From an uncultured Chloroflexia bacterium (lineage in GTDB: Bacteria > Chloroflexota > Limnocylindria > Limnocylindrales > CSP1-4), in NCBI GenBank assembly GCA_963713975.1, contig OY970218.1, forward strand, positions 3,264,001 to 3,328,000: 64,000 nucleotides of DNA. Direction: 5' to 3'. Below, one piece after another: positions 1-64,000 of this stretch. The position numbers were made by a program, and so were the translations under genes. Numbering within the stretch: the first letter of the stretch is position 1; each line of letters opens with the position of its first letter. The notes under the pieces were generated by a model. It saw only the letters and a list, made by a program, of their open reading frames with translations, ran no database searches and was not told the origin of the DNA.

Positions 1-626
1 GTATTCGTCGGGCTGTAGGACCCGAGATCGAGGGCGCCCGTCATCCAGTCGTAGTAGGTCGTCGCTTCACCGACGCAGATCGTCTTGCCTGCAAGACCCT
101 CGAGCGTGGTGATGCCGGAAGCCGTGGAGGCTGCCATCTGGGCGGGGGTGTAGTAGTAGGGAACGCTGAAGTCGAGGACCGCCTGGCGAGGGGTCGTGAT
201 CGTCATGGATCCGACGCTGAAGTCCCAGCGCCCACCCCAGGAGCCCGCAGTGAGCAGGTTCCAGTCAGGTGTCTCGAACGCGATGTCCACGCCCAGGCGC
301 TTCGCGATCTCGTTCCCCACGTCGATGTCGAAGCCCTCGAACGTCCCGTCGGACTTGATCGAGGACTGCGGCGGATACTGCGGGTCGGTCGACATCTTGA
401 TGACACCGGCCTTGAGGACCTTGTCGAGCAGGCCGCCCGCGATCGGTGCCGCGCTCGCGGCCTCCGTGGGTGCCATGGACTCGGCGGCGGTCGGCGGTGC
501 CTCGGTTGCCGGTGCTTCGGTTGCGGGCGCGGTCGTCGGCGGCGCCGGGGTGGCTGCCCCGCCGCTGCATGCGGCGACCAGAACGGCGCTGGCACCGAGC
601 AGGACTAGGCGTCTGTGCAAGGACAT
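1..626 (-). CDS. Polar amino-acid ABC transporter substrate-binding lipoprotein (SBP family 3), runs off the window edge
   Basis: Not in the ORF track; translated by hand. GGAGGAG RBS, then ATG at 626: MSLHRRLVLLGASAVLVAAC (lipobox), PATEA linker, STDPQYPPQS, GFDIDV, SMTITTPR, DFSVPYY. Confidence 0.85.
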   Translation of the reverse strand, partial: MSLHRRLVLLGASAVLVAACSGGAATPAPPTTAPATEAPATEAPPTAAESMAPTEAASAAPIAGGLLDKVLKAGVIKMSTDPQYPPQSSIKSDGTFEGFDIDVGNEIAKRLGVDIAFETPDWNLLTAGSWGGRWDFSVGSMTITTPRQAVLDFSVPYYYTPAQMAASTASGITTLEGLAGKTICVGEATTYYDWMTGALDLGSYSPTN

Positions 627-821
627 TCACTCCTCCTTCGTTCGGTCACCCCGGGCATCTCATCGGACCGCCGAACGGCCGCATTATGCCCTTGCCGCAT
701 GGGGTGTGGGGCAAGGGCCGGACGGCCCCCCAATTCTGTGCGGCACCGGCTTGCGCCCGACGCCGGCCTGTGCAGGGTCTCAGCCGGGCCCAACAATCTG
801 CCGGACGCGCCTCCACGGCGT

Positions 822-4204
<3,383 letters not shown>

Positions 4205-4288
4205 GGTTCGCAGGATAGGCCCACGGTCCGCCCGGATGCACGCTGCTCGGCGGGCCACCGGCGATTCGGTCGGCCGCTCGTCGCGGGG

Positions 4289-5254
4289 TCAGACCCAGGC
4301 GCGGGCGGCGCGGCCCTCCCAGTACGCGGTCGCTGGCTCCGCCAGCCCGGGGAGGTCGGCAGCGGCGGCATCCACGGCGGCAGCGGCGGCGTTCGAGCGC
4401 ACCTGATCCGGCGTCGCGGCGCCCGACAGGACGACGTCCGCCCACGGGTTCGCGAGGACGGACCCGAGGACGAGCACATCGGCCCCCGTTCCCAAGTGCA
4501 CGGCAGCGGCGACGATGGCCGGCTCGTCCAGCAGCCGGCCGTTCGCGAGCGCCTCCTTGACGATGACGCCCCAGCCGGCGTCGTGCGCCTCCGCGAGCGC
4601 CGGCCCGACCGACGGCTCAAGCAGGTTCCACGTCGCCTGCACACACGCGAACGGGCTGACGCCGTCGACGCGGAGCGCGAGCGCGGTACGAACGACGTCC
4701 GCCTGTCGGGGTCCGCTGACGGACATCCCGATGACGAGGCCCTCCTCCGCCCGCAGCCGCGCAAGCTCGGCGAGGACGGCCGAGTCGGAGAGGACCCCGC
4801 TCTCGAGGGTCGCGGAGTGGACCTGGTAGAGGCGCAGCCAGGGGTCCAGCAGCCCGCGAGACTCCGGGAGCTGGGTTCGGAGCATCGTGATCGTGTGGTC
4901 CTTCACCTCGTGGACGGAAGCATCCATGCGCCACCCGCCGACATAGCGGTAGCCCCACTTCGACCCGACTGCAACCTGGCGGGGATCCATCGCCCGTGAC
5001 CGGAGCCACGACGCGAGGAACCGCTCCGCATACCCGTAGGAGCGCGCGACATCGAAGTACCGAAGGCCGGCGGCCCATGCCGCGTCCAACACCTCGTGGC
5101 TGCGGACCTCCATGGCCTCGATCGAGCGGTCGTCGCCGTCGCCGAGGTCCCTGGAGCGCCCCGCCGTGATGTAGGCCGGCCGACCGAGCGCTGCCAGGCC
5201 CAGCCCGATCGGCGAGACGACGAGTCCGGTGCCACCCAAGGGTCGGAGGTCCAT
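4289..5254 (-). CDS. Aldo/keto reductase
   Basis: MDLRPLGGTGLVVSPIGLG, FDVARSYG.AE, SKWG, YQVH. Confidence 0.9.
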   Translation of the reverse strand: MDLRPLGGTGLVVSPIGLGLAALGRPAYITAGRSRDLGDGDDRSIEAMEVRSHEVLDAAWAAGLRYFDVARSYGYAERFLASWLRSRAMDPRQVAVGSKWGYRYVGGWRMDASVHEVKDHTITMLRTQLPESRGLLDPWLRLYQVHSATLESGVLSDSAVLAELARLRAEEGLVIGMSVSGPRQADVVRTALALRVDGVSPFACVQATWNLLEPSVGPALAEAHDAGWGVIVKEALANGRLLDEPAIVAAAVHLGTGADVLVLGSVLANPWADVVLSGAATPDQVRSNAAAAAVDAAAADLPGLAEPATAYWEGRAARAWV

Positions 5255-5291
5255 GCGGACACCGTACTCCGGCTGGCGTACGCTGCGCAGC

Positions 5292-5753
5292 ATGGACAAG
5301 GAGACGCTGCTCACCCAGATCCTCGAGACGCACGGCCCCATCGAGGCGGCCGCCGCCGCGCTCGACGACGACGCCCTGCTCGGCGCCGCGCCCGACATGG
5401 AGGGCTGGACCCGCAAGGACGTCCTCGCCCATATCGAGTGGTGGAGCGCCCACTCGGCGGACGTGATCGAGGGCGTCCGATCCGGCGTCGATCCGTATCC
5501 GGGCGGCGACGAACCGTGGGACGCGGATGCCTGGAACGTACGGATCCTGGACGAGAACCGGGCTCGCACGGCCGATGACGTGCGTCGGGGCGAAGCCGGG
5601 GCCTTCGCGCGCCTGGTCGCAGCGGTCGAGACGGCCACCGATGACGAGCTGTTCGCCGAGGACCCGCTCCCGTGGCTGGACGGCACGCTCGCCGAGACGA
5701 TCATCGAGGACTCGTCACGCCACTACCCGGATCACGTCCCGCACCTCGCCTGA
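5292..5753 (+). CDS. DinB/ClbS/DfsB-like four-helix-bundle protein
   Basis: GWTRKDVLAHI and C-terminal HYPDH, the DinB-superfamily His pattern. Confidence 0.75.
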   Translation: MDKETLLTQILETHGPIEAAAAALDDDALLGAAPDMEGWTRKDVLAHIEWWSAHSADVIEGVRSGVDPYPGGDEPWDADAWNVRILDENRARTADDVRRGEAGAFARLVAAVETATDDELFAEDPLPWLDGTLAETIIEDSSRHYPDHVPHLA

Positions 5754-5810
5754 GCGGCCCGTTCGTCGCCACCGGGGCCGAACACGTGCTCGGCCGCCCA
5801 AGGAAACGGC

Positions 5811-8561
5811 CTACCCGATCAGCTCCAGGTTCGCGAGGCTGGCCAGCATCGTCTTGCGCCCCACCTGCGGGTCCCTGAAGGCGACCTGGACCTCCTCGTC
5901 GTCGCGCGTCAGCTTCGACGTGATGACGATGCCGTCGCCCCAGCGAGCGTGCCGTACCCGGTCCCCGTCGCGGAAGCGGCGCTCGCCGGGCACGATCGGC
6001 CGCGGCGGGATCACCGCCCGAGCCGGTCGCGCCGGCTGGATCTGCCCCTCGGAGCCATCGTCGACGCCGCCCGCGGGCCGTCCAAGCGACCCGGACGGCG
6101 CTCCGGCCGCGTACGCCTCGCGCTTCGCCCCCAGGTCCCGCGATGGCCGGAACGTCTCGCCCGGGGCCGGAGCGCCCGGCCGCCCGCTGCCCTGCCGGTA
6201 GGCGCCGCCACCGGCCCGGATTCCGGCGCCGAAGCGTGAGCCACGCTCGCGGAAGACGAGGTCGGGATCCAGGTCCGCGCCGATGTCCCCGCCACCGCGG
6301 AGCTGCGGACCCACCATCAGCTCCTGCGGGATCTCGAGCAGGAACCGGGACGGGATGCTCATGCCCCCGCCGCCCCAGGTCGCCCGCCGCCACGCGTGTG
6401 AAAGGAACAGCCGTCGCTTGGCCCTCGTGATGCCGACGTAGGCCAGGCGTCGCTCCTCCTCCAGCTCGCCTTCGTCATCCAGGGCGCGGTTGTGCGGGAA
6501 CACGCCCTCCTCGAGGCCCCCGATGAACACCACCGGGAACTCGAGGCCCTTGGCCGCGTGGAGCGTGATCAGCGTGACGGCATCCTTCTCACCCTCGTAG
6601 GCGTCCTGGTCCGCGACCAGCGCCGTCTCCTCGAGCAGCCGGTCAAGCGCGTCCTCCGGTGACAGGTCGTCGTAGCGGGTGGTCACGGCGCGCAGCTCGA
6701 GCAGGTTCGCCCATCGGTCCTCGCCCTCCTCAGAGCCGTCGGCGAGCATCGCGCGGTAGCCCGAGGCCTCGAGCACCTCGTCGAGCAGCTCCGGCAGCGG
6801 CAGCACGCCGATCCGCAGGCGCAGGCGCGAGACCAGGACCGCGAACTCACCGATCGCCGTCCTCGACCGCGTCGCCAGCCCGTCGACCTCGCCCTTGCCC
6901 GCCGCGACGACCGCCTCGAACATCGAGTTGTCGTGCTTGTCGGCGTGGCGCCGCAGCGCCTCCACACTCTTGTCGCCGATCCCGCGGGCCGGGACGTTGA
7001 TCACGCGCTCGTACGAGACGGCGTCCGTGTCCGAGCGGAGCACCCGCAAGTAGGCCAGCGCATCCTTGACCTCGCGCCGCTGGTAGAACCGCGTGCCGCC
7101 CACCAGCTGGTACCGGATCCCGTAGCGCAGGAACGCCTCCTCGATGGCCCGGGACTGGGAGTTCATCCGGTACATCACGGCGAGGTCCTTGGGCCGGAAG
7201 CGCGACGACTCGTCGTCGTCCGCCCGCCTCGTCAGCCAGGCGCCCCGGCCGGTCGACCCCACCAAGCCCTCGACCTGGCGGGCGATCCACTCGGCCTCCT
7301 CCTCCTCGTTGAAGGCCTCGAAGCGCTGGATCGGGACGCCGCCGTGGTTCTCGGTCCACAGCGTCTTGTCGGTCCGGCGCTCGTTGCGTGACACGACCGC
7401 GTGGGCCGCGTCGAGGATCAGCTGTGTCGATCGGTAGTTCTGCTCGAGCTTGACGACTGTCGCGTCCGGGTAGTCGCGCTCGAAGTCGAGGATGTTCTGG
7501 ACGTTCGCGCCACGCCAGCCGTAGATCGACTGGTCGTCGTCGCCGACGACGCACAGGTTGCGGTGGGCCGCCGCGAGGGCCTTGACCCACAGGTACTGCG
7601 GCCGGTTCGTGTCCTGGTACTCGTCCACGTGCAGGTATTGCCAGCGCTTCTGGTACCGCTCCAGCACCTCGGGTGCCTGCTCGAACAGCTCCACCGCCTT
7701 GAGCAGGAGATCATCGAAGTCGACGGCCCCGACCTCGCGCAGGCGCTCCTCGTACCGCGCGGCGAGCCTCGCGATGACGCGCTCCCTGTGGTTGACCGCG
7801 TTCTGGGCGAGGAACGTCGCGTCCAGCATGTCGTTCTTGGCCCGGCTGATGGCACCCAGGATCGCGGCCGGCCGGAACTCGCCGGTGGCCGGCAGGTCCT
7901 GCTCGGCCAGGATCCGCTTCATCAGCTGCTGCTGGTCGTCCGTGTCGTAGATGACGAAGCGGCGGTCCAGACCGATCGCCTCGCCGTCCCGGCGCAGCAC
8001 CCGGGCGCAGAGGGAATGGAAGGTCCCCGCATCCACCTCCCTGCCGTGGTCGCCGGTCAGGGCCGTGATCCGCTCGCGAAGCTCCCCGGCCGCACGGTTG
8101 GTAAAGGTGACCGCCAGGATCCGCCGCTGCTGTATCGCCTTGACGCCGATCAGGTAGGCGATGCGGTGGGCGACGACGCGTGTCTTGCCCGAGCCCGCGC
8201 CGGCCAAGATCAGCAGCGGACCGTCGACGGTCGTGACGGCACGTCGCTGTTCGGGGTTGAGGCGGCTGGTGATCTCCTCGGATCGGGCGGCGCGGCGGGC
8301 CTCGATCGCCGCGGCGACCTCCTCAGGCGACAGGACCGGACCGGCGGCGACCGCCGGCTCGGGAGGAGCGTCGCGAAGCCAGTCGGGCTCGTCGGGGACG
8401 ACTTCAATGGGCGGACCCGTCTCGGTGTCCGGACCTGTCCCGGAGGCACCGGCGGATGTCGCGTCCGGCCCGAAGTCCAGCAGCGTGCCCTGGCCGTCGG
8501 GCTCATCGAGGCGTCGGGTACGCCGACGCTTCAGGGGCTCGCCAGCAGGGGTGGGACTCAC
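5811..8561 (-). CDS. pcrA: UvrD/PcrA-family ATP-dependent DNA helicase
   Basis: AGAGSGKT, VDEYQD, GDDDQSIY, LEQNYRS, HAAKGLEF, YVGITRA, C-terminal Tudor-like domain (GDRVRHARWGDG). Confidence 0.95.
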   Translation of the reverse strand: MSPTPAGEPLKRRRTRRLDEPDGQGTLLDFGPDATSAGASGTGPDTETGPPIEVVPDEPDWLRDAPPEPAVAAGPVLSPEEVAAAIEARRAARSEEITSRLNPEQRRAVTTVDGPLLILAGAGSGKTRVVAHRIAYLIGVKAIQQRRILAVTFTNRAAGELRERITALTGDHGREVDAGTFHSLCARVLRRDGEAIGLDRRFVIYDTDDQQQLMKRILAEQDLPATGEFRPAAILGAISRAKNDMLDATFLAQNAVNHRERVIARLAARYEERLREVGAVDFDDLLLKAVELFEQAPEVLERYQKRWQYLHVDEYQDTNRPQYLWVKALAAAHRNLCVVGDDDQSIYGWRGANVQNILDFERDYPDATVVKLEQNYRSTQLILDAAHAVVSRNERRTDKTLWTENHGGVPIQRFEAFNEEEEAEWIARQVEGLVGSTGRGAWLTRRADDDESSRFRPKDLAVMYRMNSQSRAIEEAFLRYGIRYQLVGGTRFYQRREVKDALAYLRVLRSDTDAVSYERVINVPARGIGDKSVEALRRHADKHDNSMFEAVVAAGKGEVDGLATRSRTAIGEFAVLVSRLRLRIGVLPLPELLDEVLEASGYRAMLADGSEEGEDRWANLLELRAVTTRYDDLSPEDALDRLLEETALVADQDAYEGEKDAVTLITLHAAKGLEFPVVFIGGLEEGVFPHNRALDDEGELEEERRLAYVGITRAKRRLFLSHAWRRATWGGGGMSIPSRFLLEIPQELMVGPQLRGGGDIGADLDPDLVFRERGSRFGAGIRAGGGAYRQGSGRPGAPAPGETFRPSRDLGAKREAYAAGAPSGSLGRPAGGVDDGSEGQIQPARPARAVIPPRPIVPGERRFRDGDRVRHARWGDGIVITSKLTRDDEEVQVAFRDPQVGRKTMLASLANLELIG

Positions 8562-8622
8562 CCGACCATTCTAGGGTGCGAAGGCGTCGGGCCCGGACGT
8601 GACGGCTCCGGGGCTCCGGATG

Positions 8623-9096
8623 TCAGCTTCCGGGCTGGCCCCACCCGGGTGGCGGCGGGGGCGTCCCGACGCGCTCGGTTCCGTGGCCCGGATCGGCGTA
8701 CCCCGGGGAGCCGTACGGCGACGGGTAGCCCGGGGCCTGGAGTCCCGTACCCGGGTAGCCCGGCCCACCCGGGTACGGTCCCTCGACGTCCACGTGCACC
8801 CGGATCCCGCCGACCCGGCCGGCAGCGAAGTTGTAGAGCGCACACAGGATCGCGGTCATGACCCAGCCGACCGCTCCGTAGAACAGCAGCCCGAGCCCTC
8901 CGACGAGAATGATGCCCAGCAGGCCGGCGCCAAGGCCCGCCGCACTCCCCGAACCGGAGCCGGTCGAGGCCAAGCCCGCGATCGCTACCAGGAGCAGCAC
9001 GGGGATCATGAACACCAGCACGATCACCGCGTAGAGCACGGCGACCACATTCGCTGTCCGGACGACGTCGAACCGCCGGATCGTGACCCTGTTCAA
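8623..9096 (-). CDS. Small membrane protein, DUF3566-like, with Pro/Gly/Tyr-rich tail
   Basis: TTG start after GGAGG; two hydrophobic helices; LYNFAAGRVGGIRV motif. Confidence 0.65.
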   Translation of the reverse strand: MNRVTIRRFDVVRTANVVAVLYAVIVLVFMIPVLLLVAIAGLASTGSGSGSAAGLGAGLLGIILVGGLGLLFYGAVGWVMTAILCALYNFAAGRVGGIRVHVDVEGPYPGGPGYPGTGLQAPGYPSPYGSPGYADPGHGTERVGTPPPPPGWGQPGS

Positions 9097-9236
9097 CTTC
9101 GGTGCCTCCAGTCGCAGCAGGTATCGGTGACCCCGTCGTGAGGTCGCCCAACAGCACGCCAAGCGTACCTTCAAGAGAGCCGGCCCCAGCCCCCCGGTTC
9201 CCGCGGTCGCGACGCCCCACTTGTGCCGGAATCGAA

Positions 9237-9262
9237 GAGCCCGGGCCTCACGGCCCGGGCTC
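9237..9262 (-). terminator. Hairpin terminator downstream of groEL
   Basis: GAGCCCGGGCC-4 nt-GGCCCGGGCTC perfect 11-bp stem 24 nt after the groEL stop; weak U tail. Confidence 0.7.
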
Positions 9263-9286
9263 CTTGCGTGGTGCGTTGCGACGGAC

Positions 9287-11292
<2,006 letters not shown>

Positions 11293-11496
11293 GGTTCGTT
11301 CCTCCTGTGGCGGCCGGGCACGGCCGCCGGTGGCCTGGTTGGTGGTCCCGGACGACTGGGGCAGGCTGCCTGCAGTCGTCCGTCGATCCTCCTGTCGAGT
11401 GCCTCACCATCGGCCGCGACTCGGGGACCGTTGCCGCGCCGGTCGGCGCTTGCCGAACATCCCGGCCGGGCCCTGCGAGATCGCGTCACGTTTGAT

Positions 11497-11523
11497 TTGG
11501 CACTCTCACGTTGAGAGTGCCAA
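11497..11523. promoter_or_regulatory. CIRCE element (HrcA operator)
   Basis: TTGGCACTC-N9-GAGTGCCAA perfect inverted repeat, matching consensus TTAGCACTC-N9-GAGTGCTAA, upstream of groES. Confidence 0.93.
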
Positions 11524-11524
11524 C

Positions 11525-11554
11525 AAACTACCGGAGGCACCGTCCCGTTGTCAA
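11525..11554 (-). promoter_or_regulatory. Housekeeping-sigma promoter of groESL
   Basis: TTGACA (11554-11549), 18 nt, TAGTTT (11530-11525), directly abutting CIRCE. Confidence 0.75.
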
Positions 11555-11575
11555 CCAGCGATCCGAATGTCGTAG

Positions 11576-11951
11576 GCATCCCAGCGTCTGTGCTGGCCTG
11601 ACCGGAACGGGCCGAGCCCCATCGGCCGGCTGCATGAGCTGGTTCCAGAGCGGGGTGTCTGGGTCGTGGCCAGACGTGAAGGGGCCGCTGGCCGCTGCCC
11701 GGGCACGACCTCTGCGTGGCCGCTCCCCGAACGGGTGAACGGTGCGCTTGTGTCCGATCTCGCTCTGCGGATGAGCGGGACCGGGTCCGGTCCAGAGGGT
11801 CCCAGGCCGCAGTCCACCCACCGGGAACGTGGGATCGCACATCACCGCACCGTTCGCTCTCCCGGTGGATGACGGTCGCCGACGGCCGCCGACGGCACGG
11901 GGTCGCGGCCCTGCCCGTCACCGGCCTGAGCCAGCGCAGACGATGGGATGC
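11576..11951. ncRNA. Candidate large structured non-coding RNA, family unrecognised
   Basis: 22-nt ends complementary at 20/22 positions; several internal helices; two possible pseudoknots; no credible ORF. Confidence 0.5.
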
Positions 11952-11967
11952 TTCCCTGATTGTCCTC

Positions 11968-12807
11968 TCAGGGGCGCGGCAGCGACCGCGGGAACGTGGC
12001 GTCGTAGGCGGCGACCAGGGCATCGCCCAGCTCAGGCTCCCCCATCCCACGCCGCTCGGCGACCCAGCGCGCGGTGATGGCGACGAACTCGGGAGCGTTG
12101 CGACCGCGCGGGGCACCCGGTGGCGAGAGGAACGGCGCGTCCGTCTCGACCAGCAGGCGGGCGGCGGGAACCAGGGGCACCACGTCGGCGGATGCCTCCT
12201 CGCCGCGCCGGAAGACGAGGCCGCCGAATGCGATCGCGAGCCCCATCGACAGCATGGTCTCCGCGTAGTCGACGGGTCCCGAGAAGCTGTGGACCACGGC
12301 CGGCGGGCGATCGCCGAACACGTCGCGGGCGGCCACGTCGTCGAACCCCGCCGCCCTGAGCTCCGCGACGAGGGCATCCTGGGCGTCACGCTCGCCGGCT
12401 CGCGAGCGGCAGTGCAGGATGGCCGGCTTCCCGGTCGCGAGCGCCAGGCCCAGGTTGCGGCGCAGGTTGTCCAGCTGTGCCTCCCACGGCGAGAACATCC
12501 GGTCCGAGTCCAGCCCCGTCTCCCCGATCGCGACTACGCGGTCGTCGCGCGCCCAGGCCTCGATCCGTGTCCAGCCGGCCTCGTCCACCTTTGCCGCATC
12601 GTGCGGGTGGATGCCAACCGCCGCGTCGAGCCACGGCCTGTCCGCCACCACCTCCAGCGCCCGCTCCGAGGAACGGACGTTCCAGCCGGGGACGAGGATC
12701 CGCTCGAGACCGGCCGTTCGGGCTGCGCCGAGTACGTCGTCGAGGTCGTCGTCGAAGCGGTCAGCGTTGAGGTGGCCGTGCGAGTCGACGAGTCGCCCGG
12801 GCGTCAT
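11968..12807 (-). CDS. tatD: TatD-family metal-dependent hydrolase/DNase
   Basis: DSHGH, GIHPH, AIGETGLD, LHCR, HSFSG, LVETDAP. Confidence 0.93.
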   Translation of the reverse strand: MTPGRLVDSHGHLNADRFDDDLDDVLGAARTAGLERILVPGWNVRSSERALEVVADRPWLDAAVGIHPHDAAKVDEAGWTRIEAWARDDRVVAIGETGLDSDRMFSPWEAQLDNLRRNLGLALATGKPAILHCRSRAGERDAQDALVAELRAAGFDDVAARDVFGDRPPAVVHSFSGPVDYAETMLSMGLAIAFGGLVFRRGEEASADVVPLVPAARLLVETDAPFLSPPGAPRGRNAPEFVAITARWVAERRGMGEPELGDALVAAYDATFPRSLPRP

Positions 12808-12835
12808 CCGCCCGCGTGCCGTGATGGGGCGGACA

Positions 12836-13285
12836 CTATGCCCCCTCGAGGGCACGGCGGATCTGGTCGATGTGGTCCCACCGGTGCGCCGTTCGATCCA
12901 CCCAGTTCGGACCGTCCGCGGCGCGGGCGCAGGCCACCTGCTCGTCCGTGAGGCCGGCGATATGGGTATCGATGGCCGCCGCAGCGCCGAGGCAGAGCGT
13001 CACGGCCGGCACGGGCGGGAGTGCACGCCACGTGGCCTCGAGCGCCTCATTGCTGCGCCCGGTCACCTCGTCCGTAGCCGGCGGCGGGCATACCCGGCCG
13101 TTGGCGGCCGCGTGCCGCCAGCGGGCGAGGTGGAAGCCGTCCCAGTAGGCGAGATGCGCGAGCCCCATGGCCACCGTCCACTCCTCGCCCATGTCGGTCG
13201 CGAGATCTGCGTCCGAGAGGGTCGCGACCAGGTCGGCCAAGGCCGCCGTCGCATCGACGTTGGCGACCTCGAAGTCGCGGTTCAT
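12836..13285 (-). CDS. DinB-like (maleylpyruvate isomerase N-terminal type) protein
   Basis: WTVAMGLAHLAYWD and HRWDH; ATGA overlap with the metG stop. Confidence 0.7.
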   Translation of the reverse strand: MNRDFEVANVDATAALADLVATLSDADLATDMGEEWTVAMGLAHLAYWDGFHLARWRHAAANGRVCPPPATDEVTGRSNEALEATWRALPPVPAVTLCLGAAAAIDTHIAGLTDEQVACARAADGPNWVDRTAHRWDHIDQIRRALEGA

Positions 13286-14925
13286 GCCCCCGTGTCCCCG
13301 GACGCCTCGACCTCGATCCGAGGGAACAGCGGCGTCGGCGTCCCGATCACGCGACCCGCCTCCGGAGCCGCGCCCCACGCGAGGTGCTCGAGCACGTCGG
13401 GGCCGCCGTTGCCGTCGGGGCCGTAGGCCCAGCCGTAGCCAAGCTGCTCGAGGATTCGAGGGGCCGCGGAGGGCATGAACGGCGCCACCGCGAGACCCAC
13501 CAGCCGGCACGCCTCGACGAGGTCACCCAGGACCGCCCCGAGCCGCTCCGCCGAAGCCTCGTCGCCGGCCTTTGCCTGCTTGTTGAGCGTCCACGGCTGC
13601 TCGGCATCGACGGTCTTGTTGGCACCGCCCACGAACTCCCACAACTCGGCCAGCGCGTCGTGCAACAGGTAGCCGTCGATTCGTTCGCGGAACTGGTGCA
13701 GCGTGTCTGCCCAGCCCTCGGCGAGGGGCGAGTCCCCGGCCGCTCGCGGTGTCGGCCGCTCTCCGCCCAGATACCGGTTCACCATCGACACCGTGCGGTT
13801 GACGAGGTTGCCGAAGTCGTTCGCGAGGTCCGCGTTGTAGCGGCGGACGAACGAATCCCATGAGACGTCGGTGTCCTTGTCGAACGCCACCTCGCGGAGG
13901 GTCACGTAGCGAGCGCCATCGGCGCCGAAGGCGGCCACGACGGCGTGCGGGTCGAGGAAGTTGCCCCGGCTCTTGCTCATCCGTTCGCCCTGGACCAGGA
14001 GCCAGCCATGCACCCAGACGTGATCCGGGGCATCGATGCCCGCCGACCACAGCATCGCGGGCCAGTAGATCGTGTGGAACCGCGCGATGTCCTTGCCGAT
14101 GACGTGGAGGTCTGCCGGCCACCACTTCTGGAACAGCTCCAGGTCGTCCGGGTAGCCGGCGCCCGTGATGTAGTTGATCAACGCGTCGTACCAGACGTAG
14201 ATCGTGCCCGCGCTCGGGTCCCAGGTGCCGTCGGGGAGCTCCGACGAGGTGCCATCGTCGCGGATCGGGAACGGGATGCCCCAGGTCGCGCCCGCACGGC
14301 TGATCGAGAAGTCCTCGAGGCCCTGGCGGATGAAGCCCAGCATCTCGTTGCGCCGGTAGTCCGGCTGGACGAAGTGCGGGTTCGCCTCGTAGTAGTCCAG
14401 CAGTCGCTGCTGGTAGGCCGACAAGCGGAAGAACCAGTTGCGCTCGGACAGCCACTGGAGCGGCACGCCTGGGTGGTTGGGGCACTGCATGCCCGTCGCC
14501 GTCTCGTGCAGGTCCGACGGGGCCTTGAAGCCCTCGGACGGGCAGTACCAGCCGTCGTAGCTGCCGAGGTAGATGTCGCCGTTGTCGTAGGCGCGGCGGA
14601 CCATCTCCTGTGCGGACCGGTAGTGATCCGGGTCCGTGGTCCGGATGAACCGGTCCGGGCTGATCAGCAGCGCGTCCTCGGCCGCCTTGAACAGGCCGAC
14701 CTTCTCGTCCACGAACTCGCGCGGCGTCTGGCCTGCCGCCTCGGCCGACTGCGCGATGTTGACGCTGTGCTCGTCCGTGCCCGTCAGAAACCGGGTGTCG
14801 TCGCCCTGCATCCGGTGCCAGCGCGCGATGACATCGGCGCCGATGACCTCGTACACGGTGTGCAGGCCGGGCGCGTTGTTCGCATAGGCGATGGCGGTGG
14901 TCAGGTAGAAACGGCGGTCGGACAT
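13282..14925 (-). CDS. metG: Methionyl-tRNA synthetase, short form without C-terminal tRNA-binding domain
   Basis: [44 protein letters not shown]. Confidence 0.95.
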
Positions 14926-14981
14926 GGCCGCTCGATGGTAGCAGCGCGTCGGCCCACGACGGCGGGGTGTTGGGCCCGCGC

Positions 14982-17225
14982 TCAGTGCCGGAAGTGGCGG
15001 GTCCCGGTCACCACCATCGCGGCCCCGGCGTCCTCGACCAGGGCCAGCACCTCGGCATCACGCATCGAGCCGCCGGGCTGGATGATGGCGGTCACGCCGG
15101 CATCGAGCAGGACCTTCGGCCCGTCGGCGAACGGGAAGAAGGCGTCCGATGCGGCGACGGCACCGCTCGCTCCAGACTCGCCCTGAAACTGGCGCGCCTT
15201 CTCCACCGCGCCGCGGCAAGCATCCACGCGGCTGACCTGGCCGGAGCCGAGACCCACCAGCATCCCATCACGCACGAGCAGGATCGCGTTCGAGACGACG
15301 CCCCGGCACAGGCGCCAGGCGAGGTCCATGTCGCGCCGCTCGGCCTCGGTGGGCTGGCGGGTCGTCGTGCAGGACCATCCGGCCGTGTCGTCGGGGAGGG
15401 TGTCCGGAGCCGTGACCAGCACGCCACCACCCGCGGTCCGGAACGAACCGAGCGGATCGGCGGTCGCGAGGTGCGCACCGGACCCCAGCGACGTATCGAC
15501 GACGAGGCGCAGGTTCGGCTTGGTCGCGAGCACCTCGCGGGCACCCTCGTCGAACCCGGGCGCGACAATGACCTCGAGGAAGATCGAGACGAGGCGCTCG
15601 GCCAGGGCCCGGTCCACGGTCCCGGTGATCGCCACGACGCCGCCAAAGGCCGACACGGGATCGCCGGCCAGCGCCGCCTCCCAGGCCCCGAGCAGGGTTG
15701 ATCGTTCTGCGGCGCCGCACGGGTTGGTGTGCTTCATGACCACGACCGCCGGGCCGCGCATGAGGCGGGCGAGGGCCGCCGCGGCGGAGGCGTCCAGCAC
15801 GTTGTTGTACGAGAGGGCCTTGCCCTGCAGCGCGGGGCCTCCACCGGCGAACGGACCCTCGGCGGGGCGAGGCTCTCGGTCCGTCCGACGATAGCGGGCG
15901 GCGGGCTGGTGGGGGTTCTCGCCGTAGCGGAGGGTGTCCACCTTCTCCATCGAGATGGTGAGCACAGGCGGGTACGGATCCTCCGCGCCGGGCAGGCCGG
16001 GCTCGGGCGGCAGCGCCACCCCGGCGTCGGCCATCCGGCCCGGCAGCTCGGCCGCGATCCGCGCGTCGTAGGCCGCCGTGTGCCGGAACGCCTCCACCGC
16101 GAGGGCGGACCGGAGGCCCAGCGGCAGCTCACCATGCTCTTCGAGCGCCGCCAGGACGGCGTCGTACCGCGCGGGCGAGGTGACGATGGCGACGCTGGCG
16201 TGGTTCTTGGCCGCGGCGCGCACCATCGACGGCCCGCCGATGTCGATCTCCTCGACCAGGTCGTCGAACGAGAGCCCGGGCCGCCGGGCCGCCTCCGCGA
16301 ACGGGTAGAGGTTGACGACGACGAGGTCGAACGGGGCGATGCCGGCGGCGAGGAGCGCCTCGCGGTGATCCGCGCGTCGGCGGTCCGCCAGGAGGCCGCC
16401 GTGGACCCGCGGGTGGAGCGTCTTGATCCGGCCGTCGAGCATCTCGGGGAAGCCAGTCACCGCGGCCACGTCCGTGACCGGGAGGCCCACCTCGCGCAGC
16501 GCCATGGCCGTGCCGCCGGTGGACACCAGCTCCCAGCCACGCGCCACCAGCCCGCGCCCGAGGTCCGCCAGCCCGGACTTGTCGCTCACCGAGAGCAGGG
16601 CACGACGTGGGACCGGCATCCGAGCGTCCGCGACGGCCGTGTCAAAGGTCGCGCGGCGCGCGCCATCGGCAACGATGAGCGACCCGGACAGCAACTCCGC
16701 GACAGCCGCCGGCAGCAGGCGGTGCTCCACCGGGTGGATCCTCGCGAGAAGCGACTCCTCGGTGTCGCCGGGGAGGACGGGCACGGCCTCCTGGGCCACG
16801 ATCGGCCCACCATCGAGCGTCGCGTCCACGATGTGCACGGTGACGCCCGTGACGGCCACCCCGGCCGCGAGCGCGTCGCGCGCTCCGTGCAGTCCCGGGA
16901 ACGACGGCAGCAGCGACGGGTGCACGTTGAGGATCCGCCCGGCGAACGATGCGAGCACCGCGGGACCGACGAGCCGCAAATACCCCGCGAGCACGACGAC
17001 GTCGAGCGCCTCCGCGACCAGGGTCTCCGCCAGGACCGCGTCGTCACCACCGGGAACCAGGACCGTGTCGATCCCCTGCTCCGCCGCCCAGTCCATGCCG
17101 GGGCACGCGCGGTCCGCGAACACGAGGACGACCTCGCCGCCCAGCACGCCACGCCCGGCCGCGGCGACGAGCGCCCGCAGGTTGGACCCGCTGCCCGAGA
17201 CTCCGACCGCGGTCCGTCCGCTCAC
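14982..17225 (-). CDS. purH: Fused GAR transformylase (PurN) + AICAR transformylase/IMP cyclohydrolase (PurH)
   Basis: N-terminal [21 protein letters not shown] (PurN), then [43 protein letters not shown] (PurH) in one frame. Confidence 0.95.
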
Positions 17226-18346
17226 GCTGATGCCTCCCTGTACCGGCCGCCGTTCGAGGCCGCGTCGACCACCTCACCCACGATCCAGGCCGGGACCCCT
17301 CGGCCGCGCGCCAGCTCCACGGCGAGCGTCGCAGCCTCCGTCGGCACCACGACCACCATGCCCAGGCCGCCGTTGAACGTCGCCCGCAGCTCGGCGTCCG
17401 CGATTCGGCCCAGGGCACCAAGCGTTCGCAAGATCGACGGCATCGGCCAGGTCGAGGGATCCACACGCGCGCCAAGGTGCCCGGGGAGCGCCCGGGGCAC
17501 GTTGCCCGGCAGCCCGCCGCCGGTGATGTGGGCCATGCCCCGGACCTCGTGTCCGGCGGCGTCGAGGCCGGCACGGATCGCGAGCATGTCCCGGGCATAG
17601 ATCCGGGTGGGCGTCAGCAGCACCTCGCCGAGGGTCAGGGAGACGAGCTCGTGGCCGACGAGGGCCCGGGCTGCGGCCTCGGTGCAATCGAACGCTCCGG
17701 CGACGGCGGCCACGTACCCGATCTCGAGGGGCAACCCGTGCTCCGCGAGCAGCGTCCGGACCAGCGAGTACCCGTTGGCATGGAGCCCGGAGGACGCGAG
17801 CCCGACGATCGCATCGCCGGCGCGCGCCGCTGTCCCGTCGAGGAGGCGCGACCGCTCCCCCACCCCGATGCAGAACCCCGCGAGGTCGAACTCATCTGGC
17901 TCCATCAGGCCTGGATGCTCAGCCGTCTCGCCGCCGGTCAGCGCGGCACCCGCCTGCCGGCAGCCGTCCGCGACGCCCGAGACCAGCTCGGCCACACGGT
18001 CCGGGTCCAGCTTCCCGATCGCGATGTAGTCCAGGAACGCCAGCGGCTCCGCCCCGGAGCACACGACATCGTCGGCGCACATGGCGACGAGGTCGATGCC
18101 GATCGTGTCCAGCCTGCCCATCGCCGCCGCGATCGCCGTCTTGGTGCCCACGCCGTCGGTCGACGAGACGATCACGGGCTCGAGGTAGCCCGCCGGGATG
18201 GCCACCGCGGACCCGAACCCCCCGAGGCCGCCGAGGACCTCGGGCCGGCGGGTCGATGCGACCGACGCGCGCATCAGCTCGACCGCGCGCTCGCCCGCTG
18301 CGACGTCCACGCCGGCGCGCGCATAGGCCGCCCGGGCGTCGCTCAT
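17222..18346 (-). CDS. purM: AIR synthetase
   Basis: YARAGVD, TDGVGTK, GGETAE, SSGLHANG, HITGGG. Confidence 0.97.
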   Translation of the reverse strand: MSDARAAYARAGVDVAAGERAVELMRASVASTRRPEVLGGLGGFGSAVAIPAGYLEPVIVSSTDGVGTKTAIAAAMGRLDTIGIDLVAMCADDVVCSGAEPLAFLDYIAIGKLDPDRVAELVSGVADGCRQAGAALTGGETAEHPGLMEPDEFDLAGFCIGVGERSRLLDGTAARAGDAIVGLASSGLHANGYSLVRTLLAEHGLPLEIGYVAAVAGAFDCTEAAARALVGHELVSLTLGEVLLTPTRIYARDMLAIRAGLDAAGHEVRGMAHITGGGLPGNVPRALPGHLGARVDPSTWPMPSILRTLGALGRIADAELRATFNGGLGMVVVVPTEAATLAVELARGRGVPAWIVGEVVDAASNGGRYREASA

Positions 18347-18356
18347 CGGGATCGTC

Positions 18357-19805
18357 TCACGCGATCACCCCGGCGGGCGTCTCGAGCATGAACTTGCGCG
18401 AGGCCGCGTCATAGGGAACGGGCACCGGGTAGTTGCCATCGAAGCAGGCGAAGCAGAACCGGTCGTAGGGCAGGTCGAGCGCCGCGAGCACGCCGCGGAT
18501 CGAGAGGTATCCGAGCGAGTCCGCGCCGACGAACTCGCGGATCTCGTCCACCGTGTGACTGCCGGCGATCAGCTCGGTCTCGATCGACGTGTCGATGCCG
18601 TAGAAGCAGGGGTGGTAGATGGGCGGCGCGCTGATCCGGAGGTGGATCTCCTTCGCACCGTGCTTCCGGAGGAGTCCGACGATCCCCTTGGTGGTGGTCC
18701 CTCGGACGATCGAGTCGTCGACCACGATCAGACGCTTGTCGCGGATGATCTCGCGCAGGGGGCTCAGCTTGACGTTGACGCCGCGCTGGCGCATGGCCTG
18801 CGACGGCTGGATGAAGGTGCGGCCGCTGTAGCGGTTGCGGACCATCCCCTCGCGGTAGGGCAGGCCGGACGCCTCCGCGTAGCCGACAGCCGCCGGCGCA
18901 CCGGTGTCGGGCACCGGCATCACGAAGTCCGCGTCGGCCGGGTGCTCGCCGGCGAGCTGCATGCCCATCCGGCGCCGCGCGTCGTAGAGGTTGCGGCCCT
19001 CAAGATACGAGTCCGGCCGGGCGAAGTAGATGAGCTCGAAGACGCACAGGGACGGCGTGGCGGCCGCGTAACGGACGGAGACCGGGTCCCGGCCCGGCTC
19101 GAGGACCACGATCTCGCCAGGATCCACGTCGCGCACGACCTCCGCACCCACGATGTCGAGCGCCGCCGTCTCCGAGGCAAGGATCCAGCCGCCGGCGTCG
19201 TCCGCCCAGAGGCCCGGGGCGTCATCGCCACCAGGCCGTGCCAGCCGGCCAAGGACGAGCGGGCGGAACCCATGCGGGTCGCGGACCCCGATCACCCGGT
19301 GCTCGTCGAGGATCACCAACGAGAAGGCGCCGCGGACCCGAGGCAGGACACGCACGAGCGCGTCGACCGTGTCCGTGGCGGGCTCGTCCGCGAGCAGCGC
19401 GGTCAGCAGCTCCGTGTCGGTGCTGGCGGGGAGGCGGCCGCGCCCACCCTGGAGCTGCTCGAGCAGCTCGCGGGTGTTGACGAGGTTGCCGTTGTGACCG
19501 ACGGCAAGCGCACGCCTCGGTCCCAGGCGAAGGGTCGGCTGGGCATTCTCCCAGACCGTGGATCCCGTGGTGGAGTAGCGGCAGTGCGCGACGGCCAGGT
19601 CGCCCGCGAGCGATGGGATCCGCCGTTCGTCGAGGACCTGGCCCACCATGCCCAGGTCCTTGTAGATCATCAGGTGGCTGCCGTCAGATACCCCGACACC
19701 CGCGGACTCCTGGCCGCGGTGCTGGAGCGCGAACAGCGCGGTCGCCGCCACGGCGGCCGCCTCGTGGCCGCGGTTGGGCAGGACGACCCCGACCACGCCG
19801 CACAT
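18357..19805 (-). CDS. purF: Amidophosphoribosyltransferase (4Fe-4S type)
   Basis: MCG nucleophile, LQHRGQE, HNGN, VDDSIVRGTT; cluster Cys in CVFE, PCFYG and CFAC. Confidence 0.98.
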   Translation of the reverse strand: MCGVVGVVLPNRGHEAAAVAATALFALQHRGQESAGVGVSDGSHLMIYKDLGMVGQVLDERRIPSLAGDLAVAHCRYSTTGSTVWENAQPTLRLGPRRALAVGHNGNLVNTRELLEQLQGGRGRLPASTDTELLTALLADEPATDTVDALVRVLPRVRGAFSLVILDEHRVIGVRDPHGFRPLVLGRLARPGGDDAPGLWADDAGGWILASETAALDIVGAEVVRDVDPGEIVVLEPGRDPVSVRYAAATPSLCVFELIYFARPDSYLEGRNLYDARRRMGMQLAGEHPADADFVMPVPDTGAPAAVGYAEASGLPYREGMVRNRYSGRTFIQPSQAMRQRGVNVKLSPLREIIRDKRLIVVDDSIVRGTTTKGIVGLLRKHGAKEIHLRISAPPIYHPCFYGIDTSIETELIAGSHTVDEIREFVGADSLGYLSIRGVLAALDLPYDRFCFACFDGNYPVPVPYDAASRKFMLETPAGVIA

Positions 19806-22210
19806 CAGACCGTGGCCTCGGCGCCGGGCGCGGTCGCCTCGACACCCGGGAGCGCGGCCTCGGCGTCATGGCCGGCGGCTCCCTCGCCCTCCCAGCCCAG
19901 CGCGCGCGGGAGGCCGTGCTCCCAGGCGTGGCGCAGGTCCGCCACGGGCACGTCGAGCGCGTCGGCGATCCGGCTGCCCCGCTCCTCCGCCGCGCCGGTC
20001 GCACCCTCGCCGGCAAGCTCCACGACCAGGCGTGCACCCCCGGTCGTGCCCATGGCCTCCGCCGGAAGCCCGTGCGCACGTGCCAGCAGCTCGAACGCAG
20101 GGACATGACGCGGCGCCACCTCCACGATCAGGCGCGTCGGGCCCTCGCCGAACAGCGCGACGGCCGGCGAGTCGCCGACCGGCAGGCGGAGCGTCGCCCC
20201 GCGCTCGCCCCAGACGCACATCTCCGCCGCCGCCACGGCAAAGCCGCCCGCCGACACGTCCTGGCAGCTCTCGACGAGCCCGCGGGCGATGGCCTCGCGG
20301 ATGAGCGCCTGGACGCGCCGCTCGCGCTCCAGGTCCAGCGGCGGCGGGCCGTCCTCCTCCGCCGTCCCGGCGAGGCGGGCGTACTCGGAGCCGGCCAGCC
20401 CGGGCCCGGCCTCACCGACGAGGACCACGGTACTGCCGTCGGCACGGAATGCCGGGCCCACCCGGAGCGCGACGTCGTCCAGCAGACCCACGATCCCGAT
20501 CTCGGGGGTCGGGGCGATGGCCGATCCGTGCGCCTCGTTGTACAGGGACACGTTGCCGCCGGTGACCGGGAGGCCCAGGGCGACGCAGGCATCGGCGAGG
20601 CCCCGGACGCCCTCGGCCAGCTGCCAGAACGCCTCGGGCCGGGTCGGGTCGCCGTAGTTGAGGCAGTTCGTGACGCCCAGCGGTCGGGCCCCCGTGATCG
20701 ACACGTTGCGCGTCGCCTCGGCGACCGAGAGCGCGGCACCCAGCCATGGGTCAAGCGCGCTCACGGGCGCGTTGCCATCCGTCGTGGCGACCAGCGCCTT
20801 GGTGGTCCCCTTGATCCGCAGCACGGCGGCCCCGCGGCCCGGCCCGGCGACGGTGTTGGACTGGACGTTCGAGTCGTACTGCTCGAAGACCGGGTGGCGG
20901 GAGGAGAGGTTCGGTGAGCCGAGCAGGGCAAGGAGCACGGCGCCGGGGTCCTGGCCGCGCAGCGGGAGGGCATCGACCGGCTCCGCGGGGGCACCGGGGG
21001 CGGGGGCCGCGCGCCGCCGCGTCGGAGCCCGGGACTCGCGATCGAAGATGATCGCCTCCGACGCCAGGGCGCGGGCCGGCATGCGTCCCAGCTCCACGGC
21101 ACCGGCGACGGGCCGGCCATCCGCGGCGAGCGCGCCGTGACCGTCCGGCCCGGTGAGCACGACGATGTCGGGCTCTTCCGTCACCCGGCCGATGATCGCG
21201 ACCGGCAGGTCCCAGCGCTCGCAGACGGCCCGGACCGCGTCCCAGCGGTGCGGCTCGACGATCGCCACCATCCGCTCCTGAGACTCGGAGATCATGACCT
21301 CGAACGGCTCCATGCCGGGCTCCCGGCGCGGGATCGCGTCGAGGTCGACGAGGATCCCGGTGCCGCCGCGATCGGCCGTCTCGCAGGTCGCGCACGTGAT
21401 GCCCGCGGCGCCCAGGTCCTGGATGCTGACGACGAGCCCCTTGGCGATCAGCTCCAGCGTGGCCTCGATCAGCAGCTTCTCCGCGAACGGGTCGCCAACC
21501 TGCACCGAAGGGCGCTTGGACGGGTCCTGCTCGCCGAAGGTGGCCGAGGCGAGCACCGAGGCACCGCCGATGCCGTCACGACCGGTCGCCGAGCCGTAGA
21601 GGACCACGAGGTTGCCAGGGCCGTCCGCGGACGCGTGGGTCAGCATCCCGTCCTCGAGCAGGCCGATGGCCATCACGTTGACCAGCGGGTTGCCCTGGTA
21701 GGAGGGGTCGAACACCAGCTCCCCGCCCACGGTGGGCACGCCGACGCAGTTGCCGTAGCCTCCGACGCCACGAACGACGCCGTCCACCAGGTGCCGCGTC
21801 CGGGCGTCGGACGGGTCCCCGAAGCGGAGCGCGTCGAGGACGGCGATCGGCCGGGCGCCCATCGCGAAGATGTCGCGCAGGATCCCGCCGACGCCGGTCG
21901 CGGCCCCCTGGTACGGCTCCACGGCGGACGGGTGGTTATGGCTCTCGATCTTGAACGCGACCGCCAGGCCGTCGCCGATCGCGATGACCCCGGCCTGCTC
22001 GCCCACCCCCGCAACGACATCCTCGCCCTTCGTCGGGAGCGTCTTGAGCAGCGGCCGACTGCTCTTGTAGGAGCAGTGCTCGCTCCACATGACGCTGAAC
22101 ATGGCCAGCTCGAGGTCGTTGGGGTCGCGGTCCAGCTTGTCCCGCACGGCGTCGAGCTCGCCATCGGTGAGGCCCAGGGCTCGGTGCAGGGGGATCGCTT
22201 CGCCGCTCAT
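19805..22210 (-). CDS. purL: FGAM synthase subunit PurL (small type)
   Basis: [35 protein letters not shown]. Start MSGEAIP. Confidence 0.97.
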
Positions 22211-22989
22211 GCCGCACCGCCCGGGATCGAACCCGCCGGCACCGGAGGCGTTACCCGGGTCCCGGTGATCCGGCCCGTGGCGGACCACTCCGCGGCACTG
22301 ACCACGAGCGAGCGGATGATCCCCAGGCCGTCGTCGGAGCCCAGGATCGCCTCGACGGCCGTCTCCGGGTGGGGCATCAGCCCGGCGACGTTGCCGGCCG
22401 CGTTGCGCACGCCGGCGATCCCGCGCAGTGACCCGTTGGGGTTGCCGGGATCGTCCGGTCCAGCCACGCTCCCGTCCGGGTTGGCGTAGCGCCACAGGAC
22501 GCCGCCGTCACGCTCCAACTCGTCGAGGGTCGCCTCGTCGGCGTAGTAGCAGCCCTCCCCGTGCGCGACGGGCATCCGCAGCGGGCGCCGGTCACCGAGC
22601 TCGCGCGTGAACGGGGAATTGAGGTGCTCGGGCAGCAGCGTGACCTGGCGGCACACGAACCGCAGGCCGCGGTTGCGGAGCAGGGCTCCGGGCACCAGGC
22701 CGGCCTCGGCGAGGACCTGGAAGCCGTTGCAGATCCCGAGGACGGGCCCACCGCGCCCCGCGAAGTCCGCGACGGCCCGCATCACGGGGCTGAACCGGGC
22801 GATGACCCCCGCCCTCAGGTAGTCGCCGTACGCGAAGCCGCCCGGCAGCAGCACGCCGGCCACGCCCGCAAGGTCCGCGGACTCGTGCCACAGGATCTCC
22901 GGGTCCGCGCCGGCCACCCGCAGGGCGTTGACCGCGTCGATGTCGCGGTTGGAGCCCGGGAACAGGACGATGCCGACCCGCACCGTCAT
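22207..22989 (-). CDS. purQ: FGAM synthase glutaminase subunit
   Basis: [29 protein letters not shown]. Confidence 0.97.
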
Positions 22990-23285
22990 CCGCCGAGACC
23001 CGCCATGGCCGGCGCCGGTGCCTCGCCCAGCGCCTCGACCTCGTAGCGCTCCATCAGCGGGTTGGACAGCAGGTCCGACGCCAGCCGGTCCACGACCGCG
23101 CGGGCGGCGGCCTCATCGGCTGCGCTGACGCTCATCTCCACCCGGCGGCCCACGCGGACGCCGCTGACGCCGGCGATGCCAAGATGGGGGAGGCTGCGCT
23201 CGACGGCCTTGCCCTGCGGATCCAGGATGCCGGTCTTGGGGGTGACGTTGACGGCGTAGCGGTAGGTGCGGCTCAGCTCGCTCAT
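22986..23285 (-). CDS. purS: FGAM synthase subunit PurS
   Basis: ILDPQG, VRVGR, LLSNP; lies between purC and purQ. Confidence 0.95.
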   Translation of the reverse strand: MSELSRTYRYAVNVTPKTGILDPQGKAVERSLPHLGIAGVSGVRVGRRVEMSVSAADEAAARAVVDRLASDLLSNPLMERYEVEALGEAPAPAMAGLGG

Positions 23286-24199
23286 CGGGCGATGACGTCC
23301 TCCGACAGGTAGCGGGCGAAGGTCGCCCCGGTGATGCGTTCAAATGCCTCCACGTAGCGCGAGCGGGTGCCCGCCACCACGTCGTCCGGGAGCTCCGGCC
23401 CCGGCGCCGTCTTGTCCCACGGCTGCTGCTCCAGCCAGTCGCGGACGTACTGCTTGTCGTAGCTGGCCTGGGCCCGGCCCGGCTCGTAGGTCTCGGCGTC
23501 CCAGAAGCGCGAGGAGTCCGGCGTCATCACCTCGTCGATCAGGAGCAGCTCCCCACTCGGCAGCAATCCGAACTCGAACTTGGTGTCCGCCAGGATGATC
23601 CCGACCCGTTCGCACAGCGCAGACCCGCGTGCGTAGAGGTCGAGCGAGATCGACCGGAGCCGGTGCGCGAGCTCCTCGCCGATGAGCTCGGTCACGTGTT
23701 GGATCGTCACGTTCTCGTCGTGCTGCCCTTCGGGCGCCTTCCAGGCCGGCGTGAAGACCGGCGCCGGGAGACGCTGGCTCTCGATCAGACCCTCGGGGAA
23801 CCCGATCCCGCACACGGCCCCGGTTGCCTGGTACTCCTTCCACCCGGAGCCCGACAGGTAGCCACGCACGACGCACTCCACCGGGAGGACGTCGGTCCGC
23901 CGGCCCAGCATGATCCGGCCGCGCAGGCCGGCGAGCAGGCCCGCATCGCCCCGGGTCAGCTCCTCGGGCAGCGCCGCGGGATCCGTCGAGAGCAGGTGGT
24001 TCGCGACGATGTCGCCCGTGTGCGAGAACCAGAAGCGCGACAGCCCCGTCAGGATCCTCCCCTTGTCCGGGATGGGCGTCGGCAGGACGACGTCGAAGGC
24101 GGACAGGCGGTCGCTGGCCACGAGGAGGAGGCGCCCCTCATCAATGGCATACAGGTCGCGAACCTTGCCGGACCGGACAAATGCCTCATCCAGCGGCAT
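23282..24199 (-). CDS. purC: SAICAR synthetase
   Basis: GKVRDLY, SDRLSAFD, ADTKFEFG, DEVMTPDSSRFW, YDKQ. Confidence 0.97.
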   Translation of the reverse strand: MPLDEAFVRSGKVRDLYAIDEGRLLLVASDRLSAFDVVLPTPIPDKGRILTGLSRFWFSHTGDIVANHLLSTDPAALPEELTRGDAGLLAGLRGRIMLGRRTDVLPVECVVRGYLSGSGWKEYQATGAVCGIGFPEGLIESQRLPAPVFTPAWKAPEGQHDENVTIQHVTELIGEELAHRLRSISLDLYARGSALCERVGIILADTKFEFGLLPSGELLLIDEVMTPDSSRFWDAETYEPGRAQASYDKQYVRDWLEQQPWDKTAPGPELPDDVVAGTRSRYVEAFERITGATFARYLSEDVIAR

Positions 24200-25514
24200 C
24201 GGCAGCCACCTTCCTCTCCAGCGCGTCGAGACGCGCGATCACCGCGGGCACGTGACGCAGGACGGCGTCGTCATCGAAGCAGGCGTCGAGATCGGCCAGC
24301 GGCAGTTTCGCGGCGACGGCGGCGTCGGTCGCCAGGAGCCCCTTGAGCGACACGCGCTCGTCGGCCGCCCGCAGCGCGTTCCGCTGGACCACGGCGTACG
24401 CGTCCTCGCGCGACAGGCCGGCCTTGTCGACGAGGGCGACCAGGACCCGGGACGAGGCGTGGAGCCCGAGGCCGATCTCGATGTTCTCGCGCATCCGCTC
24501 CGGTCGCACCACGAGGCCGTCCACCAGCCCGGTCGTCTTCGCAAGCATGTAGTCGAGCAGAATCGTGGCGTCGGGCAGGATCACCCGCTCCGCAGAGCTG
24601 TGGCTGATGTCGCGCTCGTGCCACAGCGGCTGGTTCTCGAGCGCCGTGTGGGCGTAGCCCCGGAGCAGCCGGGCGAGGCCGGCGATCCGTTCCGAGAGGA
24701 TGGGGTTGCGCTTGTGGGGCATCGCGGACGAGCCCTTCTGGCCGCGCTTGAACGGCTCCATGACCTCCGCGATCTCGGTGTGCTGGAGGTTGCGGACCTC
24801 CGTAGCCAGGCGCTCCAGGGTGCCACCGAGGATCGCGATGGCCGCCAGGAACGCGGCGTGCCGGTCCCGCTGGACGATCTGGGTGCTGACCGGGTCCACC
24901 CGCAGGCCGAGGTCCGCGAGCACCTCCGCCTCGAGGTCCGGGGACAGGTGGCTGTAGGTCCCCACCGGGCCGCTGATCTTGCCGGTGGCGATCTCCGCCG
25001 TGGCGGCCGACAGGCGCTCCCTGCCGCGGGCGACCTCGAAGGCCCAGCCGGCGCACTTGAGGCCGAATGTCGTGGGCTCCGCGTGTACGGAGTGCGTCCG
25101 ACCCATCATGACGGTCCCGGCCTCCCGCCGGGCACGCGCGATGAGCGCCAGCGTGAGCCGGTCGGCATCCGCGACGAGCCGCTCCCCGGCCGCGCGGAGC
25201 TGGAGCGCGAGGGCCGTGTCCACCACGTCGCTGCTGGTCAGGCCCAGGTGCAGATAGCGTCCGTCGGGCCCCACCGTCTCGGCGACCTGGCTGACAAACG
25301 CGATGACGTCGTGGTCGGTGGTCGCCTCGATCTCGGCGATCCGGTCCACGTCGACGCGTGCCGAAGCCTCGATGGCGGCGAGCGCGGCGGCAGGCACCAG
25401 GCCCCGGGCAACCTGCGCCCGGCAGACCGCAACCTCCACCTCCAGCATCCGTTCGAAGCGGGCCTGGTCGGACCACAGGGCGCCCATCTCCGGCAGTGTG
25501 TAGCGGCGGATCAC
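24186..25514 (-). CDS. purB: Adenylosuccinate lyase
   Basis: HDVIAF, HLGLTSSD, GRTH, GSSAMPHKRNP. Confidence 0.97.
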   Translation of the reverse strand: MIRRYTLPEMGALWSDQARFERMLEVEVAVCRAQVARGLVPAAALAAIEASARVDVDRIAEIEATTDHDVIAFVSQVAETVGPDGRYLHLGLTSSDVVDTALALQLRAAGERLVADADRLTLALIARARREAGTVMMGRTHSVHAEPTTFGLKCAGWAFEVARGRERLSAATAEIATGKISGPVGTYSHLSPDLEAEVLADLGLRVDPVSTQIVQRDRHAAFLAAIAILGGTLERLATEVRNLQHTEIAEVMEPFKRGQKGSSAMPHKRNPILSERIAGLARLLRGYAHTALENQPLWHERDISHSSAERVILPDATILLDYMLAKTTGLVDGLVVRPERMRENIEIGLGLHASSRVLVALVDKAGLSREDAYAVVQRNALRAADERVSLKGLLATDAAVAAKLPLADLDACFDDDAVLRHVPAVIARLDALERKVAADAAG

Positions 25515-26869
25515 CGGACGGACTCCCTGGTCGGGCGCGGGGCTGGCGCCGGTCCGACTGGCAGCTCGGCGGCGATGTCGCGGCGGCGCTGCATGCCCTC
25601 CCAGCGGACGGCGTCGGCCGCGGTCTCCGCTGCCGTGCGGGCGCTTGCGATGTCCGGGCCGCGACCCACCACGGCGAGGACGCGTCCGCCGTTCGTCGCG
25701 AATCCTCCCTCGGGCCCGGCCAGCTCGACCGTGCCAGCATGGAACACCAGCGCTCCCAGGGCCCGGGCTGCCTCGATGCCGTCGATGGGGTCGCCCCGCC
25801 GCGGGTCGTTCGGGTAGCCACCCGCCGCGAGCACGATCGCGACGGCCGCCTCGTCCCGCACCGGGAGGCGGGTGGGCGCATCATCCGGGAGCTCACCCCG
25901 CGACGCTGCCCGGAGCACCGGACCGAGGTCCCCCGCAAGGCGCGGCAGGATGGCCTGGGCCTCGGGGTCGCCCAGGCGGACGTTCGTCTCGAGCAGCACC
26001 GGACCGTCCTCGGTGAGCATCAGGCCGGCGTAGAGGAAGCCGCGGAACGGCGAGCCGCGGCGGGCCATCTCGGCGAGGATCGGCAGGTGGACGGTGCGCA
26101 GGATCTCGTCCACGGCAGCATCGTCCAGGTCAGGCAGTGGCGAGTAGGCGCCCATCCCGCCCGTGTTGGGGCCACGGTCCCCGTCGCCCAGGCGCTTGTG
26201 GTCACGGGACGCCGGCAGGGCGACCGCCCGGGTCCCGTCGCAGATGGCGATGATGCTGGCCTCGCGACCCCATAGCCGCTCCTCGATGACCAGCGCCGGG
26301 TCTTCGGTCGGACGGCCGGTGAGGAACGGCGGCGCCAGCTCGAGGGCCTGGTCGAGGCCTTCCGTGACGACGACGCCCTTGCCGGCCGCGAGGCCGTCCG
26401 CCTTGAGCACGGCCCCCACCCCGTCCGCGGCCAGCTCGCGGATGAACGCCGTCGCATCCGCCTCCTCGCCGCCCGTGAAGGCGCGGGCTCTGGCCACCCG
26501 GACCCCGGCAGCGGAGGCGACCTCGTGACAGAACGCCTTGGACGTCTCCAGCCGGGCGGCCTCCCTCAGAGGGCCGAAGACCGCGACGCCGGCGGCCTCG
26601 AGCTCGTCCGCGACACCGGCGCCCAACGGCGCCTCGGGCCCCACGACCACGAGATCGACGGCCTCCGCGACGGCCAGCGCCGCCACCTCGATGGGGTCGA
26701 GCGGGTCCACCTCGGCGCGGCGGACGCCGCGCTCCAGCGCGATGGCCGCACTCCCGGGCGCCACGATCACATCGGAGATCGCGGTCTCGCCCGCAAGCTT
26801 CCAGGCGAGTGCGTGCTCGCGCCCGCCGCCGCCGAGAACGAGGACGCGGGCGGGCACTGCAGCGGTCAC
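25511..26869 (-). CDS. purD: GAR synthetase
   Basis: [41 protein letters not shown]. Confidence 0.97.
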
Positions 26870-26882
26870 CGTCGACCCGTGC

Positions 26883-28190
26883 TCAGGCCGGCTTGATGGG
26901 GCGGTGGCGCATCGGCCGCCAGGCCCGCTCGATCGTCTGCGTCCGCTCGGGCCCGACGGAGACGAACACGATCGGGACGCCGGCGTGCTCCTCGAGGGCG
27001 GTCACGTACCGGCGGGCGTTCTCCGGCAGGCCCGCCAGGGAACGCACGTCGTGGATCGGCTCCTCCCAGCCCTCGAAGTCCTCGTAGATCGGGACCGCCC
27101 GTGAGAGGGCGGCGCCGCTCGATGGCCAAGTGTCGATGCGCCGGCCGTCGATCTCGTAGGCGACGCCCAGCTTGATCGTCTCGATCCCCGACAGGATGTC
27201 CAGCTTGTTGAGCACGATCGCACTGTTGGAGTTGACGGCGACCGCGTAGCGCAGCGGGACCGTGTCGAACCACCCGACGCGGCGCGGCCGGCCGGTGACG
27301 GTCCCGAACTCGCGGCCGCGGTCCGCGATCCCGCGGCCCGTGTCGTCGAACAGCTCGGTGGGGAACGGCCCTGACCCGACCCGCGTGGAGTAGGCCTTCA
27401 TGACGCCGATGACCTCGTCCACCTGGAGCGGCCCGATGCCACCGCCGGTGCACGCCCCGCCGGCCACGGGGTTCGAGGAGGTCACGAAGGGATAGCTGCC
27501 GTGGTCCAGGTCCAGCAGGGTGCCCTGCGCTCCCTCGAGCAGGACGTGGTCGCCGCGACGGAGCGCGTCCTGGACCAGCCAGGTGGAGTCGTCGAGGTGG
27601 GCCCGCAGCCGTTCGCCCCATGCCAGTCCCTGCGCCACGAGTGGCTCGACCGCGAACGGGTCGCTTCCCATCGCTGCCAGCAGCAGGTTCTTGTCCACGA
27701 GGGCGCGGGTGATGCGCTCGCGCAGCGTGGGCTCGTCGACCAGGTCCTCCATCCGGAGACCCAGGCGCCAGGCGCGGTCGCCGTACGTGGGCCCGATGCC
27801 GCGACCCGTCGTGCCGACCTTGGCCGCCGCAAGGCGGCTCTCGTTGCCCTGGTCGAGCGCCACGTGGTACGGCATGATCACGTGCGCGCTGCGGCTGACG
27901 CGGACCTTGCCCACGTCGATGCCCTTGGCGGCGAGCATGTCGAGCTCGCGGATCAGGGTCGCCGGGTTGACCACGACGCCGTTGCCGATGACCGACGTGA
28001 TGTGCGGGTAGAGCACGCCCGACGGGCACAGCTGGAGCTTCAGGACCTCGTCGCCGACGACCACGGTGTGGCCGGCGTTGTCGCCGCCCTGGTAGCGGAC
28101 GACCATCGCCGTCTGCTCGGCCAGGAAGTCGGTCGTCTTCCCCTTGCCCTCATCCCCCCACTGGAGGCCAACGATCACGGTCGCGGGCAT
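26883..28190 (-). CDS. purA: Adenylosuccinate synthetase
   Basis: [39 protein letters not shown]. Confidence 0.98.
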
Positions 28191-28402
28191 GGCGTGCCTC
28201 CGGACAGCAAACGACCCCGGCGCGTGCCGGGGTCACAGATAGACATCTCCCGCGTCTGTCCGGCGGATACCCGGCGGACCGCAAACGCGAAGGTGGGAGC
28301 CCGTCTCACGGGGCGGACGCCGCGCCTTCCTCGAGCAATGGTCATTTCCTCCGTCGCGGACTGGCTCCGGCTCCGCGCAGCCTCGAGGACCGGGCGAGTA
28401 TA
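28191..28402 (-). promoter_or_regulatory. pur operon -10 box (TATACT) and structured ~200-nt 5' leader, candidate cis-regulatory RNA
   Basis: TATACT at 28402-28397, then consecutive hairpins. The last (GACCCCGGC/GCCGGGGTC, 28213-28234) precedes GTTTG and the GGAGG RBS. Confidence 0.55.
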
Positions 28403-28705
28403 GCGAAGGCGGGTCCGGTCGATCACGGGTTTCGGGGTTGCGGATCGGTGACGAACGGCGCCTCGGGGCCCGGAGAAGTGGCCGTTGAGCCGCGCGTAAC
28501 CGGCCGCGAAGTCGCCCTCGCTAGGGTTCGTGAAGCCCGTCGAGATCGCCGGCCCCGCCGAACCGTCGGCCCGCCGTGGCCCCGCTCGAGGGGGCCGGCA
28601 CCTCACCCGCCCGCCGGACATCGTTGCCCGCCGCACGAAGGATCGGCCGCACCCAGACGCGCCTCGGCGCGTGCGGACCGGTCGGAAGGAGACACCGGGA
28701 ACGCC

Positions 28706-29191
28706 ATGAACAGGGTCCTTCTCACCGGTCGCCTCACGCGCGACCCCGAGCTCCGCACCACCGCCAGCGGCAAGGCGGTGGCCCAGTTCTCCGTGGCCAG
28801 CCACGAGTACGTGGGCGGCAAGGAGCGCGCCGAGTTCCACTCGATCGTCGCCTGGAACCGGTTGGCAGAAACGTGTGGCCGCTACCTGGGCAAGGGCCAG
28901 CAGGTCGCCATCGAGGGCCGCATCCAGACACGTACGTGGGACGACGACGCCGGCCGGCGCCACTGGAAGACTGAGGTGATCGCGTCGAGCGTGGAGATGC
29001 TGGCCGGTCGCCGGCGTCGTGACAACGCGGTCGAGGCGGCCGCCGAGGCGCTCGAGGCGCAGGCTGTGGCGGCCGGGGTCCCCGCGGATGCGTCGGAGCC
29101 CGTCGCGGACGACTCCGGGTTCTCCGTGGCCCCGGGTGGTGGCGAGGACGAGGAGGAGGACGAGCTCCTCGAGGAGGCCGTCGCGGCCTGA
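28706..29191 (+). CDS. ssb: Single-stranded DNA-binding protein
   Basis: MNRVLLTGRLTRDPELR, KGQQVAIEGRIQTR, acidic tail; AAGGAG upstream. Confidence 0.93.
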   Translation: MNRVLLTGRLTRDPELRTTASGKAVAQFSVASHEYVGGKERAEFHSIVAWNRLAETCGRYLGKGQQVAIEGRIQTRTWDDDAGRRHWKTEVIASSVEMLAGRRRRDNAVEAAAEALEAQAVAAGVPADASEPVADDSGFSVAPGGGEDEEEDELLEEAVAA

Positions 29192-29265
29192 CGATCCCTC
29201 CTCCCTCGAGCCGGCGGCGGTGCGGTCCCCCCCTCCCGCGCCGTCGCCGGCCGCCACCTCAGACC

Positions 29266-30195
29266 CTACATTTCTCCGGATTCGCGCTGAGCGGAAGGGG
29301 CGTACAGCTGCCGCCGCGGCACGCCGGTCTCCGCGCTCACTGTCCGTGCCGCCTCTCCCCGGGCCATGCCGCCGTCCACCAGGCGCTGGACCGCCGCCCG
29401 GGCCGTCGCGATGACCGCCTGGCGGGCATCGCCGGAACCGGCCGCTGCCGGACCCCCGTCGTCCGTCGAGGTCGCCGTCGGCGACCAGCCCACGACGATC
29501 ACGACCTCGCCGCGGGCCGGGATCGTGCCGTCCGCTGCGAGCGCGGCCAGGTCACCCAGCGAGCCACGCACGACCACCTCGTGGAGCTTCGTCAGCTCGC
29601 GGCAGACCGCGCCCCGGCGGTCCGAACCGCAGGCCGCCGCGAGGTCCCGCAGGGTGGCGGCGGTACGGCCGGGGGCCTCGAACACGACGCTCCCCCGTTC
29701 ATCCGCCGCGATCCCGGCCATCCGGTCCCGGCGATCGCGCCCGCTGCGTGGCAGGAACCCCTCGAACGACCAGCGCGGACCCGCGACGCCGCTCGACGCC
29801 ACGGCGGCCAGCACGGCCGAGGCGCCGGGGACCGCGATGACGACGCCACCGACTCCGGACCAGGCCGCCACGAGTCCCTCGCCGGGATCGGAGACGATGG
29901 GCGTTCCGGCATCCGTCACGAGCGCCAGGTCGGCCCCGCCGCCGAGGTGCGCGAGCAGCTCCCGCTCGCGCGACGGCCCGCTCTGGGCGTGGTAGCTGGT
30001 GGTCCGCGTCGGGATGTCGTAGCGGGCCAGGAGCCGACGGGTGACCCGGGTGTCCTCGGCGGCGATCAGCGGGACCGATCGCAGGACCTCCAGCGCGCGG
30101 TACGTGACGTCGCCGAGGTTGCCGATCGGCGTGGCGACCACGTACAGGGTCCCACCCACGGACGCCGTGCCGGCCCCGGCGCCCTGACCGGTCAC
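29266..30195 (-). CDS. rsmI: 16S rRNA C1402 2'-O-methyltransferase
   Basis: LYVVATPIGNL, AEDTR, DAGTP.VSDPG, CRELTKLHE; GTGA overlap with the nadE stop. Confidence 0.95.
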   Translation of the reverse strand: MTGQGAGAGTASVGGTLYVVATPIGNLGDVTYRALEVLRSVPLIAAEDTRVTRRLLARYDIPTRTTSYHAQSGPSRERELLAHLGGGADLALVTDAGTPIVSDPGEGLVAAWSGVGGVVIAVPGASAVLAAVASSGVAGPRWSFEGFLPRSGRDRRDRMAGIAADERGSVVFEAPGRTAATLRDLAAACGSDRRGAVCRELTKLHEVVVRGSLGDLAALAADGTIPARGEVVIVVGWSPTATSTDDGGPAAAGSGDARQAVIATARAAVQRLVDGGMARGEAARTVSAETGVPRRQLYAPSAQRESGEM

Positions 30196-31091
30196 TGGCG
30201 TGCCGCGGACCCCGGCCGGCGCCGCGGGTACAGGTAGTCCACGCCGGCGGTCCTCGGCCCGAGCTTCGCGATCGGCGGAACCTGGCGCTTGAACTCGGAG
30301 CCCGCGACCATCCGGTCGACACGCTCGACAAGGGCTCGGTCGAACCCGAGCGCAACCACCTCGTCGACCGAGCGGCGCTTGTCGATCCGCCAGTACAGGA
30401 GCCGGTCCAGCTCCGGATAGGAGAAGCCGGCCTCGGCCTCGTCGGTCTGGCCCGGCCACAGGTCCGCGGACGGCGCCTTGCGGATGATCGCCTCGGGCAC
30501 GCCGATCGCGGCCGAGAGCTGGCGCACCTGGCTCTTGTACAGGTCCCCGATGGGATTGAAGGCGCAGGCCGAATCCCCGAACAGGGTCGTGTACCCGATC
30601 AGGGACTCGGCCTTGTTCCCGGTCCCCACCACGAGCCCGCGCCAGGTGACGGACCGGTCGTAGAGCACGGCCATGCGCATCCGGGCCATGAAGTTGCCAC
30701 GCCGCAGCGGCGACGCATCGAGCGCCTCCCGGCCGCCCTCGCCCGCGACGCCGTCCCGCCCGAAGTAGCCGTCCACCATGCCGCTGATCTCGACGACCTC
30801 GCCGCTGCAGCGAAGATCGGCCACGACCGCCTCCGCGTCGCCGCGCGAGGCCGGTGACGACGTCCGGTACGGCATCATCACGCACAGGAGCCTGTCCGGA
30901 CCGATCGACTCGGCCACCAGGTAGGCAACGAGCGCGGAGTCGATCCCGCCCGACAGCCCCAGGACAGCCCGGTCGAACCCGGCCTGCCGAAGCTGGCCAC
31001 GAATGAACGCGCCGATGACCTGGCGCGCGACGCCCGTATCGATCGCGAGCTCGTCGGGCAGCTCGAACATCGGGCCGTCGGTGCCGGTCAC
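30192..31091 (-). CDS. nadE: NAD+ synthetase, synthetase domain only
   Basis: GLSGGIDS, ARMRM, GTGNKAE, GDLYK, PSADLW.GQTDE. Start 31091 (GTGA overlap) or 31070. Confidence 0.93.
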   Translation of the reverse strand: MTGTDGPMFELPDELAIDTGVARQVIGAFIRGQLRQAGFDRAVLGLSGGIDSALVAYLVAESIGPDRLLCVMMPYRTSSPASRGDAEAVVADLRCSGEVVEISGMVDGYFGRDGVAGEGGREALDASPLRRGNFMARMRMAVLYDRSVTWRGLVVGTGNKAESLIGYTTLFGDSACAFNPIGDLYKSQVRQLSAAIGVPEAIIRKAPSADLWPGQTDEAEAGFSYPELDRLLYWRIDKRRSVDEVVALGFDRALVERVDRMVAGSEFKRQVPPIAKLGPRTAGVDYLYPRRRPGSAARQ

Positions 31092-32035
31092 CGGTCCATC
31101 GCCACATCGAGCCCGCCACGCGGCGCATGGGGCCCGTCGGGTGCTCCGGGGTCGGCCGTCGTGTCCGCGGCCAGGCCGGCGCGCTCCGCGATCAGGCGTC
31201 GCCATTCCCGGGCCACGAGCTCCGGGCGCTCGTCCCGCAAGAGCGGCAGCCCGATCCGCTCGCGCCGCACGTCGGCAAGGTCCACGTCAACGGTGAACAG
31301 GCCCTCATCGAACATCGGGGCACCGAAAAGAGGCGCTCCCGCGGGCCCGATCACCTCGGAGCCGCCCCAGAAGGAGAGGCTCTCGTCCACGCCCACGCGA
31401 TTGCAGAAGACGACGAACGTGGTGGTCAGCTGGGCGTAGGTCCGCATCAGGGCCCGCCATGACGACGCCGTCCCGAGGCCCACCTCGTGGCTCATCGCCA
31501 GGTCCCTGCCCGGCGACGAGGACACGTTGACCAGGATCTGCGCGCCGTCGAGGGCCAGCAGTTGGGGCGTCGCCAGGTGCCAGAAGTCCTCGCAGACCGC
31601 GAGCCCCATCCCGACGCCGAGCCTCGATGGCACGGCGCGGAGCATGTCGCCCTCGGCGAAGAATCGCCGCTCGTCGAACATCCCGTAGGTCGGCAGGTGG
31701 ATCTTGCGATGGACGTGGCGCAGCTCACCGTCCTCGAGCAGCGCCGCTGCGATGAACAGACGGTGATCTGCCGACTCCTCCACGAACGACACGACCGCCG
31801 ACAGACCGGTCGTCGCCTCGGCCAGACGCAGGAGGCGTGGGTCGTCGAGGCGCATGGCGACGTCGGCGGCCAGGTCCTGGAGCAGATAGCCCGTCAGGCC
31901 CAGCTCCGGGAACACGACCAGCCCGGCGCCGGCCGCGCGGGCCTGCCCGACCAGCTCGTGGTGGAGCTCGAGGTTGGCGTCGAGGTCGCCGAGACGCGGG
32001 GCGATCTGGGCTAGTGCGATGCGGAGCGGTTGCAC
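31088..32035 (-). CDS. Nitrilase-family C-N hydrolase, probable glutaminase partner of NadE
   Basis: Glu-Lys-Cys triad (FPEL, HRK, VCED); LPTYGMFDERRFF as in NadE glutaminase domains; stop overlaps the nadE start. Confidence 0.88.
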   Translation of the reverse strand: MQPLRIALAQIAPRLGDLDANLELHHELVGQARAAGAGLVVFPELGLTGYLLQDLAADVAMRLDDPRLLRLAEATTGLSAVVSFVEESADHRLFIAAALLEDGELRHVHRKIHLPTYGMFDERRFFAEGDMLRAVPSRLGVGMGLAVCEDFWHLATPQLLALDGAQILVNVSSSPGRDLAMSHEVGLGTASSWRALMRTYAQLTTTFVVFCNRVGVDESLSFWGGSEVIGPAGAPLFGAPMFDEGLFTVDVDLADVRRERIGLPLLRDERPELVAREWRRLIAERAGLAADTTADPGAPDGPHAPRGGLDVAMDR

Positions 32036-32044
32036 GCTCCGAGT

Positions 32045-33221
<1,177 letters not shown>

Positions 33222-33235
<14 letters not shown>

Positions 33236-34466
33236 TGCGATGCTCCGGTTCGGGCGGGACCGGCAGGCCACCGGCGCTGGGGTACAGGGACAGGGGGCCC
33301 TCCTCAGCCTCGACCCCGGCCACGAACCCCTTGAGGTCCGTGTATCCCGCCGCGGGTGCCAACTCGTCGGGCATGTCCTCGGGCGGCGGCGCGGCCACGA
33401 ACCCTGGGCGCTGTGGCCGACCCGCGCGGGCCTCCTCGGCGGTCGGCGGGTTGAAGCAGGCCACGCGGTGCGTGGCCGTGGCCCCGGTCGCGATGACGGC
33501 CGTGCCCTCGACGAGCGGGGTCAGCGCGGGGTTGTCGGTCCAGCACGCCTCCAGCCGCCAGGCGCAGCGGGGTGCGAACGGGCATCCGCTGGGTGCGTTG
33601 CGCATGTCGGGCGGCCGGCCCTCGATCGGGATGAGCGGCTCGCCCTCCCGCTCGTCCACCCGGGGCATCGAGTGCAGGAGGCCCACCGTGTACGGGTGTG
33701 ACGGCTTGTCGAACAGGTCGCCCGTCGGGGCCGTCTCGACGATGAAGCCCGCGTACATCACGTTGATCCGGTCGGTCATCCCGGCCACCACGCCCAGGTC
33801 ATGGGTGATCAGGATCAGCGACGTCCCCGACTCGCTCGTGAGGCGCGAGATCAGCTCGAGCACCTGGGCCTGGATCGTGACATCGAGGGCCGTCGTGGGC
33901 TCGTCCGCGATCATCAGCTTCGGCTCGAGCGCGAGGGCCATGGCGATCATGACCCGCTGCCGCATCCCGCCCGAGAACTGGTGGGGATAGCTCTTGAGGC
34001 GCTTCTCCGCCTGCGGGATCCCGACCATGCCCAGCAGCTCGACGGCGCGCGCCACCGCATCGCTCTTCGAGACCTTCTTGTGTGCCTGGATGGTCTCGAC
34101 CATCTGCTCCTGGACGGTCAGGACCGGGTTGAGGCTGGTCATCGGGTCCTGAAAGATCATCGCGATGTCCCGGCCGCGGATCTCCCGGAGGTCGGACTCG
34201 GCCATGGTGGCGAGGTCGACGCCGTCGAACAGCACGCTCCCGCCCTCGATCCTGCCCGCCGGCTTGGGCAGCAGCCGGATGATGGCGAGGTTGGTCACGC
34301 TCTTGCCGCAGCCGGACTCACCGACGAGGCCCAGGCGCTCCCCGCGGGCCAGCTCGAAGCTGACGCCATTGACCGCGTGGATCGTCCCGTCGTGGGTGCG
34401 GAACCTGACCACGAGGTCGCGGACGTCGAGGAGGGTCGTTCCGCCCTCGCCGCGCGCATCCGTCAT
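33222..34466 (-). CDS. Oligo/dipeptide ABC transporter ATPase (OppD/DppD type)
   Basis: [37 protein letters not shown]. Confidence 0.93.
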
Positions 34467-35356
34467 CGCTTCATCCTCGGGTCGAGCGACTCGCGCAGGC
34501 CGTCGCCCAGCAGGTTGAACCCCACTGCGGTGATCACGATGGCGAGGCCCGGGAAGAAGATGAGCCACGGGGCCTGGCGCAGGAACTTCGTCGCATCGGT
34601 GAGCATGGTGCCCCACTCGGGCGTACGCGGATCGGGCGGGCCGAGGCCCAGGAAGCCGAGGCCGGCAACGTCGATGATCGCGGTCGCGAGGGCGAGCGTT
34701 GCCGCCACGATCAGGGGCGTCAGCGAGTTGGGCAGCATGTGCCGCAGCAGGATGCGGCCACCTCCCGCTCCGAGCGAGCGCGAGGCCATGATGTAGTCCG
34801 ATTCGCGCAGCGACAGCAGGCTGCCGCGCAGGATGCGGGCGAAGATCGGGACGTTGACCATGGCGACGGCGAACATGATCTGCGGGAGGCCGCGATCCAG
34901 CCAGGCAACGATGCCGATCGCGAGCAGGATGCCCGGGATCGCGAGCATGACATCCACGACGCGCATCAGGACGGAGTCGACCTTGCCGCCGAGGCCTCCC
35001 GCGAGGGCGCCGATCGTGCCGCCGATCAGGACACCCATGACGACCGAGGCGATACCGGCCACGAGGCTCACCTGCGCGCCGTAGATGACGCGGCTGAACT
35101 CGTCGCGGCCCTGGAGGTCCGTACCCATGATGTGGGCCGGGCTGGGGGGCTGGAGCCGGTTCGCCAGCGTGCCCTCCATCGGGTCGTAGGGCGCGATGGC
35201 CGACGCGAACACCGCCGTCAGGATGAACAGGATGATGATCAGTACGCCGACCATGGCCGGCGCGTTCCGCCGCAGGCGGCGGAGGGCGTCACCCCACAGG
35301 CCGCGACTCGCCCGAGCCTCGACTGGACGCCGGACCGGGACCGCAGGTGCAGCCAT
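34463..35356 (-). CDS. Peptide ABC transporter permease (DppC type)
   Basis: GTDLQGRD, EAA-like loop, LGFLGLG, PEWG. Confidence 0.93.
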   Translation of the reverse strand: MAAPAVPVRRPVEARASRGLWGDALRRLRRNAPAMVGVLIIILFILTAVFASAIAPYDPMEGTLANRLQPPSPAHIMGTDLQGRDEFSRVIYGAQVSLVAGIASVVMGVLIGGTIGALAGGLGGKVDSVLMRVVDVMLAIPGILLAIGIVAWLDRGLPQIMFAVAMVNVPIFARILRGSLLSLRESDYIMASRSLGAGGGRILLRHMLPNSLTPLIVAATLALATAIIDVAGLGFLGLGPPDPRTPEWGTMLTDATKFLRQAPWLIFFPGLAIVITAVGFNLLGDGLRESLDPRMKR

Positions 35357-36360
35357 CAGGCGTACCGGATCCGCGGGTTGAGGAAGGCGTACATCACGTC
35401 CACGATCAGGTTCACCACCAGGAAGACGAGCGCGAAGAAGAGGATCGTGTTCTGGACCACGAGGTAGTCGCGGTTGTTGATCGCCTCGACGATGAACCGC
35501 CCGACTCCTCCCCAGGCGAAGACGGTCTCGGTGATGACCGCCCCCGCCAGCAGGCCGCCCACCTGGATCCCCATCACCGTGACCACCGGAAGCCAGGCAT
35601 TGCGCATGACGTGCCGGCTGTTGACCCGCTTCTCGGACAGGCCCTTCGCCCGCGCGGTGCGGACGTGGTCCTCGTTGCTCACGTCGAGCACGGAGGCGCG
35701 GGTGATCCGGGTGATGATCGCCAGCGGGATGGAGCCCAGGGCGATCGCCGGCAGGATGAGGTGCGTGATCCCGTCCCAGAACAGGTCGGGGCGACCCATG
35801 AGCAGCGAGTCGATGAGGACGAAGTTCGTTTGGATCTCGAGATTCGCCCGGGGGTCGATCCGGCCGCCGGCGGGCAGGATCCCGAGCTGGACGGCGAAGA
35901 TGTACTGGAGCGTGAGGCCCAGCACGAACACCGGGATGCTGATGCCCAGGAGCGAGACGATCGTCACGGCACCGTCGGGCCAGCCCTGCGCGTGGCGGGC
36001 CGCGAACCGGCCGAGGGGGATCCCGATGCCGGCGGCGAAGATGATCGCCCCGACCGTCAGCTCGATGGTCGCCGGGAACCGGGTCAGCAGTTCCTTGAGC
36101 AGCGGCTGGTTGTTGATGACGCTGGACCCGAGATCGCCCTGGAACAGGTTCCCGAGGTAGCCCAAGTACTGCTGCCAGAGCGGGTCATCGAGTCCGAGGT
36201 ACTCGCGCATCGCCGCGACGCGCGCTGGTGTCGCGTGCTGGCCGAGGATGGCCGCCGCCGGATCGCCGGGCAGCAGGTGCACGAAGCCGAACAGGATGAT
36301 GGACAGCCCGAACAGGACGGGGATGGCACCGATAAGCCGTCGGGCGATGTACTTGGCCAT
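35356..36360 (-). CDS. Peptide ABC transporter permease (DppB type)
   Basis: PGDPA, GDLGSS, TARAKGL, ITETVFAWGG. Confidence 0.93.
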   Translation of the reverse strand: MAKYIARRLIGAIPVLFGLSIILFGFVHLLPGDPAAAILGQHATPARVAAMREYLGLDDPLWQQYLGYLGNLFQGDLGSSVINNQPLLKELLTRFPATIELTVGAIIFAAGIGIPLGRFAARHAQGWPDGAVTIVSLLGISIPVFVLGLTLQYIFAVQLGILPAGGRIDPRANLEIQTNFVLIDSLLMGRPDLFWDGITHLILPAIALGSIPLAIITRITRASVLDVSNEDHVRTARAKGLSEKRVNSRHVMRNAWLPVVTVMGIQVGGLLAGAVITETVFAWGGVGRFIVEAINNRDYLVVQNTILFFALVFLVVNLIVDVMYAFLNPRIRYA

Positions 36361-36409
36361 CGGGTCGGGCGGTCCTCTGGATTGTGACGCGGTGTGCGGT
36401 CCCGGATGC

Positions 36410-36446
36410 GATGGTCCCCCGGGGCTGAGGCCGCCGGGGGACCATC
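36410..36446. terminator. Intercistronic hairpin after the binding-protein gene (partial terminator or mRNA stabiliser)
   Basis: GATGGTCCCCCGG/CCGGGGGACCATC perfect 13-bp stem. Confidence 0.6.
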
Positions 36447-36481
36447 TGCGCGTGGTGCCCGCCGTCAGCGGGCGTCACACG

Positions 36482-38194
36482 CTACTTGTCGAGCCAGACG
36501 CTCTGGAAGCTCTCGAGGAGTGTCGGGGACGGAATGAAGCCCTTGACGTACGTCGCCGCTGCCGAGGGCGTCTTGCCCGAGGCGATCGGCAGCGCCGGCA
36601 TGTCGGCCAGGATCAGGTCCTGCGCCTTCTCCCAGGCGGCCTGCTGCGCCGACTCTTCGGTCGCGGCGAGCGCGTCCAGCATGGCCTGGTTCATCTCGTC
36701 GTTCTTGTACGCGAACTCGGGGTTCGGGCCGACGGGGTCGCCCCGGTAGCCGAAGTCCGCGGTGTACAGGAAGTTGTCGATCCCCAGCCAGTCGCAGTTC
36801 CAGCCGATGAGCCACATCGGGTACGTTCCCGTGGACTCGGCGGCCAGGTAGTCCGGGCGCCAGGGGGCGGTCTTCGGGTTCGGCTTGAACCCGACGGCCT
36901 CGAGGTCACGCAGGATGGCCTCGAACTCGCCCTTCGGATCGGGCATGTAGGCGCGGCTCACGTCGGACGGATACCAGAAGTCGAACGACAGGTCGGTCAC
37001 GCCGGACTCGGCGATGAGCGCCTTGGCGGCCTCGGGATCGTAAGCCGGGAACGCGAGCTCCTTGGCGAACTTCGTGCCGGGCGGGGCCCAGTTGGAGGGC
37101 ACGACGCCGGCGGCGCCGAAGAATGCGTCGACCATCGCCTGGCGGTTGACGGCGGCGGCGACGGCCTGGCGGATCTTGACGTTGTCGAACGGCTTGTGGG
37201 TCTGGTTCATGGCCAGGATGCCCACGTTGCAGGAGCTGCCGCGATCGATCGCGGCGAGGTTCGGGTCGCTCGCGGCCGCCTCGATGTCGTTGGGCGCGAT
37301 GGCCTGGGCGATGTCGACGTCTCCGGCCTGCAGCGCGTTGAGCGTAGCGGTCGTGTCGGTGATCGGCTTGAACGTGATCTGATCGAGGTACGGGCCGCCG
37401 GCGGCCGCGTTCCAGTAGTCAGGGTTCTTGGTCACGATGACCTGCTGGCCCGGTGTCCACTCCTTGAACACGAAGGGGCCCGTGCCGACCATCGCGGGCG
37501 GCCCGCCGGTCGCGTACGTGTTGTTCGCGAAGTCGGGGGCGCTGGCGTTGCCGGCCTCGAGGGCCGCCGGGCTGGAGATGCCGAACGGCGTCAGCGTCAG
37601 CTGGATCAGGAACGCGGAGTTCGGCGCGTTGAGCGTGACGGCGACCGTCGACGCATCGGGGGCCTCCACCGCCTTGATCGCCGGCGTGATGACCGTGTCG
37701 ATGTAGTAGGTGTAGCCGAGATCGACGTAGGACTGCGGGATGTTCATCCAGCGGTCGAAGTTGAACTTGACGGCAGCCGCATCGAGGGGGGTGCCGTCAT
37801 GGAACTTGACGCCGTCGCGGATGGTGAACGTGTACGTCAGGCCGTCGTCGCTGACCTTCCACTCGGTCGCCAGCGCCGGGACGATCTGGTCGCCGGTGCC
37901 GGGGGCGAGCGTGATCAGCGTCTCCATGACCTGCTGGCCGACGTACGAAGAGTTCGCGTCGTCGATCAGGGCCGTGTCGGTCCGGTTGATGTCGCCGGGA
38001 AGCGCGACGACGAGGGTGCCGCCTTCCGTGATGCCGGCGGCCGGCGCCTCAGTGGCAGGTGCGGCAGTGGCGCCGGGCTCGACGCTCGCCGGAGGTGCTG
38101 CGCTCTCCGGCGCGGTGGTCGCCGTGGACCCACCGCAGGCTGCGAACGCGATCGCCGTAGCAGCGAACAGCGCCCCGAATCGGATACGGGACAT
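36482..38194 (-). CDS. Peptide ABC substrate-binding lipoprotein (family 5, DppA-like)
   Basis: FAAC lipobox, PALATEW, FHDGTPL, GTGPF, RAYMPDP; GGAGGAG RBS. Confidence 0.93.
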   Translation of the reverse strand: MSRIRFGALFAATAIAFAACGGSTATTAPESAAPPASVEPGATAAPATEAPAAGITEGGTLVVALPGDINRTDTALIDDANSSYVGQQVMETLITLAPGTGDQIVPALATEWKVSDDGLTYTFTIRDGVKFHDGTPLDAAAVKFNFDRWMNIPQSYVDLGYTYYIDTVITPAIKAVEAPDASTVAVTLNAPNSAFLIQLTLTPFGISSPAALEAGNASAPDFANNTYATGGPPAMVGTGPFVFKEWTPGQQVIVTKNPDYWNAAAGGPYLDQITFKPITDTTATLNALQAGDVDIAQAIAPNDIEAAASDPNLAAIDRGSSCNVGILAMNQTHKPFDNVKIRQAVAAAVNRQAMVDAFFGAAGVVPSNWAPPGTKFAKELAFPAYDPEAAKALIAESGVTDLSFDFWYPSDVSRAYMPDPKGEFEAILRDLEAVGFKPNPKTAPWRPDYLAAESTGTYPMWLIGWNCDWLGIDNFLYTADFGYRGDPVGPNPEFAYKNDEMNQAMLDALAATEESAQQAAWEKAQDLILADMPALPIASGKTPSAAATYVKGFIPSPTLLESFQSVWLDK

Positions 38195-38488
38195 CGATAC
38201 TCCTCCTCCAGCCGGGTCAGACGACACGAATCGTCAGGCGGGCGGCCCGGCACCGCGGCTCCGCCGTGTGCGGGTGCATGATACTCACCCTACGGCTCAG
38301 TGCCAGCGGAGGTTCGCGCTCGATCGCCGCCTGGCGCGTCCGCCGGCCCGGCGGGCGCCCCGGTCCGGGGAGTCGGTGTAGGCTTCCGGGACGCCACGAC
38401 CAACCCTGGCATCGGGCGCCGGGGGCGTGCAGCCGACCCCCGTACTCCGCCCCCGAACCCCGTATTCCGACCCGGAGCCGCCATCTCC

Positions 38489-40288
38489 ATGACCCCGATC
38501 CGCAGGAGGCTGCCGGCTATCGCGCTCGCGATCCTGGCCGTGGCCGCGTGTGGGAGCGAGCCGGTGCTCACGCCGATCCCATCGGTGGATCCGGCGGCCC
38601 TGGGTGCCACCGCGAAACCGGCGGCCTCCGAGCGCCCGTTCGCCCAGGTGGCGTGGCCGACCTCCGCCAGCGCCTGTGACCTCCCCGACTACGCCGGCCG
38701 CCTGGGCCGGCTCGAGGCCGTCAACGCCCGGACGATCCGGTTCACGCTGTGCGATGCCGATGGGGCGTTCCCCGCCCGTCTCGCCCATCCCGCCCTGGGG
38801 GTCGTCGACTCGGCCACGGTGGACCTCGTGGCGGCCGACCCTGCCTCGGCCCGCCTCGTCGCGGGTGCGGGCGAGTTCCGCGTGGAGGCCTGGGCCGAGG
38901 GTGAGAACGTGCGGCTCGGCCGCGTCCCGAGCAGCACCGCCTCGCCGAGCCCGCCCGCTGCCGGCGTCCCGTCCGGCTCCGCCTCGCCGGTGGCGTCGGG
39001 CGCGCGGCCTGAGGGGCCTGGTTCGCCGCCCGCGACCATCGTGCTCCGCTGGGCCGCGACGTCCGCCGATCGGGCGGCGGCATTGCGCGAGGCCGAGGTG
39101 GACGGCATCGACGCGCCGGCCGCGTCGGACATCGCGGACATGTCGACCCTGCCAGAGATCGTGATCACGCCCCGCCCGGGAACGGCCACGGCCTACCTGG
39201 GGTTCGGGACGGGCCACGGCTTCGGGCAGACGGCGGTCCGGCGCGCGTTCGCCCAGGGGCTCGACTCGGCGGCACTTGCCCGCGACGCCTTCGCTGCCGG
39301 CGCCATCGCGGCCACGCACGTCGCCCCCTGCGAGGTTGCCGGTGGCTGTGCCGGCATGGCCTGGTACGAGTTCAACGGGCCGGCCGGAGCGGCCGCGCTC
39401 GGCCTTGCCGGCTACGACCTCACGGCATCCGTCCCGCTCCGGATCCCCGATGGACCCGTGGCCGGCCTCCCTGATCCAGCGGGGCTGGCGGCGGCCATCC
39501 GCGACCAGCTGCAGGCGAGCCTGGGGGTCACGGCGGAGATCGAGGAGATGCCCGCAGCCGAGCTCGCCACGGCCATTGCCGAGGGAGATCTCGATGGGCT
39601 CTACCTCGGTGGGATCGCGTCGCCCCTCGCGGACGCGTCCGGGTATCTCGAGCCCCTCTTCGGCGCCGACGCGACGGGGACCGCCGTGCAGCGGGCCCGT
39701 GGCGTGACCCGCGCCCTGGGCGATGTCGCCGGGGCCGTCGAGGATGCCGCCCGTCGGGATGCGTTCGGGGCGATCAACGACCGTATCCGGTCGGCCGCGC
39801 CGATCATCCCGCTGGTCCACCCCGGAGCGATGACCGCATACCGGGCCGACGTGTCCCGGGTCGCGATCTCGCCCCTGGGCGTGGATCCGCTGGGCGACTT
39901 CATCGCGGGCGACCGAAGCCAGCTGGTCGTGATGCAGGCCGGGGAGCCGGTCGGCGCCTGGTGTGCCGTCACCACCTCGGTTGAGGCGCTGCAGCTGTGC
40001 GGGCTGGTGACGCCGGGCCTGTTCCGCTTCGCCGGTGCGTCGCTGGTCCCGGTCCCGTCGCTCGCATCACGGTGCGACCCGTCCAAGGACGCAACGGTCT
40101 GGACGTGCCGCCTCCGCAGTGACCTCTCGTTCTCGGACGGCAGGCGCGTGGATGCAGGGGACGTCCTCGCCTCGATGCGGGCCCAGGCGGATGCCGGCAG
40201 CCCGCTCCGCGTCAGCCGGCCGGCGACGACGTTTGCCACCTGGGACGACCTGTTCCGCGGTCCGGTCCCGGCGAACGCCTTGCCCTGA
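38489..40288 (+). CDS. Family-5 solute-binding lipoprotein, apparently circularly permuted
   Basis: VAAC lipobox. Segments homologous to the neighbouring DppA occur in swapped order (see findings). Confidence 0.8.
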   Translation: MTPIRRRLPAIALAILAVAACGSEPVLTPIPSVDPAALGATAKPAASERPFAQVAWPTSASACDLPDYAGRLGRLEAVNARTIRFTLCDADGAFPARLAHPALGVVDSATVDLVAADPASARLVAGAGEFRVEAWAEGENVRLGRVPSSTASPSPPAAGVPSGSASPVASGARPEGPGSPPATIVLRWAATSADRAAALREAEVDGIDAPAASDIADMSTLPEIVITPRPGTATAYLGFGTGHGFGQTAVRRAFAQGLDSAALARDAFAAGAIAATHVAPCEVAGGCAGMAWYEFNGPAGAAALGLAGYDLTASVPLRIPDGPVAGLPDPAGLAAAIRDQLQASLGVTAEIEEMPAAELATAIAEGDLDGLYLGGIASPLADASGYLEPLFGADATGTAVQRARGVTRALGDVAGAVEDAARRDAFGAINDRIRSAAPIIPLVHPGAMTAYRADVSRVAISPLGVDPLGDFIAGDRSQLVVMQAGEPVGAWCAVTTSVEALQLCGLVTPGLFRFAGASLVPVPSLASRCDPSKDATVWTCRLRSDLSFSDGRRVDAGDVLASMRAQADAGSPLRVSRPATTFATWDDLFRGPVPANALP

Positions 40289-40387
40289 CGGCGGCAACGT
40301 CGCCCTGACTTCGCCGGGCGCGGCGTCCGGAGAGCGGTGTGCCCGGGTCATGACCAGCGGCAAGGTCCCGGGCGGATCGCGCCCGGC

Positions 40388-40972
40388 CTACTTGGTCAGC
40401 AGCCGCTGCATCAGGAGTGCCTGGTCCGCGAGCGGGCCGATCAACCGTCGGGCCTCCGCGTAGCGGATCAGCCCGTCCGCCAGCTGCTGGCTGCCGGTGG
40501 TGACCCCGGCGGCGTCGCCGGCGATGAGGGCGAGGTGCAAGGTGGTCGCCCCCGCCAGCATCGCGGGGAACGCCGCCTCGTAGGCTCGGGCGGCCGGTGC
40601 GGTCTCGGGGTACTCGGCGAGGCGCGGGATCTGCGTCTCGAGGCGCTCGATGAGCGTGGCGAGGCCGTCTGCCGCACCAAGCATCGCGTCGAGGTCCTCG
40701 TACGCGGCGGCCGCGCCCAGGTCCGCACCGGCCGCCTGGATCTCCGCGTCCGCCTTCGCCAGGATCATCACGGCCTCAACGATGCCGCCGGGCCAGCGCG
40801 TGGGCGAAGGGGCGGGACTGACATCGCCGGGAGATGGTGGCGCCTGCGACGCCGATGCCGAGGGCGAGCCCGCAGTCGTGGACGGGCTCGCGCCCACGGG
40901 GCTGCATGCCCCCACCAGCGACGCGAGCGCGAGCAGGGCCGCCGCTGCGAACCACGCCCGGAACGTGCCCAT
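40388..40972 (-). CDS. Hypothetical helical lipoprotein
   Basis: Signal peptide with LVGAC, Ser/Pro linker, Ala-rich helices. Alternative GTG at 40993 overlaps the upstream stop. Confidence 0.65.
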   Translation of the reverse strand: MGTFRAWFAAAALLALASLVGACSPVGASPSTTAGSPSASASQAPPSPGDVSPAPSPTRWPGGIVEAVMILAKADAEIQAAGADLGAAAAYEDLDAMLGAADGLATLIERLETQIPRLAEYPETAPAARAYEAAFPAMLAGATTLHLALIAGDAAGVTTGSQQLADGLIRYAEARRLIGPLADQALLMQRLLTK

Positions 40973-40989
40973 CTGACCGGGACCCGGGG

Positions 40990-42681
40990 TCACTCGACGT
41001 CGATGCCCGACGTGACGACCGTGGCCGTCTCGGCGGCGACCTCCGCGACCACCGTCTGGCTGATGTCCTCGGCGAAGTGGCAGGCGACCCGGTGGCCGGC
41101 CTCGGTGAAGGTCCGGAGCTCGGGCACCTCGGTCGTGCATTGCTCGGGATTGCCCAGGCGCTCGCGCAGCCAGCACCGCGTGTGGAAGCGGCACCCGGAC
41201 GGCGGGGCGGCCGGCGACGGCACATCCCCACGCAGGACGAGGCGCTTCTTCCGGCGCCGGGGATCCGCCTCCGGGATCGCGGACAGCAGCGCCACCGTGT
41301 ACGGGTGCCGCGGGTCGGCGTACAGCTGTTCCACGGTGCCGACCTCGACCAGCCTGCCCAGGTACATGACCCCGACGCGGTCCGAGAAGTACTGCACGAC
41401 GGACAGGTTGTGGCTGATGAACAGGTAGGTGAGGTTGAGGTCCCGCTTGAGGTCCAGCAGCAGGTTGAGCACCTGGCTCTGGATCGACACGTCGAGCGCG
41501 GACACCGGCTCGTCCGCGACGATGAAGTCGGGGCCGAGCGCAAGGGCACGCGCGACGCCGATGCGCTGCCGCTGGCCGCCCGAGAACTCGTGCGGGTAGC
41601 GGCGCGTGTACTCGCGCCGGAGGCCGACGAGCTCGAGGGCGTCCTCCACTCGCTTGTCCCGCGCCTTCCGATCCGTCAGCCCCTGCGAGAGCAGGCCCTC
41701 GCCGATGATGTCGCTGATCGGCATCCGCGGATTGAGCGACCCGAACGGGTCCTGGAAGATGATCTGCATGCGGCGGCGAAGCGGCCGCATGTCCTCGGGA
41801 TCCACGTCCGCCAGCTCGTAGCCGTCGAAGACGACCCTTCCGTCCGTGGACGGCGTCAGCTGGATGAGGGTCCGCCCCAGGGTGGTCTTGCCGCAGCCCG
41901 ACTCACCCACGAGGGCGAAGGTCTCGCCGGGCATGATCTCGAAGTCAACGCCGTCCACCGCGTAGACGGTGCCGATCTGGCGGCGGAGCACGCCGCCATA
42001 GATCGGGAAGTGCTTCTTGAGGTTCTGGACCACCACCAGCGGCGCGGTCGCCGCAGCGGGGACAGCGCGCGCGGCGGCATCGCCGGCCAGGATGACACCG
42101 GCGGCAGCTCCGGCGGCTCCGGACGGCGCGGCGTCGGGTGTCACGGGCTCGGACACGACGGTCAGCGGTGCATCGATCGGACGCGCACCCGTCTCCTCCG
42201 GCTTCAGGCGGCGCTCGCGCGTGCCGTCGAACCAGCTCGCGGCGCGGGTGAAGTGCCAGCCCGAGAAGACCGCGAGCACGAACGGCACCAGCAGCCCCAG
42301 CTGGGCGAAGAACACGGAGTTCGGGTCTGTGATCCGATCGCCCATGGTAACCATCAGGTAGCCAAGGACGATCGAGAGCACCCCATCGGTCAGGAGGACC
42401 AGCGCCAGGGCCCAACGCTGGCGGGTCGCCGTGAGCCGCACGACGGCCACGATCACGACCGCCAGCGGGACCACGATCAGGGCCGTGGGCGGCAACACGT
42501 CCAGGACGCCCTTGACCCCGATGAGGATCCCCAGCACGAGGAGCACCAGGAGAACGATGCCGTAGGCCGCGATGCTCAGGAGCAGGGCCCTGCCGTTGCG
42601 GATGCCGACCGGCGGCCGCCGGCGCAGGCGATGGCGGATCTGGAGCTCGGCGGCGGAGGCTGCGTCGGTCGTGGTCGTCAT
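40990..42681 (-). CDS. OppF-type ABC ATPase with N-terminal ~4-TM domain
   Basis: Four hydrophobic segments, an Ala/Pro linker, then [28 protein letters not shown] coupling to the upstream oppD-like stop. Confidence 0.88.
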
Positions 42682-43799
42682 CCGTTGCCGAGCCTGTCCG
42701 GTGCGCCGGTCATGCGCCGGCCCGTCGTCATGTTCTGCTCGTGCCGTGCGACCGCGCGATCCAGCCGCCCGCCCGCCTCGGCAAGGTGGAGGTGGCAGCG
42801 GGCCAGCCGACCGGACGCACCGGCCGGGTACAGCTCGGGTGGCACCTCGCGGCAAGTCTCCCAGCGATACGGGCAGCGCGGCTCGAACCGGCAGTTCGGC
42901 GGCAGGTGGAACGGCGAGGGCACGACGCCCGCGATGGCCGACAGCCGCCCGCCGCGCTTCTCGACGGTCGGGATCGACTCGATCAGGCCCATCGTGTACG
43001 GCATCCGGGGCTCGATCAGGACCTCTTCCACCGTCCCCTTCTCCACGACCTGTCCCGCATACATGACGATCACGTTGTCGACCATCTCCGCGACCACGCC
43101 GAGGTCGTGCGTGATCAGCACCAGCGCGGCACCCGTCCGCTGCTGGATGACCTTGAGCAGCTCCAGGATCTGCGCCTGGACCGTCACGTCTAGCGCCGTG
43201 GACGGTTCGTCCGCGATCAGGAGCTTGGGCTCGCAGGAGAGCGCCATCGCGATCATCACGCGCTGCCGCATCCCACCCGAGAGCTCGTGCGGGTACTGCT
43301 TGGCGCGCCGCTCGGGACTCGGGATGCCCACGAGGCGCAGCATCTCCACGGCGCGATCGCGTGACTCGCGAGCGTTGACGTCGAGGTGCAGCTCCACCTG
43401 CTCGGCGATCTGGTCGCCCACGGAGAACACGGGGTTCAGGGCGGTCAGCGGCTCCTGGAAGATCATCGCCATGTCGTTGCCGCGGATCCGGCGCATGTCG
43501 GGCTCCGGGAGCGAGAGCACCTCCCGGCCATCGAACCAGATCTCGCTGCCCTCGCCGATCTCGGCCGGGGGGATGTCGAGCAGACGCATGATCGTGAGCG
43601 CGGTCACGCTCTTGCCGGAGCCTGACTCACCGACGATGCCCAGGGTCTGGCCCTTGTCGAGCGAGAAGCTGACACCGTCCACCGCCGGGACGACGCCGTC
43701 CATCACCTTGAAGTAGGTCCGCAGGTTGCGGACGTCCAGCAGGGTGTCCTCGGGGGGCGGGGCCCCGAGCCCGGGGCGGACGGTCGAGGTCTCGCTCAT
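42678..43799 (-). CDS. Oligopeptide ABC ATPase (OppD type)
   Basis: [27 protein letters not shown]. Confidence 0.93.
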
Positions 43800-44758
43800 G
43801 CCTTCGACCTCGGGTCGAACGCGTCACGCAATCCATCGCCGACGAAGTTGACCGCGAGGACGGTGATGATGATCGCGAGCCCCGGGAACAGCGGCCACCA
43901 CCAGTTGCCGAGACCGATGAACTGCAACCCGCCCGACAGGATATTGCCCCAGGTGGGCGAGGTTGGATCCACGCCGAACCCGAGGTAGCTCACGAACGCC
44001 TCCGCGATGATGTTGGCCGCGATGATGAGCGACGCCGCCACCACGATCGGGCTGAAGGCGTTGGGCAGGATGTGCCGGAAGATGATCCTGCGGTCCCTGA
44101 CGCCCGCCGCCGTCGCCGCCTCCACGAACTCCCGCTCCCGGATCGAGAGGAACAGGCTCCGTGTCAGGCGGCTGACGCCCATCCAGGACAGCAGGCCGAA
44201 GATGATGATGATCATCGAGACCGTGCCCCGGCCCAGGAAGTTGGCCGCGACCAGGATCACGAACAGGGTCGGCAGGCTGAGCATGACGTCGACCAGGCGC
44301 ATCAGGGCATTGTCGACGACGCCCCCGGCGAATCCGGCGATGGAGCCCACGATCGTGCCGATCAGGACCCCGATGGCCATGCTGGAGAAGCCGATCAGCA
44401 GGGACGTCCGGGCGCCGTTGACGACCAGGGTCAGGACGTCACGCTGGAGGCCGCCGGTCTCGCCCATCGGGTGCTGCAGGGACGGGGGCCGGCCCGCCTG
44501 GACAAACTCGTCCGGCTGCGGGATATCGGTGAAGCTGAAGGGCATCAGCATCGGGCCCACGACCGCCGTGAGCAGCAGCGCGAGGATGATGCCCAGGCCG
44601 ACCAGCGCCAGCTTGTGGCGGCGGAACTTGCGCCAGGCAAGCTGCCACTGGTTGAGGGATTGGAGCCCGACCTCGTAGTCCTCTGCGGCTGACGGATCAG
44701 GATCGACGATCTCGGTGACGTCGATGAGGCTCGAGGGGTGCTGGGGGGTCTGGGTCAT
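43796..44758 (-). CDS. Oligopeptide ABC permease (OppC type)
   Basis: AWRKFRRHKLA, REFVEAA, RHILPN, PTWG. Confidence 0.92.
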   Translation of the reverse strand: MTQTPQHPSSLIDVTEIVDPDPSAAEDYEVGLQSLNQWQLAWRKFRRHKLALVGLGIILALLLTAVVGPMLMPFSFTDIPQPDEFVQAGRPPSLQHPMGETGGLQRDVLTLVVNGARTSLLIGFSSMAIGVLIGTIVGSIAGFAGGVVDNALMRLVDVMLSLPTLFVILVAANFLGRGTVSMIIIIFGLLSWMGVSRLTRSLFLSIREREFVEAATAAGVRDRRIIFRHILPNAFSPIVVAASLIIAANIIAEAFVSYLGFGVDPTSPTWGNILSGGLQFIGLGNWWWPLFPGLAIIITVLAVNFVGDGLRDAFDPRSKA

Positions 44759-44766
44759 CGGGGCGC

Positions 44767-45888
44767 TCAGTACTTGATCCGGGGATCGATGACCCCGTAC
44801 ATGATGTCCGCCAGCAGGTTCGCCATCACGACCATGATCGCGGTCACCAGCAGGACGCCCATCAGGATCGGGTAGTCGAACCCGCGGGTGGCGTCGATCG
44901 TCAGCTTCCCCACGCCGGGCCACGAGAAGATCGTCTCGGTCACGATTGCCCCGGTGAACAGGAACGGGATCTCGAGGCCGATGTTCGTGATGACCGGCAG
45001 CAGCGCATTGCGCAGCGCGTGCTTGAAGTTGACGGCGCGCTCATGCAGGCCCTTGGCCTTCGCCGTGCGCACGTAGTCCTGACCCAACGACTCCAGCATG
45101 CTCGCCCGGACGAAGCGGCTGTCGCCCGCGATGTTCACCACCACGAGCGTGATGACCGGCAGGATGAGGTGCTTGCCGATATCCATGATCGCCTCGACCG
45201 GATTGCTGGCGAAGTACGTCCAGTAGGCGTCGCTGCCGAAGGCGGGCGAGATGCGGGTCTCAGTCATGCCGCTGGCCGGGAGGATGTTCAGGCCGGGACC
45301 GCTGAAGAGGAAGATAAGCATCATGCCCAGCCAGAATGTGGGCATGGCAAAGCCCACATAGGCGAACACCGTGGACACGTTGTCGAACAGCGAGTAGCGG
45401 TGGATGGCGGCATACACGCCGATCAGGATGGCGAAGGTGAGCCAGATAACCAGCGCCACCCCGGCCAGGATGATCGTCGGCACGGCGGCCCGTGCGATGC
45501 GGTCCGCCACCGCCTCGCCGGAGTTGATCGAATAGCCGAGATCACCGTGCAGCACGCCGTTCGAGGCGCCGCTCAGGAAGGTCGGCAGGAAGTTGGGGAG
45601 GCCCGTCGGGCCGATGAACGCGGCCGGCACCGGCAGCGAGCCGAGCCAGACGCCCTCGGTGTCGGGGTTGCAGAAGCCCATCCAGCGGCAGTACTGGATC
45701 GGGATCGGCTGGTCGAGGCCCCAGGCCTTGACGAACGCGTCCTTCTGCGTCTGGGTCATGCGGGGGTTGTTCGCGAACTTGGCCTGCGGTCCGCCGGGCG
45801 CCGCCAGCAGGATTCCGTACACGACGACCGTGATCCCGAACAGGACGGGGATCGCCTGGATCAAGCGGCGGATCACGAATTTTGTCAT
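44767..45888 (-). CDS. Oligopeptide ABC permease (OppB type)
   Basis: GLDQP, GDLGYS, QDYVRTAKAKGL, ETIFSWPG, DPRIKY. Confidence 0.93.
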   Translation of the reverse strand: MTKFVIRRLIQAIPVLFGITVVVYGILLAAPGGPQAKFANNPRMTQTQKDAFVKAWGLDQPIPIQYCRWMGFCNPDTEGVWLGSLPVPAAFIGPTGLPNFLPTFLSGASNGVLHGDLGYSINSGEAVADRIARAAVPTIILAGVALVIWLTFAILIGVYAAIHRYSLFDNVSTVFAYVGFAMPTFWLGMMLIFLFSGPGLNILPASGMTETRISPAFGSDAYWTYFASNPVEAIMDIGKHLILPVITLVVVNIAGDSRFVRASMLESLGQDYVRTAKAKGLHERAVNFKHALRNALLPVITNIGLEIPFLFTGAIVTETIFSWPGVGKLTIDATRGFDYPILMGVLLVTAIMVVMANLLADIMYGVIDPRIKY

Positions 45889-46005
45889 CGGCGTCTCGCC
45901 TCAACCCCGAATGCGGCTTGCTGGGTGGACAGAGGGCCGTCTGGGGACGCGCCCGAGGACTGCGCGGAAGGTACACCCACCCGGGCATGCGCTGCCGGAC
46001 AGGAG

Positions 46006-46036
46006 AACGGGGCGCCCGACAGGCGGGCGCCCCGTT
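46006..46036. terminator. Intercistronic hairpin after the oppA-like gene
   Basis: AACGGGGCGCCCG-5 nt-CGGGCGCCCCGTT perfect 13-bp stem. Confidence 0.6.
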
Positions 46037-46060
46037 TTCAGATGCGGGACTGAGCGGAGC

Positions 46061-47926
46061 TCAGCTCTTGGCGTACCAGTCCTCGCCGTTCCAGGTCGAG
46101 CCGACCTGGGTGCCGTTGGCAAAGAAGTTGCCAGCGGTCGGCGCGGCCAGCTCCACGTTCTTGCGGTAGTAGAGCGGGATCTCGACGGTCTGCTCGACGT
46201 AGACCTTCTGGAAGGTCGCCATCGCGTCCTTGATGAGGCTGAAGTCCACGTTGTTCTTCACGCCGTCAAGGGCCGTGTCGAGGTCCGGGTTGTTGACCTG
46301 GGCGTCGTTGGCGCCCTCGGGCCGGTTCTGGCTGCTGTGATAGCTGAAGTAGTTGCCCAGCGGATCGATCGACGAGCTGAACGCATGCTCGGCAAGGTCG
46401 AAGTTGCTGCGGGCGAGGATGCAGGGGGTATCGACGGTGCCCTCGTTGTAGTCGGCGAAGATCGCCGACGGGTCAACGGCGTTGATCACCGAATCGACGC
46501 CCACGGCCTTCAGCCAGGAACTGACGAGGGCCAGGGTGTCCTGACGGACCTGGCGGGTGGTGGTGCAGAGCTCGATCTTTGCAACGACGCCGTCCTTCTC
46601 GACGATGCCATCGCCATCCGAGTCAGCCCAGCCGCCGTCGGCCAGGATCTGCTTGGCCTTCTCGGGGTCATAGGTCGTCGCGGTCTGGTCCGCATAGAAC
46701 CATGCCGACGGGCTGATGTTGGTGTTCGCGATCTGGGCGTTGCCGCCGAGAAGACGAGTATTGATCTCGTCCTTGTTGATCGCGTAGGCGACGGCCTCGC
46801 GCATGGCCGGGTCGGCCATCGGGCAGCCATTGCCGCGATCGGTGACGGCTGCGTTCTTGGAGCAGCCGCCGGTGCCCTTGGTGGCGTCGACCGCCGTGAT
46901 CGGCGACCAGTTCGGGCGCATGAACTCGTACAGGAGAGCCGGGATGGCGCTGACCTGCTCGCCGAGATCCTGGACCTTCGGGATGTCCGAGTCCTGGAGG
47001 TCGAAGGCAACGTCGATCTCGCCACCGCGGAAGCCCGCGATCATGGCGTCGGGATCGCCGTACCACTTGAAGATGATGCCGTCGAGGTTGGCGGCCTTGC
47101 CGGTGCGCGGGTTCTGGAAGTTGTCGTTGCGGGCGAGCCGGAGCTCGGCCTGCGGGGTGACGGACTCGTACTTGAACGGACCCGGGACCGGCATCTTGGC
47201 GATCTCGTCGGGCCGGAAGCCCGCGCCGTTGACCTGGTCGGCGACCGGGATCGCCCCGAGGTAGTGGCGGGGAAGCGGCGCGATCATGAGGGTCAGGTAG
47301 CCCTCGTAGATCTTGCCGAAGTGCCAGATCATGTCCGTGTCCGAGGCGCACTCGAACTTGGTCACGTCCTCCCAGCCGGCGAGGATCACGCCGACGTTGT
47401 CCGGGCTCGTGACCCACTCGTAGGCGTACAGGAAGTCGTCGCACGTGAGCGGCTCGCCGTCGGACCACTTGAGGCCGTCGCGGATCTTCCAGCTGACGGT
47501 CATCGCGTCGCCGTTCTGGCCGACCGTGACGCCACCGTTGTCGGTGGTCGGGATCGGGTCAGCCGCGAGCTGCGGGATGTACTTGAAGTCGTGGCTGATC
47601 GACAGCAGGCTGTGCCACACGAGCGAGGCGACGTTGGCCTCGGTGACCTGGCCCAGGTAGTACGGGTTGAACTGGGTGGCTTCCTGCCAGTCGCCAATGA
47701 TCGTGGTGCCGCCGGTGGCGACGTCCGTCTCCGGGTTGTAGACCGTCCCGAACAGGTCGACGGTCTCGGCCGGGGCTTCGGTGGCCGGGGCTTCGGTGGC
47801 CGGGGCTTCGGTGGCCGGGGCCACAGTGGCCGGGGCTTCGGTGGCCGGTGCCGGGGTGGTGCTGGTGCCGCCGCAGGCTGCGACCAGAATGGCCGCACCC
47901 GCGAACAGGCCCACCAGTTTTCGCAT
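46061..47926 (-). CDS. Oligopeptide ABC substrate-binding lipoprotein (family 5)
   Basis: LVAAC lipobox, KWSDGEPLT, GPFKY, YDPEKAKQIL; GGAGGAG RBS. Confidence 0.93.
   Translation of the reverse strand: MRKLVGLFAGAAILVAACGGTSTTPAPATEAPATVAPATEAPATEAPATEAPAETVDLFGTVYNPETDVATGGTTIIGDWQEATQFNPYYLGQVTEANVASLVWHSLLSISHDFKYIPQLAADPIPTTDNGGVTVGQNGDAMTVSWKIRDGLKWSDGEPLTCDDFLYAYEWVTSPDNVGVILAGWEDVTKFECASDTDMIWHFGKIYEGYLTLMIAPLPRHYLGAIPVADQVNGAGFRPDEIAKMPVPGPFKYESVTPQAELRLARNDNFQNPRTGKAANLDGIIFKWYGDPDAMIAGFRGGEIDVAFDLQDSDIPKVQDLGEQVSAIPALLYEFMRPNWSPITAVDATKGTGGCSKNAAVTDRGNGCPMADPAMREAVAYAINKDEINTRLLGGNAQIANTNISPSAWFYADQTATTYDPEKAKQILADGGWADSDGDGIVEKDGVVAKIELCTTTRQVRQDTLALVSSWLKAVGVDSVINAVDPSAIFADYNEGTVDTPCILARSNFDLAEHAFSSSIDPLGNYFSYHSSQNRPEGANDAQVNNPDLDTALDGVKNNVDFSLIKDAMATFQKVYVEQTVEIPLYYRKNVELAAPTAGNFFANGTQVGSTWNGEDWYAKS
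47769..47843. repeat. Coding tandem repeat, 5 x 15 bp (PATEA linker)
   Basis: GCCGGGGCTTCGGTG x3, one variant GCCGGGGCCACAGTG, then one more exact copy. Confidence 0.9.
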
Positions 47927-48146
47927 CAAGGCTCCTCCGAGTTGCGCTAGGGGTTTCCTGGACTCTGCTCCCTTGGCAGGCAGGATGGCCGGGTCTCCCG
48001 GACGGGGGTCCGGGCCACCGGAACCGGGCGTGCGCATGCGCGCACGCCGCGGCGGCCAGCCGGCTGCTCTCTCGCAAAGATCGCCTACCGCGATACGAGT
48101 GTCAAATCCGCCCCCGGGGCAACTGGGCCGCGACCGGTCCCAGGCC

Positions 48147-48695
48147 CTACTGCGGCTCGAGCTCGCGCGCGGCGGCGTCGCTGGCGGGCACCTCCTTCCA
48201 GGGCCTTGTCAGGCCCTCCGGATAGCGGGGCGGGAGGGACCCGATCGCGACCACGTGGGCCACGTCGGGTCGAGCTGCGAGACGCTGTTCGGCCTCCCTC
48301 CAGGCCATGGTTGTCGCGGGAGGGACGGATGCACCGGCGTCGGTTGGTGCGGGGTCGTGCCGGATGCCAGGCTGGGGAAAGACGAGCATGACGGCCAGGA
48401 CCGCGCCGGTCGCGAGGCTCCCCAGCTGCAGCCGCCATGCCCATGGGCCCCGATGGCGGACCGGAGGGACCGGCGCACGCGTGGCCAATCGGGGAACAGG
48501 GAGCGCCCGGTAGGTCGTTCCGGCGCGGCGGAGCGCCGCGATCGTGAGCGCAAGCTCCGTCAACTCGTGCTCACACGATGGGCAACCGGCCATATGGTCC
48601 AGGGCCTCCGCGGTGGCCGGCCCTCGCTCGCCGCGGTCCACGAGGTCCACGAGCACCGGCCGGTGCCACCGGCAGCCGGTCTTGGGGCCGATCAC
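48147..48695 (-). CDS. Putative zinc-binding anti-sigma factor
   Basis: HxxxCxxC (HMAGCPSC), one TM segment, GTGA overlap with the ECF sigma stop. Confidence 0.7.
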   Translation of the reverse strand: MIGPKTGCRWHRPVLVDLVDRGERGPATAEALDHMAGCPSCEHELTELALTIAALRRAGTTYRALPVPRLATRAPVPPVRHRGPWAWRLQLGSLATGAVLAVMLVFPQPGIRHDPAPTDAGASVPPATTMAWREAEQRLAARPDVAHVVAIGSLPPRYPEGLTRPWKEVPASDAAARELEPQ

Positions 48696-49309
48696 GGGCC
48701 CGACTCGGCGACGTCCGGCGCCGCGGGGGGCTCGGCGGCCACCTCACCCCACGCGCCGCCGAAGCGGCGGTCCTCGCTCAACCGGCCCCGCAGGTCCCGC
48801 AGCGCGTGGTGGACGCGGCTCTTCACCGTCCCCAGAGGGAGACCGAGCGCGTCGGCGGTCTCCTGGAGCGAGCGGCCCTCCAGGTAGTAGAGGACGACCA
48901 CGGCCCTGTGCTTGGGCGACAGGCCGGCGATCCCCTCGCGCACGATCACGCGGAGCTCCGCCCACTCGGCATTGACGGCCGGGCCGGCGGTCGCATCCTC
49001 GAGCCGGTCGGCCACGAGATCCGTCACCGGCTGGCTGGGCAGGCGCCGGCGGCCCAACCGCGAGTAGCACAGGTTGAGCGCGACCTTGTGCAGCCACGGC
49101 AGGGGCGAGACGTCCTGGTGCAGCCGCCGGCGGTGCAGGTAGGCGCGACCGAAGGTGTCCATGACGACCTCCTCGGAGGCGCCGGGGTCACCGGTCAGCG
49201 AGAGGGCAACCCGGTACACCGACACGCGGTGGCGCTCGAACAGCGCGGCAAAGGCGTCGGCGTCGCCGTCTGCCATGCGGCGCAGCAGATCGGCGTCGAT
49301 CGAGGGCAC
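48692..49309 (-). CDS. ECF RNA polymerase sigma factor
   Basis: GDADAFAALF, WLHKVALN, region 4 SLQETADALGLPLGTVKSR. Start uncertain; the frame is open to ATG 49408. Confidence 0.9.
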   Translation of the reverse strand: MPSIDADLLRRMADGDADAFAALFERHRVSVYRVALSLTGDPGASEEVVMDTFGRAYLHRRRLHQDVSPLPWLHKVALNLCYSRLGRRRLPSQPVTDLVADRLEDATAGPAVNAEWAELRVIVREGIAGLSPKHRAVVVLYYLEGRSLQETADALGLPLGTVKSRVHHALRDLRGRLSEDRRFGGAWGEVAAEPPAAPDVAESGP

Positions 49310-49420
49310 GCGCGGCCTGGACGTGGTCTCGCTATTGATCTTGGACTCTCCGTGCGCGTCAAGGCTCCGGTTGGACCACGATACCGCTCGGGGCCGCCGC
49401 GGGTTCATTCGCGCTCCAGG

Positions 49421-50920
49421 TCAGTCGGGACAGGGCGTCTGGGTGCCGGTCATCCCCCGCCAGCGGAGGTTCGGCTGCCTGGCCGCCGTCGCCTCATCGA
49501 GCCGGCGCACCGGGGCGGCGTGTGGGGCCGACTGCACGAGATCCGGGTCCGTGTCGGCCTCGCGGGCGATCTCGATCAGGGCGTCGGCGAAGGCATCGAG
49601 CGTCTCGAGCGACTCCGTCTCGGTGGGCTCGATGAGCATCGCCTCCTCGACCGTGAGCGGGAAGTAGATCGTCGGCGGGTGATAGCCCTTGTCGATCAGC
49701 CGCTTCGCGATGTCCAGCGTGCGCACGCCGGTCCGGCGCTTGATGTCGGCCGCGGAGGCCACGAACTCGTGCTTGCACGCGCGGTCGAAGGGAACCTGGT
49801 AGGTGTCCCGCAGCCGGGCCTTGAGGTAGTTCGCGGCGAGGACCGCGTCGTCGCTCACCTCGCACAGGCCCGACGCACCGTGGGCGCGGAGATAGGCGTA
49901 GGCGCGGACGAGCACGCCGGTGCTGCCCACGAACGAGCGCATCCTCCCGATGGACGTGGGACGCTCCCCGGTCCGTTCCAGGCGGAAGGAGCCGTCGACC
50001 TCGCGGAGCACGCGGGGTGCGGGCAGGAACGGCTCCAGGACCGCGCGGACGCCGACCGGACCCGCGCCCGGGCCGCCACCCCCGTGGGGCGTGCTGAACG
50101 TCTTGTGGACGTTGAAGTGCATGACGTCGAACCCCGCCTCGCCGGGCCGGAAGCGGCCGAGGATGGCGTTGAGGTTTGCCCCGTCCATGTAGGCCAGGGC
50201 GCCCGCGGCGTGGGTCGCCTCGAGCAGCTCGCCGATCCGCCGCTCGAACAGCCCGAGCGTGGATGGGTTGGTGATCATGATCGCGGCCGTCTTCGGGCCC
50301 AGCGCCGCCCTGAAGGCGTCGAGGTCGACGCCACCATCCGGGGCGGACGGGATCGTGATGGTGCGGAAGCCGGCCATCGTCGCGGTCGCCGGGTTGGTGC
50401 CATGGGACGAGTCGGGCACGAGGACCTCGTCCCGGTCCGTGTCGCCGCGTGACCGGTGGTAGGCGCGGATCATCAGGATCCCGGTCAGCTCGCCGTGGGC
50501 GCCCGCCGCGGGCTGGAGCGTGACGGCGTCCATGCCGCTGATCTCGGCAAGCAGCGCCTCAAGCTCGTGCAGGAGCTGGAGCGTGCCCTGCGCCGCAGCA
50601 TCGGGCGCCATCGGGTGGAGGCCGGCAAACCCGGGCAGGCGCGCGGCCCACTCGTTGAGCTTGGGGTTGTACTTCATGGTGCACGAGCCCAGCGGGTAGA
50701 AGCCCGTGTCCACCGAGTAGTTGAGCTGGGACAGGTTGACGTAGTGGCGGACGACCTCGGGCTCCGCGAGCTCGGGCAGGGCCGGGGCCGTGGACCGCAG
50801 TGCGGCGGCCGGGATCCGGTCCAGGGCATGCGCGGGAGGGTGCGGGATCTTGCCGCCTCCCCGGCCGGGCCGGCTGCGCTCGAAGATCGTGGGCTGGAGC
50901 CGCTCGCCGACCACGCTCAC
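49421..50920 (-). CDS. gcvPB: Glycine decarboxylase subunit 2
   Basis: YPLGSCTMKYNP, QPAAGAHGE, HGTNPA, HKTFSTPHGGGGPG. Confidence 0.97.
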   Translation of the reverse strand: MSVVGERLQPTIFERSRPGRGGGKIPHPPAHALDRIPAAALRSTAPALPELAEPEVVRHYVNLSQLNYSVDTGFYPLGSCTMKYNPKLNEWAARLPGFAGLHPMAPDAAAQGTLQLLHELEALLAEISGMDAVTLQPAAGAHGELTGILMIRAYHRSRGDTDRDEVLVPDSSHGTNPATATMAGFRTITIPSAPDGGVDLDAFRAALGPKTAAIMITNPSTLGLFERRIGELLEATHAAGALAYMDGANLNAILGRFRPGEAGFDVMHFNVHKTFSTPHGGGGPGAGPVGVRAVLEPFLPAPRVLREVDGSFRLERTGERPTSIGRMRSFVGSTGVLVRAYAYLRAHGASGLCEVSDDAVLAANYLKARLRDTYQVPFDRACKHEFVASAADIKRRTGVRTLDIAKRLIDKGYHPPTIYFPLTVEEAMLIEPTETESLETLDAFADALIEIAREADTDPDLVQSAPHAAPVRRLDEATAARQPNLRWRGMTGTQTPCPD

Positions 50921-52302
50921 CGGTCACCTCCCGTCGTGGGGGTCGCCAGCTCCGCCGCGAGCGCGGCGGCGAAGCGATCGATCTCCTCGCCTGTCGTGAC
51001 CTCGGTCGCGCAGACGAGGAGGCCGTCGGCCAGGGCCGGCTCGTCCGGGAGGATCTCCGCCGTGGGTATGCCGGCCAGGATCCCGTGATCCAGGAGCCGG
51101 GCGTGGACCGCCCGGGCATCGGGGACCCGGACCACGAACTCATTGAGGTACGGGCCGTCGTGCATCCGGGGCGCACCGGCCGCGTCGAGTGCCGCCACGA
51201 GCTCGGCCGCCCGTGCGGCACCGTTCGCGGCCACGTCGCGCAGCCCGTGGGGACCGATCGCCGCCAGGTAGATCGACGCCGCCAGTGCGAGCAGCGCCTG
51301 GTTGGTGCAGATGTTGCTGGCAGCCTTCTCGCGCCGGATGTCCTGCTCACGCGCGCGCATGGTCATGACGAAGGCGCGCCTGCCGTCCAGGTCCTGCGTG
51401 AGACCCACGAGACGCCCCGGGATCTGGCGGACGAGGGCGTCGGTACAGGCCACGATCCCGAGATATGGACCGCCGTACTGGAGCGGGATCCCGAGCGGCT
51501 GGCCTTCACCCGCAGCGATGTCGGCACCGTACTCCCCGGGCGGCGCCAGCACGGCGAGCGACACCGGCTCGATCACGCTCACGAACAGGGCACCGGCCGC
51601 ATGCGCGAGGCCGCCGATCTCTGGCATCGCCTCGAGGAGGCCCAGCACGTTGGGCTGGGCTGCGACCACGCCCGCCACTGGCCGGTCAGCCTCAAGCAGC
51701 ATCCGCTGGAGCGACTCCAGGTCCGTCGTACCGGCCAGCCGCCCGCCGGCGACCAGGGGCACCTCATCCACGGTGAGGCCGGCGCCTTCGGCATACGTCT
51801 CGAGCACCTGCCGGTAGTGCGGGTGAACCGCCCGGGACACGAGGATCCGCTCCCGCCGAGTTGCCCGGCAGGTCATCAGGGCAGCCTCGGCGGTCGCCGC
51901 CCCGCCGTCGTAGTGGGAGGCGGAGACCACGTCCAGGCCGGTCAGCGTCGCGAGCAGGCTCTGGTATTCGTAGATGCTCTGGAGCGTGCCCTGGGACACC
52001 TCCGGCTGGTAAGGCGTGTAGGCCGTGTACCACTCGCCGCGGAGCAGCATCTGGTCGACGGCGGCAGGCGTCCAGTGGCGGTAGGCGCCGGCGCCCAGGA
52101 AGGAGGCGAGGTCCACCCGGTTGCGCCCGGCCAGTGCCTGGAGGCGGGCCGCCAGGAGCAGCTCCGGCTCGGGCTCGTCCAGGTCCAGGGGTCCTGCCCG
52201 CAGGGCCTCGGGGATGTCCTCGAACAGCTCGTCAACGGTGGCGATCCCGATCGCCTCGAGCATCCGCGCCCGATCGTCGGCCGCGTGCGGGCCGTACGGC
52301 AT
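50917..52302 (-). CDS. gcvPA: Glycine decarboxylase subunit 1
   Basis: TAYTPYQPEVSQG, YGGP, REQDIRREKAASNICTNQ. Confidence 0.97.
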   Translation of the reverse strand: MPYGPHAADDRARMLEAIGIATVDELFEDIPEALRAGPLDLDEPEPELLLAARLQALAGRNRVDLASFLGAGAYRHWTPAAVDQMLLRGEWYTAYTPYQPEVSQGTLQSIYEYQSLLATLTGLDVVSASHYDGGAATAEAALMTCRATRRERILVSRAVHPHYRQVLETYAEGAGLTVDEVPLVAGGRLAGTTDLESLQRMLLEADRPVAGVVAAQPNVLGLLEAMPEIGGLAHAAGALFVSVIEPVSLAVLAPPGEYGADIAAGEGQPLGIPLQYGGPYLGIVACTDALVRQIPGRLVGLTQDLDGRRAFVMTMRAREQDIRREKAASNICTNQALLALAASIYLAAIGPHGLRDVAANGAARAAELVAALDAAGAPRMHDGPYLNEFVVRVPDARAVHARLLDHGILAGIPTAEILPDEPALADGLLVCATEVTTGEEIDRFAAALAAELATPTTGGDR

Positions 52303-52305
52303 CGA

Positions 52306-52686
52306 TCAGCCCTCGGAGACGAGCTGCTCGTATGCATTGGCGTCGAGGAGCCCATCGACCTCGGACGCGTCGGCCGGGCTCAGCCGGAGCATCCAGCCCT
52401 CGCCGTACGGATCGCTGTTGACCAGCTCCGGTCGGTCGGCGAGCGCCTCGTTGGTGGCCTTGACCTCACCAGCCAGGGGGGCGAACAGGTCGCTCACGGC
52501 CTTGACCGACTCGACGACCCCGAAGGTCGCGTTGCTTTCCAGCGATCGGCCGGTGGCGGGCAGCTCGACGAACACGATGTCGCCCAGCTGGTCGGCGGCG
52601 AACTGGGTGATGCCCACGACGGCCTCGTCGCCGTCCATGCGGACCCACTCGTGCTCCTTGGTATAGCGCAGGTCGCCGGGGACCAT
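52306..52686 (-). CDS. gcvH: Glycine cleavage H protein
   Basis: YTKEHEW, VESVKAVSD (lipoyl-Lys), NSDPYGEGW; GGAGG RBS. Confidence 0.97.
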   Translation of the reverse strand: MVPGDLRYTKEHEWVRMDGDEAVVGITQFAADQLGDIVFVELPATGRSLESNATFGVVESVKAVSDLFAPLAGEVKATNEALADRPELVNSDPYGEGWMLRLSPADASEVDGLLDANAYEQLVSEG

Positions 52687-52774
52687 CAGGACGGTACCTC
52701 CGATAGCGCGCCGCCCCGGCGGGGAGCGACGCAGGCGCGGTGCAATTGCGGTGGTGCGGAGATGGCGCCGGACG

Positions 52775-53887
52775 TCAGGCGGGCCGCTGGTAGAACGGGA
52801 GCTGGACGACCTCGGCGGCCACCCGGGCGCCGCGGATCTCGACGTCGAGCATCGTACCGGGTTCGCCATTGCCGGGTGTGACGTACGCCATCGCGATGGC
52901 GGTACCGAGGGTCGGCGACATCGTCCCCGACGTTACCGTGCCGATGGGTCCGCTCGCATCGAGGACCGGGTAGCCGTGTCGCGCGATCCCTCGCCCCCTC
53001 AGGGCCAGGCCCACCAGCCTGCGGGCCACGCCGTCCCGGGCGATCCTGTCCAGCGCGGACCGGCCGGTGAACTCACCCGGCTTGGCCAGCTTGACCACAC
53101 GACCCAGGCCGGCCTCGTAGGGATTCGTGGTGAGGTCGAGCTCGTTGCCGTAGAGCGGCATCCCGGCCTCCAGCCGCAAGGTGTCGCGGGCGCCGAGGCC
53201 CACGGGCACGAGGCCGTGCGGCCGGCCGGCGTCGAGCACCGTGTCCCAGGCATCGCCGGCCTGCTTCTCGTCGAGGAACAGCTCGAATCCATCCTCCCCG
53301 GTGTAGCCCGTTCGGGCGATCAGCGCCGGGGTCCCGGCGACATGTCCCTCGACGATCCCGTAGTACCGGATCGAGGCGAGGTCGACGTCCGTCAGTGGCT
53401 GCAGGATGTCGACGGAGCGCGGGCCCTGCACCGCGACCAGGCCGGTCGCCAGGCTGGTGTCATCCAGCACCGCCCCAAAGCCATCCAGCCGCTCGATGAG
53501 GGCGTCGGAGACCACCGCGGCGTTGGAGGCGTTGGCCACGACCATGAACCGGTCCTCGGCCAGGCGGTACACGATCAGGTCGTCCAGGATCCCGCCGTCG
53601 GGGGCGCAGATCATCGAGTAGTGTGCGCGTCCCACGGCGAGCGAGGGCGGATCGGTCACAAGCGCAGCGGCGAGGGACTTGCCGGCGTCCGGACCCTCCA
53701 CGACCAGCTCGCCCATGTGGGAGAGGTCGAACAGGCCGGCGGCCGAGCGAACGGCGCGGTGCTCCTCGAGGATGCCCGCGTAGGAGATCGGCATGAGCCA
53801 GCCCGCGAACTCGACGATCCTGGCCCCGAGCGCCACGTGGCGGTCCAGGAGCGGCGTCGGGATCGGCCCGGGCTGTGTTCCCGTCAT
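52775..53887 (-). CDS. gcvT: Glycine cleavage aminomethyltransferase
   Basis: FAGWLMP, FDLSHMG, RTGYTGEDGFE, GLGARDTLRLEAG. Confidence 0.97.
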   Translation of the reverse strand: MTGTQPGPIPTPLLDRHVALGARIVEFAGWLMPISYAGILEEHRAVRSAAGLFDLSHMGELVVEGPDAGKSLAAALVTDPPSLAVGRAHYSMICAPDGGILDDLIVYRLAEDRFMVVANASNAAVVSDALIERLDGFGAVLDDTSLATGLVAVQGPRSVDILQPLTDVDLASIRYYGIVEGHVAGTPALIARTGYTGEDGFELFLDEKQAGDAWDTVLDAGRPHGLVPVGLGARDTLRLEAGMPLYGNELDLTTNPYEAGLGRVVKLAKPGEFTGRSALDRIARDGVARRLVGLALRGRGIARHGYPVLDASGPIGTVTSGTMSPTLGTAIAMAYVTPGNGEPGTMLDVEIRGARVAAEVVQLPFYQRPA

Positions 53888-54489
53888 GGCGTGGGCTCCT
53901 CGCGCAGGGGCGCATCCGAAAACGCGCCATCCGTGGCCGCCACGAGGGCCCGGGCCACGAGCGCTCGCTCCGTCTCGAAGGTCAGGAGCGTCGATGCCTC
54001 GTCGAACCCGACCCACCGGACCTCGTCGAACTCGTGATCGTGGCGTCCGAGGTCGCCGCCGGTCGGGATCATCAGGAAGTAGTGCACGGTCTTGTGGATC
54101 CGCGTCCGCCCCTGCACGAAGCTGTACTCGATCGAGTCGAAGGGCCGGATGATCCGGACCTCGAGGCCGGATTCCTCGCGCACCTCGCGGACCGCGGTCT
54201 CCTCCCGTGTCTCGCCACCGTTCGGGGTCCCCTTGGGCAGCGTCCAGGTCATGGTGTCGCGCTCGCGCACGCGCTTGCCGACCACCAGCTGGGGGGCTTC
54301 CTCGATGAATCGGACGACGATGCCACCGGCGGAGGTGGCGGTGGCCTGCCTCAGGCGCGCCACGCCGGCGCCAGAGAGGGTCGGGGCGGGCCGCTGCCAC
54401 GACTCGAGCTCGTCCAGGACATCGTCGTCGCCGGCTTCGGTCGCCCGCTGCGTACCGGCCGCGCCGGTGCGCAGATCAGCGTGCGCCAC
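53884..54489 (-). CDS. NUDIX hydrolase
   Basis: SAGG, LPKG and Nudix box G..NGGETREETAVREVREESG. Start uncertain (alternative GTG 54363). Confidence 0.88.
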   Translation of the reverse strand: MAHADLRTGAAGTQRATEAGDDDVLDELESWQRPAPTLSGAGVARLRQATATSAGGIVVRFIEEAPQLVVGKRVRERDTMTWTLPKGTPNGGETREETAVREVREESGLEVRIIRPFDSIEYSFVQGRTRIHKTVHYFLMIPTGGDLGRHDHEFDEVRWVGFDEASTLLTFETERALVARALVAATDGAFSDAPLREEPTP

Positions 54490-54685
54490 GGGGCTTGCAG
54501 CGCCGTCATGAGCCCCACGTTGGGACTGCGGAGGACCGTGCGATGGCTCGTCGCTGCGGCGAACGAGGGGCCGGCGTGCAGCCCGAGGCGCCGCTCACGG
54601 GCCCGGGTACCCGGGTGGACATACTGGGCCGGCCACGCCGCATGGCGAGCGACGATGCTGTGCTGCATGCCCGCATCGTACCGCG

Positions 54686-55747
54686 TCACGGGTCGGCTGC
54701 AAGTGCAGCCGCGAGCCGGTCCGCAGCTTCCGGTGACAGCACGCCCCGCGCATTGGCGAGCGGGATCGATCGCGCCACCAGCGCCCGGTACACGGGCAGC
54801 GCGCCAGGGGCGCCCGACGCGAGCGCCGCGAGATGCGCCTCGATCGTGCCTGCGTCGCCACGCGTGACCGGGCCCGTCAGGGCCCCCGCGATGCCCAGCG
54901 CACGCGCGTTGGCAACGGTCTGCTCGAGGAGGGGCACGTAGACCTGCAGAGTGCCGTGCTCGTCCAGGCCCATCACGGCCGCGATCTCGCGGATCGTGTC
55001 CAGCAGCGCCGTGACGCCACCCGCCGCCAGGACCGCTGCGGCGTGGTAGGCGGCCTTGGAGCCCGGAGCCAGGCGGACTGCAACCCCACCGATGGCGGCG
55101 GCCATGTCGGCCAGGTGCGCGACCAGGTCGTCGTCCCCCTCGATGGCGATCGTCGCCCCGGCGAGCGACGCGAGCGCACGATCGAGGTCCGCGAACGCCA
55201 CCAGGGGGTGGAACGCGCCGGCCTGGCTGCCCGCGCCGAGGGCCGGGTAGAGCACCTCGGCGCCCAGGAGGCCGCTCGTGTGGACGATGGCCTGGCCCGC
55301 GTACAGGCGGAGCGACGCCGCCAGCGGTGCCACCACGTCGTCCGGCACCGCCAGGATCACGAGCTCCACGTCGTCCACCAGCGCGGTGGCCTCGGCGAAC
55401 CCCCGGGCCGACCCGACATGGGCCCGGAACCGCTCCCGGCGCGCAGCATCACGCGATGCCACCGCCCCCACCGGCCAGCCGGCCCGGTCGAGGGCGACAC
55501 CGAGGGCGAGACCCACCGCGCCGGCTCCGACGATGCCCACGACCGGCCGCTCGCCGGGTTCGGAGTGGGCGTGCGGATGCTCGTGGTCGCTGTCGTGCTC
55601 GAGGTCCTCATGGCGGTGGCGGCCGGGAAGGGCCGGATCGAGGTTGATCCCCTCCTCCTCGAGCGCGCGCAGCGTCTCGGCGTCCTCAGCGGCACGGCGT
55701 TCGGCACGCTCGCGAAGGATGTCGTCGGCGCGGTCCCAGGCCCTCAT
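54686..55747 (-). CDS. Rossmann-like + DUF2520 oxidoreductase (PanG-like) with His-rich N-terminal extension
   Basis: VGAGAVG, AVPDD, HTSG, FHPL, YHAAAV, LTGPVTRGD. Confidence 0.85.
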   Translation of the reverse strand: MRAWDRADDILRERAERRAAEDAETLRALEEEGINLDPALPGRHRHEDLEHDSDHEHPHAHSEPGERPVVGIVGAGAVGLALGVALDRAGWPVGAVASRDAARRERFRAHVGSARGFAEATALVDDVELVILAVPDDVVAPLAASLRLYAGQAIVHTSGLLGAEVLYPALGAGSQAGAFHPLVAFADLDRALASLAGATIAIEGDDDLVAHLADMAAAIGGVAVRLAPGSKAAYHAAAVLAAGGVTALLDTIREIAAVMGLDEHGTLQVYVPLLEQTVANARALGIAGALTGPVTRGDAGTIEAHLAALASGAPGALPVYRALVARSIPLANARGVLSPEAADRLAAALAADP

Positions 55748-55779
55748 CGGGTACCGATGCCCCCCGAGCCAGGACCCGC

Positions 55780-55821
55780 GCGGTATGCTTCCATGCAGCG
55801 GCGGTATGCTTCCATGCAGCG
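55780..55821. repeat. Perfect 21-bp tandem duplication in a divergent promoter region
   Basis: GCGGTATGCTTCCATGCAGCG at 55780-55800 and 55801-55821. Confidence 0.9.
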
Positions 55822-55883
55822 AGTGTAGCGAGCGGTTCGAGGGCGCACCCTCATCGCCCGGTCCCCACCAGCGGAGACAGAGC

Positions 55884-58559
55884 ATGGCCACGCCCAACGC
55901 ATTCGGCTCCCGGGCATCCCTTGGCCCCGGCCTCCCAGACTTGTACCGCCTGTCCGCGCTGGCCGGATCCGGCCTCGCGGTCGGCGTCGATCTCGGGCGG
56001 GCGCCCGTGACCCTCAAGATCCTGCTCGAGAACGCGCTCCGCCACGCTGGCGGCGGCATCGTCCTCGAGGAGGACGTCGCGACGCTGGCGGGCTGGCGGC
56101 CCGATGGCACGGGTGAGGCCGAGATCCCGTTCATGCCCAGTCGGGTCGTCCTCCAGGACTTCACCGGTGTCCCCGCCGTGGTCGACCTGGCCGCCATGCG
56201 CGATGCCATGGCCTCGCTCGGCGGGGATCCTGCGCGGGTCAACCCGCTCGTCCCGGCGGACCTGGTGATCGACCACTCCGTCCAGATCGATGCGTGGGGC
56301 GGCAGCGGCGCCTTCGCCTTCAACGTCGGTCGCGAGTACGAGCGCAACGGTGAGCGCTACCAGCTCCTGCGCTGGGCCCAGACGGCGTTCCGCGACCTGC
56401 GGGTCGTGCCGCCGGGCACGGGCATCATCCACCAGGTGAACCTCGAGTTCCTCGCCTCGGTGGTCGCCGACCGCGAGGACCCGGGAGGCCGTGTCGCGTT
56501 CCCGGACACGCTGGTGGGCACCGACTCCCACACCACGATGATCAACGGCCTCGGGGTCCTGGGCTACGGCGTCGGCGGGATCGAGGCCGAGGCCGTGCTG
56601 CTGGGCCAGCCGCTCTACCAGCCGATGCCGCGGATCGTTGGCGTCCGGCTCCACGGCGAGCTGCCCGGGGCAGCGACGGCGACCGACCTCGTGCTCGTGA
56701 TCACCGAGATGCTGCGCAAGTACGGCGTCGTCGGCGCGTTCGTGGAGTTCGCCGGCGATGGGCTGGCCGGGCTCTCGCTCGCCGACCGGGCGACGATCTC
56801 CAACATGAGCCCCGAGTTCGGGGCGACTTCGACCCTGTTCCCCATCGACGACGAGACGCTCGCGTACCTGCGGCTCACCGGCCGTCCCGCCGCGCGGGTC
56901 GAGCTCGTGGAGCGCTATGCCAAGGCGCAGGGCCTGTGGCGCGAGCCCGGAAACGGCCCGGAGTTCAGCGCCGCCCTGGAGCTGGACCTGGGGTCCGTGG
57001 AGCCCTCCCTCGCGGGCCCGCGGCGCCCGCAGGATCGGGTCGCGCTGGCCGGCGTGCCCGACAACTTCCTCGCCGCCTATCCGCAGACCGCGGGCGTCGC
57101 GGCCAAGCCCGTCGAGGCGGGTGGCCGGGAGGTCGAGATCGGGCATGGCTCGGTCACGATCGCCGCGATCACCTCGTGCACGAACACCTCGAACCCGGCG
57201 GTCATGGTGGGGGCCGGCCTGCTGGCCCGGAACGCCGTGGCCAGGGGCCTCCGGTCCTCGCCGATCGCCAAGACGTCGCTGGCCCCGGGCTCGCGCGCGG
57301 TGACCGGCTACCTCGAGCGTGCGGGCCTCATGGAGCCGCTCGCCAAGCTCGGGTTCGCGTTGGCCGGCTATGGCTGCACGACCTGCATCGGCAACTCCGG
57401 TCCGCTCGACGAGCCGGTGGCACGGGCCATCGAGGCCGACGAACTGGTCGTGGCGGCCGTGCTGTCGGGCAACCGGAACTTCGAGGGTCGCGTGCATCCG
57501 CTGGTGCGGGCGGCCTACCTCGCGTCGCCGCCGCTGGTCGTCGCGTACGCGCTTGCCGGGCGCATGGACATCGACCTCACCACGCAGCCGCTGGGCATCG
57601 GCGACGACGGGTCGCCCGTCATGCTGGCCGACATCTGGCCGAGCCCCGACGAGGTAAGCGAGGTCATGGCCGCGTCCATCGATCCCGCCCTGTTCCGCGA
57701 GACGTATGCCACGGTGTTCGAGGGCGACGAGCAGTGGCGCGCCCTGCCGATCCCGGCTGGCGACCGCTACGCGTGGGACGAGGCATCGACGTATGTCGCC
57801 AGCCCGCCGTTCTTCGCCGGCCTGACGGCGGAGCCCGCGCCGCTCACCGACATCTCGGGGGCCCGGGCCCTGGCGGTCCTCGGCGACTCGGTCACGACGG
57901 ACCACATCAGCCCCGCCGGGTCCATCGCCGCCTGGTCCCCCGCCGGCGAGTGGCTGCAGGCCCACGACGTGAGCCCCGTGGACTTCAACTCGTACGGTGC
58001 CCGGCGCGGCCACCACGAGGTGATGATGCGCGGGACCTTCGGCAACATCCGCCTGCGGAACCGGCTGGCCGAGGACCGGGAGGGGCCGTACACGGTCCAC
58101 CTGCCCGATGGCGAGCAGGCCTTCATCTACGACGCCGCGATGCGCTACCGGGACGAGGGCGTGCCGCTGGTGATCCTCGCGGGCAAGGAGTACGGATCGG
58201 GCTCGTCGCGGGACTGGGCGGCCAAGGGCACCACGCTCCTGGGCGTCCGCGCAGTGATCGCGGAGAGCTACGAGCGGATCCACCGCTCCAACCTCGTGGG
58301 CATGGGCGTGCTGCCGCTCCAGTTCCGGCCCGGCGAGAGCGCGACATCCCTCGGGCTGACCGGCCGCGAGTCCTTCACCATCGCCGGCCTGGCCACCATG
58401 GGACCGCGCGAGATCGTGACGGTCGTCGCCCGCTCCGACGAGGATGGCTCGGAGCGGGAGTTCCAGGTGATCGCCCGGCTTGACGGCCCGATCGAGGTGG
58501 ACTACCTCCGCCAGGGCGGCATCCTGCCGGCGGTGCTGCGGCGGCTTGCCGCCCTCTGA
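55884..58559 (+). CDS. acnA: Aconitate hydratase A
   Basis: QDFTGVP, DHSVQ, GTDSHT, ITSCTNTSN, GCTTCIGNSG, TTDHISPAG, GSSRDWAAKG. Confidence 0.97.
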   Translation: MATPNAFGSRASLGPGLPDLYRLSALAGSGLAVGVDLGRAPVTLKILLENALRHAGGGIVLEEDVATLAGWRPDGTGEAEIPFMPSRVVLQDFTGVPAVVDLAAMRDAMASLGGDPARVNPLVPADLVIDHSVQIDAWGGSGAFAFNVGREYERNGERYQLLRWAQTAFRDLRVVPPGTGIIHQVNLEFLASVVADREDPGGRVAFPDTLVGTDSHTTMINGLGVLGYGVGGIEAEAVLLGQPLYQPMPRIVGVRLHGELPGAATATDLVLVITEMLRKYGVVGAFVEFAGDGLAGLSLADRATISNMSPEFGATSTLFPIDDETLAYLRLTGRPAARVELVERYAKAQGLWREPGNGPEFSAALELDLGSVEPSLAGPRRPQDRVALAGVPDNFLAAYPQTAGVAAKPVEAGGREVEIGHGSVTIAAITSCTNTSNPAVMVGAGLLARNAVARGLRSSPIAKTSLAPGSRAVTGYLERAGLMEPLAKLGFALAGYGCTTCIGNSGPLDEPVARAIEADELVVAAVLSGNRNFEGRVHPLVRAAYLASPPLVVAYALAGRMDIDLTTQPLGIGDDGSPVMLADIWPSPDEVSEVMAASIDPALFRETYATVFEGDEQWRALPIPAGDRYAWDEASTYVASPPFFAGLTAEPAPLTDISGARALAVLGDSVTTDHISPAGSIAAWSPAGEWLQAHDVSPVDFNSYGARRGHHEVMMRGTFGNIRLRNRLAEDREGPYTVHLPDGEQAFIYDAAMRYRDEGVPLVILAGKEYGSGSSRDWAAKGTTLLGVRAVIAESYERIHRSNLVGMGVLPLQFRPGESATSLGLTGRESFTIAGLATMGPREIVTVVARSDEDGSEREFQVIARLDGPIEVDYLRQGGILPAVLRRLAAL

Positions 58560-58584
58560 CCCACCCGGGAGACCCGGTGGGCGC

Positions 58585-58619
58585 CACGAGGCCCCCCGTC
58601 GGAGACAGGGGGCCTCGTG
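58585..58619 (+). terminator. Hairpin terminator between convergent acnA and MFS genes
   Basis: CACGAGGCCCCC/GGGGGCCTCGTG 12-bp stem 25 nt after the acnA stop. Confidence 0.65.
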
Positions 58620-58674
58620 TTCGACGATTCCTCGCGGCGCGGGGAGGAGAAGCCGCGCGACGAGGGGACCTCGT

Positions 58675-59907
58675 TCATGGCTTCGACGCGCGGGCATCGG
58701 CCCGTGTTACGGACCCTCGCGCGCGTCCCAGCCGGGCGCCCGCGTAGATCGCCCCAGCGGACGCGAAGGCGAACAGTCCGGCCCCCAGCATGCTGGTCCA
58801 CAGGCCCGCCGCCTCCGAGATCACGCCCATCAGCGGCGGGTAGACGAGCGAGCCGACCATGGCCGCCGACGTGAGCACGCTGCTGACGAAACTGGCACGG
58901 CCCGGGTACAGGGACCCCCCGATCGCCAGGATCATCGGGTAGACCGGGCCGGCGGCAAATCCCGCGATCGCGAAGCACGCCACGGAGACCGGCAGGGACG
59001 GCACGTTGATCGCCGCGATGATCGCCACGCCGCACGCGACCGCCCACGTGACCGCAAACCGCACGGCCCCCATCCGGTCCACGATGAACGAGCTCACCAG
59101 GCGCCCCAGCGCGAGCGCCGCCCAGAACAGCGACAACGCGATCGTGGCGACCGTGATGGGGGCGTCGTCCAGGTAGGCAACCAGCCAGCTCGAGACGCCC
59201 AGCTCCGCGGCCACGTAGCAGGCGATCGCCACCGAGAGCAGGACCAGGGGCAGCGGCACCCCGAGAGGACGCCGGGCTCGGGACGTGCCCTCACCACCCG
59301 CCGCTACGGGGCCGTGGGTGGGGGGCATTTTGCGCGTCGCGAGGAGCAGCGCGAGGGGCACGGCCGCCAGCGCCGTGACCGCCGCCACCGCCTGCCACGG
59401 GATCCCATTGGCCAGGCTCAGGCCGACCGCGAGCGGGACGGCGAGAGCACCCAGCGCGAAGAACAGGTGCAGGCGATTGAGCATCGCGGCCCGGCCGGCA
59501 AACAGGTCCATGAACAGGGCATTGACGCCCGCGTCGATGATCCCGGCGCCGAGGCCCATGGCCACGAACCCGGCCAGGAAGGCCGGCCACGACCCGGCGG
59601 CCGCGATCCCGGCCATGCCGACCGCGATCAGGCTCGGGCCGGCGGCGAGCAGCAGGCGCCGTGGCATGCGCCCCGCGAGGATCCCCGCGGACATGGTGCC
59701 CATGACGTACAGCAGGCCGTTGAGGAAGTAGGCCAGGCCCATGCCTCCATCGGTCTGTCCAAAGGTCCGCTGGACGTCCCGGATCACGGATGGGACGAGC
59801 AGGCTCGTCCAGCCCAGCAGCAGGAACGCGGCGAAGCCCACGACGACGGTCATCCGGCCGGGCACCTGGCTGGCGGCGGGCTGCGACGAGGCGGCGGGCT
59901 GCGACAT
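58675..59907 (-). CDS. MFS transporter
   Basis: About 12 hydrophobic segments; motif-A-like GILAGRMPRR and IVDRMGA. Confidence 0.9.
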   Translation of the reverse strand: MSQPAASSQPAASQVPGRMTVVVGFAAFLLLGWTSLLVPSVIRDVQRTFGQTDGGMGLAYFLNGLLYVMGTMSAGILAGRMPRRLLLAAGPSLIAVGMAGIAAAGSWPAFLAGFVAMGLGAGIIDAGVNALFMDLFAGRAAMLNRLHLFFALGALAVPLAVGLSLANGIPWQAVAAVTALAAVPLALLLATRKMPPTHGPVAAGGEGTSRARRPLGVPLPLVLLSVAIACYVAAELGVSSWLVAYLDDAPITVATIALSLFWAALALGRLVSSFIVDRMGAVRFAVTWAVACGVAIIAAINVPSLPVSVACFAIAGFAAGPVYPMILAIGGSLYPGRASFVSSVLTSAAMVGSLVYPPLMGVISEAAGLWTSMLGAGLFAFASAGAIYAGARLGRARGSVTRADARASKP

Positions 59908-59927
59908 CGGGCTCCGGGAATGCAGAA

Positions 59928-59949
59928 GGCGGAGCCGGAAGGCTCCGCC
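59928..59949 (-). terminator. Hairpin downstream of the tRNA
   Basis: GGCGGAGCC-4 nt-GGCTCCGCC 9-bp stem followed by TTCT on the minus strand. Confidence 0.6.
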
Positions 59950-59962
59950 GTGGTGGTCGCGG

Positions 59963-60043
<81 letters not shown>

Positions 60044-60100
60044 CCCGAGGGGGACCAGCATTCTAGCGCGCCCGAACGGGTCCCGGGAGCACCGACCCCA

Positions 60101-60382
60101 TCACGAGTGCAGGCCCGGCCATCGCTCCCGCGCCCGATCCGCCGGTAGCCCGTCCACGACGACCAGCTTGATCCGGCCCGCGGCGCCCGAGGCCAGGCGG
60201 AGGTCGCGGCGCGCCACGCCAAGCTCGTCCGCCAGGAGCCGGAGCAGCGCCTCGTTGGCAGCGCCGTCCACCGGGGGGGCGCTGACACGAGCCCGCAGGA
60301 CGCCGTCCGCGACACCATCGACCCGGTCCGACCCGCCGCGCGGCGTCAGGCGCACCCGGAAGCGGGCCTCAATCCCGCTCAC
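60101..60382 (-). CDS. DUF167/YggU family protein
   Basis: VRLTPR, APPVDGAANEAL, G...RIK. Confidence 0.9.
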   Translation of the reverse strand: MSGIEARFRVRLTPRGGSDRVDGVADGVLRARVSAPPVDGAANEALLRLLADELGVARRDLRLASGAAGRIKLVVVDGLPADRARERWPGLHS

Positions 60383-61116
60383 CTGGATCCGGCCGGTGCC
60401 GCGGTACGGTCGCCGAAGATCGCCCGGCCGACCCTGACGATCGTCGCGCCCTCCTCCACGGCCAGCTCGTAATCGTCGGACATGCCCATCGACAGCGCCG
60501 GGCCGAGGCCTGGCCAGGTGCGGCGCAGCGCGCCGGACAGCTCCCGCAGCGCGCTGAACGTGGCCCGCGCCTCGGCGGGGTCGGCGGTCAGGCGGCCGAT
60601 GGTCATCAGTCCGAGGACGTCGAGCGCCGGGAGCCGGACCAGGCGGTCCATCGCCGACCGCAGCGAATCGGGACTGAAGCCGGCCTTCGCGGGATCGAGG
60701 TCCACGTTCACCTGCAGCAGGATCGAGACGGGGCGTCCCACGTGAGCCTCGGATGCGATCCCGGAGAGCCGGACCGCAAGCTCCTCGGAGTGGACGGACT
60801 CGATGACGTCGAATAGCTCGATCGCCCGGCGCGCCTTGTTCCCCTGGACCGGCCCGATGAGATGCCAGGTGGCGCCGGGCACCTCGGGGATCTTGGCGGC
60901 TCCCTCCTGGACCCGGTTCTCCCCGAGGGTGGTGAAGCCCCCGGCCACGGCCGTGCGCACCCGGCTGGCAGGCACGGTCTTGGAGACCGCGACCAGGGTG
61001 ACCGAGTCCGGGTCGCGTCCACTGCGCGTCGCTGCCGCTGCGATGCGCTCCTGCACATCCTCCCGGGCGCGCGTGAACGCCTCGACCTCCAGGGGATCGA
61101 GGCGTTCAGTGGTCAT
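60379..61116 (-). CDS. yggS: PLP homeostasis protein (YggS/PLPBP)
   Basis: LVAVSKT, GENRVQE, WHLIG, GLMTIG, LSMGMSDD, VRVGRAIFG. Confidence 0.95.
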   Translation of the reverse strand: MTTERLDPLEVEAFTRAREDVQERIAAAATRSGRDPDSVTLVAVSKTVPASRVRTAVAGGFTTLGENRVQEGAAKIPEVPGATWHLIGPVQGNKARRAIELFDVIESVHSEELAVRLSGIASEAHVGRPVSILLQVNVDLDPAKAGFSPDSLRSAMDRLVRLPALDVLGLMTIGRLTADPAEARATFSALRELSGALRRTWPGLGPALSMGMSDDYELAVEEGATIVRVGRAIFGDRTAAPAGSR

Positions 61117-61148
61117 CGGAGCGGCCGCCCGCGGAGGCGGGCACCGGC

Positions 61149-62384
61149 TCAGCGGCGGCGGAGGAAGCTCGGGATCTCGAGGTCGTCCGCGTCGTAGGGA
61201 GCAGCCTTGCGCGCAGGGGCCTCACCAACGGACCGCGAGGGCGCAGTGTCCCGGACACGCGGCACGTCGGGGTCGACCTCGGTGCGCTGGCGCTCCAGCT
61301 CCTCCAGGAAGTCGCGAGCAGGGACGGTCGGCATCACCGTGGCGGGTGCCCCGGCGGCTGCGCCGGCGGGACGCGACCCCACGGCCGAGCCGGAACGCTC
61401 GGCGGCGGCGGCGCGACCGGTCTCCTGGCGGCGCCGGGCGTCGAAACCCGTGGCGATCACGGTGATCATCACGTCCTCGCCGAGGCGCTCGTTGAAGCTG
61501 GTCCCGAAGATGATGTTGGCCTCCGGATCTGCCGCGGCCTTGATCTCCTCGGCTGCCTCGGTGACCTCCCACAGGGTGAGGTTCGCCGAACCGGTGATGT
61601 TGAACAGGATCCCCTGGGCGCCGGCGATGCTGATCTCCAGCAGCGGGCTGGCCACGGCCTGGCGTGCAGCCTCGAGAGCGCGGCTCTCGCCGCTCGCCCG
61701 GCCGATGCCCATCAGGGCGGACCCCGCGTCCTTCATGATCGTGCGCACGTCGGCAAAGTCGAGGTTGATCAGCCCGGGCACCGTGATGATGTCGCTGATG
61801 CCCGCGACGCCCTGGCGGAGGACGTCATCCACGACCCGGAACGCGTCGACGATGGACACGTTCTTCTGCACCACGTCGCGCAGGCGGTCGTTGGGGATGG
61901 TGATCAGGGTGTCGACCTTGGCCTTGAGCTCCTCAGCGGCCTTTTCGGCCACGAGCTTGCGGCGGCTCCCCTCGAAGCTGAAGGGCTTGGTGACGACACC
62001 GATCGTGAGCGCGCCCTGTTCCTTCGCGATCTCGGCCACGATGGGTGCCGCGCCGGAGCCGGTGCCCCCGCCCAGCCCGGCGGTGATAAACACCATGTCC
62101 GAATCCGCGAGGGCGTCCGAGATCTTGTCCCGGTCCTCCTCCGCCGCGCGCGCACCGATGGTGGCGTCGCCGCCTGCACCGAGGCCGCGGGTGATCTTGT
62201 CGCCGATGCGGATCTTGTGCGGGGCGTCGGACTGGAGAAGGGCCTGGGCATCCGTGTTGCAGGCGATGAACTCGACGCCCATCATCTCGGCGCGGATCAT
62301 CCGGTTCACGGCGTTGCTGCCGCCGCCGCCCACGCCGATGACGCGGATGAGGGCGAAGTTCTCGGAGTCGGAACGCAGCGGCAT
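61149..62384 (-). CDS. ftsZ: Cell division protein FtsZ
   Basis: [26 protein letters not shown]-terminal [10 protein letters not shown]. Confidence 0.99.
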
Positions 62385-62492
62385 CGGCGCTCTCCTGGAG
62401 GTTGGCGGCGCTGGAATTGGCGTCGGATCGTTGGTCGCTCGGCCCCGCGAGCCCCTGCGCCGGTGGCGCGCCGGACCCCTTCGGGAGTTTGG

Positions 62493-62498
62493 AGTATA
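62493..62498 (-). promoter_or_regulatory. Putative -10 box (TATACT) for ftsZ
   Basis: Near-consensus hexamer in the 300-bp yjbQ-ftsZ gap, about 110 nt upstream of the ftsZ ATG. Confidence 0.45.
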
Positions 62499-62683
62499 CC
62501 CGCGTGGTCGGGATCGGTCCCTGTCGAAATCGAGGACCGTCGGCCGTGGCTCACCGGTCGCCGCAAGGTCCTGGTTCCGATCCCTGCATGACTCAGGCCA
62601 CGCTTGGAGCCGTCAGGGCCATGCGGCTGCGGATCGGATCACAGGTCGGCGAGCGTGGCGGCGGCCGCCGCAGCCCCCAGCTT

Positions 62684-63097
62684 TCAGCCGGCGAGGAAGC
62701 TCAACCGGACGCGGCGGGTCGCGTTGTCCTCGTTGGGATCCAGCAGCGTGATCGACTGCCATGTGCCGAGCGCGAGGCGACCCCCGATCACCGGGACGCT
62801 CATCGACGGCGGCGCGAGCAGCGGCAGCACGTGGTCGGCGCCATGGCCCGGTGACCCGTGGCGATGGGTCCAGCGGTCATCACGCGGCAGCAGGCGGTCC
62901 AGGGCGGTCACGGCGTCGTCGTCGGAACCGGCACCCAGCTCGAGCACGACGATGCCCGCCGTCGCGTGCGGGACGAAGACATGGAGCAGCCCGTCACCAC
63001 CCTCGGCCGCCTCGGCGGCGAAGCGGGCACAGGCCGGTGTCAGGTCCGTGAAGCCCCGGTCTCGGCCGGTCCGGACCTCGAGCTCCAGCGAGCGCAT
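62684..63097 (-). CDS. yjbQ: YjbQ/UPF0047 family protein
   Basis: FVPHATAG, H.HG.PGHGADH, LGTWQ. Confidence 0.9.
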   Translation of the reverse strand: MRSLELEVRTGRDRGFTDLTPACARFAAEAAEGGDGLLHVFVPHATAGIVVLELGAGSDDDAVTALDRLLPRDDRWTHRHGSPGHGADHVLPLLAPPSMSVPVIGGRLALGTWQSITLLDPNEDNATRRVRLSFLAG

Positions 63098-63100
63098 GCG

Positions 63101-64000
63101 CTACGGGAAGATCGAGCGGAATGCGCTCCGGATCCGGCTCAGGCCCCCGCCGCCGGGCGCGGACTCGTAGTGCATCGGGTCACCCGCGGCGATCTGCTCC
63201 GCGCCCCAGCGCAGGAGGCCCACGGCGGTCGCGTAGGACGGATCCTGGATCGTGTCGACGAGGCCGCTGATCCCGGTCGGGCCGCTCACCCGAACCGGCA
63301 TCTGGAGCACCTCGCGGCCGAGCTCGGCCGTACCGGCCAGCTGGGCGGCGCCACCCGTGAGGATGATCCCGGCCGGCAGCATCCCGTGGCCGCTGCGCGT
63401 CATCTCCGTACGCAGGAGCTCGAACGTCTCCCGCATCCGCGACTCGATGATCCGGCACAGCTCCTCGCGGCTGACCGTGCGGCCGGCGTCATCGCCCAGG
63501 ACCGCAACCGAGATCTCCTCGTCCTCGATGTTGCGCAGGTCGCACGTCCCGTGGCGGATCTTGAGCTCCTCGGCGACCTGGAGCGTGGTCTTGACGCCGA
63601 TCGCGACGTCGTTGGTCACGTTGTTGCCGCCGACTGGAAGGACCGCGGTATGGAACGGCGACCCGTCTGCGAACAGGGTGAGGTCGATGGTGCCGGCCCC
63701 GATGTCGGCGACCGCGACGCCCAGCTCCTTCTCCGTCTCGGACACGACCGCCTCGGCGGAGGCGAGCCCGTTGACGACCAGCTCGTCGATCTTGACGCCC
63801 GCCAGCTGCACGCACTTGGTGAGGTTCTGGACCGCGGTGGCGGACGCGGTGACGATGTGCACCTCGACCTCGAGGCGCAGGGCGCTCATCCCCAACGGGT
63901 CCTTGACACCCTCCTGGCCGTCGACGGTGAAGCCGCGCCGCTCCACGTGGAGCACGTCCCGGTTGCTGGGGATGGACACTGCCCGGGCGACCTCGATCGC
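63101..64000 (-). CDS. ftsA: Cell division protein FtsA, 5' end outside the window
   Basis: VDGQEGVKDPLGM..RLEV, DIGAGT, GGNNVTND, AEELK, LTGGAAQL, YATAVGL. Confidence 0.95.
   Translation of the reverse strand, partial: AIEVARAVSIPSNRDVLHVERRGFTVDGQEGVKDPLGMSALRLEVEVHIVTASATAVQNLTKCVQLAGVKIDELVVNGLASAEAVVSETEKELGVAVADIGAGTIDLTLFADGSPFHTAVLPVGGNNVTNDVAIGVKTTLQVAEELKIRHGTCDLRNIEDEEISVAVLGDDAGRTVSREELCRIIESRMRETFELLRTEMTRSGHGMLPAGIILTGGAAQLAGTAELGREVLQMPVRVSGPTGISGLVDTIQDPSYATAVGLLRWGAEQIAAGDPMHYESAPGGGGLSRIRSAFRSIFP

Follow-up and report, generated by a model that had tools for sequence, protein, structure and literature searches.

TnGBS, ISLre2 and part of the ISKra4 group are mobile elements that, according to the main text of Guerillot et al. 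(2014, PMC3942029), insert 15–17 bp upstream of sigma-A −35 boxes and leave direct repeats of 8–9 bp. The same paper links promoter targeting to a signature motif of the transposase that falls between its domains N1 and N2 (figure 8). Insertion orientation is described there as being set by the asymmetry between the two inverted repeats, and the groups differ in the side that meets the promoter, which is the right end in p-MULT 3 (ISLre2) and both sides in those ISKra4-group (p-MULT 4) ISs that have near-perfect inverted repeats (PMC3942029, main text). The word MITE has no occurrence in that main text, a count to which supplementary tables S1 and S2 of ISKra4-group elements and junctions do not belong, and a literature search for MITEs of this IS family returned nothing specific among the matches listed. 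Bacterial MITEs in general (e.g. MITEAba12) are short, non-coding and intergenic, carry inverted repeats homologous to those of an IS, are flanked by a target duplication and have strong predicted hairpin folding. Large regulatory RNAs of the 6S and Ms1 type measure a few hundred nucleotides and have long end-to-end pairing.

In the present study we describe an element that bears a likeness to all three, located between tatD and groES in a 64,000-nt stretch of an uncultured Chloroflexia bacterium (the window). Positions 11572–11955 are very probably the non-coding shell of a prokaryotic Mutator-like (UPF0236, ISKra4/ISLre2-like) IS, and from its sequence the element appears to be a non-autonomous deletion derivative of a 1.41-kb IS with a second dispersed repeat nested inside. 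With the ISKra4-group, ISLre2 and TnGBS elements the family shares terminal inverted repeats, 9-bp duplications, a UPF0236-type DDE transposase (in full-length relatives) and a fixed insertion distance of 17 bp upstream of a sigma-A-type −35 (PMC3942029, main text). Unlike ISKra4 and ISLre2 elements, the window copy lacks a transposase and that of its relatives scores below the NCBIfam cut-offs; and in contrast to p-MULT 3 and p-MULT 4, promoters stand beside the left end only. It differs from bacterial MITEs in being a single two-ended copy with a unique interior and another repeat nested inside, and possibly it was never mobile in its short form. Unlike 6S and Ms1-type RNAs, it has neither an Rfam match nor conservation at its locus, and it does have transposon termini and a target duplication. 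The features of the locus are as follows.

9287–10915, minus strand: groEL (Pfam Cpn60, 2e-75)
10984–11292, minus strand: groES (Pfam Cpn10, 1.2e-33)
11497–11523, unstranded: operator-like palindrome in the groES leader, TTGGCACTC-N9-GAGTGCCAA, read in the sequence
11525–11554, minus strand: sigma-A-type promoter of groES, −35 TTGACA, 18-nt spacer, −10 TAGTTT
11563–11571, unstranded: left 9-bp target duplication, CCGAATGTC, 7/9 against the right copy
11572–11625, plus strand: IS left end, 83% over 54 nt to positions 1–54 of a 1413-bp IS (L009)
11624–11659, plus strand: remnant of C-terminal transposase codons (MSWF..GVS), 83% over 36 nt to IS positions 1246–1281
11660–11720, plus strand: tentatively, a diverged IS 3' region, with weak, gapped protein similarity to the transposase C-terminus and no DNA match
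11721–11876, unstranded: nested palindromic intergenic repeat with arms ...TGAACGGTGCG / CGCACCGTTC..., holding the helices first read as pseudoknots
11877–11905, plus strand: IS-lineage 3' segment, 11876–11901 matching C1:3588446–3588471 of the same genome at 88%
11906–11955, plus strand: IS right end, 79% over 53 nt to IS positions 1361–1413
11956–11964, unstranded: right target duplication, CTGATTGTC, containing GACAAT and 3 nt from the tatD stop codon
11968–12855, minus strand: tatD-family gene (Pfam TatD_DNase, 5.5e-53)

The groES promoter scores 6/6 at its −35 (the reverse complement of 11549–11554) and 3/3 against TANNNT at its −10 (the reverse complement of 11525–11530), and the −35 is conserved in an alignment of relatives. 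The palindrome at 11497–11523 is invariant across a four-genome alignment and is presumably the CIRCE operator, or a CIRCE-like one.

A first-pass annotation had proposed as its main reading that positions 11576–11951 encode a large RNA in its own right, some 375 nt long and either 6S/Ms1-like or of a new class; such an RNA would be transcribed from a promoter of its own. The pairings that it described are there to be read: the ends (11576–11597 and 11930–11951) are complementary at 20 of 22 positions, the helix 11815–11826/11860–11871 is paired at 11 of 12, GAACGGTGCG (11737–11746) and CGCACCGTTC (11846–11855) are perfectly complementary, and both the hairpin GTCTGG/CCAGAC and the pair GTCGTG/CACGAC were found. 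Complementarity of the ends runs 4 nt further on each side (GTAG.../...TTCC), which gives an element of 384 bp at 11572–11955 whose true termini, GTAAGCATCCC... on the left and ...GGGATGCTTCC on the right, lie 4 bases outside the limits first drawn. Folded as RNA, the 376-nt stretch reaches an MFE of −225 kcal/mol on the plus strand (z −5.91) and −216.6 on the minus strand (z −5.32). None of 100 dinucleotide shuffles was as good on either strand, so the folding exceeds chance.

These strong z-scores would favour an RNA, as would the lack of a credible ORF within the element, which an ORF check upheld. The nearly equal z on the two strands, however, points to palindromy at the level of DNA, and a sister MITE from another genome, with an unrelated interior, folds with a z of −6.08, so a structural signal of this size is generic to such elements. 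Nor does folding keep the pairing proposed as a pseudoknot: the MFE structure nests 11737–11746/11846–11855 as an ordinary helix and leaves the 11815/11860 helix unused. The apparent pseudoknots are alternative pairings among the repeated palindromic sub-motifs and the arms of the nested repeat.

The proposed RNA promoter fares little better. The −10-like GACAAT just beyond the right end does exist (it is the reverse complement of 11959–11964), but it falls inside the right target duplication and a consensus scan finds no promoter-like site there. That scan, run over 11250–12100, returned no promoter and no terminator site; both absences count against an independent RNA, yet the scan is uninformative because it missed the groES promoter as well. 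An Rfam 15 covariance-model scan (E ≤ 1), with 6S, RNase P, tmRNA and SRP among its models, gave no match inside 11572–11955. Four weak Rfam matches in 9000–15000 all lay outside the element and below gathering scores, and were rejected as chance.

Comparison of the tatD–groES spacer across the genus weighs heavily against an RNA gene. A query from upstream of groES had matches in 65 of 70 genus genomes and gave at least 30 loci; a strict promoter pattern oriented 17 of the 30 loci listed, and 12 of these, that of the window's own genome included, had tatD within the locus. In the window, about 413 nt separate the −35 from the tatD stop codon. Among the matches listed, 6 of the 11 relatives with a measurable spacer have an empty site of 5–57 nt (G013 44 nt, G015 24 nt, G012 31 nt, G051 28 nt, G024 57 nt, G052 5 nt), and these include the closest relative, G013, with 90% flank identity. 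In an alignment with G013, G015 and G012 the flanks continue across a clean gap at the position of the element, which is therefore a lineage-specific insertion. The spacer measures 276 nt in G007 and 805–1049 nt in four other relatives; among the matches listed, G079 alone of these five shows similarity to the element, and it does so through the same IS family with a different interior. The element is thus not conserved at the syntenic locus across the genus, as one would have liked to see for an RNA gene. The 276-nt spacer of G007 (L036, G007:C9) is itself GC-rich, has a very stable predicted fold (−175.5 kcal/mol) and resembles neither the element nor any of the fetched loci. The empty sites strongly disfavour the proposed ncRNA, and together with the lack of an Rfam match and with ends that are homologous to IS termini and flanked by a target duplication, they make it scarcely credible. 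As the paired ends are transposon inverted repeats, they provide no evidence of a new RNA.

The parent of the element was found through its ends, in a search that covered 24 same-genus and 16 same-order genomes. Left- and right-end sequences are paired about 1.41 kb apart at two places in G015 and at one in G013, and these intact ISs (L009 and L024 in G015, L012 in G013) are 1409–1413 bp long, have the same termini as the window element and encode a 447-aa protein, the two G015 copies having identical transposases. Their inverted repeats are asymmetric (left ...CCCAACGTCTG, right ...CCCTTCTTCTG), and in both G015 copies a promoter-like TTGACG-N17/18-TANNNT stands 17 bp from the left end. The 447-aa protein of these full-length relatives matches Pfam UPF0236 (PF06782) at 8.5e-21 (74.6 bits, cut-off 24.3). 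Its best NCBIfam model is ISKra4 (5.6e-43; 147.6 bits, below the curated cut-off of 205), and it also matches ISLre2 (3.8e-38; 131.8 bits, below the curated cut-off of 200). An exact-sequence cluster look-up found the protein absent from the collection, and among plasmids a tblastn search with the transposase returned a single weak match, in Nostoc, that carries no annotation.

Against this parent, the window element aligns to IS positions 1–54, 1246–1281 and 1361–1413 alone, so about 1.19 kb, comprising most of the transposase gene, is missing. The left end consists of the left inverted repeat, the transposase 5' leader and its first codons, with the start codon lost, and is also 91% identical to G004:C467 and, over 34 nt, 97% identical to G018:C10. 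The remnant at 11624–11659 has a weak tblastn match to transposase residues 406–442. The right end comprises the last transposase codons and the right inverted repeat, and over 43 nt shares 88% identity with its counterpart in a 238-bp element of G011. About 90 nt of the interior (11660–11720 and 11877–11905) cannot be aligned as DNA to the sampled full-length ISs. Of coding sequence, the element thus retains remnants of first and last codons and no capacity to encode a transposase. Elsewhere in the same genome, tblastn of the transposase found no intact copy and a single 30-aa fragment (C1:1725559–1725648), so no autonomous copy remains.

The position of the element relative to groES follows the rule of the promoter-targeting families. 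Exactly 17 bp separate its left end, 11572, from the groES −35 (TTGACA) downstream. We examined 34 distinct element ends in the fetched loci for matches of at least 5/6 to TTGACA at offsets 0–44. There were nine such hexamers, of which eight stood at an offset of exactly 17, all at left ends (that of the window and seven others), and the ninth at offset 14; right ends had none over the same offsets. The hexamer is followed by TANNNT at a spacing of 17–18 nt in half of the two-ended copies (6/12). In G079, a 265-bp MITE (L041, G079:C4, 1828–2092) lies upstream of groES at the same 17-bp distance from the −35. The 9 bp duplicated at its flanks, GGCCGACGA, match perfectly; its interior is unrelated to that of the window element, which makes it an independent insertion at the same promoter. 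Locus L041 also has an extra, ORF-sized stretch of about 600 nt between the MITE and tatD.

The flanks of 12 two-ended copies were scored over 9 nt for target duplications. Perfect duplications (9/9) were seen in five, namely two of the full-length ISs, two of the G079 short elements and the 238-bp G011 element, and the third full-length IS has 8/9. The window duplication, CCGAATGTC/CTGATTGTC, is 7/9 and in the same register as the 9/9 family members; a match of 7/9 or better is expected by chance in about 0.4% of cases, by our own binomial estimate. The remaining five copies score 6/9, 5/9, 4/9, 4/9 and 2/9. The terminus motif, with at most one mismatch, has 53 matches in 20 of the 70 genus genomes, against 5 for a reversed control pattern.

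Three occurrences of the family's ends are found in the window's own genome, where the whole element is single-copy and its terminal 22-mer recurs at C1:1725472 and C1:3588424. The second relic (C1:1725468–1725648; L002, about 1497–1677) has 50 nt of left end at 86% and, beyond a deletion, a transposase fragment of 30 aa (residues 122–151); a TTGACG hexamer stands 14 nt outside its end. In the third (C1:3588420–3588474; L003, about 1501–1555), a 26-nt left end abuts a match to 11876–11901, and the right inverted repeat is not recognisable. Because 11876–11901 recurs immediately after this left-end copy (C1:3588420–3588471), the segment counts as part of the IS lineage, as opposed to the nested repeat.

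The first-pass annotation had held a MITE-like element in reserve as an alternative. Terminal inverted repeats, a degenerate 9-bp duplication, homology to IS ends and the empty site all support that idea; the many dispersed copies that it had associated with a MITE do not exist here, the genome holding one two-ended copy and two fragments. Short two-ended derivatives do occur in five other genomes, with only their termini in common with the window element: four copies of 261–266 bp with 95–99% identity in G079, and elements of 238 bp in G011, 273 bp in G057, 410 bp in G051 and 442 bp in G018. The G079 short element is a true amplified MITE. That the window element likewise transposed to its site as a short element, and was not a full-length IS deleted in place, is possible but unlikely. 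Such movement is what its sister elements have done, to judge from the amplification in G079, where two of the four copies have perfect duplications, and from the 9/9 duplication of the G011 copy; yet the deletion junction and interior of the window element are unique among the nine short elements compared, and the two other relics in its own genome are differently built. Its single-copy status, together with this unique junction and interior, speaks for an IS gutted in place more than for a mobilised MITE.

Both the choice between these routes and the order of events are ones that we infer. A transposase of the family would have recognised both terminal inverted repeats of the full-length IS and integrated it 17 bp upstream of a sigma-A-type −35, with the left end on the promoter side and 9 bp of target duplicated. 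The target would have been the groES promoter, at a time when the spacer beyond the tatD stop codon measured about 20 nt. Internal deletion of IS positions 55–1245 may then have left both ends in place and the element non-autonomous, and a palindromic intergenic repeat of a second, unrelated kind would have come to sit inside the shell. All parts would have decayed afterwards, with the family transposase lost from the genome. The long-range helices are the inverted repeats of these two elements, DNA features for a transposase and not an evolved RNA fold.

A relic of transposon origin could still have been co-opted, its RNA or DNA hairpins now acting in cis. It may serve as a structured tatD 3' UTR or as a terminator that shields groES transcription initiation at its promoter from read-through out of tatD, or the changed region upstream of the −35 may alter groES expression. 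What makes the idea attractive is that 384 bp of very stable structure has been inserted between a tatD stop codon and a groES −35 that are some 20–50 nt apart in relatives, and that an independent sister MITE has landed at the same 17-bp position in G079. This shared position, though, is fully explained by the target preference of the transposase, as seen in the test of element ends and in the main text of PMC3942029. No U-tract terminator came up in the consensus scan, decay of the element shows in its inverted repeats (20/22) and its duplication (7/9), and the nested repeat, when folded in isolation, does not exceed chance as DNA (z −0.63) and exceeds it weakly as RNA (z −2.03). We consider co-option improbable, and a secondary role in cis is required by none of the present findings. 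It is also conceivable, if rather doubtful, that promoter-targeting MITEs, by landing repeatedly at this 17-bp distance upstream of a groES −35, influence expression of the heat-shock operon.

The case for a decayed IS shell matters first as a corrected annotation, in which the inverted repeats of a transposon fully account for a very convincing structured-RNA signal (paired ends, apparent pseudoknots and a z of about −6), and ncRNA screens of GC-rich genomes can filter similar cases. More modestly, it also provides an ISKra4-like family, with its MITEs, whose insertion 17 bp upstream of the −35 is strictly oriented, which extends the main-text account of Guerillot et al. 2014 (PMC3942029) and fits the idea set out there that asymmetry of the inverted repeats sets orientation. 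Insertions of the family can further act as in-genome markers of sigma-A-type promoters in a poorly studied genus.

The repeat nested at 11721–11876 belongs to a dispersed family of its own. BLAST with 11720–11881 found a match in one of 69 other genus genomes (G007:C8:132594–132755, 70% over 162 nt) and by itself missed the family, which was revealed by a covariance model, R1, built from the two copies. The model has matches in 10 of the 70 genus genomes, usually on both strands, with about seven sites in G007 and four in G012. In the alignment, family members have arms ...CGCTCGCCCGGCG..TGAACGGTGCG with their complement, and internal GCTCGCC-N-GGCGAGC hairpins; tandem repeats of 19–26 nt flank many copies, and 18 of 21 copies do not overlap a coding-like ORF. 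Double changes occur at 9 of 44 consensus pairs in the alignment of the two closest copies. With two sequences of a palindromic repeat, such changes do not separate selection on an RNA from co-evolution of inverted repeats. The copies in G007 (L072, C8, 1501–1670) and G015 (L073, C8, 1501–1668) sit at orthologous positions, flanked on one side by an enolase-superfamily-like gene and on the other by a DAHP synthase gene, both named from our reading of their translations. Because a copy has been kept upstream of the DAHP synthase gene in two species, the family might be more than merely selfish and represent undescribed intergenic structured elements of the genus, possibly functional as cis-regulatory or protein-binding sites; we hold this to be rather doubtful. 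At the G007 site (L072), 19-nt units form a tandem array (1640–1816) behind the repeat, and a hairpin-plus-T-run lies near 1957–1985, ahead of the DAHP synthase gene.
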